Assembly (NCBI GenBank): GCA_001179505.1
Contig: CDMY01000718.1
Coordinates: 1-64,000, forward strand
Direction of reading: 5' to 3'
DNA length: 64,000 nt
From: Vitrella brassicaformis CCMP3155
Taxonomy: Eukaryota > Protista > Chromerida
The notes under the pieces: model-generated
The model's input: the letters and a program-made list of their open reading frames with translations, nothing else
What the model was told of the DNA's origin: nothing
Database searches by the model: none
Translations under genes and position numbers: made by a program
Part shown: one piece after another, positions 1 to 64,000 of the stretch
Layout: the number at the start of each line of letters is the position of its first letter
How positions within the stretch are numbered: the first letter of the stretch is position 1

Positions 1-600
1 TGTGTCAGCACCACCGATTTCTGGCTGAATGGCTTCCCCCCCAACGTGTGTCACACTCACCCGGTCCGCCATGGCTGCGGAAAGCCTACAAAAGCGATGG
101 GAAGAAGGACAACCACCGTCGGAGGACCCCCACCGCTTCCGCGAAGGTGAGGATCTCTGAGATCTCTGCTGGCGAGGGCTTCCGAGGGTCCTCGGTGGTA
201 GTTTTTCCTATCCAGAGATCCCAGAAGGTCCATTTTGAAACACCTGTGTTACCTGACAGCTCCGATCGTCCTCAACCAAACATCACTGAAGAGGGCCTCT
301 GGCCCTTCCCTGATTGTCCCTGCATCACACGCAAGCACAAACAAGGCACAGAATGAACGAATAACATTCTTCAGAGAGATCTGCAGCTGCGGTTTCAGGA
401 AAAGTGAGAGCTCTAACACAAACAACCTGCGAGCTTTTGGAGCAAAAGAAGAGATTGAAAGGGGACAACAGCAATATGAAACAGACACGGTGAGCACAAC
501 AGAGGGTCGAATCACTGATCCATTTCATGCATCTGATCTGTCACTCTCGTCTTTCACTCATATCGATGTCTCATGCGCGTGTCAGGTGTGGAGATGCCTC

Positions 601-2281
601 AATGGCTGCCGCATTCAAGGCCCATATGGCTGGCGCGCCATTCGTGCCGCTCGCCCCCGCTGAGATCGCCCAGGGCTTCCCCGTCCCTCGAGGCCCGCGC
701 CCGGCAGCAAAGTGGGCGAGGCAGGCGTTCAGGCGGTGACGCGCAACATGAGCACATCCACAATGGCGTCGGAAACAATTGTGAGGGAAAAAATGCGTTT
801 GCAATATGGCCGCTCGGTCGACGTTGCTGCTCAACGTGGGCGGCACCGTCATGGCATTCCCGCGCGATGCGCTGCGTCGGGAAGGCCTCTGGCACACCTG
901 TCTGGCGGTGCTGCTGAGCCGGTTCGATGGCTGGATGCTCAAAGACCCCAACGGGATTCACTTCATTGACGCAGAGCCCTGCTACTTCATCTGGTGGGTG
1001 GGGGAGGGAAGGCACGAACGTTCAATTCACAGACCGTTCTGTCGTCTGTCCTCGTGTGTGTGTGTGTGTGTGTGGTTTCAGGTTGGCCGCGAAGCTTGGG
1101 GACCTGACGGGCAACCACACCGACCTGAGTGACATCTGTGAGGGCTCCCCGGCAGTGGCCTTCTACCACGACCTATTCTTCGCCACGACTGCCCTGACCG
1201 TCGATGCGCAGCACGGCGATGGCGACAGTGACGGTTTTCGGGGGTTCATGGCCACCATGGGCCCCTTCATCAGCTCATCGGCGGGCGGGACGGGCCACAC
1301 CGTCTGTGCGGGTGGGAGTGGTGTGGCCACCACCGACGCCACACTGGACGCCTCCCAAACGCTACACAACCGATTCACCAAGTGGGAAGGAACACAGGCA
1401 GGAAGATATAGGGTGCCGCATTGTAGGTCTGCTGTGTGTGGCGCGTCCAGGTATGCTGGGCCCGTCGTTGATGTCTCCGCAGACACCTTCCGCAAGTAAG
1501 GAGCATGAGCACAGCAGCCGGCAGCAGAGCTGTCACACTTTGTGCGGTGTGGTGTGGTGTGGTGTGGTGCGGTGCGGCTAGGGTTGTGGAATACGTCCGT
1601 TGCATTCGGTTCGCCCCCGACGCGGCCACGCCCTTGTCGGCGAGCGGCTCATTTGACGAGTTGCTGTATGCGTGTGAGATGTACGGCCTGATGGAGCGGG
1701 TATTCCTCTCGATGATCGGCAAATCACACAGCCACGTCAAATGCTTATTCAGGTGGGTGAGGGGCACCATACGCAGTACGCCGGCGGGGGATGGTGTATG
1801 TGTGTGTTTGTGTCAGGAGTTCGCATGACGGCTGGGAGTATGCGACACTGTTGGAGGGGACGAGAGGTGCGCAAAGCGGCCTGCTGTTCGTCATTGAGGA
1901 TGAACATCAGCACACCCTCGCGTGTCACGTTGACGGGCCCCTCATCGCCCCAACCGACCCAACACAAGAGCAGTCAAGAACCAGGACGGTGTGCCGAGGG
2001 GCAACGTGTGCACTGCTGGTGGCTGGCTGTGGCTGGGGGTGGGGACGGATGATGGACCGGCTGGCGACATTCGCCGCTGCGATCAATGGCTGAAGAGGCA
2101 CGAGCTGCCGGCCGACAAGACGTATCGCGGCAAGTTCCACGACAACGGAAACGCGACATTGGCGGCCGCACATATATTCACATGTGCGGACTTGGAGGTT
2201 TATACCTTAGTGGAGGTCGGAAACAGACAGCCAGAAGCAGAGGCGTACATGGCTGAGCATTACCTGCTTCTGTGTGTGTGA
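601..2281 (+). pseudogene. Tandem BTB/POZ + TLDc domain gene, probably disrupted
   Basis: BTB-like start (STLLLNVGGTVMAFPRDAL...HFIDAEPCYF). A second BTB-like segment ends ELLYACEMYGLMERV. TLDc follows (HDGWEYATLL...LLFVIEDE...FTCADLEVYTL). The frame breaks near 740-805 and near 1968, where the FSLxGxFxxPT core seen in the other TLDc copies is missing. Confidence 0.55.
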
Positions 2282-2930
2282 ATGTCGTCCATCCAGGTGC
2301 CGTACAATTGGCAGTGGCTGAATGCGGCGTCGTCGCTGATCGAGGGCGAGGGAGCTATAGCTGGCATGCTTGCGAAGCTGGCCGACGACTCGCTCATGTG
2401 TCGATGCGGTCGGTGAGTGTGCCTGGGCTGGTGGTGGCGCTGGCGTCGGTGTCTATTGTGTGCTATCACTCTGTCTGAATGGCTACATGCGGTGGACACC
2501 TTCACCGGATAGGTAGATGTCACTTTTTGTGTTCGCTGCATCATGATGATGATTGCTCGGCCACAAAGAAACTGTTTGAGTGAGTTAATGGACTCTGTGT
2601 CAAGATGACATGCAGCCCGTCCCCGAGTTAGCCAATCCCCTCGGATGACTCATACACACGTAGTCAACGAGCGTTGTCTCTGCATGTATTGTTCCCCTTC
2701 GCGTGCTTGATGCGAACTGAGGAACTTCGTCGCCCGTTCAAGTATCTCCCTCAGATACTTGTTTTGGGCTGATTCAATTAGGCGCCTGGACTCCATTATG
2801 ACATTTCATGACTCCCAGGCACGTGAATGTTTCCGACGCAAGTTCAGCCACACGTACTGGGATGTCAAACACACCGATACCCACACGCACTCGAAACACC
2901 ACATGCGTGTTGGCTCTCCCTCCCCACTCA

Positions 2931-4719
2931 CTAGCCCTTTTTCTGCCACTGCTGCTGCTTCCCCCTCTGGCCCTTCTGACCTTTCTCACGACCCCCGCGG
3001 CCTCGGCTGCATGAAGGCAACACACACGCGTCATAAACACACACACACACACACACACACAAGCCATGGAGGTAATAAGTATTGCATCGTCTGCTGACCT
3101 TGGTGGCCGGCCGGAAGCGCCTTCGTCACCCGCCTGGGCCTGAACGAAGCCACACACATCGACAGACGCACACTAATGGGTATATGTGTGCACGGATTGC
3201 GTGGCGTCTCGCTTACGGTGTCGACAGGCGGCTGTGCAGCCGCTTTGGGGGGGGCTTCAGGAGCTGCCTTCTCCCTGGGCGCACTGACCTGCATCCACTC
3301 CTTCTTGGGCGCCGTGGGCGGCATGAATACCTTGGCCGGCGCCCGCTTTGCCGGTTCGGCCTTGGCAGGAGGGCCCTCACCCCCAGCACCACCAACACCG
3401 CCCCCGCTCCCGCCGCTGTCCCTCGCCCTGTCCTTGTCTTTGCCCTTCTCCTTTGGTGCGCCGTCTGCCTCGCCAACGGCATGATGTGGCTTGACGCCCA
3501 GTGTCCGAGACAGCAGGGTGGCCGCAGCTTTGCCTTCAGTCACGCTGACTTTGGCGTGAGGGGGGTGCCGAGCGGCGGGGGCTGGGGCGGGTGCAGCCTT
3601 GGTGCCGTTGCGGGCGTCCGCCTTGCCCTTTTTGGGTTTGGGTGCGGGGGGCGGGGGCGGACGGGCCACAGACAGCCCGTGGATGTTGGCAAACTCCTTG
3701 GCCTTCTGCTCTTTCAGCTGCATGAAACCAGCCGAGAGAAAAAGAAAAGCAGGGTTGCGTGTGGGAATCCGTGTGTCCATCGGTGACCCATCTGTGCGTG
3801 GGTGCGCACCTTTCTGTATTTGCTGTCGCGTCTGGCGAGTATCTCGAGGACGAGTGGCGTGAGCTGCTCATCTTTCGCGGCCTCCTTCTGACGCTCCAAC
3901 TCAGCTGCAGCAGCGAAGGCACACATGGCACGAATGTGGTCAGCATTTCCTCCCTGTTCTCCCTCTCCTTCGTACCTTGCAGCTCAGCGGCACTGACGGG
4001 CTTTTGCGCTTCCTTGGGCGATGCGAGCGACTCTAGGAAAGCCTGATAGCTGGGGTCTGAACAGACAATGGAGAGGGTGCAGGTGATGATCTGATCTGAT
4101 CAACCTATGTATGGGTGTGGTCCGCGTTCAGATGATCTACGCACCTGATTCGATGGTGTCTTCCCGCTGGTCCGTGGTGGCCCGCTTCTTGGGCGCTTTC
4201 TGGTAGGGCGCGTTGGAGACCACCGCACGGAAAGACTCACCTACACAACACTCGCACGCCAGGCGTGTGTGATGCCTCCTCCTCTTCTCGTCTCACACAC
4301 ACGGAGACACACCTCGGTCATCTACGAAGGAGTGACCCTGAAATGACCACCACACACAGAGATCAGATCGCATCAGATCAGGCCGGCCATCCGTTGCGCC
4401 GCTCACATGGTAGTTCTTGGCGAAGTCCTCGGCGTCTGAAGGCTCACGGAACTGAAGGTAGCAGCGGCCATTGGAGCTCGCCTGCCGATGGCCGTCGCCC
4501 GCGCCTCGCCGCTTGCCGGGGACGAAGTGCAGCCACTCGTACTTGCCATCGTAGGACGCGATAGTCTCCACAAACTGCGACTCATCCAAAGTGGGAGGCA
4601 GCAGACGAACCACAACTGAGAAGACGGACAAAGCAAGAATAAGCTGGAAACGGGTATCCGCGTGTGCCTGTGTCGGTCTTACGCTTCAGATTAGCGCGGC
4701 TGGGCCTCTTTTCTGCCAT
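2931..4719 (-). CDS. UPF3: Nonsense-mediated decay factor UPF3 (Smg4/UPF3 domain), multi-exon
   Basis: Spliced MAEKRPSRANLK|LVVRLLPPTLDESQF...WLHFVPG...RCYLQF...FAKNYH, then FQGHSFVDDRG, AVVSNAPYQKAP, DTIES and YQAFLESL match the UPF3 RRM-like domain. A K/E/P-rich tail ends SRGRGGREKGQKGQRGKQQQWQKKG*. Confidence 0.85.
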
Positions 4720-4799
4720 CTGTGCAAATGCGAGCTGAGCTCTCAGTCTGCGCGTTTCACGGCACCGAAACAGCCCTTCGAGAAGCGACCTGAGGCATC

Positions 4800-4901
4800 A
4801 TGTCTGGCAAGAAGCTGTACGTGGAGGTGGCGGGCATCTCGGAGGACTCAATGTCTGGCAAGAAGCTGTACGTGGAGGTGGCGGGCATCTCGGAGGACTC
4901 A
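4800..4901 (+). repeat. Exact 51-bp tandem duplication including the start codon
   Basis: atgtctggcaagaagctgtacgtggaggtggcgggcatctcggaggactca occurs at 4800-4850 and at 4851-4901. Confidence 0.95.
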
Positions 4902-5527
4902 GAGGAGGTAACACAGCAACACGCACGCGGCCGCCCTGCGACGCTCTGCAACGCCATCACCATTGTGCTTGGATCTTGCCTGCCTGCAGATAGTCAGGTC
5001 CATGCTCATGCCGTACAAACCCAAGCAAATCGTTTTCGACAGAGATAGCGACCGTAGGCAACACACACAAAGACGGCTGGACCGCTGCTGTTTCATGTCT
5101 GCCTCCGTGCCAGGTGCGGTGCTGGAGGTGGATCAACTCTCTCACCAGACGCTCATCGAGGTGAGAGAAAGACACGCCAAACCACACACATCTCACTGCA
5201 TATCTGTGTGTCTGATCTCCCTCCCTTCAGTTGGGTCTGCAGAACTACACCATCCGTTCGCTCGAGGCAGCGGACGTCAAGGGCCTGTTTGGCCTGCAGG
5301 AGGACGAGACCGTCAAGAAGGAGGAGCCCGAGCCCGTCAAGGAGGCCCCACTGGCGGCATCGGCGCTGCGGCAGCGTGCCACGGAGGCCACGTCCAAGGA
5401 CACCAGCGCGCGCGTGAAGCTGCCCGAGACGGACGCCTTCAAGATGCTCCTCGACGAGCGGTTCGTGTGCCCGCTCATCGCCGCCAGCCTCCTGTGTCTG
5501 CTGGTGCTGGGGTTGTTCTTCGAGTGA
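4800..5527 (+). CDS. Hypothetical tail-anchored membrane protein (about 4 exons)
   Basis: MSGKKLYVEVAGISEDS x2 EE|IVRSMLMPYKPKQIVFDRDSDR|...AVLEVDQLSHQTLIE|LGLQNYTIRS... ends in a hydrophobic helix FVCPLIAASLLCLLVLGLFFE*. Donors are canonical gtaaca/gtaggc/gtgaga. Confidence 0.6.
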
Positions 5528-6162
5528 GCCAGGTGTAGCAGTCGTAGGTCCTCTTTTTCGAGGACAGGGAGCGTCTGTGTTGGCGTAGGTTGGTGGGTTG
5601 GCGGGTCGGTGGGTGGGTGGGCGATGAGGCGCTCTCAGAGCAGCAGCTGGGCAGGTTGAATGAAGTCAGTTTGCCTAGAGAGGTGCACTGGGGCGATGTA
5701 TGAGTAGCGAAGATCCACACACACGCACACCCATGGCGTAGACGAGCGGCGGCTTAATTCTTGCCGCCTTCCATCGCCTTGCTGTCTGTCTATCTGTCTG
5801 TCTAGCCTTGATCGCCGTTTTGTCTGCCCTTGGCACCTCCCCCCTCACCCTACCATCATTCTGCCTTCATGTGCGCAACTTTCACACTCGTGATTTAATG
5901 GCGGATGCACAATGACACTCGTGTGTGCCGGTGTGCGTACGTGAGACACTCGTATGTTTTTCGGTGATTCAATCAGTCAGCGTCTGTCACGACACTCCCT
6001 CTCCACGCATATCGTCTACAGGCCTCCCTGCTAGATCGTTCAAGATGCATAGAGCCTGCCCAATAGAGCGTACAAATGGAACAGAACAAGGCAGCAGATA
6101 TCCGCCCCACACTCATCCACACAACACACGAATCCCCCCAAGAAACACCCCTCGACGCCCGC

Positions 6163-9015
6163 TCATCCATCCATCACAAATGCCCCCGGCACCAGAGTGA
6201 TACCTCCCGTCCCGCCCCCCTGCAGCCCACCACCTCTCGACCTCGCCCCAGGCGCTGGCGTCAGCACCATCCGCTGACGCCCCTTCTTCTGCGCTTTAGT
6301 CAGCCGCAGGGGACCATTCCGCCGCCTCCGTGATGAGGGCGGTGGGGCGCGCGACGATGCATCGTCAGCTGTGATGGAGGGATCGGGCGGGTCGGGCGCC
6401 AAGTCGCTGGTGAGATGCTCCCACTGCTGCTGCTGCTGCTGCTGGAGGACGGGAAAATCGGCCTGGTGGGCGTCAGCCATCATGGCTGGTGCGGCTGGCG
6501 CTGCTGGTGCGTTGTCGTCGCACACCATCTCTGCCGCCTGTGCAGGCCAGAGCGGGGCATTGGCCACGTCCATCGCCGGTGTTGCCGCAGCGTGTCCATG
6601 TCCATACCCGTCCGGCCAGCCACACGCCTCTGCTGCGTGCTGCGGTGAGTGCGCAGCGAAGTATTGGGGTGGGATGGGGGGCGGGGGATGCGGCGCACAG
6701 TAGTAGGGCAGCGGGGTGGTGGGCGGCAGCGGCACGGGCAATGGCGCATGCGGGTGGGGCATGGCAGCAGGGGAGGCGGTAAGGTCTTCCTCCGGCTGTT
6801 CTCGGTGCTGGTTGAGGAAGCGGATCATGTCGTCGTGCGTCAGGCGACGGGCTCCGCCACCACGCAATAAGCCGGTTGCCTCGGTGAGCTCCTCATCAGA
6901 AGACGCCTACATACAACCACGCACATGACAAGTGGACGTGTGCAGACTGATGGACGTACCACGTGTGCGAGTCTCTGGAGGTATTTGAGGAAGAGTTTTG
7001 CGTCGTGCCACATGGCCTCGAACTCAGGCAGCAGCTTCTTCAGCAGTCCCATCAACTTGCTCTGCATACAACACACAGACACACGGATGTCATGACCCAT
7101 GCGCATGTGTACTTTTTTGGATCTCTGATCGCCCGCTCACCATGGAGAAGACCTTTGGCCCCCATGTGTTTGCGTATTCCTCCGATGTGAGCTTCATGAG
7201 CTCCAGGAAGCGCATGACGTCCTGCGGGCCCCTCCCGCCCAACTCCATCTCGCCCCCACTGCCCTCCTCAAGACCACCTATGTAACTCCGTAGCAACACG
7301 TGATAACCTAGTCGACACACACACAAAAAGAGAGAAAGGGAGAAATGCAGAGGCATTGCGTGTGCGGCCATCGCGGCCGTTGGTGTGTACGTTTCGAGTA
7401 TCTGAAGTTGGTAGGGAAGATGGTGTGGTTCCTGAAGAGCGGCAGCAGCAGGAACAGGAGGCAGAAGTCCTCGTAGGTGAAGTTGAGGATGATCAGGAAG
7501 TGCGCCCCCGGCTTGAGGAAGTGCGTGAGGGTCAGCCAGATGGCGTGGCTGCGCAGCTTCGTCTCCTCCAGGTAGATCTCAGAGTCGCCCTTGCCGCGCT
7601 TCCGGGGGGCGTGGATCACCGCACCCAGATGCACGATGTCATACCCACCAACAGGACCTATACATACACACACAGATGGTGGCCATCCGTGTGTGCCTCT
7701 GTGTGTGTACGTGTGTGGTGTTCTCGCATACTTGGGCTCTGCTCGATTTTCTGTCGGTTGACGTCCACCGGGTCAGTGAGGTCGGCGTCGATGACGGTCA
7801 TCCGGTCGTGTGCGTACTTCATGTTGACGCCGCCTTTGGGCCGCACGGGCAGTGTCAGGGCCGTCACCGACTGTACCGAACAGTCCTCGAGCCAAAACTT
7901 ACAGCAACCACCTACACAGACACACCCACACACCGAACTCGTTTTGCATCGGGAAGTGTGTGTGAGGGGCGAGGGCGCTGTCACCTGGTGCTGCGCCGAG
8001 CTCGAGCACGTGTGCGTTGAAGGGTATCTCGTTCTTCAGCAGCCCCCCGTCTCGTTTGAATGCCCGCATGCCCTGCTCGTAGATGTAGTAGTAGGCCTCG
8101 ATGGACACCTCGGGCGACAGGTCGTTGTTGGGGCAGTTGTTGGTCGAGAACTGGTGCTCTGACCGATCATTGACACACACACAGCCACATATCCGTATGA
8201 TGTATGCTCCTCCTCTACTTTTCTCTCATTTCCGCACCTCTGTATTTCCATATGGCCTGCACACACGGATCATTGCGATTGGCCAGCTCGGCGGCCCTCA
8301 GGGACCGGAACGCCTCGCTAAGTTTGAGAGTCTCGGCGAAGAACTCATCCTTGAAGGGTTCGCGTGGCTTATTCCCCCTTGGTGCGGCCTGCGTACCTGC
8401 ACACGCATTCAGAGAATAAGGCAGCGGGTGTCATCGGGTGCACAGGTCTCTCGATCGCTCACCGTCTGCCACATCTGGCGTCGGCAGCAGTGGAGGCAGC
8501 TCGCCAACGCCCGCAAGAGACTCACCAACCACCCCTCCACCACCCACAGCGTAGCCGGATCCCTCCCAACCATATTGCTCCCACCCATGGGGTGACCATC
8601 CAGCAGCATAGTAGTCCCAGTGGCCGTGTGTGTGCGGGGCGGGCGCAGGGGGAGGGGGACAGGGATGACTGGGCTGAGGCGGCACCGGAGCTGGCACAGA
8701 CAGGTGATGGTGCACGTATGGATGACATAAGAAGTCGCCACCGGCATCAGCAGCAGATGGTGCCGACAACTGCCATATCTCCTCGCTCACACATGGCGGT
8801 GGGTAGACCACCTGCGGCTGTGGCTGATGGTGAAGGAGAGGGATTGGCTGTGGAACGAGATGGTCCTCACCGGATAGTGCTGTCCTGATGCGCTTCGACT
8901 CCTCGGTGTCACAGACATCCACGTCGGCCTTCCGTTTCAGCACACAACCGCCTCCGGAGGTGGCTGAATGGCCGATGGGCGAGGGAGAGGGAGAGGGGGA
9001 GGGAAAGGGGAACAT
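6163..9015 (-). CDS. FtsJ/RrmJ-like SAM-dependent methyltransferase-domain protein with low-complexity termini
   Basis: Exons encode FRSLRAAEL, NAHVLELGAAPG (SAM-binding motif I), VIDADLTD, IVHLGAVI and HFLKPGAHFLIIL. The P/Q-rich N- and C-terminal exons correspond to ORFs 8431-9030 and 6163-6867. Confidence 0.6.
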
Positions 9016-9194
9016 CCGATCAACCAACAATAGCAGTCCAGTGCGTCAGCTGCATCGAACAAACATCTGATGAGATGGGCATAGGGAACATCTCATCAGA
9101 CTCATCAGCGAGCGCTGGCAGTCCGGCTATCTCCAGGTCACCAAAGCAAAGCCCGTCGTTTGCGAGCTCGCCAGACGTGAGTCGATTGAACACA

Positions 9195-10298
9195 ATGGAG
9201 ATGTCGATGGGCGATGTCAGCGAGGCTGCAGACGGCAGAAATCACGAGAATATCAAAGCGCCGCCGTTGATTGGTCCGCTCTATTTGGTCTCCTCCATTG
9301 CGGGATGGGGCTCCCCGTCATCCGTTGTTCCACTTGCTGTGCCGTCCGACAGCCTGGTGAGCAGCGGAATGGCGCACACACACTAAGGGAGGCGCCCGGC
9401 AGCCCTCAACCCCAACCAACACGAGCCGCGCCAATGATGTCTTCGCTGCTGCTGCCACCTGCCTGCAGGGACTCTGCATGCGGGTGTGTGCGTGCTCCCC
9501 TCTGGCTGTAGCTGCGAGGAGAGGAGACTTCGATCATGGGGCTGCTCATCACGGTAAGCACAGATCTGGAGGGGGAGAAGCACACCCAGAATGTTCAGAT
9601 CTCGATCTTTGAACGCCATCTCTGTGTGTTCAGCTCTTCATCATCATCAAGTTCATCTGCATGCTGTCCTGCTGCGGTGTGTGCATTGGGGCAGTCATCC
9701 AAGCCATCCAAGCTGCGGACGACTACGGCACCGACCAAGTGCGGAGAAAAGGGGGCTGGGTTGATGAGGGAATGTGCGATGACATATCCCTCTTGCATGT
9801 CTGTTCAGGGATACATCTCTCTGTCAGACGTGGACGCGGCATTGGTACGGTCAGATAGACAGAAAGACAGATAGGCAGGCAGGCAGCCTCTCGCTTCATC
9901 GCCCTTGATTGATTGATTGATTGATTGATTGGCATCGTTCACTGAAGGACGTCACAATTGACACCATTGTTGAGCTGTCTACCGCCCTGCCTTTCTCGTA
10001 GGATGGCGACCACACGCCAGCTGCCAACACTGCCAAAGCCAGTAAGCAAATTAGGGCTCAAAGCTCTGCACGTGTGTGGTTCAATGTCCTTCCTGATGCA
10101 GGGATTGTTCTGCTGAGGTTCGTCGTGTCCATGTTGGTCATCTGTGCCCTGACGTCCGGTTACCTCCAGTGGTTCAGAGGCCAAAACGCCGCCAACCAGA
10201 GCGTGAACTTCCTCGTCGCCTGCCTCGAGGTCGCTACGGTTCTGTACATGTACGCTCTTGTCACGGCTTACGCCTACTCGGTCTGGTCGAACGTGTGA
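9195..10298 (+). CDS. Hypothetical multi-pass membrane protein
   Basis: Hand-spliced MEMSMGD...DSL|PSTPT...LCMR|LRGEETSIMGLLIT|LFIIIKFICMLSCCGVCIGAVIQ...|GYISLSDVDAAL|DGDHTPAANTAK|IVLLRFVVSMLVICALT...VLYMYALVTAYAYSVWSNV*. Three or more hydrophobic segments are present. Confidence 0.5.
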
Positions 10299-10559
10299 GG
10301 GCGTATTGATGGGACAGATTGAGCAGTGATCATGTGTTATGTGCCTACACAGTGGGACGTACGCTTTCGAATGAGTGAGTGAGTGAGCATATTGATGGAT
10401 TTTTTCATCGAGTGAATGAAGTCAAGGACGCATCATTCATGAACAAAGTACGTCGACTTCATGGCCACTTTCCGTGACATGATAAACCACACGCCTCAGT
10501 TCCGCACGCTGTCCCGCCTTCCTCCCTCGCCCCCTCCCCCCCTCCCACTGCCACTTCTC

Positions 10560-11546
10560 ACTGCTCAGCCGATGCAAGTTGAACAATCTCCCACTCCTCC
10601 AACTCGCCTTCAACGCTGTCGTCTGCAGGCGCAAACACACATGTGGGAGTGCGTGCATACTGGGCATCTCATACGATCAGCATTGTCTTCGGAATCCTCG
10701 AACAACCCCCCAAAGAACTCCTGTTACATCCATCATGTCGTTGCCATATATTTACCCATACGCGACTGTCTGTCCGCCGTGCACTCACGTCCAGAGCAGA
10801 ATCTATCACCGACTGATCGGCCGCCAGCCACTCATCAAAGCCCTAACAGACCAAGAGACCACAAGAAGGTTATGGAAGCATTCATCCTCATACCTGTGCA
10901 GCTCCAGGCAACGGATGCCAGGCCTCGCGGGACCCGTGGCGAGTGAAGCGCAGGGGCTCTCTTTCGGGATCGGGGACTTGAAGTTCGAGCTCTGGCTTGG
11001 GTTTCTCGTCGGTATACCACCACCACAGAAAACCCCGCAGAAACCGCTGCGCACATACACAGGCAGACGGCCACAAGGACGTGACGGCGCGCTGTGCATC
11101 ACCACACACAGTGCTTTATCTCTCTCCCGTGGGCCGTGGCTGCCCACACAGCCACCCTTCCCCCGGGCCTTCCCTGTGCTTACCGTGATGAGCAGCCCCA
11201 TGATCGAAGTCTCTTCTCCTCGCAGCTACAGCCAGAGGGGAGCACACATGCACACACCCGCACGCAGAGTCCCTGCAGGCAGGCGGCAGCAGCAGCGAAG
11301 ACATCATTGGCGCGGCTCGTGTTGGTTGGGGTGGAGGGCTGCCGGGCGCCTCCCTTGGTGTGTGTGCGCCATTCCGCTGCTCACCAGGCTGTCGGACGGC
11401 ACAGCAAGTAGAACAACGGATGACGGGGAGCCCCATCCCGCAATGGAGGAGACCAAATAGAGCGGACCAATCAACGGCGGCGCTTTGATATTCTCGTGAT
11501 TTCTGCCGTCTGCAGCCTCGCTGGCATCGCCCATAGACATCTCCAT
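10560..11546 (-). CDS. Putative chimeric paralog sharing its 5' exons with the 9195 gene
   Basis: Identical first exons up to MGLLIT|gtaagc, then different putative exons (RFLRGFLWWWYTDEKPKP...; GFDEWLAADQSVIDSALD; DDSVEGELEEWEIVQLASAEQ*). The 3' structure is uncertain. Confidence 0.3.
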
Positions 11547-11574
11547 TGTGTTCAATCGGCTGACGATCCCTCTG

Positions 11575-14500
11575 ATGGCGAGCTCGCGGCCTGTTTGCCT
11601 TCCCGAGAGTCAGCACCGACCCCAGAGGCCTAGTGCGCTCACACGACGACAGGTACATCACTGTGACGATAGGGAGTGCCATCTCTGCGCTGATCTCTCC
11701 CCTTTGCCTCAGGAAAATGAAGGCGAGAAGCACGAGATCCGCAGGGGAGTCAGCATTGGTGTGCCGGTGAACGAGTCCCCGGACGAAAACAATCTGCAAC
11801 AAGTAAGCACGAGGCGAGGAAGACAGACTCATCGCTTTTGTCGTCTATTCTGTCATTGCACCCTTGTCTTCTGATCATCAGCTGGTTCCCGCAGCTGTGG
11901 CGCCATGCGGCGAGGACCACTCGGCTCTACCGTTCGGCATCCGTGGGCAGCAGGGAGCAGCACAGGTGAGGCAACGAGGTCCACTGTTTGTATCGTGTGT
12001 GAATGTGTGTCGGTTGATGTGCGGTCAGGACCATCAGCCAATTCAGGTAGGATGAACCAATAGGCTTGTTGTACCATCGACCTCGTGTATGTGTGTCTTC
12101 AGATGATAACTACAAGGGCAGCAGAAGTGAAAGATGTTCAGCGGGTGCAGCCAGCACTCTACCCATCTTACCTGCCCACACAGCACCCCCCCCGCCCACA
12201 ACCCCAAATACGACGCACCCCCTGGTGCATCAGGTGTGACAGAGGGGCGGCCGATCGCTTCCGTGGGACAGCCTTATACCGCATATGTGAGCTCACGATG
12301 TGCACTCTTGGTATGCTGTGTGGATGTATTGGATTCGCTCTTGCCGTTTGTCTGTATCCGTTCTTCAGGACATGGGCCTTCAAATGCCTCGCGGGTCATC
12401 ACGACAGCGGACAGAGTCCCTGCCGCCATCGGTGCCCAGAGCAAAGGCAACAACACCACAACCACAGCCGACCGATACTGGCTTTGTTGCATCATCCAGC
12501 CTTCTATCTGCGTGTGCTTCAGGGGACCACTGGGAGGGCTCGTGAGGTGACGATTGCCGAGCGGCTGCAGCTGGTGGTAGAATTTGAGACGCGCAAGCAG
12601 AGCGGAGAGACCATCTCGATGCCTCACTTCGCGCGAGAGAAGGAAATATCCGTGAGAACCTTCGAAGGGTGGGTCTACACCATCAAGAAGCAGAGGGAGG
12701 CGGGCAAGCAAGTTACGGACCTGACCAAGAAGCGCAACACTCCGCCCAAGTATCCCCAGATCGAGGACCAGATGCGGCAGTGGATGGCCGAGCAAGGGGA
12801 CCCCGCGACCGTTCCTCCAGCGGCCATCAAGAAAGAGGGGCTTGCGATTGCGGAACGTCTGGGCGTCCTCGGCTTCCCGGCGAGCGACAAGTGGACCAAG
12901 GGCTTTAGGGAACGATGCCAGCAGGTGGGACGGACAACAGATACAAGAACGGACTCTTCATGTACTCATTGCTGCGCTTTTGTCTCATACAGTCTCTTGA
13001 GCCAGCAGGACCGACACAACAAGACAGCCCGACGGCGATACTCGAGAGGGAGCCGAGGGACTACTTGGGCACTTGCGAGGAGGCTGCTGCTGCCTTACAG
13101 CAAGCCCTCGACGAGGTCGACGTGGATGGATGCATCGGCCAGGGTCGCGGCGACGAGGCAGCAGGGCCCACACAACGAGACAGCTGGATGGCGGAACTCG
13201 AGAGGCAGATGAGGGACTGGATGGCAAATTTTGATTATCCGATGGCCGTGAACAGGAAGGTCATCAGGGCCACAGCGATAGACATCGCTAGTCGGCTGCC
13301 GGGGCTGCATGACTTCTACGCGAGCGACGAGTGGATCGAGGCGCTCATGGTGCCGTACAAAAAGGTACGACACAGCAAAGACAGGGAGGGAAGCATTGTG
13401 CATGTCGATTCCTGTGTCCACATGCTCAATGTCTGCAGAGCCCGCCTGTTGGAGCTGCGGCTGCTGCACACAGTGCCTACGGCACGGATCATTCGACCCC
13501 GAACACACAGCCGCCCATGCCCCCCAACCCACAACAAGGTCGGCTGCTGAAATCAACTCTACACCTCCAGCTCGATCGGCAGGTTAATGGGCAGCCAGCA
13601 GCTGCCGCTCCGGGTGCAGCAGCGGCCCCCAGTGCTGTCCCAGTACGTAAAGGAGCAGGAGAGTCCGAGAGCTCGGCTACGACATCATCAGGCGGTCGGT
13701 CAAAGGAATACACCATAGCTGAGCGCACAGCACTGGTGGATGTGCTGCTGAAACGGCAAGCCAATGACGACGCCCGGATCTCTCAGAAGGCATTTGCGGA
13801 GGAGAAGGGTCTCAACTACAATACATTCAAGAAATGGGTGCCGAAGATCAAGAAGCTGAGAGAGCAAGGCCACGACCCTAGCGACATGCAGATGAAAAGG
13901 CGCAGACCACCCAGGCGGAGCGTTTCCGAGGGGGAGATGGAGCGTGAGACAGCTGCAGAGCTCGCGGCCAACTTGCAGGCGTCAGAGGTCCAGATCAAGC
14001 CAGACGGGCAATCGGAGCCCTCAGGGTGCAACACAATGAGCGTAAGGATGACGAGTGTTCTGCTAGCGAGCAGCTCAGTGCTGTTGTCATTCGCTCATTC
14101 AGTTGAAGCCGTCAACGAGCAGGCTGACCAACCAGAGGGAGGGAGAGCCGCCTGGGAAGCTCCAGAGGACCACCACACGCAATCATCGAGAAGTCCCGCT
14201 GTCTGAGGTAGGTGCACTGCAGGCAGATGGACAGCCAGACAGAAACACAGCTGTTGTCTCTATGTCTGCAGGTGTTGTCTCCTTCGTCGGTGAAGTCTGC
14301 TGTCAGCATCACTGTGGATGACCGCCTCAGTGACATAAAAAAGGTCTGCAGTGAACAAGGAATAGCAGCCATGACTACTTTGCTGGACCTGTGGGCGTCT
14401 TGCTGTCCTTCCTTGCCTCTTATACCGCTATCTAGGGTGATGCTGACATCATCAGTGTATCATCCAAGGGAGCGGTCGCTCACTTGACGGCCACGTCGAC

Positions 14501-16090
14501 TGGCAGCACGACAGAGGAGGGCGGCACGCTGCAGGAACCACATGTACGTGAGACTCAAGCAGCACGTGCAGTTGGTCTCAATAGTTAGCCTATGGCTGTC
14601 TGTCGGTCTCTGTTGTCTGCAGGTGATAGTTGGCAGCAGTTTGAGTGTGTCAGATTGTGCGGCCCTCCACTCACTGTTCGTCCCATCCATGTTCGACCAT
14701 TGTGAATTTACCTTGCTCTACAGGTACACACATATGCAACCTAGATAGGTACAAACAGCGGCACTGCTCATCTAGTGTGTCGCTGTATTGTTTGTCAGGG
14801 CGTCTGTCCACGGCGAGAGCTTCGGTGATCTCAGGGGCCGCGTAGGCGACAAAAAAGGGCTGATCTTTCTCATTCGCAAGGTGGTCGGACAAGAGGAATA
14901 TGTCTTTGGTGCCTACATGGATGAGCGCCTTCGGCTCTCATCCGACGGCTACCCCTGCCGTGCACTGTGTGTGTGTCTCTCCGGCCTCTTCGACAAACCC
15001 ACACTGATCGAGACCAAGGAGGATTTCGGCGGTGGAAACTTCTCTCAACGGCAGCGTGTGTGGGTGGGGAGGCGCGAGCCCATCCTGGGGATGATCGAGA
15101 TGGTGAATATGCGGATCGGCATGGCTGGGGGCCTGGGGCTGGGCTGTGATGATGGGGAGAGCAGCATTGCTGCCAGCGTGCGCAGCTGTAGTCAGATCCT
15201 TCACAGTGTGTATCTGCCCGACGGCTATCGGGGACCGAGGGATGAATGGGCGAATGGATTCCTGGCGGTGTTTGGGGGCGGTCTTAGCTTCACTGCTGAC
15301 GAGTTGGAGGTCATCCATGTCGAGGGCCTCTTAGTGCTGCGGCCACTACAGGTCAGATACGACCCGTTAAGACCACTGTGTCATTGCCTGGTGCCCATGT
15401 GGCCTTTGGCTCGTCTGCAGCTGATCGAAGGGACGAATTTGAGTCTAATGCAGCGTGCGGCACTCAGCCGCTTTTCAGGATCAACCTCGAATTGACGGGG
15501 AAACTCACGCTGCGACTGCTGTACAAGTAGGTCTTTCTTTTGTTTCCACCCTTGGTGTATTTCTCCATCTCATGGCTTGCAGGGCCTCAAAACACGGGTG
15601 GAAATACGGCGATATGCTTCGGTGCGTGGGTGATGCCAAGGGCCTGGTGTTTCTTCTTCACAAGACCCATAACGAGACGCAGTGCGTGTTTGGCGCCTAC
15701 ACAAGCGAAGGCATCAAGCTGCCCAACAGGCCGACCGGCTTCAACGAATACCGCTGTCGGCAGTTCTCTCTCGGCGGGCACTTCGACGAGCCGACGGATA
15801 TCCGAGTCGAGGAAGGCTGGTTGTTCGCCTGGTTGTTCGAGGCGGGACCGACCTGGCCAGCGAATGTGCAGCTCGACAATGGGCGGCTGAGCCTGGGCTA
15901 TGACGCCAGTGGGAAAGGTCCTCACGAAGATCTGCGCAGTTGCCGTCAGTACATCCCTTGTGCCGACGTGCCTGATGGCTACCGAGGGGAACGGAATCAG
16001 CGTGGCGATGCTGTCTTCGGGGGTAGTGAGGTGTTCTTTGCGGAGGATTTGGAGGTGCTTGCCATCGAGCACGACGGTGACATCCTCTGA
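11575..16090 (+). CDS. CENP-B/pogo(Tc5)-type HTH repeats fused to two TLDc domains, multi-exon
   Basis: HTH-psq-like EVTIAERLQLV...REKEISVRTFEGWV is followed by HTH_Tnp_Tc5-like KYPQIEDQMRQWM...GFPASDKWTKGFRER. A second Tc5-like unit (ELERQMRDWM...FYASDEWIEAL) and a third HTH (EYTIAERTALV...GLNYNTFKKWV) follow. TLDc1 is LLYR|ASVHG...FTADELEVI and TLDc2 is LLYK|ASKHG...FFAEDLEVL. An apparent frameshift lies near 15472. The 5' exons are less certain. Confidence 0.7.
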
Positions 16091-17126
16091 CGCAGTGGTA
16101 AGTGTGGTGGTTGCATCAAGCAGGCGACATAGCAAACGGACTGGTGCTCTCTTGTCTGTGTTTCCAGCTCGCGGTAACATGCCGGAAGCGGTGCGCACTG
16201 CCCTTCGCGAGTGTGTGTGTGAACGAATCCACGCGGTGTCGCGGCCCACGTGTGGATGAAGAAGGGGAGAATCTACCTGTGCACGACTGAGGCGGCGGCT
16301 CGTGATACGCCTCCATCGCTGGAAGCCCGCTTCCGATGCTGCTTTGAAGACGGGTCGATGTGGTGCTGCCTTCTGTGTGTGCGTGTGTTTGTGGTACGTG
16401 CCGTCATTTTGGTGAAGTGGACGTCAGCTGTCTGCCTGCGTGGACTTGCATTCGAGGTGCATCCATGTCTCTGTCAAGCACACACACACATACACACGCG
16501 TAAACTTCAAAAACTGAGTACGCTGCGAAATGAGTACATCAGCCAGGGCCCACACAGCGCATGCATCCACTCACACACATCACTGGGAACACTTCATGCC
16601 CCTCAGTGAGTCTCAATAAAAATCACTGACACTCACGGCACCAGGTGTCTTGACGCACACCAACACACGTGTCGGGAAAAAGGATGCACACTTGTCTTGA
16701 CCAAATCACAGAAAACACGACAACTGTTACAATTGCTGCAGGCTCTTCATCTTCAAAGCGTCACAGAGCAACCACGTCGTTGGTGCTTGATACAAAAACA
16801 GACGATCCTGGCCCACTGATCGAGCGGGAGAAGACGGCCTCATGTCATAAGGGGCATTGATGGTGCCATTAGACCAACTCCATGTCAATCTTCCCCCCCT
16901 GGACGCACACGCACAGGGAGGGATACGGGCGGGCAGATATTGCGTCCTTCACGAGCCAGTACCGTGTCGTGCCTACCTGGGTGTTGCAGCCGGCTGCGGG
17001 CGCAGCGGACCAGCCGTGTAGGTTCTCGACGTCGATGGGCAAAACATTCGGGGAAGGCCTGAATGCATACAAAAAAAAATGGGCATTACTACACGTCACT
17101 CCATCTGCTGAATGCCATGTGACTCC

Positions 17127-18165
17127 TCACGATTCATCGTCACTGCTGGGGGCAGCTGCAGACAGACAGACAGACAGACACGAAGAGGTGCAATGGGCGC
17201 ATAAAACACTCAGGGACACACCACACTGCGTACCCCTGTTCGTCAGATTCGGCAAGGCAGCACACCCCTAAAGACACCAAGATACACAGCAACAACAATG
17301 AGAGCTGTCGTGTGTGCATCTTTCTGTCGACTGACCCCCCGGTCCTCGCTGTCTGGCACCTGCAGGTCGTCCTCTGTCAGCTTGTGTGTCTTGCGCAGGT
17401 GAGAGTTCACCACATTGCGGTAGGTGTTCTGTTTGCCGCACATACGCCCCGTTTTAGCACACCACGCCACACACGTGGCGCACAGCTTGTCGCCCTTGCT
17501 CTTGGTGACCGGCACATAGGTTGGAGCGTCCACCAGCTGCCCTCCACGATACAAGAACACGCCACACTGGCCGCTGTACGTCGTCGCCGCCTCGTCCATG
17601 TACTTGGCTGGCCTGCGGAAGACTTGCAGGCGATACAGATTGCGGAAGGTCCGCGGGCGGCCACCTTCGTTGATTGCGGCCGGCAGGAGAGCTATGGCCC
17701 ATCCCGGCTGACCCATAATGAGCTCGGTGCTGGCGGCAGTGAGCCACACGTAGCGATACTCTGGCGGGGCGGTCATATGCAGTGGGTCGGCCCGAGAGGG
17801 AGAGCGGTGGTGGTCAAGCTTGAGGGCAGCCCAGTTGTCGTGAAGGGCGCATAGCAGTGCCGGACGGGATATGCGACCTCCTGCACCGATGATGGGTTGC
17901 GGTGGCGGGCCAGGGGCCGACCTGTTGACCGACAAACACCGAGGTGGCGCCACGTGTGCCGTCGACATCCGTCGGGTGGTGCGGGGATCGTGACCGTCTT
18001 CCGTCAGCTGGCGAGCCGGCTGGTCAGCCCGATGGACATAATGCGGAGGACCTGACAGACAGACAGACAACACAGACAGGCACAGACAGACATACATACA
18101 TACACGGGGCAACGCTAAAGTGATCTAGATGGCTTACTTTTCATCGTGGTGCGCCTGATAGTCAT
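17127..18165 (-). CDS. Hypothetical protein with C-terminal C2H2-like zinc finger
   Basis: MTIRRTTMK|SPPHY... splices into the long ORF 17243-18112, which contains CAKTGRMCGKQNTYRNVVNSHLRKTH. The 3' exons are uncertain. Confidence 0.5.
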
Positions 18166-18697
18166 CGTGATGCGCAGAAAGCGGCCAGACGAACGGTGAA
18201 TCGCCAGTATTCCTCATTCCTATTACGGTCTCGTATCCGAGGAATTCCTGATTTTTTGAGGAGTATCAACTTGTGCGATCTTTCTGTCCTCGTGCCTACC
18301 TTTTCGTCATCTTGGGCACCACGACGGCGAGCCAGTGAGGCGCTGGCGGGCAGTCGTCATCGACCGTCGTCATTGACCGTCGTGCACACTGAACAGCGGG
18401 CAGCGGCAGAGACTTCGGGAGAGAACAGGTCTGCAGACAACACACGCACAAACAGCCATCGTACAGAGCATCTGGATGCGGCAGATCTGTGCGCAGGGCG
18501 GGACTATCCGTCTGCGAGCTTCACTGCGATCGGGTGCTTTCCCCAGGGTTTCTTGACGACTCGCCCTCCTGCTTGGCGCACAGGTATGCGAAGGAAGACA
18601 TAACCCAAAAATCAAAGAGAAATGATGAGTTTTTTCCCTGTGATTTGGAGTAGGAATACTTCGCGCAGGCCCTGAGCGGCATGCTACCGACCAAGTC

Positions 18698-19669
18698 ATG
18701 GTGAGCGGCACCCGCTTTTGAGTGCGCACTTCCTGTGGTCGTGAGCCGTCCTCTTGTGTCTGTGCAGTCGGCGTCGTGGTTCGGTTTGAGCAGTGGAGGC
18801 ACAACGCGCTGCCGAGTCCCCTGCTGCACCTTCGCCAACTGCCGCCGAACAGGCCGCCACTATTGCAAGTGGTGCAAGGAGACGGACTCCGACCACTTCG
18901 CCCGCGATTGCCGCTTCGCACCGCGTTCGACCGGCGCAGATGACGGCAACGAATCGGATGACAACGTGGGGCAGGGTGCATGGGTGGGAGAGAGCACTGA
19001 CTTCCTATGCATGGCTGGTGCTGTTGTCCGTATGTGTCAGCCTCGTGCATCTCGGTCGTCCCGTCGGGCATCTCGATCGCGAGGCAGCACGTCGGCTGCC
19101 TCAACGGGCAGCAGCCAAATCATGCAGCCCATGATGCAGGTACGCTCCTCGGCAAGGAACTGCTCGTGTACACCAATGGTGTGTTGTTCCAGCAAATTGC
19201 GGCGCAGTTGCTGACGTCGATGATGCAGCCGCCTCCGCCACCCCCTGCTCCTGCCACGGGAGCTGGCCAGCAGGACAACACCGACCAGACGGCCGATCAG
19301 AACACCAATCAGCAGACCAACCAGAACGCCAATGCAGCCCTGGTACGCACACACCCCACTGCCACTGCAAGCACTTCCTCCGCCTCTGACCATGTATTTG
19401 TATGTCCACTTCAGGCCGCCCCTGTGTGTGACCCGCGTGTGCTGGCCGCAGCCATGCTCTTCAGCAACCTCTTCCTATCGGGGCAGCAGCAGCAGCAGGG
19501 CGGTGACTCGCCTCGCCACCGGGGCCGCTCCCCGTCGCCTCGTCGCCAGTCGTGCGGGCTGCGTGGCTGCCGGGAGGACCACTCAACGCACAAGTGCCGA
19601 CAGTGCGGCAAAATCAACAGCCACATGACCAAGGACTGCCCCCAATCCAGGGGGAGCATGAGGGAGTGA
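18698..19669 (+). CDS. Protein with two copies of the C-x4-C-x3-H-x2-H-x-C-x2-C-x5/6-H-x4-C zinc finger flanking a Q/P-rich linker
   Basis: M|SASWFG...CRVPCCTFANCRRTGRHYCKWCKETDSDHFARDC (variant first half) lies near the N-terminus. CGLRGCREDHSTHKCRQCGKINSHMTKDC lies at the C-terminus. Splice phases are compatible. Confidence 0.65.
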
Positions 19670-20034
19670 ATGTGGGCGGGGGGGAACAGTACATGTGTGT
19701 GCGTGTTTCTGTGTGTGAGTGCACGCAAATGGAATCAAGTGAGGGCGAGAAATGTGAAATCGACGGGAAGGCAGACAGGCCATGAATGCAACCACACAGG
19801 GGCGGGGAGGCAGTGGGGGCTGTGAAGAGATGGAGAAACTTGTGTCATTTTCTTGATTGTGTCAGAATGACATTCGTTTCTTTGCGTTTGGATGTCTGTA
19901 GCGGGTTTGTCAATGTTGAAGGGGCTTTGAGTTTGTTGAATCTCTCTGTGAGAACGGGAGGGAGACGGGGTGAAGTGACCATCACTGTTTGCTGAAGTGA
20001 TTCAAAGTTCCCACACTCACACACACATGCACTG

Positions 20035-21142
20035 TCAATCGAGGAGCTGCCTGTTTGAGACCGTCAGCACTTCCAATTCGTCGGCTCTGAAATACCAGTT
20101 GCCACCGAGATACACACGGCCATAAGAATCGTTCACCCCGCGATAGCCCGCAGGCCATCCATCAGGCCAGTCACGAGGATTGCACGTAAACTGGCAGTGA
20201 CTCATGTCCCTCTCATCACCCAAGCATAGATCTTTGATTGTCAGCATCTCCCTCTCGTTCGATCTTTCAGTGAACGTTCCACATTTTCTGCACTTATAGC
20301 CATCGTCTTCCGGTTCCCATTCCCACGGCGGCAGAGCATCTGCCGCCATGGTCATCATGGACTCGCGCAGATGTGGCGAATCCATTCTGGTCGGCTCGTC
20401 GAAGTGGCCGGCCAGAGAGAAATACCACACATCACACCGAAAGTGATATCCTCGTTGAAGATCGTACGACCAAACTCTAGGGTTATCCCATGACCTTCCG
20501 TCATCCGAGAACCCATCGGGCAGCTTGAGGGACTCGTTGATGTAGGCTCCGAAAACGTACTCGCCCACGCCAACGATGAAAAGCAGAGGTTTCGCCTCGT
20601 CGCCCACACACCGAAGAACGTCCTTGTACTGCCAACCATCCAGAGATCCGCTATAATGACGGACAAAAGAACTTTGGAAAAAGAGTGTGTCGGGGCTCGA
20701 GGATGTGTGTACTGTACCTGTAGAGCAGCTTGAGCTCGGTGGCATTGACCCAGCCGCATAGAGCGCCGTATTGCCCGTCTGATAGACCCAACGAGTCGAC
20801 AAAAGCTCCTCTGGCCCGCTGAGAGTGTTCCCATTTCTTCTTCCACTCATCCCTCTGAGCCCTGTGTTTGTTGCTGACTCTGTTGGCCTCCTCGAGCTGA
20901 CTCAACAGCTGCTTGTTCTGCTCAGTGAGCAGCGAGATGGTCTCCTCACTCAACGAGTCCCCTCCGGCCGCCAGCCGTCTTGTCAACAGCCCACACGTCT
21001 TCTCATGTGGCCTTCTCGCCGCCAGCCGCTGCAGCAGAGGGGCATAATGGCTGTGTTGGGAAGGTGCAATGAAGGCCAACGCTGTCGATGAGGCCGACAG
21101 ACAGATGGCTATGAGCACTGGCGTGACGACAAAACGACTCAT
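20035..21142 (-). CDS. TLDc-domain protein with signal peptide and putative plastid transit peptide
   Basis: MSRFVVTPVLIAICLSASSTALA-FIAP is followed by an S/R-rich acid-free stretch, a coiled coil and TLDc (LLYR|...GWQYKDVLRCVG...FSLAGHFDEPT...YFRADELEVLTV). One intron. Confidence 0.75.
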
Positions 21143-21287
21143 CCTTTCTTCTCAAAACTGACCCTACAGGTGCTGCAATCAATGAGGGTGCCTCTGGATG
21201 CCAGATTTCTCACCACCTCTCCTGTTTTTCAGATGCGAGCCGGGTCGACACCTCTGCGAGCTAAGCCGACACCAAGTGAAGGCACAA

Positions 21288-22813
21288 ATGGATGAGGACG
21301 CTTTCACATGTGCCGTGTGCAGCAACCCGTATACGAGCTGTCCATACGACTTGCGCTTGCGGGAACCTCGCGTGTTGAGATGCGGTACGCACGGTGAACA
21401 CGCACAGTGAATGATGGATCTCACTCACTCGCTCACGCATCCTCTGCCTATTCTGTTTGTCCGTCCATCCATCCGTCATGCAGGCCACACCTTCTGTGCG
21501 CATGTAAGACACAAGACAGAAGTGCCCATCTGCTTCACGCGTCTGCTTTTGCTGGTGCTCTGTGTGTGTGTTTGTAGTGCATCCGAGAGCTGCAGCGGCG
21601 TGCTGAAAACGGGAGAATCGAGTGCCCAAACCGATGCGAGTGAGGACAATGCCTTTATGGATCACCTTGCTCTACCAGTACTGGACCTGCCTGTTCCTTC
21701 CTTCCCTCGTCTGTCTGTTTCCTTCCTTCCCTCTGTCTGTCTGTCTGTCTGTCAGGGAGACCACGCCAGTCGATCCAGGAGAGAGCGGTGTCAAGAACTA
21801 CACCCTGCTGAAAGCAGTGGCGGACAAGGAGCAGGATGGTACACAGACACACACATGGACGGACCACGAGGACACGTGAATGCATCAATGTACCCTGGCT
21901 CGTTTGATTGAGTGCAGACCAACACCGGGTGACTGTTTTGCGCAAATGCGCCAGCGGTGCCTGCTCGCTGAGTCTGTTGGAGGTCGCCATGGTCGTGGAA
22001 ATGGGCCACCTGGACCAAGAGATCGATGCGGAGGCGGGGCTGTCATCGATGCGGCGGCAGCTGCACACACTCATGACGGTAGGTACGACTCTTCGTCATC
22101 CACTTCATGGCAGCCCAGTGACGCGTTGCTCTCGCACTGCAGTCGTTGATTGCGGGCAGCATGTTGACGAGGCTGCAGGGCCTGCTCATCTGCCGCTGGA
22201 TCCCAACACACAGACCCCTCCGACTGCTCTCCCGGTAAACAGACGACCGGGCGGACGGACGTGCGCCACACATGCACCAGACACCCATCGGAAGACACCT
22301 CTCTGTCTGTATGTGTTTGGCAGGGTCACGCGTGACGGGCCGTCGCACGCCGATCTTCTGCGGTGCGTTGGGAATGCGAAGCCGCTGGTGTTCGTCGTCA
22401 AGAGGGACATCTACATGTTCGGCGTCTTCGCCAGCGCTGCCATCCGGCCGCCCGATAACCCGGCCGCTGTCAACGAGTACGGCTGTGCCATGTGGGAGTT
22501 TTCTCTCGCCGGCCATTTCGACACGCCAACACTCATGGACGACATTGATCCTGAATTCGGGCGGCTGGAGGTGGCTGGCGGGCAGAATGCACCGATGCTG
22601 AGGGTCGACGGCCTGACGTTCGGTGTCGACGGCCAGGACGTGAGCAGCTGCAATCATTCCTGCGGCCGCATCGTGGGCTATGACATGCCTGATGGGTACC
22701 GGGGCAAGGCGGACGGCGATAACAATGCGCTGCTTGCCGGCAGTGACCAGCTGGAGTCCCCACACGGGGAGTTCTTCACAGCCGACGATCTGGAGGTGCT
22801 CACTGTCGGGTGA
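21288..22813 (+). CDS. RING-HC finger + TLDc domain protein (putative E3 ligase)
   Basis: CAVCSNPY...EPRVLRCG|HTFCAH|CIRELQRR...IECPNRC...KNYTLL forms a RING-HC. The C-terminal TLDc is TRDGPSHADLLRCVG...FSLAGHFDTPT...FTADDLEVLTVG*. Confidence 0.8.
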
Positions 22814-24785
22814 CGGCGCCTGGCTCTTTCTCTGCGCTGTCCTGACGCTCTTTATGACCCTTCTTTTGGCCGTATTGTTCGGTGGCGGATGGGTCGTCAT
22901 GTGGCTTTGCACTATGCTTGCGGCTCTTTTTCAGCTGATGTCTTTATTTCGTATTTGTCGTGCGCATGCCATTATCACAAGAGCTCCATGCCTTCCATTT
23001 TTCAATGTGTCGGAGCTCCCACTAGATGCAATGCGGATTGGGTGTCCACACATTGGGAGCACTGATCTGTTCTTTGTTGTGGAGTGGGTGGTCACACTGG
23101 GCGTGGCTGCGTGCGGTGAGCGGCGTGACGTGTCGTGGCGTTGCTGGTTGCGTTCTGTCCTCACGGCTCAACCCTGCTTTATGCGGCAGTGTCGCTTGTT
23201 GTGGTGTTCGGTGTGCCGTTTGTCTCTCGTTGTGTCGCCAGGCCGGCCGGGAGCTAGACAGGCGACCAACGAAACACACACCATACACACACCAGTCAGG
23301 CTGTCGGAATGGTTGTGAATATATCCGTCACACACGGCCTGCCCACAGACAGACGACGAGTGAGACGCGCCCGTTTGCCTGAATGCATGATGGGGGACCT
23401 GTCGGATCGACTGTTTCATCCATATGCATTCACTCAACCACACAGATGCTTGAGCCCACTGTCGTCATGCAGCCACGCTTCATGCACCATACGCATCATG
23501 AACGAGGAGGGCAGCTCACCACACACCCCACACACGCACACCCACCTCCTCTCACTCACCGAATGTTGGGCAGGTTTGTTGCCGCTCGGAAAGCGGGTTG
23601 GTCCAAGGACCTGGTTGATGCTGCACAGGTGGTCGAAGGACCTCAGGGGTTCCCCCAGCACGACCTTCATCGAGGCACCTGACGACACGACACACACGAC
23701 AACACACGGAGAAATCCACGCATGGACGATGATGGGATGCGTGCATCGGTGTGCGTCTCATCACTCTGTGACGCTTACTTGTGCTGAGAGGAAATTCGAA
23801 GCCGAAGGGGCCAGCCGACAGGCACGTGCCCCCCCCTCCGGCACTGTCTCCATCGAGCCCCTGCACGCACGCACCCACACACACCAAAGAGGGATACACA
23901 CAAGGACGGCCGACAGTGAGCACGGTGTGTGTCCATCCTTACATGTGCGGGAAGGGATCCTTTTATCTTTTTCGAATCGCTAATCTATGTGCCTGTCTGT
24001 CTGTCTGTCCTGCCTACAGGAAGGAAGAATAGATGTGGCGCCAGTTCGTCTGGGCGCCTCATGACGCCTAGCGTGCGCCTCGCTAGGCATTATGAAGGCG
24101 CCCAGCATTACTGACTTTTGTTGTTGTAGAGAGATAAGGATCGCCTGTCTGATATGGGCCTACCTAGCTACCACTGCATTCATGTGCACATGTAACCGGG
24201 TGGGATGGCACTTCCGTAATGCCTTCCGCTTGTGCGTTCAGCATGCTTCAGTGCCACTCCCCAGAGAGCGCGACGGCGTCATCTCTGTCCCCCCTGCGCA
24301 ACCCCCAACGGGGCACTTGCACAGAGGAGAACCCACACTCATAGGCAGCCCTCCCTGTCTCCATCGAGACCTGGGAGGGACACCTTATTTAAGTCTATAA
24401 AACCGGCGAAGGCCGGGGCTGGGCGGATGCCTGAAATACACACACACACACACACACAACACAGACAGAAAGGGACAGAAAGAGAGGATGTGTACAGATG
24501 GGTGTCGATTGTGTGTGTGTGTGTGCAGGTTCGTGCAGGTTCGTGTGTGTGAGCTGCCCTCCTCGTTCGTTCACTTCACATGCGTTAAAGTCATGCAGAT
24601 GGAAACGTACAACTGCTGCTACAGAGTACCACATTTACACAGGAAGAAAGAGCTAGAAAGAGCCAGCAGGTCACACCCCATCTGTACACTTCCCTCTATC
24701 TCAAACAGGCAGCAGCCACCACCAAAAACAGCTGGGATCTTCGGTAACTCGCGGCTTCTTTCTCAGCATCAGCATCGTCGGCAGG

Positions 24786-26012
24786 TCAGCTGGTCGCCTT
24801 TGTGTTCTTGAAGGCAGCGGCGGCATTGTTGAGGACGTGAAGCGCCATGCAGAACAGACCCGAGTGATACTGCACATGCACACAGATGGATGAAAGGACA
24901 GCCTGTGTGTAGGTCCTCTTGTGTGTGCACGTGTGTACCTTCTCCATGAGCATGGCCATGCTGATGGACAGACCGATGGCCCGCAGACTCTCATTGTCCG
25001 CCATGCAGTTCACATACGTCTGGTAGTCGATCGTCTCCTCCTCCTTCTCGAGTCGCTCGAGCCACTCGGCCTCCGTCACGCCGAACGTGCTCTCCATCCC
25101 ATAGCTCTCGTGCAGGCACGCGCAAACGAATGTGCTGACCATGACCCGCACGAAGCGCATCACAGGCGAGTCGATCAGCTGCTGCGCCTCGTCCACCTCT
25201 TCTTGCTGCTGTTCTTGTCTCGGTTCTCGCCTCCACAGGCGGCTGAGCAGCGGCCGCCGTCTTGCCGCCTCCACCATTGCCTGGAGTGCCTCTCGCCGCT
25301 CCTTCCTCCTTCTGGTGTGGCGGCGGATGATGCTCAGTGGCAGCCGCCTCAGCAGCAGCTCCTGCACCAGCAGGCGACACTCGATCTCCTCCACAATCGG
25401 CGCGATCACCACTCCACTCAGCATCGAGTAGTGAGGCGACTTCGGTGTCAGACTGTGGATCAGGGCTCTCTGCCGGCCACGCAACCACCCGATGATCCCC
25501 CCAGCTGCGCCAAAGATGCGTACGGCATGTCCGTGCCGCGATAGCTCCTGAGCAATGGCCGCGCCCAGGATGACAGGGAGGGCGGGCAGCTCGGTGAGAT
25601 AGTGCATGATGAGCCGCTCGAACTGCTGCAGCTCGAGGCTGTGCTTGTGCTTGCGGATCTCCCTCAGGTCCTCCTTGAGCAGTTTCTCCGCCTTTGCGAG
25701 GCCGGCCGGCGGCTCCTTGTGGCACTTCTTGAGCGCGCGAACCTCAACCAGCTGCTGGCAGATGAGCCGCTCCAGCTGGCACACCTCGCAAAGCTCCAAG
25801 TCGTGCTTGGCGCTGCACTGCGATGCCTTGACAGGCCGCAACGACGCAGCTGCGCTCTCGCACGATGGCCGCTGACTAGGACGGCAGGGCTTGGCAGCAG
25901 CGGCAGCAGTAGATGTGCCACGGCAGCGTCGGCTGAAGAAAGACGTTTGTCCGGCAGAGATGAGGTGCAGGCAGCTCAGAAAGAGAACAGGAAACGCCGG
26001 AAAGGGATACAT
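24786..26012 (-). CDS. CPBP/Abi (CAAX protease-like) intramembrane metalloprotease with N-terminal signal peptide
   Basis: Motifs APIVEEIECR (EExxxR), STFVCACLH and LHVLNN (HxxxN) are present. The N-terminus MYPFPAFPVLFLSCLHLISAG is hydrophobic. One short intron lies near 24870-24935. Confidence 0.75.
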   Translation of the reverse strand: MYPFPAFPVLFLSCLHLISAGQTSFFSRRCRGTSTAAAAAKPCRPSQRPSCESAAASLRPVKASQCSAKHDLELCEVCQLERLICQQLVEVRALKKCHKEPPAGLAKAEKLLKEDLREIRKHKHSLELQQFERLIMHYLTELPALPVILGAAIAQELSRHGHAVRIFGAAGGIIGWLRGRQRALIHSLTPKSPHYSMLSGVVIAPIVEEIECRLLVQELLLRRLPLSIIRRHTRRRKERREALQAMVEAARRRPLLSRLWRREPRQEQQQEEVDEAQQLIDSPVMRFVRVMVSTFVCACLHESYGMESTFGVTEAEWLERLEKEEETIDYQTYVNCMADNESLRAIGLSISMAMLMEKVHTCTHKRTYTQAVLSSICVHVQYHSGLFCMALHVLNNAAAAFKNTKATS

Positions 26013-26230
26013 CCTGGATGATCGGGATGGCCCCACAGGCAGAGGACTTCCGAGGCTCGCACATTCCTGGCGCCAGATCTGCCACCATTACGACATCCGC
26101 AGGGATCCCATTCTCCTTGTTCAACCATCCAATGAGAAGAAAGCATCTTGATTGTCATCCCGACCTCTGCAGATCTGCCTCTGCCAGCTCCCAGCCGTGT
26201 TACTCATTGAAGAGGCCCTTCAGCGTTTCC

Positions 26231-27286
26231 ATGCGCTTCGTGGTGTCCGCCTGCATCCTCATCTTCACGCTTGAAGCGTCGCTGTGCTCTGCCGGGAGGT
26301 CACGGAGGCGGTTGCTGGAGAGAAGGAGACCGGCCTTATGGGGCAACAGCGCTCGGCATCGGTGCTGCGCATCAGCTCATCTTCCCCAGTGGCTGAACCG
26401 CCCCAAGGTCAGGCAAGCTGTGCACCACCTGCAGCGCTCATTCACCGGGGACGCGAGAAGGCGTCTTATCCGCTACTATCTGCTGCAAGAGCTGGTGAGT
26501 ATCGGCGGCACCTACCTCAACTTCGAGCTCTCCCAGCGGGGCATGGCTGTGCGGCTTCCGTGGTGGGTCAACCGATGCATTCGGTGGCACAACTGGCAGC
26601 ACGTCAAGATCCGCGAGCTCTTCACCACTCAGATCCCCATCCAGTCGGCGCTCATCGCACCCATCCTGGAGGAGCTGGAGTTCAGATGGCTGCTGCAGGA
26701 GGGCCTCCTGCGCCAGCTGCCCAGGCTGGCGGCAATGTGGCTGTCTGGGGACGATCCTCGCGGCTTTGGTGCGGCCATTGTGCGGTGGCTGAGACGTCTG
26801 CGGGGCAATCATGACAAGGCCAACTCAAGGCAGAGGAGAAAGAGATGGGCGCGCTCGTCTGACGACCATCGGAGGATGCCCCTGGCCTTCATCGACTCGC
26901 CCCCATGTCGGCTGCTGCGTGTACTGCTCACGTCCATCATCTTCTCCATCCCTCACCACCAGGAGCCAGGGCCCATCGAGCTGGCGCCTGCCCGGGCAGC
27001 CAGCAGCGACGCCGCCCTCCCCGCTGGCCGTGCTGCGCGGAGAAAGAGGCGGCGCAAGCTCGATGGGCGGACACTGGAGAGATGCATCTACGCCAATCGC
27101 ATCTTGACGGCGTTCGGTCAGGGTGTGATATGGGGCTGGGTTGAGGAGGAGGCCCACGAGATCGTGCGGTGCATAGCGCTGCACATGCTGCACAACACGC
27201 AGCAGCGTGTGTGCATCGAGCTGCTCAAGAGGGTGCTGAATTGGAGGGAGGACATCAGGCAGAGGAGGGAAGACAGGATGGCCTGA
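26231..27286 (+). CDS. CPBP/Abi (CAAX protease-like) intramembrane metalloprotease paralog, intronless
   Basis: Motifs APILEELEFR, IIFSIPH (FxxxH) and LHMLHN are present. The signal peptide MRFVVSACILIFTLEASLCSAG is followed by an R-rich stretch. Confidence 0.8.
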   Translation: MRFVVSACILIFTLEASLCSAGRSRRRLLERRRPALWGNSARHRCCASAHLPQWLNRPKVRQAVHHLQRSFTGDARRRLIRYYLLQELVSIGGTYLNFELSQRGMAVRLPWWVNRCIRWHNWQHVKIRELFTTQIPIQSALIAPILEELEFRWLLQEGLLRQLPRLAAMWLSGDDPRGFGAAIVRWLRRLRGNHDKANSRQRRKRWARSSDDHRRMPLAFIDSPPCRLLRVLLTSIIFSIPHHQEPGPIELAPARAASSDAALPAGRAARRKRRRKLDGRTLERCIYANRILTAFGQGVIWGWVEEEAHEIVRCIALHMLHNTQQRVCIELLKRVLNWREDIRQRREDRMA

Positions 27287-28011
27287 TCCATCGCTGATGA
27301 TGGGCCGAGTGAGTGAGTGAGTGAGAAAATCCGACTGAGAGGGGAATGCAATTGCTGTGCAGTCGTTTTAGAGAGAAAGGAGGCAGAGGAAGGTGTGTAT
27401 AGGCAGAGTGAGAGTGATGAGAGACCGACCGACTCGATGTTTCTTTGGATGCACGTGTGGTTCAATCAATAGTTGTCCGCCAAATCCACGCTACCATCCA
27501 CATATTGTCCATGGAAATTATTCGTTTAAGAAGAGAGCCGCCGAAGAGTCTTGACACATGTACTTATGTAGACACGGGTCACAAGGCAGGCAGGCAGGCA
27601 GGCAGACAGGCAGGCATGTGTGTGCGGCCATGTGAGTACATCTCGGGGTAGCTCTGACTGACAGGGATTTGCCTCAGTGAGCGGGGGCATCTGGTTGGTT
27701 CAAAGCTTGGTTGTCGGCTGATGCGGCCCGTCCCACGCGACACACACACGGGCCAAGAGACAGAATGCACGAATGCGATGATGGAGCCCACGTGCATCTG
27801 AAGGCGTGACATCCACTGACTTGACGGCCACATGACTGCCCACCTCTTGGGCAATGCCATTGTCACGCACAGCCTCAAGATTGGATGGATGCATAATCAC
27901 GCAGTCGTGTGTGCGTCTATCGGACACACGGATGCCAAGGGCGTCCATTCATCCTCACACACAAACATACAATCGTCGCTGTACATACATACAAGACACG
28001 AGAGAGCAGAG

Positions 28012-29588
28012 CTAAAAAAAAGTGAGCACCTCCAGCTCGTCGGCAACAAACGAAAAGTGCCCTCCCAACACAGCGTTATCATGTTCGTCTCTTGCCCCAC
28101 GATAGCCTTCTGGCACGTACCGACTGTCGATAGACTGACTGCAGCTGCGCATATCTGCGGCTGGGCCACAGCCCAGCCACAGATCCCAGTGGCCAATCTG
28201 CAGTCTCGCTACCCCAAACACCGCCCCCTGTCTGCCAGCCACATCCACCCCCGTTCTGGTCTGGTTCACATCGATCCTTCGCGGTGTGTCAAAGTGGCCA
28301 GCTAGAGAAAAATGGCTCACATCACACTCGTAGGTGTTGACAGCAGTGGGCTCATCCGGCAGGGTGATGCCGGCACTGATCCATGCGCCGAAGAGGTACT
28401 GATTCGCGCGAATGACGAACACCAGTTCCTCCGTGTTGCCAACGCAGCGCAGCAGATCGTCATACGATGGCCCATCACGTGTGGAACTGATGAAGGAGAG
28501 AGCGAGATGCAGAGAGCACCGGGATGGCGGCTGCGCTTGTGCGTACCGATATAGGGATCGAAGAGAGTTGTCTGCGTTCATCCAGTATCTGATGAGCATG
28601 TCCTGCACCGTGGTCAGCGTGCTCTGGGGCACCAGCGCCTGCAACCACACACATGACATGAAAGAAAAGAGAGCGTGGTGACTCACTGACACAAGTCAGT
28701 CATAGAGAGACCCTCTCGTCAATCACCCTGTTCCAGGTACCTACCTACCGTCATGAAGTCGTGCACTTGTCGTCTCATCGATGACAGTCCCGCCTCCATG
28801 TCGATGTCATCCTGCAGGCCCCACACCTCGACGACCTTGCCGATGTCGGCCAGGGTCAGCGAATAGGCAGCTGTGGCGCACTTGTGGAGCAGAGCTATGT
28901 CGTCCCGCTCTGACCAACCAAACGATGACATATCGCCTATTCTGCGGCGCGTGTGTGTCTGTATGTGTGTGGGTGTGTGGGTGTGTGTGTATAGATACCC
29001 ACCCCTTTGATCATTCATCTGGGCTACTGCACAAATGCCAACAGACACGCAGAGTGCATCCACAGACTGCCTTCGTTGGTTCGTGTGTGTGCAGGTGACC
29101 TGATCGCACGTGGGCTTCGACTGCTGCTGCCAGTGCGTAGTTCTTGGGCACCTCCTCATTGGCCGGAGTGGTCACCCTGGGTACAGAGAGAAGCATCACA
29201 GCCCTTAGCCCTTTTCTCCACCCCTACCGGCATCTGTATGGGCACGTGATGGCGCCATTCCTGGCGTGCCGCTGCAGATCCATGACACACTGCACACATG
29301 CAGTACACGACAGGAAAGAACGAACCAAGGCGAGCATTACAGCAGCTGGCTGCCTCTGGCGCTTCTCACCCCTGCGCAGAACGAGTGACCTGGACACACA
29401 AGCGAAATACACACACACACACACACAAATTAAGAGCTGTTGCATGTGACTGGACTCACACGATGTTTCTTTGCCTTACCGCATCTGAGTTGTCGCGGCT
29501 CGTGCCTTGCACTGCTCTCGAAGGCAGCATGACAGATGGTGCACGCCAGATGCTCATGCTCATCAGGGAAACCTGCTTGTTCTGCCAT
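28012..29588 (-). CDS. RING-HC finger + TLDc domain protein, paralog of 21288-22813
   Basis: MAEQAGFPDEHEHLACTICHAAFESSARHEPRQLRCG|HSFCAG|CVMDLQRHARNGAITCPYRC|RVTT...KNYAL, shared linker DMEAGLSSMRRQVHDFMT, and TLDc ending FVADELEVLTFF*. Introns fall at equivalent positions in the paralog. Confidence 0.8.
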
Positions 29589-29760
29589 CACGGATGAATG
29601 AATCTCACTATGAATGCAATTCTCCTCTTCAGAGGGGGGCCAGCTGGCCAGCTATTCTACCCGCCCATCACTTGGATATTCCAGGAAGCCGCTTTTCTTC
29701 GAGCTCGCAGCGTCGATTCGACGACGATGGAAGTTGGAGATCTTTCGTGATCTGCGGTGC

Positions 29761-32700
29761 GATGGCGTCAGCAGCAGGCAGCCGGACCATCGCTGATGCG
29801 CTCCGCAGGTGTAATTCCCGCGACATTCTGGACATGTCATGCCGTGAGCCCGTCACCAACTCGCCCTTCGGCCACACGGCAGTGACCAAGCTGGAGATCT
29901 TCAGGCGGATTCGGCAGCTGGGGATGAGGAATGTGGCAGCTCTTGCCTGGTATGACGACTACTCTCCGGTGGAGGACCAATTCCTCGAGCTGCTGGTGGC
30001 CGAGGAACCTCTGTTGAATGGGATCGTCGTCATGTTCCCGACAGGTGCGCACACACGATTTCATTGCATTGCGGTGATCGAGCCTTCTCATTACGTCTTG
30101 TGGTGTCTGTCTGCAGGTGACCAGTCCGCGCTCGCCAAGCTGCGGGCATCGTCCATCCCCAACGTGTTCATCGACGTCTACCTCTCACCCCGCAATCAGC
30201 GCGGCGCTGTTGACGCATCGTCCGGCCCCCAGACCCACCTGCAGCAGACCCTCCAGTCGATTCTGGAGCACTTCAAGGCCATCAGCGGGCAGCGGCAGCC
30301 ACCTCCAAATTGTGGTGTGAACCTTGATTGGAAGTACCGCTACCACATCTACGTCAACCTGGTGGATCTATGCGATGCGCCCATCGGCACGCCGGCCACT
30401 GATGCCGTTATCGCCTACCTCAAGCATGCCAACATCCCCAACGTGACGCACATCTGCTTTGAGGAGTTCAGGGGCGACTGGACGCACGAGAAATACGGCG
30501 AGGTGGCGGCCTTACTCAGGTGAAGTCTCAGACGAGGCAGCACGACTGACTGATGGATTGAAGGCTTCTTGTTTGTCTCCATTCAGGTCACATTTCCCTC
30601 GCGGCCGCTATAAGCTGCTCGTCCACGCCCACGCTGGCGCAGTGGCCAACGACACGGGCGCGTGCACTTTGGAAGCTGTCAAGCACGGGGCGGACGGCAT
30701 CTGGTCGGCCTTTTTGCCCGACGCCGCCCAGGTTGGCCACAACGCCTCCATTCGTTTCCTCAGTGACCTCTGGCGCTTCGACCATCCCACTGTGGATCAC
30801 TTCTACTCATTCGACAAAGTGAGCAGACACACACGGGCAAAGATCGCTGAGCACTTTGGTGTGAATTTGGTGCTTCAGATGATCCCACTGGCCCGCGAGC
30901 TCCATGAGCTGAGCTTTCCGGGCGTCCCTATCGATCCGCGGTGCCCCATCTACGGCGCCCATGCGGCTGCCTGGGTCAATCAGGCCTTCAGACACCAGGA
31001 CAACTCGCCACACGCGTTCCCGGCCGAAGCGGTGGGCCACATGCACGTTGAAGTAATAGCACACGACACGATTGTGCCTGTCTGCTGTGCATTTTTGTGT
31101 CAGTTTGGCGGCTTTAATCGATCGCGGATCGCTCCAATGATCTCCGACGACACCACAATTGCCGGGCGAGTGGGCGAGGTGGTCGGCACGTCTTTTACCG
31201 GGCTGCCACTCGAGAGGCAGCAAGAGGTCGCTCGACGGATACGTCGGTGTATGCACGCCGTGCTGGCTGATGGGCGACGCTATGACTTCGATCATCCCGA
31301 GATCGTCAAGTGGATCTATCAACACGTATGTGACAACTGACAGGCCATCAAGTCGAGCTTGTACCTCCTGTGGTGTCTTTCAGGTCTCTTTGCTGCGTGC
31401 TGATGAGGAAGTTGCAGCTCCATCGGCGCAGACAGAGCCTTTGCCGGCGATCCGCGACTCGCAGCCAGTGCCTGCGACTCAAAGGTGACGATGAGAGTGG
31501 CGAATTGCTTCATCCGAGTGAATACATCGCCTATGTTCTTGTCAGGGTCCCTAGTGTTCCGTTGGCGTCGGACGGTGACCATACGGACATCGACACGGCC
31601 ATGGCTGGTGAACAGAATATAGAGATCGCTCCGCAAACAAACAGGTGAGCAAACACAGTCCTCGTCACTGCACGTCCATCATCTCACGCTCATGCCCCTT
31701 TCTCAGGTCATCTGACGCATCCGCGGAAGACGGAGATGCATCTGCGACACATCTGGCCTCGCCCTCATCCCAGCGGCGGCCACTTGCGGGTCTGCAGAGA
31801 ATCGGCACCATCGAGCTGGGCGGCAATCCTGAAGAGAATCGTGCAGCGGTGGACAGACTGCGGGTAACTCAGCAGCACTAGATGCACGGGCCAGAGAATT
31901 CAAGCTTGCATGTGACCTCACCGTGTGTGTGTGTGTGCTGTTCCTGTGTGCTGTAGGATGTCCTCACATCGCGTGGCTGCCGGCGATCTCTCACTCAGCT
32001 GGTGGTGGCGATGAGCTTCTGCCGCATCAACAGCAGTGTCCTTCCCGTCTTGCAGTCCGTCGAGTCGCTGCACAGCTCGTGCTGCCGAGCCGACGCCGAT
32101 GTCGTCTTCGAGGCCCGACGTGTGGAGAGTTTCGACCTGTCGCTCTTCTACAGCGACGACTTTCCCCACAGCCCCTCCCCCCTCTTCATGATGGCCATGC
32201 AGGCGGTCGCACGGAAGGCGAGACAGGTGCTCTACATCATCAGCCAGCACGACCTCACCCACCCCGTCGACAGCCCCAGCCAAGCGGCCATCGACATCGC
32301 CAAGACACTCAAATTCGACAACGCGCATACCGCATTCGACGACCAACAAGTGTGTGTCCGTAATGCCCCTGGCTTCGTCCTCCCTGCCGACACGCCCTCA
32401 CCCCGCCCCGCCATCATCGAGTACCTGCAGCCGTTGCCAACGGACACTGAGCTGCACATTCGCAGCCCTGTTGGCGGTGCTGCGGGTCGACTGCTGACAC
32501 AGAAGATGCGCAGGAAGGTGAGCGTGAGCTTCACGAGAAGTGTGAGTCCAGAAGACAGAAGGGGCGTGTTAGAAGGCCTGGGGGAAGAGAGGCAGGTGAG
32601 CACCGTCCGTTTCGCGATGGGGGGGCGTTCTTCGGTAAGTCTCACTGAGGGTGCATTCGACGGCTGGCGATCGAATAGTTTCCCCTCAATTGAGTGTATA

Positions 32701-33057
32701 GTCATGGACTTAGCAGGTACGCAGTGCAGTGCAGGGGAAGTGTTCGTCGGCTGGCTGGCTGGTTCAGGTCATCTGTGCTTTCTTGTGTGTGCATTGTTGC
32801 CGTGTGTTTGTCATTCAGTGCCTCGCGAGTTGGAGGCCACTGCTGCTGTCGAGCTCATCTGCGGCGGCATCGAGTCTGTCGTCGGTGCGGTGGGAGGCCT
32901 GGAGGAGCTGACCATGTTTGTGCGTGGCGCCGAAGCCGCTCGCACCGCCGTTCAGCGGCTGCTTCCCACCGGCACGGATATCGGCAACAATTTCACTATC
33001 GGCACTATCTGGGAGGTACCATCGACCATTGTGCTCGCTGCAATTCGTCGCTGTTAG
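29761..33057 (+). CDS. DRE-TIM metallolyase (HMGL/LeuA-like barrel) domain fused to the C-terminal half of a lineage-specific repeat family
   Basis: ILDMSCREP (DxxxR-D/E motif), LLVHAHAG (HxH metal site) and EAVKHGADGIW define the barrel. In-phase splicing through 31385-31865 leads into PLAGLQRIGTIEL...FDLSLFYSDDFP..., which is homologous to the 48590-51410 gene. Confidence 0.6.
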
Positions 33058-34239
33058 AGAGTGAGCAGGGCAGTGAGCCTGGGATGTGTGTGTCTTCCAG
33101 GCTGTTTGTAGAGCACACAGCCAGACATCGCAGTACCATCGCTGCGACAACAAAGCGTCGCTGCAGACACCTTTTTGCTTCCCTTGCATGATGCTGCGTT
33201 GTCTGTTGTGCATATTTATCAACGAAGTGCTACCTACCTATGTGCCTTCGTGCAGTGCGTGTGCTGTGGCATGCGAAGGTCGGATTTGGCAGCCGGCGTG
33301 TGTGTTTCTGGATGCTTGCGAGTTTATCCATGGTGCACTCTGTCGTGTTGGTCGCGGTGCGGAGGTGGCATGCACATGGGAGGATAGCTGGCAGTGAATT
33401 ATGTAGTTGCTAGCGTGTGATGCTGATGGTGAAGTTGTCACCGACCTGTGTGCCGTCGTGTATGAGTGCCGCTTTGATTGGTGTTCTTTTCTTGTGCAAC
33501 CATTTATATGACGGTCTGCACGGATGTGTCCACGAGTCACACACGTGAAAGAGGCACGAGAGAGCCAGCCAGTTAGTGAGTGCTTGAAACGGGGTGACTG
33601 TGCAGGCAGGCAGGTGACGCATGGCATGCAGACATCCATCGAACCTCTCCCTCCCGTTTGTGTGTACCTCATCCTCGAACGTATGTGTATATCGGCATCG
33701 TTCCAAATCCGTCCGCTCGACGACAAACTGACACAAGCGTACGTAGCGCGTGCAAAGAAAGACGGGGATTGGCAAAAAAGTGTGTCGACCGACGGACGGC
33801 GCTTGAAGACAAATAGACGGGTACATATGACAGCTGAGTAAGAACAGAAACGCTCACCCAATCCGACCCGATCCTCACGTCAGCTGCTGACTTGGCCGGC
33901 CTCCTTTCGTCAGAGTGACCCTGACGAATGGCGGCCCTGACGGCCGTCAGATTACAGAGAGGAACCAATGCCAATCGACCAAAAACAAAACACGTCGCTG
34001 CGGTGGTAGCAGGTCAAGTGTATGTGATGCGGAGCCCATGAGTACACTCATTCACATGGATGGATACACACGCGTACTTACCCTCCCCATATCTACATAG
34101 CGTACACAGCGTGCGCAACGCATTCACACAAAAGTGCGTCAAAAGACCCCTTGTCTGTCTGTCAGGTTGGCTCAGGTCAATCAAGTGTGTCAGTGAAAAG
34201 AACCCCAGACAGACGGTTGATGCTCTCTCTGAAAGTCTC

Positions 34240-34660
34240 GTGAATGTCAATACACACACTCAGACAGACAGACAGACAGACAGGCGTATGTACACGAACG
34301 GTCCCATTCTCTCACACACGGGCACTCACGGCAGTCCGATCACCCCCATCCATCCCACCCCCTCACACACGCCGTCCATCCATTCACCATCCATTTCGCA
34401 TGGCCATCCATCCATCCATCCGTCCGTCCGTCCATCCATCGACACGCAGAAGGGGAAATACGTACCCCGGCGGCCGGCCAGCCAGGCAAGCACACAAAGG
34501 AAAAATGTGCATAGGCAGACAGACAGGAAGGCAGACAGCTGGACGGACATACTGACATACACACCACGGGATTTGCATGCACGCAAGTCAGTCAGTCAGT
34601 CAGTCAGTCAGGGGCGTGGGGTGGGGTGTTGTGGTGTGGTGTGGCGTGGCGTGTCGTGTG
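34240..34660. repeat. Microsatellite-rich tract ((CAGA)n, (CCAT)n, (GTCA)n, (GTGTG)n)
   Basis: Directly visible runs include cagacagacagacagacagacag, catccatccatccatcc, gtcagtcagtcagtcagtcagtcag and gtggtgtggtgtggcgtggc. Confidence 0.85.
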
Positions 34661-35737
34661 TATTCGGTCATGGCTGTGTGTGGGAAAGTGATGTGAATAT
34701 GGTTGTGTGGTGCAGGGTGTTCTGTGGGTATCAATCGGCCAGCCGATCATGAGCAGCTCAAATCGCTGCCCGGACCGATCACTCAGTCTCTCTTTCTTCT
34801 GTAAGGCGGGACACACGGACCTCTCTCACTGCACCGATTCCCCCTTCCTGGCTCCCACCCGCCCGATCACACCCACCCACCCTTGTACACGTATCTACAC
34901 AGTACACCCAGACATCCATCCATCCACACAAGACACACATGGGCAGGCACCTTCATCACAGTGCCAAAAAGAAGGCCAAAACGCCAGACAGGCGACGGCA
35001 CGAGCATGCTTGCCGGCCAGACAGACGCATACGCACACAGACGGACGGAAAACAGCCGACGGATCTTGTCCTCACAGTCGCGAGCACGCCCCGCACTGCC
35101 CTGCCCTGCCCTCTGGCTTTCTCCCCTCTCCCTCCCTCCGTCCCTCCCTTCGTCCCTTCACACACAGACGGCATGTCCCGACGGCACGCAAGGCTATGTA
35201 TCTATGTATATGTGCAGACGCGACACACACGCCAGTCAAAAAGATAATCCACTTGCTTGTATGCACGCCAGGCGCCCGACTCGTCACGCAGACAGCCGTC
35301 ATCCAGCCAGTCAGACAGCCAGACAGCCAGTAGATGCACGTGTGAATCGATGCACGTAGTTATGTAGGTGTGCTTTTGTGGCTGTGGAGCCACACACATG
35401 CCCACTCGGCACCGTACTAGGTAGGTGGCTCGGTAGGTAGATCTTAAATGAGAAACGATGATGGGAGAGCGGTCAGCTCCACACACTACTGAGATGACAC
35501 ACAGGAGAGAGAGAGAGAGAGACTGTATGTGAGCAGGAAAACAATGGTGTGGTGGTGGTGGTGGTGGCGGTGGTGGCGGTGGTGGACATGGTGTGTCTGT
35601 TTACCTGTACGTCAGGTATCTTCTGCCTCAGCGATAGCCTGTCCCTTCACGTCCACTGAGCCGTCCACAGGCGACCCATAACACACCTCTGCAACCAACA
35701 CAACACCACACCCACACAAAACACATCCATGTATCTA

Positions 35738-38700
35738 TCACTCGACCAGCCATGCCTCTCTTGTCGGTCTCTGCTCACCTTCGCCCCCATTGCCGTTGGT
35801 GACGTCCGTCATGAAGTCGTCACCGCCCCCTCCCCGCCCCTCTTCCCTGTGCTTGCGCCTCATCTCTTTGCGATGTCGGTTGCCCCGCCGGTCGACACGC
35901 ATGAAGTCAGCCAATGTCGGGTTCTTCGGTGGCAGCTTCCCTCCTCGCATGGGTGGCGGGGGAGGAGGCACCCCGCCACGCCCATACGAAATCGACATAG
36001 ACCCGCCTCTGTGGTTGGTGAGGGAAGGGTCCGGCGCTGGGAGGGAGGGGGGGTCGGTGGTGCTCTTGCGGCTGAGCCCGCCGGCAGAGTACTCGGACGA
36101 CTCGTCCACGGCCGCCCCGGTAGCGTGGTTGTGCGGGCCATTCGCCACGGCCGCCCCGGTGGCGTGGTTGTGCGAGCCATTCGCCATGTCAGGTCGGTCC
36201 GCACTCGACGCCTCCCCGCCGCCCCGCCCCGTCCTTCGCTTGACATGCCCGTAGCCGCTGCTGCTGGGCTCCTCCCAGTCCGCTTGTCGGGGGCTGTCGT
36301 CTCCGCCCTCTTGCACACGCCGCCTGTATGACCTTTGGGGAGGTCGGCCCCCTCTGCTGCCTCGATACGGGGGCGGTGGTCCGTGTGTGGGTTGGTAGTA
36401 GTGGTGCTGCGGGGGCTGCTGCTGGTGCTGGTGTGGGGGCTGGTATGGGGACCACTCTTGGCCCAGGTCGCCGGGCCACCCAGTCGCATCTCTGTCGGTA
36501 TTGGGGGTCACGGGCTCGTCTCTCTCCCCCTCCCTCCCCCTCTCCGCTCCCAAATCAGGCCCGTATTGCTGGCCCGGTGTGCGGCGACTCCCGCTGCCCA
36601 CTTCCTGCCTCGCCTGTGCCCGGTGTGTGGACAGGGCGCCGCTGGGGGCGCTTTGAGCGAGGGGAGACGGACTGGGGGACGACTCGGGCCCATAGCTGTC
36701 GTTGTAAGGGCTCTGTGAGGGTGTGCCAGCAGACCCGTGTCGCATGGGCGGTCGAGATGGCGGGATGCTTGCTGGCGGCGGCGAGATGCCCAGCCCTCGG
36801 CCAACGGCCCGCTGGCGACTTGGTCCTGAAGCCTGGCTCTCCTCTGCCGGCTCCCGGGTGACCGGGGGGCGGGTGTCGGTCTGGCGCACCTGACGATGGG
36901 CTGACGACGTCTGTGACGACACAGTGGGGTAGGGCGGCGGGCCGCGATCCGTGTGCCGAGCAGTGGCCGCCCCGGCAGGTCTTCCGCCCCCGTGCTGGTG
37001 CTGCTGGTGGTGGTTGTGGTGGTGGTGGTGCTGCTGCTGCTGGCTGTGGTTGAACTGTTGCTCCATCATCACCATTCGTCCAGCATCAATTGCGGGCGGC
37101 GGCTGGCTCGGAATCATGCTCATGATGACCTCAGCCCGCTTGGGTGGCGCCTGCAGCAGGCCCGCCGACATGTCCCTGCTGCCAGGCCCGTAGCGGGGCA
37201 TCCCCCCACCTCTCGGAAAGGCAGTCGGACTCCAGGCGGTGTCGATCATCAGAGGAGGGATGGACGGCCTGCTGGCGGGGGGGATGGCAGGGCGATGGGC
37301 GAACAGGGGTGGAGGCGCACCCACAGATGTCATTGGCAGTCGTGGGCGCATGTGGGCGTGGTCGTCCTCGCCTGGCTGACCAATGTACGTTGGCGGCTCA
37401 CGCGGGGGCGGCGGAATGGAGTGGGCGTGGGGGTGTGCTGACGCGAAGACAGGGGGACGCTCGGGCATCTCCATAGCAGCAGCACCAGCCCCGTTGGCCA
37501 CCACAGGACCTCCAAACACGTCAGGCGGGCCGACCACCGGCGACTCCGGCGAGTCCAGGGAGCCGAAAGCCGAGTCTGGCCGTCGACTTTCAGGGCCCTC
37601 GTGCGATGACGTCATCACGCTTGGTGGCGGCATGGCGGGTGGCACACCGATCGCCGCAATCGGCACACCAACGGATGCAGGCGCAGCAACGGGAGACGGT
37701 AGGAGGGGCTGGGGCACTATCACGGTCACCACACGGTCCTCATTGACGTTGACCTCGCCCCCTTGGCTGCCGTTAGCCACGATTGGCAGAGGTCCTCGAC
37801 CCTCGCTGGGCATGGCCGCAGGGATGGGGGCAGACGACACACGCATCTCAGCTCCAGCCGCCCCAGACGATGGCAGCGGCGGATTCATCAGGGGTGGTGC
37901 CGGTGGTGCAGCAGTGGCAGCAGATGTCGGACGCCAGGGCATGCCCGCCCCAGCCAGACGCCGCACACCCCCAGCAGCCTTCAGTTGCGCCCAGTCATAC
38001 TCGGGACGGGGGGATGGCGGCATTCCTTCGCGCTCCACCTCGCAGATAACGCGCAACGCCTCAGGCATCTTGTCAAAGCGGGGGGCCTCGCCCATCAGCC
38101 GGTGCAGGAAGCTGCCCGACGCCTCACCAGCACCAGATGGCCACTCGGCTGTCTCGTCGCTTGGTTGCTGGAAGGGGCGGACAAGCGGTCGGCGGTCGAT
38201 CTCTCTCCGGCCTTCTTGGCTCAGAGCGCTGCGCAGGGACGTGAAGGGCGGCTTGATGCTCTGCGCCATGAGCAGCAGCTTCCGCTCCTCCCTGTCCTTG
38301 TGTATGGCCTCCTTGACCATGGCATCCGCCCTTTTCGCCAGCTCGGCCGGTGTGGTGCCCTTGTACGATGCGGCCATGCCCATCTTGTATGCCGGCGATA
38401 CCGGGCCGCTGATGACAGGGATTGCTGGGAGGGTGGGGGCGGGCTGCTGTGGCTGCTGCTGTGGCTGCTGTGGCTGCTGTGGCTGCTGCTGCTGCTGCTG
38501 CTGCTGAGTCATGGCCAGTGCTGCTGTGGCGCCACCGGGCACGAAGTCCTTAGCAAACGGGTTGAGCTGGTGCTTCAGGACGGTGCTGTCGCTCCTGGCC
38601 GCATCCACTGACGGCGCCCCCGCCACACTCGAATCATCTGACCCATCCCGCCGCTCCCCCCGGCCCTTCCCAGCGTCGACGCCAGCACCCTCATCACCCT

Positions 38701-41086
38701 TGTCCGTCCCTGCCGGCGCGTCAGTCACCTTGACCCCATCACGCAGTCCTGCACAAGGCGTTGGCTCTGCACCACCACTCGGACTGGGCAGCGGGCTGGT
38801 CTGCTGGACCACTGGCGCAAAACCGATTGACGGGACCGCATTGGCGGGCATTGGGGTCTCGTCTTCGCTGGCCTCGCCATACTGGTGTTCTGCTGCGGCG
38901 TACTGGCTGAGGTGAAGAGGGGGCAGGTCGCGCGTCGGGGCTGACGAGAGGGGAGGGGCGACGGGGGGCGGCGGGGGTACGGCGTCGCTCGAGATGGGCG
39001 AACAGGGCCGGTCGCTGGGCGGGGGGGCGACCACCGACTCGTACACGTTCTCCAGTGTCTTCATGAGCTGGTCAGTCTCGCCATCCCGCCCCCCTCTACT
39101 GTCCTCCTCACCTCCCCGCACCTCACCCCTCGGCACAGGTATGCCTGTCTTGTCCTCTTCGGCCGCAGCGACCGGCTGGTCGCTCGAGGGGAAGGATGCC
39201 GACCTGCCCGAGGGCAGGAAGGTGCCAGAAGAGGATGGGGACTCCTCGTCACGCGGCTGGAAGGTGTGGATGCCGCTCTTGGCGCTGCCGCTGTACAGAC
39301 GGGTTGATGGTGACCACTTGTGAGACGAGGAGGGGGCGGGGGGAGGGAGGAGCGGGCCCGTCGATGGCGGCACGGCTGTCGACCATCTTGACGCACGAGT
39401 CTCGAAGAGGGAAGTGTCCAGGGTCGGCAGTAAACCCCTCCTCTCGTACTGCTGCTGGTCTCGGCGCTGCCATGGCGGGCAGGGATACGGCCGGTGGAAG
39501 GGCGGCCGGCTGTGCCGTCCCCCTGCCGTGGTGGTCTCCCTGGTCTCCCTCAGTGCGGCCTCGACGCACGCAGCCGGGAGGGGGTTGGTGTCCGCCTCAC
39601 GCCCGCCGTGTTGGTCTGGTGCTGTATCGGGTGCTGCTCGCTTGTGCCAGCCTTGCCACTTGGTGGTGCGGGGGGAGGCGAGGGGAGCTGATGGCCTCTG
39701 CACGGCCGCGTCGGTGACTGTGCGGTTGAAGTAGATGAGGCCCTTCATGCGGCTGTCCTGGACGCTGAGCTGCATGGGCGGTCGAATGGCCCCCCCCAGC
39801 TCGGTGATGCGCTTGTAGTTGGTGAAACCGACGCCGAAGGGGTCGCAGAAGTGCCCGTTGACCACCGTGTTGATCAACCGCTCCTCGCGCCGCCGGACGC
39901 CCCTCCCCAGTGTGCCGTTGCGAGTGGCCGCTAACTGGGGGTCATGGTGGTGACGGGCGAAAAGGGAGCGGTGCAGATGCGCATTGGTCCATTCCGGGGC
40001 CGACACGACGCTCGCCATGATGCTGGAGCACGTGTCCATCACGGCAGGGATGTTGTCGGCCACGGCGGTTCTGATGGCGTCCTCCAGCCGCTGAGCCGAC
40101 ACGCCCATCGGCAGCTGATGACGCGCCGCCAACGCCTCTGAATGACCAGACGCACAAACAGCAGGGACAGACCACAAGTGAGTGTCTGTGCGTCCGTTGG
40201 GCTGTGTGTGGGTGTGGTGTTGTGTGTGCCTGTACGTACCAGAGGTGTCTTTAATCCATGCGGTTGTGATGTTGGCGTGCGCGAGACTGATTGCGAGATT
40301 GAACCCCAAGTTGCTGAAGGCGTTGGTGAGCTGCTGCACGCGGCTGTCTAGGCAGAAGTCCTTGGTCGTCAGCTGCATGGCCGTGGTGAAGCCAATCTGG
40401 TAGACAAAGCGCAAGACGCACGCAATCAATCGGTGTCATGTTGGCGCAAGGAGGTGTGTGTCTTTGTGTGTGATCGCGAGCGTCTGTGTACCATGATGAA
40501 CTTCGGGAGCCCCTCAATCAGGATACCGGGTAGCACATCGTTCTGCAGACACAACAATGACACACACAGAGATGAGAGTCTTCCCTCCCCGTCTTGTCTC
40601 TCTCAGTGGCCGTGCCGTCGCCTCACCATGATCTGGCTGATGTCGTGTGTGCCCGGTGGGAGTGTCCTCACAACTTCAGAGCTCAAGTCAACCACCCTCT
40701 TGCCGTTGGTGCGCACGAACTCTTCGACGTGAGACCTCACCCGCGACTGTACGTACCTGCACGCCACACACACAGACACCAAACAGCCACCCCTTGACTC
40801 CCTGTGTTCCTTCCACGTCAGTCAGTCGCTACGTGTATGTGCCTCCCGGTTCCCGGCCTCACCTTGCCATTTCTTCATTGGTGGCGGGCATGCCTGCCTC
40901 CATCGCCAGCCGACGACCGTCGTCTCCTCTCCGCTGCTCCCCAAAGGCTCCCGCGTCACTAGGCGGCCCGTCGTTGTGCGGTGGGCGTCTCTCCCGTGGT
41001 GTGGAGGGGACGAGGCGCGACGACGGACTCGGCGACGCCTGGGTGTGTGATACGGTTGTCTTCTTGACGTACTTTTGCTGCGGCAT
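35738..41086 (-). CDS. Large low-complexity protein with PAM2 motif and Not1 DUF3819-like N-terminal region
   Basis: A 1563-codon ORF plus upstream exons (MPQQKYVKK...|YVQSRVRSHVEEF...|NDVLPGILIEGLPKFIM|). It contains the PAM2-like LNPFAKDFVP at 38537-38566 and IGFTTAMQLTTKDFCLD...NLAISLA...AVADNIPAV, which resembles Not1 DUF3819. The 3' end is uncertain. Confidence 0.6.
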
Positions 41087-41398
41087 TGTCACTCAAGGGA
41101 AGGGACAGTCCATCTTGTCGGACTCAAACAACTACGAATGGCAACAGGTATGCTATCAGAATGACTCGTCAGATGCTCCAAGTTAAAGGCTGTTGTCGAG
41201 ACTCACCGCGCGAGCTTATATCTGCGAGCTCAAACACGACGTGAGCTGAAGAAACGCATGGATTCCCGTGTGCGTTGACCAGAACAACAACTCAAAGGCT
41301 GTCGAAGTGAATCGAAGGCTTCCACGCTCCTCGCCGCTGACTTTCTGACTCGACGGCCTCGACGGCTGATCAGACGTCGCAGAGCGCATCCCACCGCT

Positions 41399-41773
41399 AT
41401 GCGTCGCAGCCTCTGGGCTTTGGCGAAGAAGGCGCCCAAGCAGATCATGTCTGTGAGTGAAACCGCCGCGGAGCGGATCAAGACGCTGATGAAGAGCAAA
41501 GGAGAGGAAGTGGTCGGGGTCAAGATCGGGCTGCGGAGGCGAGGGTGTAATGGGCTGACGTACACGATGAATTACACCAACAAGGAGGACATCAAGAAGG
41601 GCGACGAGGTGGTTGAGGACAAGGGGGTGACGGTGGTGGTGGACGCCAAGGCTGTCATGTTCCTCGTCGGCACTCAGATGAACTTCGTGGAGACCGACAT
41701 CGGCTCAGAATTCGTCTTCGACAACCCTAACAAGAAGTCCGAATGTGGCTGTGGACAGAGCTTCAACGTCTGA
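41399..41773 (+). CDS. ISCA1: Iron-sulfur cluster assembly A-type carrier (IscA/HesB), mitochondrial type
   Basis: GLRRRGCNGLTYTMNY, FLVGTQMNFVE, EFVFDNPN and ECGCGQSF (CxCxxSF) are present. The presequence is short and basic, and there are no introns. Confidence 0.95.
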   Translation: MRRSLWALAKKAPKQIMSVSETAAERIKTLMKSKGEEVVGVKIGLRRRGCNGLTYTMNYTNKEDIKKGDEVVEDKGVTVVVDAKAVMFLVGTQMNFVETDIGSEFVFDNPNKKSECGCGQSFNV

Positions 41774-42408
41774 AGGAAGACCACAGACAGACAGCTGGCC
41801 AGGCCGCTGTGGCAATCAGCCGGACGCTCTGCAACCACACGTGTACGCTATTTGCTGATGACAGCGTCGGATTTGGGAACAGCCAGCCGCGGCATTTATC
41901 GTTGCCTTGGCTTGTCAGTCGCCCTGCCCCCCTTGGACGGACAGCTCTTTTTCTCGGCTCTCGAGTGATGTCATGTCTGGGTCCACCGCCCCCTTTGCTG
42001 TCGATAATCCCGGGTGGAGTGACAAGACACACTGGGCAGGGGAGAGGCGAGAGTCGCATGGTGGAGTGTGGCTTGCTGTTGATGGTACGTAACGTACGCA
42101 TCTGCGCATGAGTGAGTGTGAGCGAGGTGGTTTTTCTCGTAGTGAATGGACGGACGCATGGACGGGTGAGGGCTCATATTTGTGAGACCATTGACCGATT
42201 CTTCGGTTGGTCGAGACAACGGTAGTATGTGTGTGTGTGTGTGCATGAGTATGGTGACGGGATGGGTAGCTGACTGATAATTGAGTTTTTGAAGCAAGCT
42301 AGCTCTCATCAATTCACAATGACATTGGGCGCATCAACCATTCGATAAAGGTCTCTCAGTCACAAGCACATGTACACCCATGCCGACATGCATCTCCCAT
42401 CGTCACCA

Positions 42409-45400
42409 CTACCCTCCCTTGTCCAGCAGCAAGTCGAGAATGTCCAGAGCGGCCAGCTTGTTGAGCCCCAGGTTGTACTCGCCGCAGCCCGATATCTGTA
42501 TACAGCTGGGGCACCCACTCTTGAGCCGCTCCCGCTCCTTCTCGGCCTTGCTGCGCTTCTTCTTGGTCGCCCTGATCCCACCACCACCGCCACCACCACC
42601 ACCACCACCCACAGGCGGCTTCACATCGCCCGCTGATGGCGCACGTGGACCTGGATGTGCCGCCCCCTCCCCTCCCTCCTCGTGCTTGATGGCCGGGCCA
42701 TCCATCGCTGGTGGTGCGGCGGCCGGCCCCTCCTGTTCTTGCTTGACTTGAGGGCCGTCAGACGTCTCCATCGGCACTGATGCTGACGGCTGGTCGGTGG
42801 GGAGGGTGGTTGCCCCACAGGAGCAGCTGGCGATGACGTGTCGTGCGGCGTAGAGGAGGACTTCCAGCCGCTCCGCCACCCGCTGCACCAGGCCGAGACC
42901 GCCCCGCTTGGTCTCGTAGATGAGCAGAAGGTGCCTGTTGGCGTCAGAGTCGCGCCGGGTGTGCTGACATGACAGGTCGCCGGGGTCTGACGGACAGCAC
43001 ATGAACGACACTCGGATGAGTATGAGATGGGGATGGGGTCTGTCTGTGTGTCTGTGTGTCTGTGTGCTTACCGCACATGACGACGAGAGGCGCTAGGGCC
43101 AGCACGGTGTGCTCGATGGAATGCTGATGCACGCACACACCAGGAAGGGCCATCACATCAGACAGGTGGGCATGCAGGCATTGTTGTTGCGGCTCACCAG
43201 TCCTCCCCGGTCGTATTGGTGCTGGTGCTTCTCGCCGCCATGAGCACCAATCACCTCCTCGCGAACCTTTTGCACGCACAGCAGCCATCGAACCGACGGC
43301 AGGATTGAGTCCATGTTGCTCTCTGTGCCTCTATTCAATGTATGGTGTGTTATATCCGTACCTCATTGGGTATGCGCAGCCACACTGCATAGGTGGAGAA
43401 CTCGAGGGGCGGCAGCGTGCAGTCGATGACGTCCCTGACCTCACAGGTCTTCTTGTCACGCTTGCGATAACCGTGCAGACGACGCGCAACCGTCACGGGG
43501 CTGAACCAGACGTCCATCCATCCATCAACGCACCCAAGGCGCGTGTTTGTCTATCATCCGACCCACCCAGTCCATATTTCAGCCACCAGGCCGTTCTTGA
43601 GTGTGAGCACCCGTTGCCGCACGGCCGTGTGAGTGTCTGATGGGCTGCTGGTGAAGTCGAAGGGCAGGGTGTGGTGCTGTGGGATGGGAATGGGCAGAGG
43701 GAGGCTCTTGACGTGTGTCTGGCCCAGCAGAGTCACCAGAGTGTGGTCGCGGGTCTCGGTGTAGAAGTCGACTGATGGACGAAAGGAGGGACAACGGCTC
43801 ACATGTGTGTGGTCGATGCATTCTCTCTCTGTGTGTGTGGTCGCGCACCTTCTCCCTTTTGCACGAGAGCCATCTTCTGGGAGATATCGAGCTCTATCAC
43901 GATGTAGGTCTGCCCCTGATGACAGATCGACGGTGAAGCGTTTCTCTCATCCGTCTATCCATCCATCCATCCACCCGCACTCACCTGGTGCATGTATACG
44001 GCCCCTTTGTAGACTTTGAAGTAGGCAATCCACGCCTCGTACGTCTCCAGCAGCTGACCTGCACAACCAGTGAGCCAACACGCACACACACACAGTATGC
44101 ACCTCTCGCCGTGTTAAGTTGGCTCCGCCACTGTGTCTGTCCGTCTGTCCGTCTGTCCGTCTGTCTGTCTGTCTGCCTGTCTGCGCACCTGTGGCCTTTT
44201 CTATGACGCTGAACTTCTCATTGTCGATGCTCCGCAGATTCACACCACGGGAGGGATTCTCAACACCTGCACTCGCACACATGCACATTGAATATTCCCT
44301 GGCCACGTTTGTTTACCGATGAACTGCACGGTGCCGCTGATCGTCTCGACAGTGTCGGCCGTCATGTCCTCAGTGGGCATCCAGAAAGGCCGCAACGAGC
44401 CCTCCTTCATCCCACCCTCAGGCTCGAACTTGAGCAGACCTGCCGTCTTGCAGCACGTTGTGCCCGTCAGGCGCGCCGCACGGCGACCAAAGATGCGCCA
44501 CAGCTCACTGCTCGCCTTCTCGTCTGTGGCGGCGGCAGCGGGTGGGTTGTTGCTGTCGTCCTCTTCGGTTTTGGTTGTGTGGAGCATCATGTCGTGTGTG
44601 GAGGCTTGGATGGGCAGCTCCGACGCAGCGCAGTTGAGATGAGCCTCCAACAGCACCTGCACACAGACAGGCAGGCACACAGGGGGGAAGCACCCACAGT
44701 ACGAGTCTGCCTGCCTGTCTGTGTTTTGTGTTACGTACGGGGTTTGTAGGGTCGATGATGGCCTTCTCAAGAGGACGGCCGAACAATGACTGAGGCGACA
44801 CCATGAAGTGCTGGTCCAGCGGCGAGTCGAGAGCAATCAGTATGGCCAACGAAGGGCGACCGGTGCGGCCGGCACGGCCAGCCTGACGATCACAACGGAA
44901 AAGAAAAGACGGGACATGTTCGGCCGTGGAGAGCGTGTCTTTGTTGTGAGATGGTGTGTACTGTCCCTACCTGCTGCCAGAGTGAGCAGAGCGTCCCGGG
45001 GTAGCCCACATGAATTGACGCGTCCAGGTGGCCGATGTCCACACCCAACTCCAACGCATTCGTCGTCACGACCCCTGCGCAGCAAGACAACGGCAGGCAC
45101 GATGATGGACGGGGCAAGAGACTAACATGTCGGCGCTTGTGTGGCTTCTCACCTCTGAGTGTCCCGTCGTGAAGGAGCTTCTCGAGCCGTCGCCGCTCGG
45201 CAGGAACATAGCCACCCTTGTACGACGCCACCTGCACACAGATACACATACGTACACAATCTTGAAATCAGGTGTCCGGCCTTTGAGATGGTGTCTTTGA
45301 GTCAGGTTACCTTGTCTTTGAGTTCTTCCTCGAGCCGCTCTCTGCAGCGATTGAGAATGAGGTCGGCCACCGTCCGCACCTTGACGAACGCGATGGTGCG

Positions 45401-48400
45401 GATGTTGTGCTGCACCAAGTACGCCAACAACACCGCTGCCTCCGTGTAGGGGCTCTCCCTGGAACAAACACAGACACACACGCTCACATGGCTGGCTGTT
45501 GTCTGTCTGTGTGCGGTGTGTGTGCATGTCCGACCTCTTCCGTGGCCCCCTGGGTGTGCTCTTAACGTAGTTCTCTCCCAGCAGTGCATTGAGCCCTCGC
45601 CCCCTTCTCCGCTTCACACCCCTCTGCTCCTGCTTGTCCACAGCCCGGCTGCTGGCACGCGCCTTGCCCTTCGCCGCCACCTTGTGCTTCGCCTTCGGCT
45701 TGGCGGCCTTGGGCTTGGCCTTGGGGTTGGCGAACTGGTCAATCTTGGCAATGTCGCTGTCATACCCACTGCTGCTGCTGCTGCTGCTACTGCTGCTCTC
45801 ATCGCCGCGGCCTTTGTTCTCTCTGCCGGGTCTCTTCTTGCCGGCCGTCCGCTGCGTGGTGTGGAAGTCGTCGTAGGTGCCCTCGAACTTGGCGTCCTCT
45901 TCCTGCTCCTTGCCGGTTGCTACTGCTGCTGCTGCTGCAGCAGGAGGTTTGCCCTCGTCCTCGTCGCTGCTGCTGTCTTCCAGCTCTAGCCGCTCGAGGA
46001 TCGGAGGATTCCACAAGGCGAAGTCCTTGGCACCCCTTGGCGCACCGTCCTCGTCGATCACGCGGATGGACGACTCGGGCAGACCTGACAAGGGATGAGA
46101 TATGTGAGGTCCGCGGATGTATGTGTGATGCGACGCATTTCTGTGCTTTACCTGTGAGGTTTTGTGTGTGTTCGAGTGGGTTGGCGATGGTGGCGGAGCA
46201 GAGGACGAACAGCGGGGTGGCACAGTAGTGCGCACACACGCGGCGGAGGCGACGGACCACAAGGGCAACGTGAGAGCCGAACGCACCCCTTGACACACAC
46301 AGACACAGACAGACAAGACAGACAGACAGACAGGTGCATCCACCCACACTGTGTGTGACCCACCACCCACCCACCCACCTGTATGTGTGTGCCTCATCCA
46401 GGACGATGAGTTTCAGGTTCTGGAGCACCTTGCCCCAGCCCTCCTTCCTGTGCAACGGCAGCACAGATGCGTGGATCATATCGGGGTTGGTCAGGAACAC
46501 GTTGCCCTCCGCACGGATGATCGGCCGGTCCGGACGGGGCGTGTCGCCGTCGTAACACGCTATCTTCAATCCGTTGCACGCCACCTTCGAGAACCGACGG
46601 AGACCCGCCAGCTGGTCTGAGGACACATACGACATGTGGAGGATGTTTTGCGTGCGAAAAGTGGTGTCGTGTGCTGGGTACCTTGGGCGAGGGCTTTGGT
46701 AGGAAAGAGGAGAAAGAATCGAGCGGTGGGGTCGATTCGGGCGTGCTCAATGATGGGCAGGATATACCCGAGCGACTTGCCGGAGGCCGTCCTTGTCGTG
46801 ATGATCAGGTTCTTCTGCTCCTTCAGCACCTGCGCAAGCACACACACGCATGTGCATACCCGCATTTATGAGTGTCGATGCCTCTGCGTGGTATTCGTGT
46901 GGGTGTACCGACCGCGTGGACAGCCTCGATCTGGTGTGAGAAGAGCTTCTCGATGCCCTCCTCCGCCAGGGCAGCCTGCACGGGGGGGCTGAAGGCCACC
47001 GACATGTCACCATACTGCGCCGGGCGGGCGGCAAAATGCTGAAACGAACTCACACACAGATTTCATTGGCGAGTTTGGTTACGTGTTGGTTTCTGCGCGC
47101 CTGTCACCTACCTCTATGTGTGTGATCTGAGACTTGTATTCCTTGGTGGACTTGATGAAGCGGAGGAAGTTGGCCGGCGTGACCTCGGGCTCGTCAAACA
47201 CGTGCTGCTCCTCCTCCTCCCTCTCTCCCTCCCCCTTGGCTGCTGCCCCATTGCTCTCGTCTTCTGATGAGTCCACACGACGTGAGCCTGACGGACGGAG
47301 GGACACGCAGACACACAGAGGGAGTGATGCGTGTGCTCTGGTGCTTTTTGAGGGGCACTGATGCAATCAATCATTGCAAGCGGGCCTCTCTGCTGATAAA
47401 ACGTGAGAGCATGTGTGTCTGTGTCTGACGGCTGCAGCAACGCATCCTCTTATCCATGAAGTGGTGCGAGAATGTCCGTCACTGAGTGCTTTCCTGCTCG
47501 CCTGCCTCTCCGTCTGCCTCTCACGTGGTGCACTCACGTTTGGCGGCCTTTCGCTTCTTCCGTGGCTGCTTCTTGTCCTCAGAATCGACGTCCATGTCGT
47601 CGTATTCACTGACATCATCGTCGCCGTCGTCCCCCTGTGCCTTCTTGAGCCGACCTCGGCGCGCCTTGGCCTTGCCCTTGGCCTTGGCCTTGGCTTTCCC
47701 TCGCGACCTCCTGGGCGCTGCGCTCGCAGCCGCACTCTCATCTCTGTTGTTGTCGTCATCGGCCTCCTCCTCTGCCTTGGTCGGCTGGTCACCGACGAGC
47801 CGTGGCGGCCCCTCGCCACTCTGCCGCCTGGCATCGATGAGCTGCTTCAGCTTGGCATGGAAGTTGGCGCGGTGCTCCTTGATGAGCGACACTTTCTCCG
47901 CCACCGAGAGCTTCCTCGGCGCATCAGAGGATGACTGCGGTGCGTCAGTCACGAAACGAAAGTCCAGGCAGCCCTCGGACTCACGCAGGGTGAGCACATC
48001 TGCGAAGGAAGATACGCCACATAGCTGTTGAGTCGACTGAACGGCGTGTTTGCTTCCTTCTGCTGACCTGGATAGATTTCGCTCAGTAGTCTTGCCGTTT
48101 CACCGTCGAAGGATGACTTGAGGCGGGCGAAGTGCCCCTGAAGAACCTGTGTGTGAACAGAGATCAATAGATGTGACGAGATCTGTGTGTTTGGCTGCTC
48201 CGGCAGTGATGCACCCACCTGCAGGCTGAGGGCAGACGACCGCTCGCACGAGACGACAGCAAGGTTGAGAAGAGACGAGAATCTGCACACACATCATGTC
48301 ATGAGATGGATGAATGGCGGGGGATCATGCGTGAAAGAGAATGGTCAATGTTTCACCTGGCGACGGATTCTTCTTCGAATTGACGCCACACAACGTCATC

Positions 48401-48409
48401 CATCCTCAT
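42409..48409 (-). CDS. HRQ1: Hrq1/MrfA-type DEAH helicase with C-terminal DUF1998 zinc-binding domain, many exons
   Basis: TASGKSLGY (Walker A), [69 protein letters not shown] and C-terminal IYET...GGLG...CSC...GCPSCIQ...C. The start is hand-spliced as [18 protein letters not shown]. Confidence 0.9.
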
Positions 48410-48589
48410 TCAATTCGCAATTCCCATGTGTGCCAGGGTTCTCGTGGGGTTTGAAACCCTGCACAAACCCGACCCCCGATTATTCCTTACTCCGTGCCGT
48501 CGGAGAGGGCTCTCTCTCCACCCACTCGTCCATCCGAGTGTAGCCATTCACAGACGGTGTGATTCGAACTCCAGCCATTCATTGGCGCC

Positions 48590-49084
48590 ATGGCTTCTTC
48601 TGCTGCTCGGTCTCAGCCGCAGATGCCGGTCAGTCAAGGCACAGCGCACTCTGTCATTGTGTGTTGTGGGTACGTGATTCACCCGAATGCTTGCTCGTTT
48701 CATCAGCTGGTGTCCCGCCGTGGCCCTCAGAGTTACGAGGAGGGCACTCGGCTGTGGATGGTGTCGGCCGTTGAGACGAGGGGCATGGCGCTGGCCGAGG
48801 TGGTTGACAGAAGGCCGACAGAGGGAGGGACGGTGGTGAACTTGAGAGAAGTGGGCGGCAGGGAGCCGTTCCAGAAGGTCGTGCCGCACAATCAGACCCA
48901 CACACCACCGTATCAGCAACAGGTACAAATGCACAGCGGCAACGTGTCGAGAGGGGAGAGCTTGGTGTGTGTGTGGTCAGGCGTCTGATGGCGACGGGAG
49001 GTTGTTTCGGTGCATCCATCGCGCAGGCGGCGCTGTGAGTTCGGGCGAGACCAACACAGAAGCGCAGCCCTCCAAAAGCGTAAG

Positions 49085-49122
<38 letters not shown>

Positions 49123-51410
49123 TGGACCAGCTCGTGCCTGTGTCTGTCTGTCTGACCAGGTGTGTGTTGGTGATGGCCACAAGCGAGCACGTGTGGCTGC
49201 CAGCCCGGCTGCTGCTGCTGCTGGTGCTGTGGAGGACGGCGATGCAGAGCAGCAACAGCGCATAGAAACGGTGAGACCGGCCAGAGGGAATACGCTGAGA
49301 ATGGCTGACAGACTCACCCATCCCTGCCTGCCTCCCTACCTCTCTGTGTGTGTGTGTTGTGCAGATTTGTTCGTTGGTGATGGAGTTCCTTCCCCTTCAT
49401 GTGCTCATCCCCCTCTCCCAGCGGCTGGCCAGGAGCACCAAGCAGATGTGGGCAAAGGCGGCCCCCAGCCACACACGACTCTTCATCGACTGTGCCACCA
49501 AGGGCGACGAGCACTGCTGGCGATCGCCGACCGAGGGCCGCACCTTTTGGCAGAAGATCCCTCTCGACCTCGTCAAGCAGATGGCGGCACGGCTCACCGG
49601 CCTCACCCATATCACCCTCTGCCACCCTGAGCATCACCCCATGTGGTGTGCTGATGTCTTGGTGACCATCATCGAGACCACAGCCACGCCACCCGCCCCC
49701 ACTCAGCCGCTCCCCAACACCGGCCAGCCCGCCACCCAGAGGCCCTCCGAGGTGCGACAGTCGGCCAGCCGCCTGGAGATCATCGCCTTCGAAACGATGC
49801 AGCTGGGTGCGGCGGTGGAGCTGCAGCTGGAGCGGCAGCGTCCCCCTCTCCCTCCTCGCCTCACCGAGTCCCCCAGCCTCTCGTCGCTCACTACCATCAC
49901 TGGCCTCCTCGACAACCATCGTTGCCTGGCCAACAGAGGCTGGCGGATGCCGACACTTGAGCGCGTGGAGCTTCAGGTGAGGTGGCATAATGTGGGCGAG
50001 TTGCGCCGCCTCATCAGCTCGTCACGGTCGCTGCAGCACGTCGGCGGTGATCTGGTGGACGAGGAGTGGGTCCGTGTGTTTGAGCGCATGCCTGAGGCAG
50101 CTGCTGGGCAGAGAGGGCCACTTGCACGCCTGCAAAGTATCGGCACCATCGAGCTGGCCGGCAATTTCTACCACGGCAACCACAACGTTTTCGAATATGC
50201 CCGTGCAAAGGTCGACAGACTGCAGGTAATTCATCAGTAATGGTTGACAAGCAAGACAGACCAAGTTTGGATGTGATCTCTCACCAAACGTCTATGCTGT
50301 TCGTGTGTGCTATAGGCTGTGCTCGAATCGCGTGGCTGCCTTGAATCGCTGACTCAGCTGGTGGTGTTGATGAGCCCTCGTCAATCGGCCACCTCTATCA
50401 GAGTGGACAGTCGTGCCCTTCCCCTCTTGCATTCCCTTGAGTCGCTGCACAGCTCGTGCTGCCGACCCGGCGCTGAAGTCGTCTTCGAGGCCATATATGT
50501 CGACAATTTCGATCTCTCGTTGTTCTACAGCGACGACCTTCCCTCCAGCCCCTCCCCCCTCTTCAAGATGGCCATCCAGACACTGGTCCGGCAGGCGGCA
50601 CAGATCAGCTACATCATCAGCCAGCATGCCCTCACCCACCCCGTCGACGACCCCAGCCAGGCGGCCATCGACGTCGCCAAGATACTCACATTCGGCAGGG
50701 CGCGGTACGTGGCGATCCTCAACGCCGATGGCTTCGTTCCCCCTCCTGACACCCTTTCACCCCGCCCCACCCCGCCATCATCGAACACCTGCAACAGTTC
50801 CCAAGGGCCCGAGAGCTGTATGTCGCCAGTGCTGTGGGCGGCGTTATGGCCCGGCTGCTGGCAGAGAAGATGCCGAGCAAGGTGGGGCTCGTGAGGTTTG
50901 GGCGAGATGTGAGCTCGGAGGGCATGATCGGCGTGCTGGAGGGGCTGGAACCAGAGAGGGAGGTGCAGACTGTCTTTGTCGGCCGTGGGGATGATGCGGT
51001 CAGTCTCACTAGGGGCCCATTTGACGGCTGGCGATCGGACGGCTTGCCGTCAATCCACACCATAGCAATGTGGTTGTCAGGTAAGCATGGAGGAATCTGG
51101 CTGGTTCATCTTTTGTGTGCATCGTTGCCGTGTGTGTCTGTCTTATTCCTCAGTCCCCAACAACTTGGAGGCCTCTGGTGCTGCCGAGCGCATCCGCGAC
51201 GGCATCTCATCCATTGTGGATAGCGTGCGAGTGCGAGGCCTGGAGCGTTTAGAGGTGGACGTGCGTGGCAGCGAGCCCGTTTGCGCTGCCATCCGGCAGC
51301 TGCGCAGGGACGTCGGCATTAGCTTCACCATCAACACACACAATAATTGGGGTTTATCAGCGGTCGACACTGCTCAGAGTATTCATCTGACCGCTGTTCG
51401 TCGCTCTTAG
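48590..51410 (+). CDS. Lineage-specific expanded-family protein with F-box-like N-terminal helix
   Basis: In-phase exons MASSAARSQPQMP|LVSRRGPQ...|ASDGDG...|VCVGDG...|ICSLVMEFLPLHVLIPL...RLTGLTHITL...GWRMPTLERV...IGTIELAG...|...FDLSLFYSDDLP... The second half is clearly homologous to 31960-33057. Confidence 0.65.
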
Positions 51411-52356
51411 ATGGTGAGCAGGGGCAGGCAGAGCAGTGCACCCGTCGGCCTCACGCCATGTGTGTGCGTGTGTCTTCCAGGCTGTCTGTCGAGTGCACAT
51501 CAAGACACCACCGTACGTAGCGTTGGCCCCGACAATTGTTGGCTGAATGAATGGATGGATGTTGGCTGGACGGGCGGGGCGGCTGATGCGGCTCGTCCCA
51601 CGTACGCCAAGGCACAGTACAGCAACACTCGCGTCGTGGGCTGACTGACACGTATATGGATGGCGTCAATGTGTGTTCATGTGGGCTGTGTGGGGAGTGG
51701 CCGCCATGGTGCACAAAGCACAACACATTGATGAATGGATTAATGGCGCTAAGGCTGGGGGAGGGAGATCAGGTGTGGGTGTTGGGGAGAGACGGACTTT
51801 TAACGGCCATCTCAGTGGGTACCAGCTCAGAGACGCAATGCTGGCCGGTGATATATCTAAATCATTACTTGCCTGCAATCGTTGCCTTCATTTTATGTTT
51901 TCAGCAGCATCGTTTAAACAATCCATTTAGACATGTACCATGCAGCACCCTGTGTCTGCCTTGGCCAAATGCACCGACTTAACCGAAGTGTCTCACCAAA
52001 GTCCACGAGGATGCCGGCACACTCCCAATCGCATTACCTCCTGCCCTGCCCATCAGAACCAACCCGCCCTCGCATATCCAGTGCTGTGTCTGCAAGTCTG
52101 ACTTCCTCGACGACTTGCAGAGAGGTGTCAGCTCAACTCCCTCACACACGACACACACGGACTTAACCAAAGTGTCTTCATAGAAAGTGACGAGTAGAAG
52201 CCTCGCTGCTCTGCCCATGAGAGCCCGGGCGCCCCTCGTATACCTACGGAGCTATCGCTGATCCCACACTACACCAGCCAGCCAGCCAGGCCCGTCTCAT
52301 GTATTGCCCTGCATGTGACCCCGCCCGCCCCTCCGCCCATGACTGTCTGTGTCTGT

Positions 52357-55109
52357 CTATCCGATGTTCGCCACATTGTTGGTATGGCCAGCTTCATCTT
52401 GGTCTGTTGGCTGCCTGCTGGAGCACACCCACCTGCCGTCGACCATGAACTTGTACATGTACCTGCCGGGCGGCAGCGACAAGGGCAGCACGAAGCAGTT
52501 GTGCTCCCCCGCAGACCAGTACATCGGATATCCGCCATGCCAGCCGTCGAATGAGCCCTTAAGCTCCACCTTGGAGGGACGAGTGTGCGCCGTCGGCACG
52601 TACTTGAAGATGTGATCGATCCTGACACCACCACCATAGGCACACAGCCACGATCTGGCCGCTGCTCTTAGTGCGGTGTGTGCGTCTGTCTCTGTGGGTG
52701 GTTACTTGCTGTCGCCACTCTTCTCTGCTGCAGAGAGGAGCGGTGTGGTCTCCTCATCCGCCGCCACCGCTTTGGCCGTGTCGATGTCCATATCGTCGTC
52801 CCCCTCCATGCTGGACTTGGTGTCGCTCGTGTCCTCCATCGGAGCACAGGCATCCTGCCAACCATGGCACAGGACAGCGAAACAGATCCATACCGTCGGC
52901 GCTCACGCGTACATATCCACAGCCAACCCACCTCTCTCGGGTTTTTGTCTTCTTTTTGGTCGCCACTCGCCGCCTCGTTCGTCACCGTTTGAGGCGCCGC
53001 AGACACTTCCTGCAGACACACACACAAGTGCAGCAACGTATCTGCTGTCTTGCAGCTCCACTTGACGGCTTGGCTCACCTTGGCGTGTTGGCGGGCTTCC
53101 CGGGTCAAATCGGCCAGTGCGGGCAGATGCCAGTGCTGTTGGAGGGATGGTGGAGGGGATGGTGTGCGAGGCTGTGACACACACACACACACACACACAC
53201 ACATCCAGTGTGATCGATTCGGACAGGCGTGCGGGGCAGCTTACCAGTGGTGGTGGGGGTGGTCGGCTTCGCTCCATGAGAGCCGCCATGACGGCATCGA
53301 ACGCCGACATGCGAGTCCACCCCCCGATCGCCCCACGTGTGCGCCCATCACACATCAGCTGCACCAGATGGCCCACCGTGGAGCACCCAGCATCCTTCAG
53401 GCTGTGCATGAAGTCCTTGGCGCCTATGAGACTCTGCTCGCCCCGCGTGTAGTAGTGCAGCCGTCGACCCGCCCGACTGGCAGCGCACCACTGGATGAGA
53501 AACTTCCACTGGGGATCGCCACCAAACACACCGCAGCCCCAGTTGCCTGAACGGCCATACACACACACGCACACACACACGAATGGACGCAGACGAATCA
53601 TGAACAGCCATCATTCCTGTGTGTGTGCGTGGTATCCACTCACCCGTCGCGAAGGGCATACCATCGACGACCGTCAGGCCATTGCTGTGGAACGCCGTGT
53701 GTGCCTTGTTGAGATCACGCACCACAGACGTCTCGTCGTACTGGTGGTTCTTCCTGTGCTTGCCAAAGTTGACGGCATCGAAGGCCACGATGTACTTGCC
53801 CAGGACGGAATGGCCGTTGGTATGTCTCATGGGGGCGGTGTCGTGGGCATGGCCAGCGAAGCTGAGGGTGTCGCGGCCGTAGCCGGTCGTCGTGCTGAAC
53901 GTCCTGGAGCCGACGATCATGAAGGCCTCAGTCGATCCCATGGGTCTGGGAAAGAGGTGCTGGGCGACGAGGCACTCCGGCTCGATGGAAAACAAGATCT
54001 CCTCCTGCACCGCACCTGAAATACTCACACAGACGCAGCAAGCTTGGCAGAGACAGGTCCACATGGATCAGTGCGTGTCTGTGCCTGTCTGTGTCTGTTT
54101 ACCGTTTCCCAGCGTCCCGCCACCGATGTGGGCATTGGCGAAGTCGCCCCTGATGCCCTTCGAGTCGAAGATGGACGCATCCTTCCCAATCATCAAGTGC
54201 ACGTCCATCAGGGGGATTGTCGACCTCGCCCACTCGTCAAGTCCCGCCCCGGGGCCGTCCAGGGCTCGGAAGATGACCACACGCTCTGTCTCGGTGGTCT
54301 TGCCCTGCTTGATCGCCCGCGCCATGGTGTCCAGGTAGTGGATGAAGCACTGCAGCTTGGCCTTGGCAGAGGGTGTCTTGTTGTCGAACAGGCGGTCGAA
54401 GTTGAGGCTGCCCGGGTGGCCGTGCTTGTGCAGACAGAGGAAGTCCGCACCGATGAGGACGAAGCACTGGCGGGCAGTCATGTGTGCCTCCGTGCCGCTG
54501 TAAGAGTGGCTGGACGGGGGCAGCAGGGGGAAGCTGAGGTCGCTCTTGGAGAGGACGTCACACAGGACGGGCAGCGTCTCGTTGATGAAGGTAGAGGTCA
54601 TCACCTTCTCCACGCCATGCAAGCTGCCCCCCCGCCCGCCCATGGCCGACTGCAGCGAGCTCAGCAGACGAGTGACATCCCTGGGCTCCTTTGCGCGTCC
54701 ATAATCCGTCGCATAGTTGGCGAGGATGGCCTTGACGTTGGCAGGTAAGCCGTGATGGGCAGGCGACTGGCGAGACGATGACGAAGACGACCAAAACGAT
54801 GAATGCACCTACACAGCGCAGCCGAGCACAGCAGCTCCAGCCGGACACACCAATTTCACCCAGGCAGCAGTGCCCTCGTGTTCTTGCTTACTCACCGGCT
54901 GTGTGGCTGACGTGTGTCCACCGGGGCCGTACCAGCAGTCACGCGAGAAGTGGTTGGAGTTCTTGTCCTTACACCACTTGCAGAAGTGCGTTGTGTGCTG
55001 CTCCGTGCAGCCAGGGACGCGGCAAGTCATACCAAGCCAATGCTGCACACACACACACGATGGGACAAGTCCAATCGCTGGATGCTGGTAGGGTGGTTGC
55101 TCTCACCAT
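52357..55109 (-). CDS. PARG: Poly(ADP-ribose) glycohydrolase with N-terminal zinc finger and C-terminal CBM48 (AMPK-beta-type glycogen-binding) domain
   Basis: PARG motifs are DFANAHIGGGTLG|GAVQEEILF (GGG-x-QEE), TGYG, IVAFDA, RDLNKAHTAF, ATG|NWGCGVFGGDPQWKFLIQWCAAS. The N-terminus is M|HWLGMTCRVPGCTEQHTTHFCKWCKDKNSNHFSRDC. The last exon (SK|IDHIFKY...VELKGSFDGW...LSLPPGRYMYKFMVDGRW...GHTNNV) is CBM48. The three linker exons join in phase. Confidence 0.85.
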
Positions 55110-55798
55110 GGCTGTGTCCTTTGCAGGGCAGATCAGGAAGTATGGCCCTCTGTGCCTCTTCTCGCTCTCTTCGCTTGGCGGACCAAAGAATGAAGCGCGG
55201 GAGATGGCGAGCGGACCAAGACGGCTCAGCAGCTGAGGAAATGCAGCAGGACAGGCAACAGGCATACCTGCTAATGTATTCCTGTAGGTCGAGACCCATC
55301 TGTGAAACCAGGTGATCCATAATTCCTGTGGCATCCTGTCGGCTTGTCCTGTCCTCGAGAGCGTCGCTGTTTTTTGTTCCCTGCTGGCCTTTGCGTCGTC
55401 TTGGAGACAATCGAGCGATACTCGCGGCGCATTGCTGACCGACCTCTGAAGAGCCGAACACAGCCGAGATCTTTGAGGATCCAAAGGTCTGCAAACAAGG
55501 CGCAGCACAACAGCAACACAGCGTTTTGACATCGTTCTCTTCCTTCATGCTGTGTCAAAAAAGGGCTGCTCCAGATCTGCGAGCTTCAAGTTGCAGATCT
55601 TATCCGACGCCAGTGCAGGGAGGGGTAGACAGGCCGTGTGCATGCTTTGCATGTACATGCTGCTAGTTTAGTGCGTGAGACAACAGGATCCCTCCGGGGT
55701 TACAGACACGAGTCTCGTTAAACACACTAACCAACCAACCGACGCCCAAGAAAACGCCATTCCTCGGCTCGTAAGGCATTCACGGGAAGCAGCGAGTC

Positions 55799-56452
55799 AT
55801 GTTGCAGGTACGCACGGTATATGGGCCCATAACGGACTGCTCGCCAGGATGCATCCTGGACGATTCTCTCTTTTATTGTGCGTGTGACACTGTGCTCAGA
55901 CGAGGGGCTGTCGCGTGCCCGGCTGCAAGACGAAGCACAGGCGGCACTACTGCCGTCTGTGCGGCGACGAGGACAGCGACCACTGGGCCAGCGAGTGCAC
56001 ACACCCCGGGAGCTTTACCCTCTACCACCAGACAGACCTACCGTCTGGTCAGGCCATCGCGTCGGGCCGCAACATGAAGCGGGGAACAGGAGGCATCGTT
56101 GGGGGCGGCATCTACTTGTAAGCAGACGACCGGCCAGGCTGTCTCCGTCTCATCTCCGCCACCGTGTGTGTGTCTCGTCAGTGCGGCGTCTGAGCAGATC
56201 ACCATGGGCAAGGCGCACCATCGAGGCTGCATGATCGAGGCGCGAGTGTACCTGGGCAACATCCTTCAGGTTTCCGCCCTCTGGCCCGGGCAGTACACCT
56301 TTGACAGCCTCACAGGGTCCGGCTACGACTCAGTGCACGTGATAGGCATGCCCACGGGCGATGAGTACATCGTGTATAGTCAGGAGCAGGTCAGGCTGAG
56401 GAAAATTCGTGACATGGCGACAGGCAGAGAGATACCGATCAACCACAAATGA
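55799..56452 (+). CDS. Minimal H-Y-E ADP-ribosyltransferase (PARP/Gig2-like) with N-terminal zinc finger, about 165 aa
   Basis: MLQ|TRGCRVPGCKTKHRRHYCRLCGDEDSDHWASEC, then TLYHQT (H), GIVGGGIY|FA (Y), IEARVYLG, GYDSV and GDEYIVY (catalytic E). Two GT-AG introns. Confidence 0.8.
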
Positions 56453-57122
56453 GACAGGCGGGCAATGGCGTGTGTCGAAGTGAGGGGCTGTGCCGTTTGA
56501 AGTCAGGAAGAGACACGTTTCTGTGCCTTTGCGTTTATTCTATGGGCGAATTTTTTCAAGGACCGGTGGTCAGTTCAAGACATCAGTCGCAAAAGCGTCT
56601 GCAGGTAGCTTTGCTGCCGATAGCTGCAGACGATTGTTTGTGGCACTGGCAGCTATCGGCAGCTGTGGCGGTCATCGATGCTGCTCTGCGACGGATCGAT
56701 GCTTGGTGCCCTTGCCGTGCACCACAGCGATGGGAGAGCGGAGCAGAGCAGAGCAGATGTGGGTGTACACGTCACACGCTCGTCGTGTTTTTTTGTCTTC
56801 CTGCTGGCGGTTTGTCTGATCGCTCGGTGGTGGCTCGGGAGTGAGCCTGGATTCATGGATGCTGGCAGGCTGGCTGGATGGATGATGGATTTCACGGCCT
56901 CATGGATTCCTGTACATGTCTGTTGTTGCATGTTATCGAGGTGAATTGGACTCGTGCAGCCACGTCAATGGTCCTTGCAGTGAAGGCCCAGTCATCATAA
57001 ACACATTGCACACTGAAATGGACCAAAATCTGCCCACTCACACAACGGCCAACACGGTGTGACGCCGAAAGAGGCACTCACACAGCGGGTACACCAATTG
57101 ATGAGGCTCACACCATCACCCA

Positions 57123-59720
57123 TCACGACCCCAGCGCGGCCTTGAATTTGTCCTGCATGCAGCCACACACACACCACACACACACATCCGTCAATGTGTG
57201 TTGTCCTGTGGTGTGTTGTATGTGATAATTGCCTGCAGGTCGGGGAGGCTGATAGCGCCCTTGAAGTTACGGGGGATGTGGTCGATGAGCAGACGGTCGG
57301 GCTTGGAGCCCTTGGAGATCATCTTGCACGCCTCTGTGTGTGGACGAGACAACAATACATAGCCACCCAAATGAACGGATGGGATGTGCGTGTGTGTGAG
57401 ATGGCTTGGTTACTTGCTCTCTGGATGAAGGTCGCTTGGATGTCCTGTTGGCGTGCCTTGGCCTCGTCGGTGGTCAGCTCCAGGCACACACAGCAGTCGT
57501 CCTCATGCTCACTCTGCACCTTCATACCTGACACACACACACACACACACAGATAAACAAGTCCCCCACCTCCCCTCCTCTCTCTCCCTCCCTCCACCCA
57601 CCCCCACGCACCAATGGAGGCGACAGCAACGGCCTTTTCTGGTAGGCCGTATTCTTTGACCACAAAGGCCTTGATCTCCTCGTTGATCTGCTCGCACGCA
57701 TAGTTGGCCCCGCCCTTAATGACCAGCGCCGCATCACGACTCTGCCAGTAGATGTCCTTCGCCCCTCCATCAGCGCTCATCAGCCAGAAGCCGACATCGC
57801 CCAGGTTGGTGTACCAGTTGTCAGCTGTGAAGGGGTGGGTGGGGCTGTTGGCGTAGCCGGTCATGATGTTGCCCCCCCGGCACACCAGCCACCCCGTCTC
57901 GCCCTCGGCACTCTCGACCAGGGGATCGTCCTTGAGGGACTTGACCACCATGACCTCGGTGAATGGGTGGTGGGGGCGGCCGATGTAGTAGCCCTTGTGT
58001 GGCTCGCCCGAAGGGGTCGTGTGCTCCCAGCCTCGACGGAAGGCCGCCACGAGGCCCTCTGGTGTGAGGGAGAGGGGGGTGCCCATCACCTGCAGGCACG
58101 TCTCGGTCGACCCGAAACGGACCGTCGGTAGCTTCCCTTGCAGATGACGCTGCAGCCGACCCACTAAATGACACACACAGACACAGACACAGAGAGAGAC
58201 GGTGTGATGAGTGGTGCCTGCATCGGCTCTGTCGTCAAGTAGGGCACCTGTGGTTGGCCCGACAGGCGCTGATCCAAGCAAAAAGATGACCTGTCTGTGG
58301 CTGAGGGTCTCGCGCAGCTTCTCTTGGCTCACTGGGAGAGCCTGTGCGTCTCCTTCGAACATGCCATCTAGAAAATCGATGTGACGGGACACCATGGGAG
58401 CCACCACCTGACGACAGGCAGCGGACACAGACAAGTGAGGATGGATCCATGTGTTGCGCAGCGGATCGCTGACACATACCTTCCAGTCATTCCCTGTTTC
58501 CTTCAACCGCGCTGATTCGGCCGCATCGCTGAGCACCTTCCAATAAGGGGTGGTGTACCTTTGCCAACGCACACACACACACACACACATGGACACCGGA
58601 TCTCACATCAACCAGACAGACATCTCATCGCCCTTGTGCCTGCCCTCTCTTTGCACCTTTCAACAACGTGCAGCAGTGTGTTTGGTCTGCGTATCGCCCA
58701 GTCGCCCACAGCAGTGGAGTTGGTGTGGTGGAAGGGGTTCACCAGCACCACTGTCAGCAGGGTGCTCGGCGACACCTCCAAGAAGCTCTCAAACGTCTTG
58801 CGATTCACCTCGTAGTTGCTGGATGGACAGAGAACAAGAGCATCTGTCCGTGTCCGTGTGTTGTTCTCTTCTCGCATCGCGTCGCATACTGATAAGTGAG
58901 TCTGGCGCCCTTGGGGTTCCCTGTGGTGCCAGAAGTGAAGATGATCTGCAGCAACCGCATTCAGTCAATCCAGCTGTGTACCCGCTTCGGGCTTCCCATC
59001 TGACCTACCATCCTGTCATCAGCCCCCGTGACGGTGGGGCCGTTGACGCCGTTCGTCACATCACCATTCTGATCCTTTTCCAAGCCATTCAACCCAGACA
59101 AACGATGTACCTGAGCGAAACAGACACACAGGCAGTCGGGCTCCTGTGGGCCAAGAAAGGAGTGATGTGTGTCGTTGTTTACTTTGACACCGTCCATCTG
59201 CTGCAGGGCAGCCACGTCTGCCTCCGCGACGCCCTCATCCACCAGCACCACCTTGCTGCCCGTCGATGATATCTTGTACTTGACACGATCCAAACTGACC
59301 AAAGACGCAGGCACAGACACAGCACGGTGCTCTCCATGTCCCGCTCTCTCAGCTCTGCCCACCTGTCGGCCTGCCAGTTGACAGTGACGGGCACCATGCC
59401 CGTGAGCACCGCGGCGACTCGAAAGACCACATCTTCCATCCTGTTTGCCGTCATGAAGTGGGTCACCCTGTCGCCGTGTGCAATGCCGTAGGACCGCAGC
59501 GTGTGCGCCGCCTGCTGCGCCAGCCGCCATATCGCCCCGCGTGTGTATGACGTGCACAAAAGAGACTTGTCCTGCAGCAGAAACAGACACGAAAACACGA
59601 AATGCAACGGCAGATGGCGGCTTTTTTTCGTGACGCTCACCTCCTGGATTCTCCAATACGAGAGGAAGGGCGTGTCGTGATGGGCCTCTGAAAAGGCCTC
59701 CAGATACTCGGCAGCCATCT
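57123..59720 (-). CDS. Adenylate-forming (AMP-binding) acyl-CoA synthetase-like enzyme, many exons
   Basis: Motifs IIFTSGTTGNPKG (AMP-binding), PFHHTNS, FGSTET, RGGNIMTGY, YTNLGDVG, SRDAALVIKGGANY and IPRNFKG. The last intron is probably GC-AG. Confidence 0.85.
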
Positions 59721-59887
59721 CGCAAATGCAGTCGGGTGACCAAAATCTTTCGAATCTGCAGAGAACTTCAGGGATCAGACTGACGGCAGCAAGATCTGCA
59801 AGATCTGCCCTGGGAGGCACCGAAAAGACGCTGAGCTCGCCTCCGGTCTGAGCTCGCAAACGTGATCCACGCCGTCCCTTGTTCATT

Positions 59888-60834
59888 ATGGTCTCTACGT
59901 CACTCGCAGCCGTCCTCCTCTCGCTGTGCATGTCGATCTCCGCAGCCTTTCAGGTTCTTTCTCCCTCATCAGACCTGCGAGGAGCTCAGACTTCTCTGCA
60001 TGCCTTGACGAAGCGCTCGCGGCGGCGGAAGGTGGACACATCGACGTTCTCCGGTGCGCTGGTGATGCTGCCTCGGAAGGTGCGGCGTGAGCTGCCAAAG
60101 CTGATAGAGGAGACGAGGCAGCTGGAGCTGAGGAGGAAGGAGGAGGAGAGGGAGGCAGATCCGGTCAGCCACGACCCGCAGGTGCCGACCATCTACACGA
60201 TTGCAGAAGCTGGTCAGCCAAACGCACAAACATAACAGAGCCTGGCTCCTCTGTCCCAGCGCGTGTGCGGGTGTATGTGTGTGTGTGGTCTGCTGCCACC
60301 TTTGTTGTGTGATGTGGCTGACCATGCAGGTGACTTGCACAAGGCGGATGGCATCTCCGCGATGCGCGTCAAGTACTGCAGCGATGTGACCGACTTTATT
60401 GTGCTGATGCACGGGCACTCGGTGCCGCAGAACAAGGCCATTGCCAATGCCATAGAGGACGCCATGGCCCGGAAGCATGGCATCGAGGCCAAGAGGAGAG
60501 ACGGCAGTGTTGATGGCGGCTGGCTGGTGCTGGACTACGGCTCCATCCTTGTCAACATAATGACACCGAAGAAGAGGGTAGGGTAACTTATCCCCACGCA
60601 CAATCTCATGGACTGATCCGTCTGAGTCGATTATATGTGTTGATGGCCGAACTGCAGGAGTACTACAATATGGAGGGTCACTGGCGCAAACAAGGCAGCG
60701 AGCCGGTGCCATTGGCACACGTGCTCAGGAGCGATGTGCGCGAGGGGTATTCGACCGGCCGGGACGTCACATACGGCGGGGGCAATCGCCAGCAGCCGTG
60801 GGAAGAGGAGGAGGTGGACCCCTTCTGGTCATGA
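59888..60834 (+). CDS. rsfS: Ribosome silencing factor RsfS/Iojap, plastid-targeted
   Basis: HKADGISAMRV...DFIVLMHG...QNKAIANAI...GWLVLDYGSILVNIMT...R|EYYNMEGHW. The bipartite presequence is MVSTSLAAVLLSLCMSISAA-FQVLSPSS. Confidence 0.9.
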
Positions 60835-61414
60835 TGGGTGGATGGGGGTGCTGGTCTAGACATCCTTGCCAGCCCTCTCTAGTCTGCAGTGTGCCCTCGT
60901 GTTCATAGCTTCCTAGACCTGCCTGAGAATTGACTCTGCCAGTGGTATGCGTGCAGTTTTGCGTCTTTTTGTCGTTTCGTGGCTGCCTGACTGACTGGAA
61001 TGTGCGTGTGTGTCTATCCATGTCAGCATCATGAAGTGGTGATGAGAGCTCCATCGCTAGGGGCAGTTTGTGCTTTCACCCGACTGCATATATACAGGCA
61101 CGTCAGCAGTGTTGTCCACACACACACAGCCAACCACACAACTGGACCACCCCTCAGTCAAAAACACAGATGCTCCTCAGGACACACAAATGGCTTTGCC
61201 TTGCGACACACGACTTACGTGTTGTGTACACATGCCGTGATCCTCCCAAGGACACGAAGAGAGAACAAGCGAGGCAGCTGGCCTCTCTGTGTGTCGACGA
61301 GAGCAACACTCTCATGTGCACATCACAACGCAGAGCAACATGCCGCGTCCGCTCACTACAGAAACGTTTTCCTCCTCCAGCCCCCTCCCTGTCTGCCCAG
61401 TTCATGCCCTTTCC

Positions 61415-62036
61415 TTATCGCCACGGCTGCTGCTGCTGCCAGTTGTCGCTAGATCCGCTATACGACTGCTGGGGGGGAGGGGGAGGTTGCTGGGATGGAG
61501 AAGGGGGAGGCGGCGGGACACCGCCCGGATAGATGACGATGCTGCCTGGCATGCTGCCTGGGTAGCCCTGCTGGTCGTCCATGGGCTTGCCCGTGCGAGG
61601 GTTAATGCGCCGCCCCTGGTCATCTACGTGCACCTGGCAAGAGAACAAAACACCACGTCTGTTTGCCTTGCTTGTGGCACATGTCATGTGTGGGCTGCTT
61701 CCTCACCACTCTGTATCTCGCGCCACCGAAGAGCCGAAACACGAGGGCAATGCCGATGTACTGACAAATAACCAGACAGCAAACGGGCGTCAGACAGCAT
61801 GTGTGCCGTCCATTCGTCCATTGTGCTCCGCTCACCGCTCCGAAGAGACTCACGATTGAAACCCACAGCTGAGTGCCAAAAGGCGGCGGAGGTGGCGGAG
61901 GTCCTCCCCCGAACTGTTGTTGCTGCTGCCAGTTCTGAGGCCAGGTTTTGGGCACCGGCTGCTTCTGTCCTTCGGGAGGGCCGGACTGCCACTTGCGCTT
62001 GCGGGCAGCAAGACGAATAAGGCTGCGACTCCACAT
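61415..62036 (-). CDS. Small Pro/Gln-rich single-pass protein, possibly mitochondrial
   Basis: MWSRSLIRLAARKR (presequence-like)...QLWVSIVSLFGA|YIGIALVFRLFGGARYRV|VHVDDQGRRINPRTG...QQQPWR*. Splices are in phase. Confidence 0.5.
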
Positions 62037-62165
62037 CGTTGATGATGGAGGACCGTCCCTTCACAATACCCAACCGGTAAGACAGCAAATGACCTCACCT
62101 TCAGGGTTTGGGTTGCAGGGTTTGGCTCGGGCTAAGCTTGCAGCTCTCCATCAAGAGGAGAAGTC

Positions 62166-64000
62166 ATGGCGCCTGGTGAAGGCACAGCAGCCGGCTCTGT
62201 GCCGGGCTCTGCAAGAGGCTCCAAATTGTCTGGAGCGCCCTTCCACAACGTCGCCGAAATCAGGTCGCCGAGCAGTCAGCAGGGCAGCTTCTCGCCCCTC
62301 AAGAAGGCAGCATCGCTGCTCAGGTCGAGCTTTGGTGGGGAGGCCTCACCCGGTGCCGGTGCTGATGCCTCCCCCGCCTCCATGGAGGAGCAGAGGAGGG
62401 AGTGGCTGGGTGCGGCAAGGCGCGGCTCCAGCGGCCTGCCGCCAAACCTCGATGCCGGCCTGGGTGTCGACCCGCAGCAGGTGTTTGAGCGGCTCGGGAG
62501 CGCCGCATCGCGGCTGTCTTCCCAACTGAGCCACCAGATGTCTCGGCTGAGCCGGCGGATGAGCTCACAGAGGGAGGGGCCGCCGGGGGAGGAAATGCGG
62601 ATTGAGCCGCTGACCGGGATAGAGGAGGGGGAACAGGAGGAGGATGCGGGGTTTGGCCTGACGAGGCCGTCCGACAGGGATGACATGGTGTTGGTGAGGA
62701 GGGCTTCGAATGTGGGGTGGCGTTACGTGAGCGCCAAGCGGTCGGTGGACCTCTTCTGGCTCGAGAAGATCCTCCTCATTTGGGATGCTGCTCAGGTAGG
62801 TGTCCATCGATCGATGGATCTGACCTGAGGCTATCTCTCTCTCTGTCTCTGTGTCTCTCTCTGTCTGTCTGTCCGTCTGTCTGTCTGTCTCTTTGTGTCT
62901 CTCTTTGTGAATGTGTGTCTCTGTGTGTGCATATCAGATATGGGGTTTGTGTTGGGTGATGTTTCAGCCTTACCTGCCTTATCAGTGGAACTACCGCACC
63001 AAGTTCTCCGTCTGGTTCAATATGGACATTGCCAACTCGGAGTTCAGACCGCTGCCGGGTGGGCTGGCCGGACAGACAAATCACACAACTACTGCTCGCA
63101 GCAGACGTGTCCTTGTCTCTTTGTCTATAGGTCACCGCCGAGTGAATGAGCTGACATTGAATAGATGGGAAAGGTGAGACACGAGAAACCTCATTGTTGG
63201 TCTGTTTGTGTCCCTATCTTTATGTGTCTCTGTGTACATGTGTCCAGGGTTGTGTACCTGTTCGTTTGGGCTGCATATCCTCTTGTTTTGCTCGGGCTGC
63301 GCCACCTGTATGTCAAGTCCAGGGTGAAGAGAGGCATTTACACACCTGGTGAGGGAACCAAGACAGCAAGGCAGACAGAGAGCAAACAGACACAGGGTCT
63401 TCTCTCTCGGTGCCTGTGTATGGGCGTGTCGGTGAATGAAGACATGAAGGCGAGCAGCGAGCGGTGGCTGCTGCTTGCCTGCATGATAACCTACACGTGG
63501 TTCCTCATGGGCACACTCCCAATCGTCTTCTGCCAAGTGTGCGACCTGCTCACCAACAGCCACACGAGACACAAACGATGGTTGGCTGGGTGTCTGGATT
63601 CTGCTGTGTGTCAGGACGATTGGGACGGGTGCGATCCGTGGTGGTATTTCATATTGAGGATGGTGCTTGGGGTGTACTGCGTCGGAATGGCCGTATGTGT
63701 GCCCGTGCTCGTCTTCAAACTCATTCACAGACAGATTGTGGCCGACGACAACGAAGCACACGAACGGTGGGCGAACGGCAGGCTGGCGATGAGACGTGGA
63801 CGCTGCTGTCTGTCTGTGCAGGTATCTTCGTTTGAAGGAGACAGAGTATCTGTTGGACCTGAACAGCCACTGGGACCACGGACACATCTGGCTCTTCTCA
63901 TCATACAAGCGAAGCCTCCTCAGGCACGCAACACAAACAAAGGACCAAAGACGGAAAGAAGCCTTCTTGCCGTGTGTGTGTGTGTGTGTGTGTGCAGGGT
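62166..64000 (+). CDS. Multi-pass membrane protein, truncated by window end
   Basis: A long first exon (to IWDAAQ) is followed by hydrophobic exons IWGLCWVMFQPY..., VVYLFVWAAYPLVLLGL, WLLLACMITYTWFLMG..., WYFILRMVLGVYCVGMAVCVPVLV and YLRLKETEYLLDLNSHW...LFSSYKR. Confidence 0.6.

Follow-up and report, generated by a model that had tools for sequence, protein, structure and literature searches.

The window, that is the whole stretch of 64,000 nucleotides analysed here (positions 1 to 64,000 of contig CDMY01000718.1 of the alga-like protist Vitrella brassicaformis CCMP3155), contains a finger-PARG-CBM48 gene on the minus strand head to head with a finger and mini-PARP (ART) gene on the plus strand. 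The first-pass annotation had seen a PARG gene (ATG 55109, minus strand) and an H-Y-E ADP-ribosyltransferase gene (ATG 55799, plus strand) in this orientation, and the gene models confirm these coordinates and features. Their start codons are separated by 690 bp and thus by less than 1 kb. The features of the locus are:

52357..55207, minus strand: finger-PARG-CBM48 gene (hand-built 9-exon model, RNA-like joints of runs X1/X6, Pfam)
55207 (or further)-55107 (leader and ATG 55109), 55042-54896, 54808-54103, minus strand: PARG exons 1-3 (model)
54015-53644, 53546-53245, 53171-53079, minus strand: PARG exons 4-6 (model)
53009-52932, 52854-52706, 52621-52357, minus strand: PARG exons 7-9 (model)
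54929..55030, minus strand: CCHHCCHC zinc finger of the PARG protein (finger HMM 63 bits, ligand pattern)
53353..54742, minus strand: canonical PARG catalytic region with helical and macro-fold parts (Pfam PARG_cat_N and PARG_cat_C, PDB PARG matches)
52360..52620, minus strand: C-terminal CBM48 / AMPK-beta-type glycan-binding module (Pfam AMPK1_CBM, joint 52621/52706)
55110..55798, no strand: region between both start codons, 690 bp, mostly PARG 5' leader (RNA contigs)
55609..55743, plus strand: 5'-truncated copy of a multicopy dispersed repeat ending in (AACC)n, 56 bp upstream of the ART ATG
55799..56452, plus strand: finger and mini-PARP (ART) gene, exons 55799-55807, 55900-56117, and 56182-56452 (model, equal to annotated protein P0001)
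55903..56004, plus strand: CCHHCCHC zinc finger of the ART protein (finger HMM 57.9 bits, ligand pattern)
56011..56449, plus strand: compact PARP-fold ADP-ribosyltransferase domain, about 125 residues (AF2, Foldseek, PARP3 alignment)

The eraser gene

From its start codon (ATG 55109-55107) to the gene end at 52357, the hand-built PARG model encodes 704 residues. The joints 55042/55107, 54808/54896, 54015/54103, 53009/53079, 52854/52932, and 52621/52706 are matched in the RNA-like runs X1/X6. The joint 53171/53245 is located inside a CA repeat and is seen just approximately in the RNA-like contigs, and for 53644/53546 no joint row was found among the contigs of these two runs. According to the RNA contigs of run X6 the mRNA leader extends to at least 55207 and probably to 55564. 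Because it contains in-frame upstream ATGs at 55532, 55334, and 55265, the protein may extend beyond the finger on its N-terminal side.

The PARG domains score above the Pfam cut-offs with 41.7, 90.4, and 54.4 bits on exons 3, 4, and 5 (PARG_cat_N, E 1.7e-10; PARG_cat_C, E 1.6e-25 and 1.7e-14), and the region matches PARG structures in the PDB (best 2.4e-10). The PARG signature GGG-X6-8-QEE is intact (GGGTLGNGAVQEE in the spliced product) and bridges exons 3 and 4 at about 54126-54001, where the joint 54015/54103 is confirmed by RNA contigs. By its domains and signature the eraser is a canonical PARG, for which hydrolysis of PAR is predicted. The product ends in a CBM48 module (AMPK1_CBM, E 1.2e-19; 70.8 bits against a cut-off of 26.8), whose exon is joined to the PARG mRNA through 52621/52706 in both X1 and X6. 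A CBM48 exon is also present downstream of 5 other PARG paralogs in Vitrella.

The writer gene

The ART product of 165 residues is identical to the annotated Vitrella protein P0001. Its AF2 model has a pLDDT of about 90 over residues 40-165, and the 50 matches listed by Foldseek against the PDB are all catalytic domains of PARP4/2/3/1 or tankyrase (E about 1e-5, probability 1.0). The triad residues H46 (56026-56028), Y75 (56113-56115), and E137 (56363-56365) align in register with the PARP3 motifs and are kept in all paralogs and in P0005. With 19.2 bits against a PF00644 gathering cut-off of 26.7 the domain falls below the Pfam PARP threshold; used to build a profile, it retrieves 2249 relatives at E<=1e-3, and some of these do pass PF00644. 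The ART domain represents a shortened and divergent branch. As judged from alignment and model, the writer is a PARP-fold H-Y-E ART with predicted NAD+-dependent transfer. The proposed writer/eraser pair is thus borne out by fold (AF2, Foldseek) on the one side and by Pfam on the other, the activities of both being predictions.

Compared with its paralogs this ART copy is 5'-truncated, which the first reading of the sequence had overlooked. Homology begins at about 55900, and the two N-terminal fingers and the low-complexity region of the paralogs are missing. A matching gene for an "N-terminal half" is located 36 kb away, at 18735-19669. The exon encoding the finger has no in-frame ATG ahead of the finger, so that a predicted first coding exon of 9 nt is needed, which has no RNA support and is an annotation guess.

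The region between the start codons has no Rfam match and no tRNA according to ARAGORN, and the high-depth element found there is therefore no known RNA gene. This element is the repeat ending in (AACC)n, which was present in at least 145 copies in a first look, most of them 95-100% identical, and which causes a depth spike and loose ends in all four read runs. Other copies run about 30 nt further in the 5' direction. The repeat is probably a retroposon insertion of the SINE/LINE-tail type. A 93-nt "joint" 55998/56092 in the DNA-like runs, which has non-intron ends and 30-nt sides, was taken to derive from a paralogue or a chimeric contig. In the RNA-like contigs of runs X1 and X6 the PARG gene is covered while ART depth is zero over 55825-56500, given that these contigs show presence and neither level nor absence. 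Of the suggestion that the two genes are a co-regulated pair, the close spacing of the starts holds, while co-expression is left unsupported by this coverage.

These observations could mean that the ART at this locus is a decaying, silent remnant, that only the PARG-CBM48 gene is functional here, and that the working cassettes are the paralogs. A remnant would explain why homology starts so abruptly at the finger with everything upstream gone, why a 9-nt start exon has to be predicted, why a retroposon-like repeat is found 56 bp upstream, why the depth is zero, and why the matching N-terminal half resides in another gene. Against it speak the intact H46/Y75/E137 triad, an intact frame with both splice sites preserved at the internal intron, and pairwise dN/dS values against the paralogs of 0.30-0.49, which are like those among the other copies. 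In addition, a single-finger mini-PARP exists elsewhere (P0012), and zero depth in contigs that show presence is not evidence of absence. Decay of the ART is thus conceivable but rather doubtful.

A zinc finger shared by both proteins

Both proteins contain the core motif CRVPGC...H..H.C..C......H....C, and the complete pattern, C-x4-C-x3-H-x2-H-x-C-x2-C-x6-H-x4-C, comprises eight ligands in about 35 residues. A genome-wide count with a strict DNA pattern for the first six of the eight ligands gave 14 matches in the 72.7-Mb Vitrella genome and 0 in the reversed control. Two finger copies at a distance of 0.9 kb are therefore not a matter of chance. The common finger reported in the first-pass annotation is real, as the 8 ligands are invariant across 57 aligned finger units, and its structure model reaches a pLDDT of 90. 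The finger is a conserved module, predicted to bind two zinc ions.

No Pfam family matches the finger above threshold, and no relative was found in the PDB by profile search, Foldseek, or VIA-align. PBZ and zf-PARP are absent from the Pfam matches of the 57 units at E<=1. There are weak matches to knuckles, namely zf-CCHC (4/57, best E 0.031), zf-CCHC_2 (3/57), and the eIF3g knuckle region (17/57), none of which reaches a family threshold. Similarly, the C-terminal half of the finger (C-x2-C-x6-H-x4-C; residues 13-36) superposes weakly on CCHC knuckles in the Atlas (TM 0.42, rmsd 1.7 A over 22 residues), where all shape matches of the finger are below TM 0.45. A weak DUF3795 match to multi-finger proteins (23.2 versus 22.6 bits) was discounted as noise that adds up over Cys and His residues; no single stretch passed by itself. 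Literature searches gave no account of this finger, of ADP-ribose genes in Vitrella, or of eukaryotic PARP and PARG genes that are linked. The finger looks like a previously undescribed domain that is the shared aiming part of a writer/eraser system.

Recurrent linkage within and outside Vitrella

ADP-ribosylation writers and erasers are well known, and those of eukaryotes are normally encoded by unlinked genes. The earlier statement that linked eukaryotic pairs are unusual agrees with the literature, in which we found none, but the pair is not unique in Vitrella. The genome contains five adjacent ART/PARG pairs, of which four are arranged head to head and the fifth in tandem; they reside on contigs C718 and C238. 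The ARTs of pairs m4/m6 and m2/m5 are sisters; among the PARGs of the same pairs, m4/m6 are sisters (support 80/92) and m2/m5 are the most similar (88% identity). By these relationships the pairs appear to have been partly duplicated as units. An adjoining ART is missing at two PARG paralogs (C718 at 179 kb and at 95 kb), as is an adjoining PARG at about 15 ART paralogs that are more distant. The dN/dS values of 0.3-0.5 in both ART and PARG indicate purifying selection. In the tree the Vitrella finger-PARGs group with Vitrella's own other PARG and not with foreign finger-PARGs, so that the fusion of finger and PARG may have arisen more than once instead of going back to a single ancient system.

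Outside Vitrella, the finger is combined with a canonical PARG (P0127, P0157-P0160), a microbial-type PARG (P0125), a mini-PARP (P0010-P0012, P0015), an ART and a SidE_PDE domain (P0018, P0019, P0024, P0025; SidE_PDE 1e-34 to 3e-20), a NUDIX domain (L033), or a PRK-type kinase and an ART (P0009). With the finger region alone as query seven proteins were obtained, the query included, of which six are PARGs. The partners in such unbiased searches are PARG, NUDIX, and ART and not a random mix. The objection that the finger might be a common promiscuous domain therefore fails, its partners outside Vitrella being almost all predicted ADP-ribose enzymes, and this supports the view that the finger aims writer and eraser at one target. 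Homologs are linked not only in the five Vitrella pairs but also on metagenome contig L022, which encodes a PARG, then a five-finger PARG, and directly thereafter a three-finger H-Y-E ART. The source of this contig is unrelated to Vitrella (GC 29% versus 58%; no introns versus intron-bearing genes). Contig L026 encodes a finger-PARG followed by a second finger gene that is cut by the contig end, so that linkage outside Vitrella is seen on one clear and one truncated contig. On the contigs of P0125, P0160, P0159, and P0154, each just 2-4.5 kb long, no ART or PARG partner was found, and a scan of viral contigs with the L022 finger-ART found no relative.

Recurrent linkage within one genome can be explained by segmental duplication alone. 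Linkage would then imply no functional coupling: segments would have been copied whole, the finger would be a general nucleic-acid-binding knuckle, and the ART and PARG would have unrelated targets. All Vitrella pairs are indeed paralogous copies of one ancestral arrangement, and the unpaired PARG and ART paralogs, the resemblance of the C-terminal half of the finger to CCHC knuckles, and the expression of the PARG next to an ART undetected in the RNA-like contigs are in agreement with this. It is not expected, however, that a very different organism would also have a finger-PARG adjacent to a finger-ART, as on L022, that unbiased searches with a general knuckle would return PARG, NUDIX, and ART, or that pairs would persist across synonymous divergences of 0.16-1.0 with both genes under purifying selection. 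We thus consider linkage without coupling unlikely.

Comparison with known systems

The Vitrella pair resembles the PARP/PARG cycle (PARP1-3, tankyrase, and canonical PARG) in that its writer has the PARP catalytic fold with H-Y-E and its eraser has PARG_cat_N, PARG_cat_C, and GGG-X6-8-QEE. In contrast to that cycle, the writer consists of a catalytic part of only about 125 residues and lacks the helical regulatory domain as well as WGR, BRCT, and zf-PARP, the eraser bears a CBM48 module, and writer and eraser are linked, have a private finger in common, and have been multiplied as pairs. Zinc modules are known to be attached to proteins of the ADP-ribose system, such as PBZ in APLF/CHFR and zf-PARP in PARP1. 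The finger is likewise a small zinc module, often in tandem, on ADP-ribose enzymes, but it differs from PBZ, zf-PARP, and CCHC knuckles by eight invariant ligands at fixed spacing.

The relatives outside Vitrella that join finger and mini-PARP to SidE_PDE recall the SidE effectors of Legionella, and a domain of the SidE_PDE type can process ADP-ribose to phosphoribose. The SidE ART, however, is of the R-S-E type whereas the finger-linked ART is of the H-Y-E PARP type, and the ART and SidE_PDE architecture is absent from the Vitrella locus itself. Small stand-alone PARP-like domains in expanded families are also found in fish Gig2 and other small antiviral PARP-like proteins as well as in giant-virus PARP-domain proteins. 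Among Atlas feature clusters, those nearest to P0001 comprise PARP-domain proteins of about 210 residues from Nucleocytoviricota and chordates (scores 0.88 and 0.83); these scores are leads only, and a link of the Vitrella ART to Gig2 is such a lead; we know of no finger or PARG linkage in Gig2.

As in DarT/DarG and operon-linked ART/hydrolase pairs, the Vitrella transferase is genetically linked to a predicted reversing enzyme, and the linkage recurs across copies. The comparison with DarT/DarG drawn in the first-pass annotation is an analogy only, because no DarT family is among the Pfam matches of the ART at E<=1 and the eraser is a canonical PARG and not a DarG-type macrodomain. The Vitrella genes also differ in being eukaryotic, intron-bearing, and head to head instead of in an operon. 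A toxin/antidote-like module, in which by analogy to DarT/DarG the ART would be harmful and the linked PARG its constitutive antidote, would suit the head-to-head order of writer and eraser, the transcribed eraser beside a writer unseen in two RNA-like runs, and the expanded, clustered family, but is improbable in view of the missing homology to DarT, an eraser that is not a DarG-type macrodomain, the several ART paralogs without a PARG neighbour, and the fact that a PARG would be a poor full antidote because canonical PARG leaves the protein-proximal ADP-ribose in place.

A probable multiplied ADP-ribosylation cassette

The reading we favour, and hold to be probable, is that in the Vitrella lineage a cassette of two ADP-ribosylation genes has been multiplied, that this locus is one of the copies, and that the common finger would bring writer and eraser to one target. 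The cassette is identified by its domains, the common finger, the recurrent linkage, the expression and splicing of the PARG, and the restriction of the finger to ADP-ribose enzymes. Concerning the ligand of the finger, the kind of product, the coupling in vivo, and the biological role, we infer the following. The finger would recognise one ligand, the likeliest candidates being single-stranded nucleic acid or an ADP-ribose chain, and would thereby guide the writer, which uses NAD+, and the glycohydrolase to a common target. There the writer would attach ADP-ribose. The product would probably be oligo- or poly-ADP-ribose, given that the writer is paired with a PARG of its own and that PARG cleaves the bonds between riboses; the PARG would trim this product back. 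The CBM48 module could confine the eraser to granules that resemble starch or glycogen, or to another glycan. A role in stress or conflict, of the immunity type, fits the family pattern better than housekeeping PAR metabolism, because there are many clustered paralogs, constraint is moderately relaxed, and relatives are arrayed on AT-rich contigs. An antiviral role, as raised in the first-pass annotation, might be imagined.

A broader proposal, which we regard as tentative, is that the finger serves as a reader or as a targeting domain, hitherto undescribed and devoted to a modification based on ADP-ribose, which may be one of nucleic acids. In that case it would mark out a conflict system of protists, and perhaps of giant viruses, that pairs mini-PARP writers with erasers or processors bearing the finger (canonical PARG, microbial PARG, NUDIX, and SidE-type phosphodiesterase). 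Vitrella would have this system as multiplied two-gene cassettes whose eraser is tethered by CBM48 to storage-glycan granules.

To our knowledge, it is for the most part unexplained how PARP-like enzymes that are small and stand alone reach their targets. In several microbes that are not related to each other, one compact conserved finger is attached to a writer, to PARGs of two kinds, to a NUDIX hydrolase, and to fusions with a SidE-type phosphodiesterase. For studies of mechanism, the Vitrella ART is a PARP domain of naturally minimal size, and the fusion of PARG to CBM48 suggests a link between ADP-ribose turnover and storage-polysaccharide granules, which these searches did not reveal anywhere else. 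With its 35 residues and a ligand that can be determined, the finger makes it possible to test whether protists have a new branch of ADP-ribose signalling or immunity.

Gene structures and transcripts of the PARG/ART pair

Vitrella brassicaformis CCMP3155 is a chromerid alveolate with a genome of 72.7 Mb and a GC content of about 58%; the window spans 1-64000 of its contig CDMY01000718.1. The gene models of the PARG and the ART, built by hand from GT..AG boundaries, together with domain searches confirm the head-to-head pair with a common finger that had been described in the first-pass annotation. Its interpretation is supported in part, namely in the recurrence of the linkage and not in the co-regulation of the two genes.

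55109-55107, 55042-54896, 54808-54103, 54015-53644, 53546-53245, 53171-53079, 53009-52932, 52854-52706, 52621-52357, minus strand: PARG gene, nine exons, 704 aa
55799-55807, 55900-56117, 56182-56452, plus strand: ART gene, three exons, 165 aa

The 165-aa ART has the same sequence as the annotated protein P0001 (UniRef name "PARP catalytic domain-containing").

Four public runs were placed on 52300-56500, of which X1 and X6 are RNA-like (their contigs have intron-skipping joints) and X2 and X4 are DNA-like. The PARG joints 55042/55107, 54808/54896, 54015/54103, 53009/53079, 52854/52932, and 52621/52706 in the RNA-like contigs match the model exactly. The joint 53171/53245 lies within a CA repeat, where these contigs are only consistent with the model, and the intron 53644/53546 has no joint in the RNA-like contigs, leaving that junction unconfirmed. 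Because of the observed splice joints the last exon, which encodes a CBM48 module, is a genuine part of the PARG mRNA. The 5' leader of the PARG extends to at least 55207, and probably to 55564, in the RNA-like contigs. On the minus strand between 55110 and 55564 it contains several upstream ATGs, three of which (55532, 55334, and 55265) are in frame without an intervening stop, and therefore the N-terminus is not fixed by the ATG at 55109. Either the leader contains regulatory upstream ORFs or the protein is longer at its N-terminus by up to 141 aa. The methionine directly before the finger, at 55030 in the window PARG, is kept in a PARG paralog.

Catalytic domains

Both enzyme assignments of the first-pass annotation were borne out, the PARG by Pfam and the PARP fold of the ART by AlphaFold and Foldseek. 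Exons 3-5 of the PARG match PARG_cat_N (1.7e-10) and PARG_cat_C (1.6e-25 and 1.7e-14), the GGG-X6-8-QEE signature is intact, and PARG structures are matched in the PDB (best 2.4e-10). The last exon matches AMPK1_CBM/CBM48 in Pfam (1.2e-19), and the Trp, Lys, Trp, and Asn positions that contact the glycan in AMPK beta-1 look conserved.

The ART stays below the threshold of the Pfam PARP family (19.2 versus 26.7 bits). In phmmer its LYHQT, GGGIYFA, and DEYIVY motifs line up with the PARP3 motifs for H, Y, and E, and an AlphaFold model made on 14 paralog rows has a pLDDT of about 90 over residues 40-165. With this model all 50 Foldseek matches listed from the PDB are PARP catalytic domains, each with probability 1.0, and the ESM Atlas agrees with the PARP fold. 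Based on the aligned motifs and the model, the ART is predicted to be a minimal PARP-fold enzyme of roughly 125 aa with H46, Y75, and E137. This mini-PARP belongs to a large, poorly annotated branch, since the family profile finds 2249 representatives at E<=1e-3 among 1.84 billion proteins.

An undescribed zinc finger

The PARG and the ART have the finger C-x4-C-x3-H-x2-H-x-C-x2-C-x6-H-x4-C in common. A DNA pattern for its first six ligands has 14 matches in the Vitrella genome, and the reversed control has none. In an alignment of 57 distinct units from Vitrella and metagenome proteins the eight ligands are invariant throughout (57/57; consensus C[KR]VxGCxExHxxHYCKxCxxxDSDHxSxxCP), and one unit was modelled by AlphaFold with a pLDDT of 90. 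No match in the PDB was found by profile (best E 0.38), Foldseek (best E 8.7), or VIA-align (no Z>=2). None of the 57 units reaches the threshold of any Pfam family, and none touches PBZ or zf-PARP. Weak sub-threshold matches concern the eIF3g knuckle region (17 of 57) and zf-CCHC (4 of 57), and the C-terminal half loosely superposes on CCHC knuckles. Judged by these results, the finger is a two-zinc module not described before, and its second half resembles a knuckle.

Recurrence of the pair in Vitrella

Six-frame genome searches and HMM mapping of the retrieved loci reveal five adjacent ART/PARG pairs in Vitrella, on the contigs CDMY01000718.1 (C718) and C238:

C718, ATGs 55109/55799: window pair, head to head
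C718, 171.2-176.2 kb: ART/PARG pair, head to head
C718, 237.7-242.7 kb: ART/PARG pair, head to head
C238, 96.6-101.7 kb: ART/PARG pair, head to head
C718, 228.4-232.1 kb: ART/PARG pair, tandem

In addition, two PARG-CBM48 genes have no ART beside them (179-181 kb and 94.7-98 kb), contig C298 carries a distant PARG, and about 15 more divergent finger-ARTs are present. CBM48 also terminates the other close PARG paralogs in five of six cases, the exception being the copy at 228-230 kb. The paralog at 94.7-98 kb has two CBM48 exons in tandem (C718:96894-97972), and no finger was found within the fetched 2.2 kb upstream of it.

In the ART tree the pair members m4 and m6 are sisters (support 100/99), as are m2 and m5 (88/90). 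The corresponding m4 and m6 PARGs are also sisters (80/92), and those of m2 and m5 are the most similar (88% identity). Therefore, at least some of the cassettes were duplicated as a unit. In pairwise comparisons the ARTs have a dN/dS of 0.30-0.49 and the PARGs one of 0.29-0.49, at a dS of 0.16-1.0, and thus selection is purifying but fairly relaxed and the copies are not recent.

State of the ART in the window

ART paralogs such as P0006 (392 aa) consist of a variant finger, a low-complexity region, two more fingers, and the ART domain. DNA homology of the window ART to these paralogs does not start before about 55900, which is precisely the position of the annotated intron acceptor. Because there is an in-frame stop at 55885-55887 upstream of the finger and no ATG after it, the gene needs the predicted 9-nt start exon, for which no RNA support was found in the RNA-like contigs. 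Two further features concern this 5' region:

55609-55743, plus strand: dispersed repeat, 5'-truncated copy ending in (AACC)n, 56 bp upstream of the ART ATG
18735-19669, plus strand: gene with a variant finger, a low-complexity region, and a second finger

The copy of the repeat is about 135 nt long; other copies have about 30 nt more on the 5' side, and the (AACC)n end is common to all. At least 145 copies are present genome-wide, most of them 95-100% identical. All four runs show a very high depth over the repeat, with a maximum of about 51,700 in one of the RNA-like runs, and neither Rfam nor a tRNA search gave a match. The repeat appears to be a SINE or LINE-tail retroposon that is young and transcribed. 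The gene at 18735-19669 corresponds to the N-terminal half in the three-finger paralogs and ends right after finger 2, and the window ART begins right before finger 3. Both genes lie on the plus strand, separated by 36 kb, and resemble two complementary pieces of a single ancestral gene.

The 5' loss, the predicted start exon, the repeat, and the N-terminal-half gene suggest that the window ART may be either a shortened working one-finger form or a silent remnant. One-finger forms exist (e.g. the related protein P0012), and a silent remnant seems rather unlikely. Depth is zero over 55825-56500 in the contigs of X1 and X6, although contigs cannot prove silence. The proposed co-regulation of the pair thus finds no support in co-expression, the PARG being covered by RNA-like contigs and the ART not. 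In one contig each of X2 and X4, 93 nt of ART exon 2 (55998-56092) are left out; the ends of the gap are not those of an intron (AC..GA), and its sides are 30 nt long. These contigs are probably paralogue-derived or chimeric, or possibly represent a deletion allele.

Finger proteins outside Vitrella

A family profile search and a finger-only search of metagenome and metatranscriptome proteins revealed further proteins with one to nine fingers. The fusions and the linkage outside Vitrella are new here.

Finger and mini-PARP: P0010, P0011, P0012, P0015, and contig L027
Finger and canonical PARG: P0127, P0157-P0160
Finger and microbial-type PARG: P0125 (PF10021 at 1.8e-13)
Finger, mini-PARP, and SidE phosphodiesterase: P0018, P0019, P0024, P0025 (1e-34 to 3e-20)
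Two fingers and NUDIX: contig L033, 310-1158, plus strand (5.6e-10)
Finger, PRK-family kinase, and mini-PARP: P0009
Exceptions to ADP-ribose-enzyme partners: P0085 and P0072, finger-only; P0161, FYVE with a weak E-value

With the finger region of P0127 alone as bait, six of the seven returned proteins (query included) are PARGs. The metagenome contig L022 (JFJP01029343) carries, on a single strand (3-4655), a PARG, a five-finger PARG, a three-finger H-Y-E ART, and another finger gene, so that a finger-PARG is followed by a finger-ART. Its genes are intronless and closely packed. L029 (JFJP01029344) encodes three PARGs, two with fingers, and the four-finger PARG of L026 precedes a finger gene cut off by the contig end. 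L022 and L029 are AT-rich (29% GC) and densely packed, and may stem from either a protist or a giant virus. A minus-strand finger-PARG on L029 is divided over several short ORFs, via small introns or decay.

The finger-PARGs of Vitrella cluster in the PARG tree with the C298 PARG of the same genome (40% identity) and not with the foreign finger-PARGs (25-29%). Therefore, finger and PARG were fused either at an early time or on more than one occasion.

The proteins combining finger, H-Y-E mini-PARP, and SidE-type phosphodiesterase are the PARP-type equivalent of the combination of ART and PDE in Legionella SidE, and their architecture recurs in eukaryote-like sequences. On contig L023 (103-672, minus strand) P0125, with four fingers, is encoded near an AAA_28 gene, a family that includes NadR-type nicotinamide riboside kinases. 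The NUDIX fusion and this neighbour hint at a link to NAD salvage.

Possible role of the cassette

The finger would direct ADP-ribose writers and erasers to a common ligand, and the two genes would form a writer/eraser cassette held together by selection. Single-stranded nucleic acid is suggested as the ligand by the basic residues, the tandem repeats, and the resemblance of one half to a knuckle; the analogy to PBZ points to the ADP-ribose polymer itself. H-Y-E is necessary for the synthesis of ribose-ribose-linked chains but not sufficient; the dedicated PARG partner argues that the writer produces such chains. The parallel to DarT/DarG drawn in the first-pass annotation is one of analogous writer/eraser linkage, a Pfam search having found no relative, and a toxin/antidote pair is conceivable from this linkage. 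Expansion, clustering, and relaxed constraint suggest that the cassette may have a role in stress or conflict. The Vitrella cassette varies a known type of system, and its most interesting element is the finger, which has not been described before.

What the first reader, a model, noticed from the sequence alone, without database searches (positions are those of the whole stretch)
52357..54810. PARG fused to a glycogen/starch-binding CBM48 module
Seen in the sequence: after the PARG domain, three short exons join in phase (final junction AGC AA|G ATC) to an exon encoding VELKGSFDGW...LPPGRYMYKFMVDGRW...NNV. Established: this is the AMPK-beta/CBM48 signature, which binds alpha-glucans, and chromerids/apicomplexans store amylopectin. 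Inference: a PARG anchored on storage-polysaccharide granules would link ADP-ribose signalling to carbohydrate storage. I do not know this architecture from characterised PARGs.
Basis: partly seen in the sequence, partly recalled or inferred. Interest (0 to 1): 0.75.

Follow-up and report, generated by a model that had tools for sequence, protein, structure and literature searches.

The report
Starch-binding module fused to PARG enzyme
In the alga Vitrella brassicaformis, an enzyme that removes poly(ADP-ribose) marks from proteins carries a starch/glycogen-binding module on a flexible tail. The fusion is expressed, exists in six gene copies, and was found in no other organism searched, so it may link ADP-ribose signalling to starch stores.

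Summary
On the minus strand, eight coding exons (55030 to 52357) join in phase. They encode a small 8-ligand zinc finger, a complete canonical PARG catalytic domain, a ~100-residue disordered linker and a C-terminal AMPK-beta-type CBM48 (Pfam AMPK1_CBM, E 1.2e-19).

Spliced contigs in one public run (X1) skip six of the seven introns at the predicted GT..AG borders and bridge the seventh (E/F) in one contig. That includes the last junction, AGC AA|G ATC. The public Vitrella brassicaformis CCMP3155 protein P0005 (699 aa) matches the exon model in every exon translation.

The genome holds seven closely related ZnF-PARG paralogs. Six have a CBM exon behind a phase-2 intron at the same position, and one carries two CBMs. 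The glucan-contact residues (two Trp, Lys, Asn) are kept in all copies, and the PARG catalytic motifs are intact. The CBM model superposes on the AMPK-beta and SEX4 CBMs (TM 0.80-0.85).

Among the 150 best PARG relatives out of 1.84 billion representative proteins, only Vitrella proteins carry the CBM. The closest Chromera PARG found does not. No paper in the searched library mentions the architecture.

Starch anchoring is inferred, not shown. The scan had already noted a paralog of this fusion at about 95.5 kb on the same contig. Verdict: a real, expressed, lineage-specific new variant of PARG.

The parts
54896..55042 (-). Exon B. The CDS starts at ATG 55030. It encodes a 45-aa N-terminal segment with an 8-ligand Cys/His zinc-finger motif (C3, C8, H12, H15, C17, C20, H27, C32).
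   Evidence: Equals P0005 residues 1-45. The X1 joint 54805->54893 removes intron 54809-54895. No Pfam or PDB match. AF2 pLDDT is 73-81 for residues 10-30.
54103..54808 (-). Exon C. PARG helical domain and the start of the macro fold, ending inside the GGG..G part of the catalytic signature.
   Evidence: PARG_cat_N 1.7e-10. Equals P0005 residues 46-280. The X1 joint removes intron 54016-54102.
53644..54015 (-). Exon D. Core of the PARG macro fold, starting with VQEE (catalytic Glu-Glu, P0005 E285/E286).
   Evidence: PARG_cat_C 1.6e-25. Aligned to solved PARGs (8adj, 6.7e-44) with the signature conserved.
53245..53546 (-). Exon E. End of the PARG macro fold (GNWGCGVFGGD diphosphate loop) plus C-terminal helices, ending in a Pro-rich stretch.
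   Evidence: PARG_cat_C 1.7e-14. X1 record 4 joins it to exon F.
53079..53171 (-). Exon F, linker (31 aa, Pro-rich).
   Evidence: X1 record 4, 395 nt, no mismatches. P0005 residues 506-536. AF2 pLDDT about 30.
52932..53009 (-). Exon G, linker (26 aa).
   Evidence: X1 joints 53008->53078 and 52853->52931. P0005 residues 537-562.
52706..52854 (-). Exon H, acidic linker. It ends AGC AA in phase 2.
   Evidence: X1 records 2 and 4. P0005 residues 563-611.
52622..52705 (-). Last intron (84 nt, GT..AG, phase 2). If it is retained, the frame stops at once (AAG TAA), giving a PARG without the CBM.
   Evidence: Sequence. The same position and phase are seen before all seven CBM exons of the family.
52357..52621 (-). 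Exon I. Complete AMPK-beta-type CBM48 (87 aa) followed by the TAG stop. The 3' UTR continues to at least 52000.
   Evidence: AMPK1_CBM 1.2e-19. AMPK beta-2 CBM in PDB 1.5e-10. AF2 pLDDT 91.4 and Foldseek TM 0.80-0.85 to the AMPK beta and SEX4 CBMs. X1 record 1 covers 52000-52621, and record 2 carries the spliced junction.

Best explanation
This is one expressed gene of Vitrella brassicaformis. It encodes a modular protein: an N-terminal 8-ligand zinc finger, a catalytically intact canonical PARG (which cuts the ribose-ribose bonds of poly(ADP-ribose)), a ~100-residue disordered Pro-rich and acidic linker, and a C-terminal AMPK-beta-type CBM48.

Shown here: the exon structure, the splicing, the domain identities, the intact catalytic and sugar-contact residues, the beads-on-a-string model, and a family of six such fusions.

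Inferred: the protein has no signal peptide, so it is cytosolic, which is where Vitrella keeps its starch. The CBM48 tethers the enzyme to the alpha-glucan surface of starch granules. From there the long linker lets the PARG domain remove poly(ADP-ribose) from granule-associated proteins. Alternatively, or in addition, starch acts as a reservoir that holds the eraser and releases it when starch is degraded, much as glycogen is thought to hold AMPK.
For: Gene model: GT..AG borders and phases; every exon translation is found exactly, in order, in public protein P0005.

RNA: the spliced contigs of run X1 skip or bridge every intron. Record 2 (no mismatch) carries the H|I junction, and record 4 runs E-F-G-H.

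No independent CBM gene is likely. In the CBM frame there is no ATG between the TAA in the intron and Met33 of the exon, which lies after the key Trp27.

Domains: Pfam. The PARG signature GGG..QEE, the TGY motif and GNWGCGVFGGD are conserved against solved PARGs and in a 60-sequence alignment.

CBM: the equivalents of AMPK beta W100, K126, W133 and N150/N151 are kept here and in the Vitrella copies (W, K, W and the second Asn are invariant in all nine; the first Asn is kept in eight). The fold matches cyclodextrin-bound AMPK CBMs and the SEX4 CBM.

Linker: AF2 pLDDT is about 30 over residues 516-613, against more than 90 for PARG.

Family: six of the seven close ZnF-PARG paralogs have a CBM exon behind an intron of the same position and phase. 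A transcript of the 95.5-kb paralog shows its own junction. A JGI transcript contig shows the spliced D-E-linker-CBM of the 180-kb paralog.

Biology: Vitrella makes cytosolic starch.
Against: There is no binding, localisation or activity data.

Two AMPK contact positions differ (L146 to Ala, T148 to His).

AMPK-type CBMs also make protein contacts in AMPK, and in giant viruses they are fused to an RNA-binding TROVE protein, so a carbohydrate role is not guaranteed.

The zinc finger is shared with a neighbouring ART-like gene, so the primary address of the protein could lie elsewhere.

The RNA evidence consists of short assembled contigs, not single long molecules, and run X1 is labelled RNA only as a guess (its spliced contigs are the argument). 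The share of transcripts that retain the last intron, which would give a CBM-less isoform, is unknown.
Confidence: 0.55

Rival explanations
1. The fusion is real, but the CBM48 does not anchor the enzyme to starch. Instead it acts as a protein-protein or regulatory module. It might dock onto a partner or onto the PARG domain itself, or bind another glycan or even the ribose polymer. The true address of the protein would then be set by the zinc finger.
For: In AMPK the CBM also packs against the kinase domain (the full-length AMPK structures among the hits). AMPK1_CBM also occurs fused to TROVE in Nucleocytoviricota. The same zinc finger heads the divergent ART-like neighbour. L146 and T148 are not conserved.
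Against: The Trp/Lys/Trp/Asn sugar platform is kept across CBM exons whose identity to the window's copy drops to 42%. That pattern fits selection for glycan binding. AF2 places the CBM on a ~100-residue disordered tether rather than docked. Nearly all other AMPK1_CBM partners are alpha-glucan enzymes.
Confidence: 0.22
2. By analogy with SEX4 and LSF (a phosphatase plus CBM48 acting on the glucan itself), the CBM brings the macrodomain hydrolase to a substrate on or in the polysaccharide. That substrate would be an ADP-ribose-type or nucleotide-sugar-type adduct on starch or on the priming proteins, rather than classical protein poly(ADP-ribose).
For: SEX4 and LSF1 CBMs are among the closest solved relatives of this CBM. 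The family is expanded to six copies in a starch-storing alga.
Against: No such glucan modification is known. The catalytic site is that of a canonical PARG with no visible re-tooling.
Confidence: 0.07
3. The fusion is a gene-model artefact. The CBM48 exon belongs to a separate gene, or is only rarely spliced on, and the normal product ends at the TAA of the retained last intron.
For: Retaining the 84-nt intron gives an immediate stop. The evidence for this gene's own H|I junction is one contig with only 10-11 nt on the CBM side. The public models of two paralogs (P0002, P0004) lack the CBM.
Against: Those 10 letters match exon I exactly, and the contig carries this gene's own variants. The paralog's junction contig has 30 nt on the CBM side. 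The transcript contig L025 runs spliced from PARG exon D into the CBM and 3' UTR of the 180-kb paralog. P0002 and P0004 are truncated inside PARG_cat_C, so they are incomplete models. No usable start codon precedes the CBM. The intron position is conserved in seven CBM exons.
Confidence: 0.04

Closest known systems
Canonical eukaryotic PARG (e.g. PDB 8adj, 4a0d, 3uek, 4epp)
   Same: PARG_cat_N plus PARG_cat_C. The GGG-X-QEE catalytic signature, TGY and the GNWGCGxFGGD loop are all present. E values of 6.7e-44 to 1e-28 against solved PARGs.
   Different: It carries an N-terminal 8-ligand zinc finger and a C-terminal CBM48 on a disordered tether. None of the 150 best-scoring PARG representatives from outside Vitrella has the CBM.
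AMPK beta subunit carbohydrate-binding module (PDB 1z0m, 2f15, 4yee)
   Same: Same Pfam family (PF16561). Fold TM 0.80-0.84 at about 32% identity. The W100, K126, W133 and N150 equivalents are kept.
   Different: It is not an AMPK beta. The protein ends right after the CBM, with no AMPKBI/ASC domain. L146 is Ala and T148 is His.
SEX4 / LSF1 glucan phosphatases (PDB 3nme, 4pyh, 8j5d)
   Same: The same design principle: a hydrolase that removes a modification, tied to a CBM48 that directs it to starch. CBM fold TM 0.83-0.85.
   Different: The catalytic domain is a PARG macrodomain, not a dual-specificity phosphatase. The two domains are separated by a long disordered linker, whereas in SEX4 they form one integrated unit (that comparison is from general knowledge, not tested here).
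Vitrella paralogs P0001 (808 aa), P0003 (648 aa), P0165 (831 aa, CEL95779.1)
   Same: Same ZnF-PARG-linker-CBM48 architecture, the same last-intron position, and 66-85% identity in the PARG exons.
   Different: CBM identity to the window's copy ranges from 42% to 84%. The 95.5-kb copy has two CBMs, and the number of zinc fingers varies from copy to copy.

Membership tests
Canonical PARG (Pfam PARG_cat_N + PARG_cat_C) | Both Pfam domains score above the curated cut-offs | tested here: met
   PARG_cat_N 41.7 bits (cut-off 25.6). PARG_cat_C 90.4 and 54.4 bits on exons D and E (cut-off 26.3). P0005's precomputed domains are PF20811 and PF05028.
Canonical PARG (Pfam PARG_cat_N + PARG_cat_C) | Catalytic signature GGG-X6-8-QEE with the Glu-Glu pair | tested here: met
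   P0005 G274-G276 and Q284-E285-E286 lie in columns that are at least 90% conserved across 60 PARGs. They align to the same motif in solved PARGs. The motif spans the C/D splice junction.
Canonical PARG (Pfam PARG_cat_N + PARG_cat_C) | Diphosphate-binding loop GxWGCGxFGGD and the TGY tyrosine | tested here: met
   W407 and G410 are invariant. G405, G408, C409, F412, G414 and G325/Y326 are at least 90% conserved. Alignment.
Canonical PARG (Pfam PARG_cat_N + PARG_cat_C) | Hydrolysis of poly(ADP-ribose) | not testable with these tools
   Needs an enzyme assay.
CBM48, AMPK-beta type (Pfam AMPK1_CBM) | Pfam PF16561 above the cut-off | tested here: met
   70.8 bits against 26.8, E 1.2e-19.
CBM48, AMPK-beta type (Pfam AMPK1_CBM) | Beta-sandwich fold that superposes on solved CBM48 modules | tested here: met
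   AF2 pLDDT 91.4 with eight strands. Foldseek TM 0.80-0.85 and rmsd 1.4-2.5 A to the AMPK beta-1/beta-2 CBMs and SEX4.
CBM48, AMPK-beta type (Pfam AMPK1_CBM) | Sugar-contact residues (AMPK beta-1 W100, K126, W133, L146, T148, N150; numbering from general knowledge) | tested here: inconclusive
   W, K, W and N are conserved here (P0005 W639, K669, W676, N693/N694). W, K, W and N694 are invariant in all nine Vitrella CBMs. The L146 position is Ala and the T148 position is His.
CBM48, AMPK-beta type (Pfam AMPK1_CBM) | Binding to alpha-1,4/1,6-glucan | not testable with these tools
   Needs a pull-down or ITC with starch, amylopectin or cyclodextrin.
AMPK/SNF1 beta subunit | C-terminal AMPKBI/ASC domain that binds the alpha and gamma subunits | tested here: not met
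   The protein ends at the CBM. There is no PF04739 hit on any exon or in P0005's precomputed domains.
SEX4/LSF glucan phosphatase | Dual-specificity phosphatase domain next to the CBM48 | tested here: not met
   No DSPc hit. The resemblance is in design only.

The most novel reading that the evidence does not exclude
ADP-ribosylation is an unrecognised regulatory layer of storage-starch metabolism in chromerids. A family of starch-anchored erasers (ZnF-PARG-CBM48), paired with ART-like writers that carry the same zinc finger, would control granule-bound enzymes, or couple the cell's starch level to ADP-ribose signalling. In the extreme form, they would act on an ADP-ribose-type mark on the polysaccharide or its primers.
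Probability: 0.2. Interest if true: 0.8.

Novelty: new variant of a known kind. Interest (0 to 1): 0.55.

Why it matters
As far as I know, the accessory regions of characterised PARGs concern nuclear, mitochondrial or chromatin targeting. A PARG tied to a starch/glycogen-binding module, kept in six paralogs with the sugar-contact residues conserved, points to a link between ADP-ribose erasure and carbon storage that has not been described.

The idea is directly testable. Vitrella starch can be purified, so granule proteomics and a simple pull-down would settle it.

It is also a clean natural example of re-addressing an "eraser" enzyme by domain fusion, parallel to SEX4. Its reach is limited: it has been seen only in one little-studied alga, the proteins are already in public databases as automatic models, and the function is inferred.

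Tried and rejected
- My first exon table had two borders off by one and a wrong upstream exon, so the joined frame was full of stops. It was corrected from the ORF frames and confirmed against P0005. In one search a joined translation was computed only to count stops. It was never printed in full, saved or searched.
- Runs X2-X4 turned out to be DNA-like (their contigs include the introns), so they say nothing about splicing.
- The look-up of encoding contigs on P0005 found nothing. The window's own genome is left out of that index.
- The JGI transcript contig L025 looked like a full-length fused cDNA, but it is a chimera of two paralogs (5' from C238, 3' from the 180-kb copy). Only its 3' part is used as evidence.
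- AMPKBI (PF04739) search of the genome: nothing rang anywhere, so it is uninformative.
- PARP family (PF00644) search of the genome: no hit at the neighbouring gene. The neighbour's last exon gives only a very weak PARP hit (E 0.087).
- The zinc finger has no Pfam or PDB relative.
- The immediate stop on retention of the last intron looked like a designed switch. It is simply what a GTRA donor gives in a phase-2 intron, and all seven copies show it for that reason, so I make nothing of it.
- The CBM and PARG-exon trees are compatible with co-duplication but weakly supported. I do not rest on them.
- Word search with the CBM region found only Vitrella PARGs and one unrelated CBM-S6PP protein.
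- Atlas feature search gave no usable hit.
- Literature searches for PARG with CBM48, starch or chromerid terms found nothing relevant.

Full report
WHAT IS THERE

The region lies on the minus strand of a 58.7% G+C eukaryotic contig. The genome has 72.7 Mb in 1064 contigs, and the window is the first 64 kb of contig C718. The organism is Vitrella brassicaformis CCMP3155, whose published assembly also has 1064 contigs (PMC4501334).

Reading the ORF frames and the GT..AG sites gives these exons:
- B 55042-54896 (ATG at 55030)
- C 54808-54103
- D 54015-53644
- E 53546-53245
- F 53171-53079
- G 53009-52932
- H 52854-52706
- I 52621-52357, ending in TAG

Scanned exon by exon, Pfam gives PARG_cat_N on C, PARG_cat_C on D and E, and AMPK1_CBM on I (E 1.2e-19, 70.8 bits). 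The generic CBM_48 model scores only weakly.

IS IT ONE TRANSCRIPT?

Four public runs that hold the stretch were laid on 52000-55500. Three of them (X2-X4) contain the introns and behave as DNA. Run X1 (27 Mb of contigs) holds spliced forms. Its joints remove 54809-54895, 54016-54102, 53010-53078, 52855-52931 and 52622-52705, each with CT..AC ends on the plus strand, which is GT..AG on the gene strand.

- One 395-nt contig without mismatches runs from exon E through F and G into H.
- A 102-nt contig without mismatches covers the end of exon H and then carries ten letters that are exactly the start of exon I.
- A 648-nt contig covers exon I and the 3' UTR and stops at 52621.
- A further contig has 30 nt on the exon I side. 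It differs from the window at five positions in the compared stretch, and those are exactly the differences of the paralog at 95.5 kb on the same contig, including AGC AT|G ATC at its own junction. So it shows the same splice in that paralog.

The word search returned a public protein, P0005 (699 aa, "poly(ADP-ribose) glycohydrolase", precomputed Pfam PF20811 + PF05028 + PF16561). It contains all eight exon translations exactly and in order. The genome paper says these models were built with RNA-seq intron hints.

In the frame of the CBM exon, the intron opens with TAA and holds no ATG. The first Met of the exon lies after the key Trp. An independent CBM gene is therefore unlikely. From then on I used P0005, which a tool had returned.

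A GENE FAMILY, NOT A ONE-OFF

The genome has about twelve PARG-like loci. Seven of the nine best AMPK1_CBM matches in the whole genome lie 0.8-1.7 kb downstream of a PARG on the same strand.

tblastn with the window's exons shows seven close paralogs, with 66-85% identity in the PARG exons and the same C/D/E exon structure. Most have one to three copies of the zinc finger upstream. Five lie on contig C718 at 53, 95, 174, 180 and 241 kb, one lies on C238, and one lies at 229 kb without a CBM.

Six carry a CBM exon, with 42-84% identity to the window's. The 95-kb copy carries two. Every CBM exon is preceded by a phase-2 intron at the same position.

Public models P0001, P0003 and P0165 also have PARG plus AMPK1_CBM. 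P0002 and P0004 lack it only because they are cut off inside PARG_cat_C.

A JGI transcript contig (L025) is a chimera of two paralogs. Its 3' 1.4 kb nevertheless runs spliced from PARG exon D through the linker into the CBM and 3' UTR of the 180-kb copy. An MMETSP transcript ORF (P0009) spans the same part.

Trees of PARG exon C and of the CBMs are compatible with the two parts duplicating together ({53k, 95k-a, 180k} against the rest), but support is weak.

The five more distant Vitrella PARG loci (three have public models: P0010, P0012, P0014) and the closest Chromera velia PARG (P0019, Cvel_27166) have no CBM.

ARE THE PARTS FUNCTIONAL?

Against solved PARGs (best hit 8adj, 6.7e-44), the GGG..G.VQEE signature, the TGY motif and the GNWGCGVFGGD loop are all present. 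In a 60-sequence alignment these are the near-invariant columns.

Against the AMPK beta-2 CBM (1.5e-10), the aligned positions of the two sugar-stacking Trp, the Lys and the Asn pair are conserved. The Leu and Thr positions are Ala and His (residue roles are from general knowledge of the AMPK CBM). Both Trp, the Lys and the second Asn are invariant in all nine Vitrella CBMs, PARG-linked or not.

The CBM exon folds with pLDDT 91.4 into an eight-strand sandwich. It matches cyclodextrin-bound AMPK CBMs and the SEX4 CBM at TM 0.80-0.85.

The full-length model shows a confident PARG (pLDDT above 90 for most of residues 62-510), a disordered linker (516-613, pLDDT about 30) and a separate CBM.

HOW IT MOST LIKELY WORKS

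The protein starts directly with the zinc finger and has no signal peptide, so it should be cytosolic or nuclear (inference). Vitrella accumulates amylose-containing starch in the cytosol next to the pyrenoid (preprint 10.64898/2026.09.25.754361).

The best reading is that the CBM48 tethers the PARG to starch granules. There it either erases poly(ADP-ribose) on granule-associated proteins or is stored and released according to starch level. This is the design of SEX4/LSF, but with a different eraser.

Nothing here shows binding, localisation or substrate. The main rival is that the CBM serves a non-starch role while the zinc finger, shared with the divergent ART-like neighbour, sets the address.

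IS IT KNOWN?

HMMER with P0005 against 1.84 billion representative proteins found 4255 relatives. Among the best 150, a local HMM of the Vitrella CBMs hits only Vitrella proteins. A fusion elsewhere with a PARG of normal similarity would have ranked near the top. One with a much more diverged PARG could have been missed.

The word search with the CBM region found only Vitrella PARGs plus one CBM-S6PP protein. The Atlas lists AMPK1_CBM with starch synthase, neopullulanase, S6PP, DSPc, AMPKBI and, oddly, viral TROVE, but not with PARG. No paper in the searched library combines PARG with CBM48, starch-binding or chromerid terms, and neither the genome paper nor the starch preprint mentions PARG or ADP-ribose.

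The proteins are thus public as automatic models but appear undescribed. The scan's own notes had flagged the 95.5-kb paralog (s1-233319), the writer/eraser pair (s1-205477) and the zinc finger (s1-205706). I checked the first of these myself and the other two only in part.

VERDICT

This is a new variant of a known enzyme kind, apparently lineage-specific, and testable with simple experiments.

Noticed in passing
window 55915-56452 (+): The head-to-head neighbour starts with the same Cys/His zinc-finger motif as the PARG (45% identity over 38 aa). Its last exon gives a very weak PARP-catalytic hit (E 0.087). It may be an ADP-ribosyl writer paired with the eraser. The scan already has this as s1-205477.
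   Followed up: partly
L013 (C718:92500-99500), CBM exons at 4395-4655 and 5219-5473: The 95.5-kb paralog has two CBM48 exons in tandem, each behind its own linker and phase-2 intron. The second groups with the CBM of the 241-kb copy (97/92 support), which suggests exon shuffling or gene conversion between paralogs. Its public model P0004 stops inside the PARG domain and begins with a Tc5 transposase HTH hit, so it is probably a mis-merged model.
   Followed up: partly
L016 (C718:226500-233500): This is the one close ZnF-PARG paralog with no CBM exon within 3.8 kb downstream. Two zinc-finger copies at 4952-5137 (+) probably belong to the next gene.
   Followed up: no
whole genome: There are about twelve PARG-like loci but only a handful of mostly weak PARP-catalytic matches. 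That is an unusual eraser-heavy balance, unless the writers are too diverged for the Pfam model.
   Followed up: no
L025 (JGI 3300017297, 2841 nt): This public assembled transcript is a chimera of two paralogs, joined at the conserved C/D exon border. The 798-aa protein P0164 derived from it is therefore not a real protein.
   Followed up: yes
window 53172-53212, 53552-53587 and other introns: (GT)n / (TG)n microsatellite runs sit just upstream of several acceptor sites of this gene. The read tool skipped them as repeats.
   Followed up: no
Atlas cluster, row 4: AMPK1_CBM is fused to TROVE/Ro60-like proteins in Nucleocytoviricota (77 members). This is another non-carbohydrate enzyme partner of the module.
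   Followed up: no
L023 (C305:192000-196000) and L024 (C297:97500-101500): These are the only two strong AMPK1_CBM loci of the genome that are not behind a PARG. One is presumably the true AMPK/SnRK1 beta subunit. The AMPKBI search was uninformative.
   Followed up: partly
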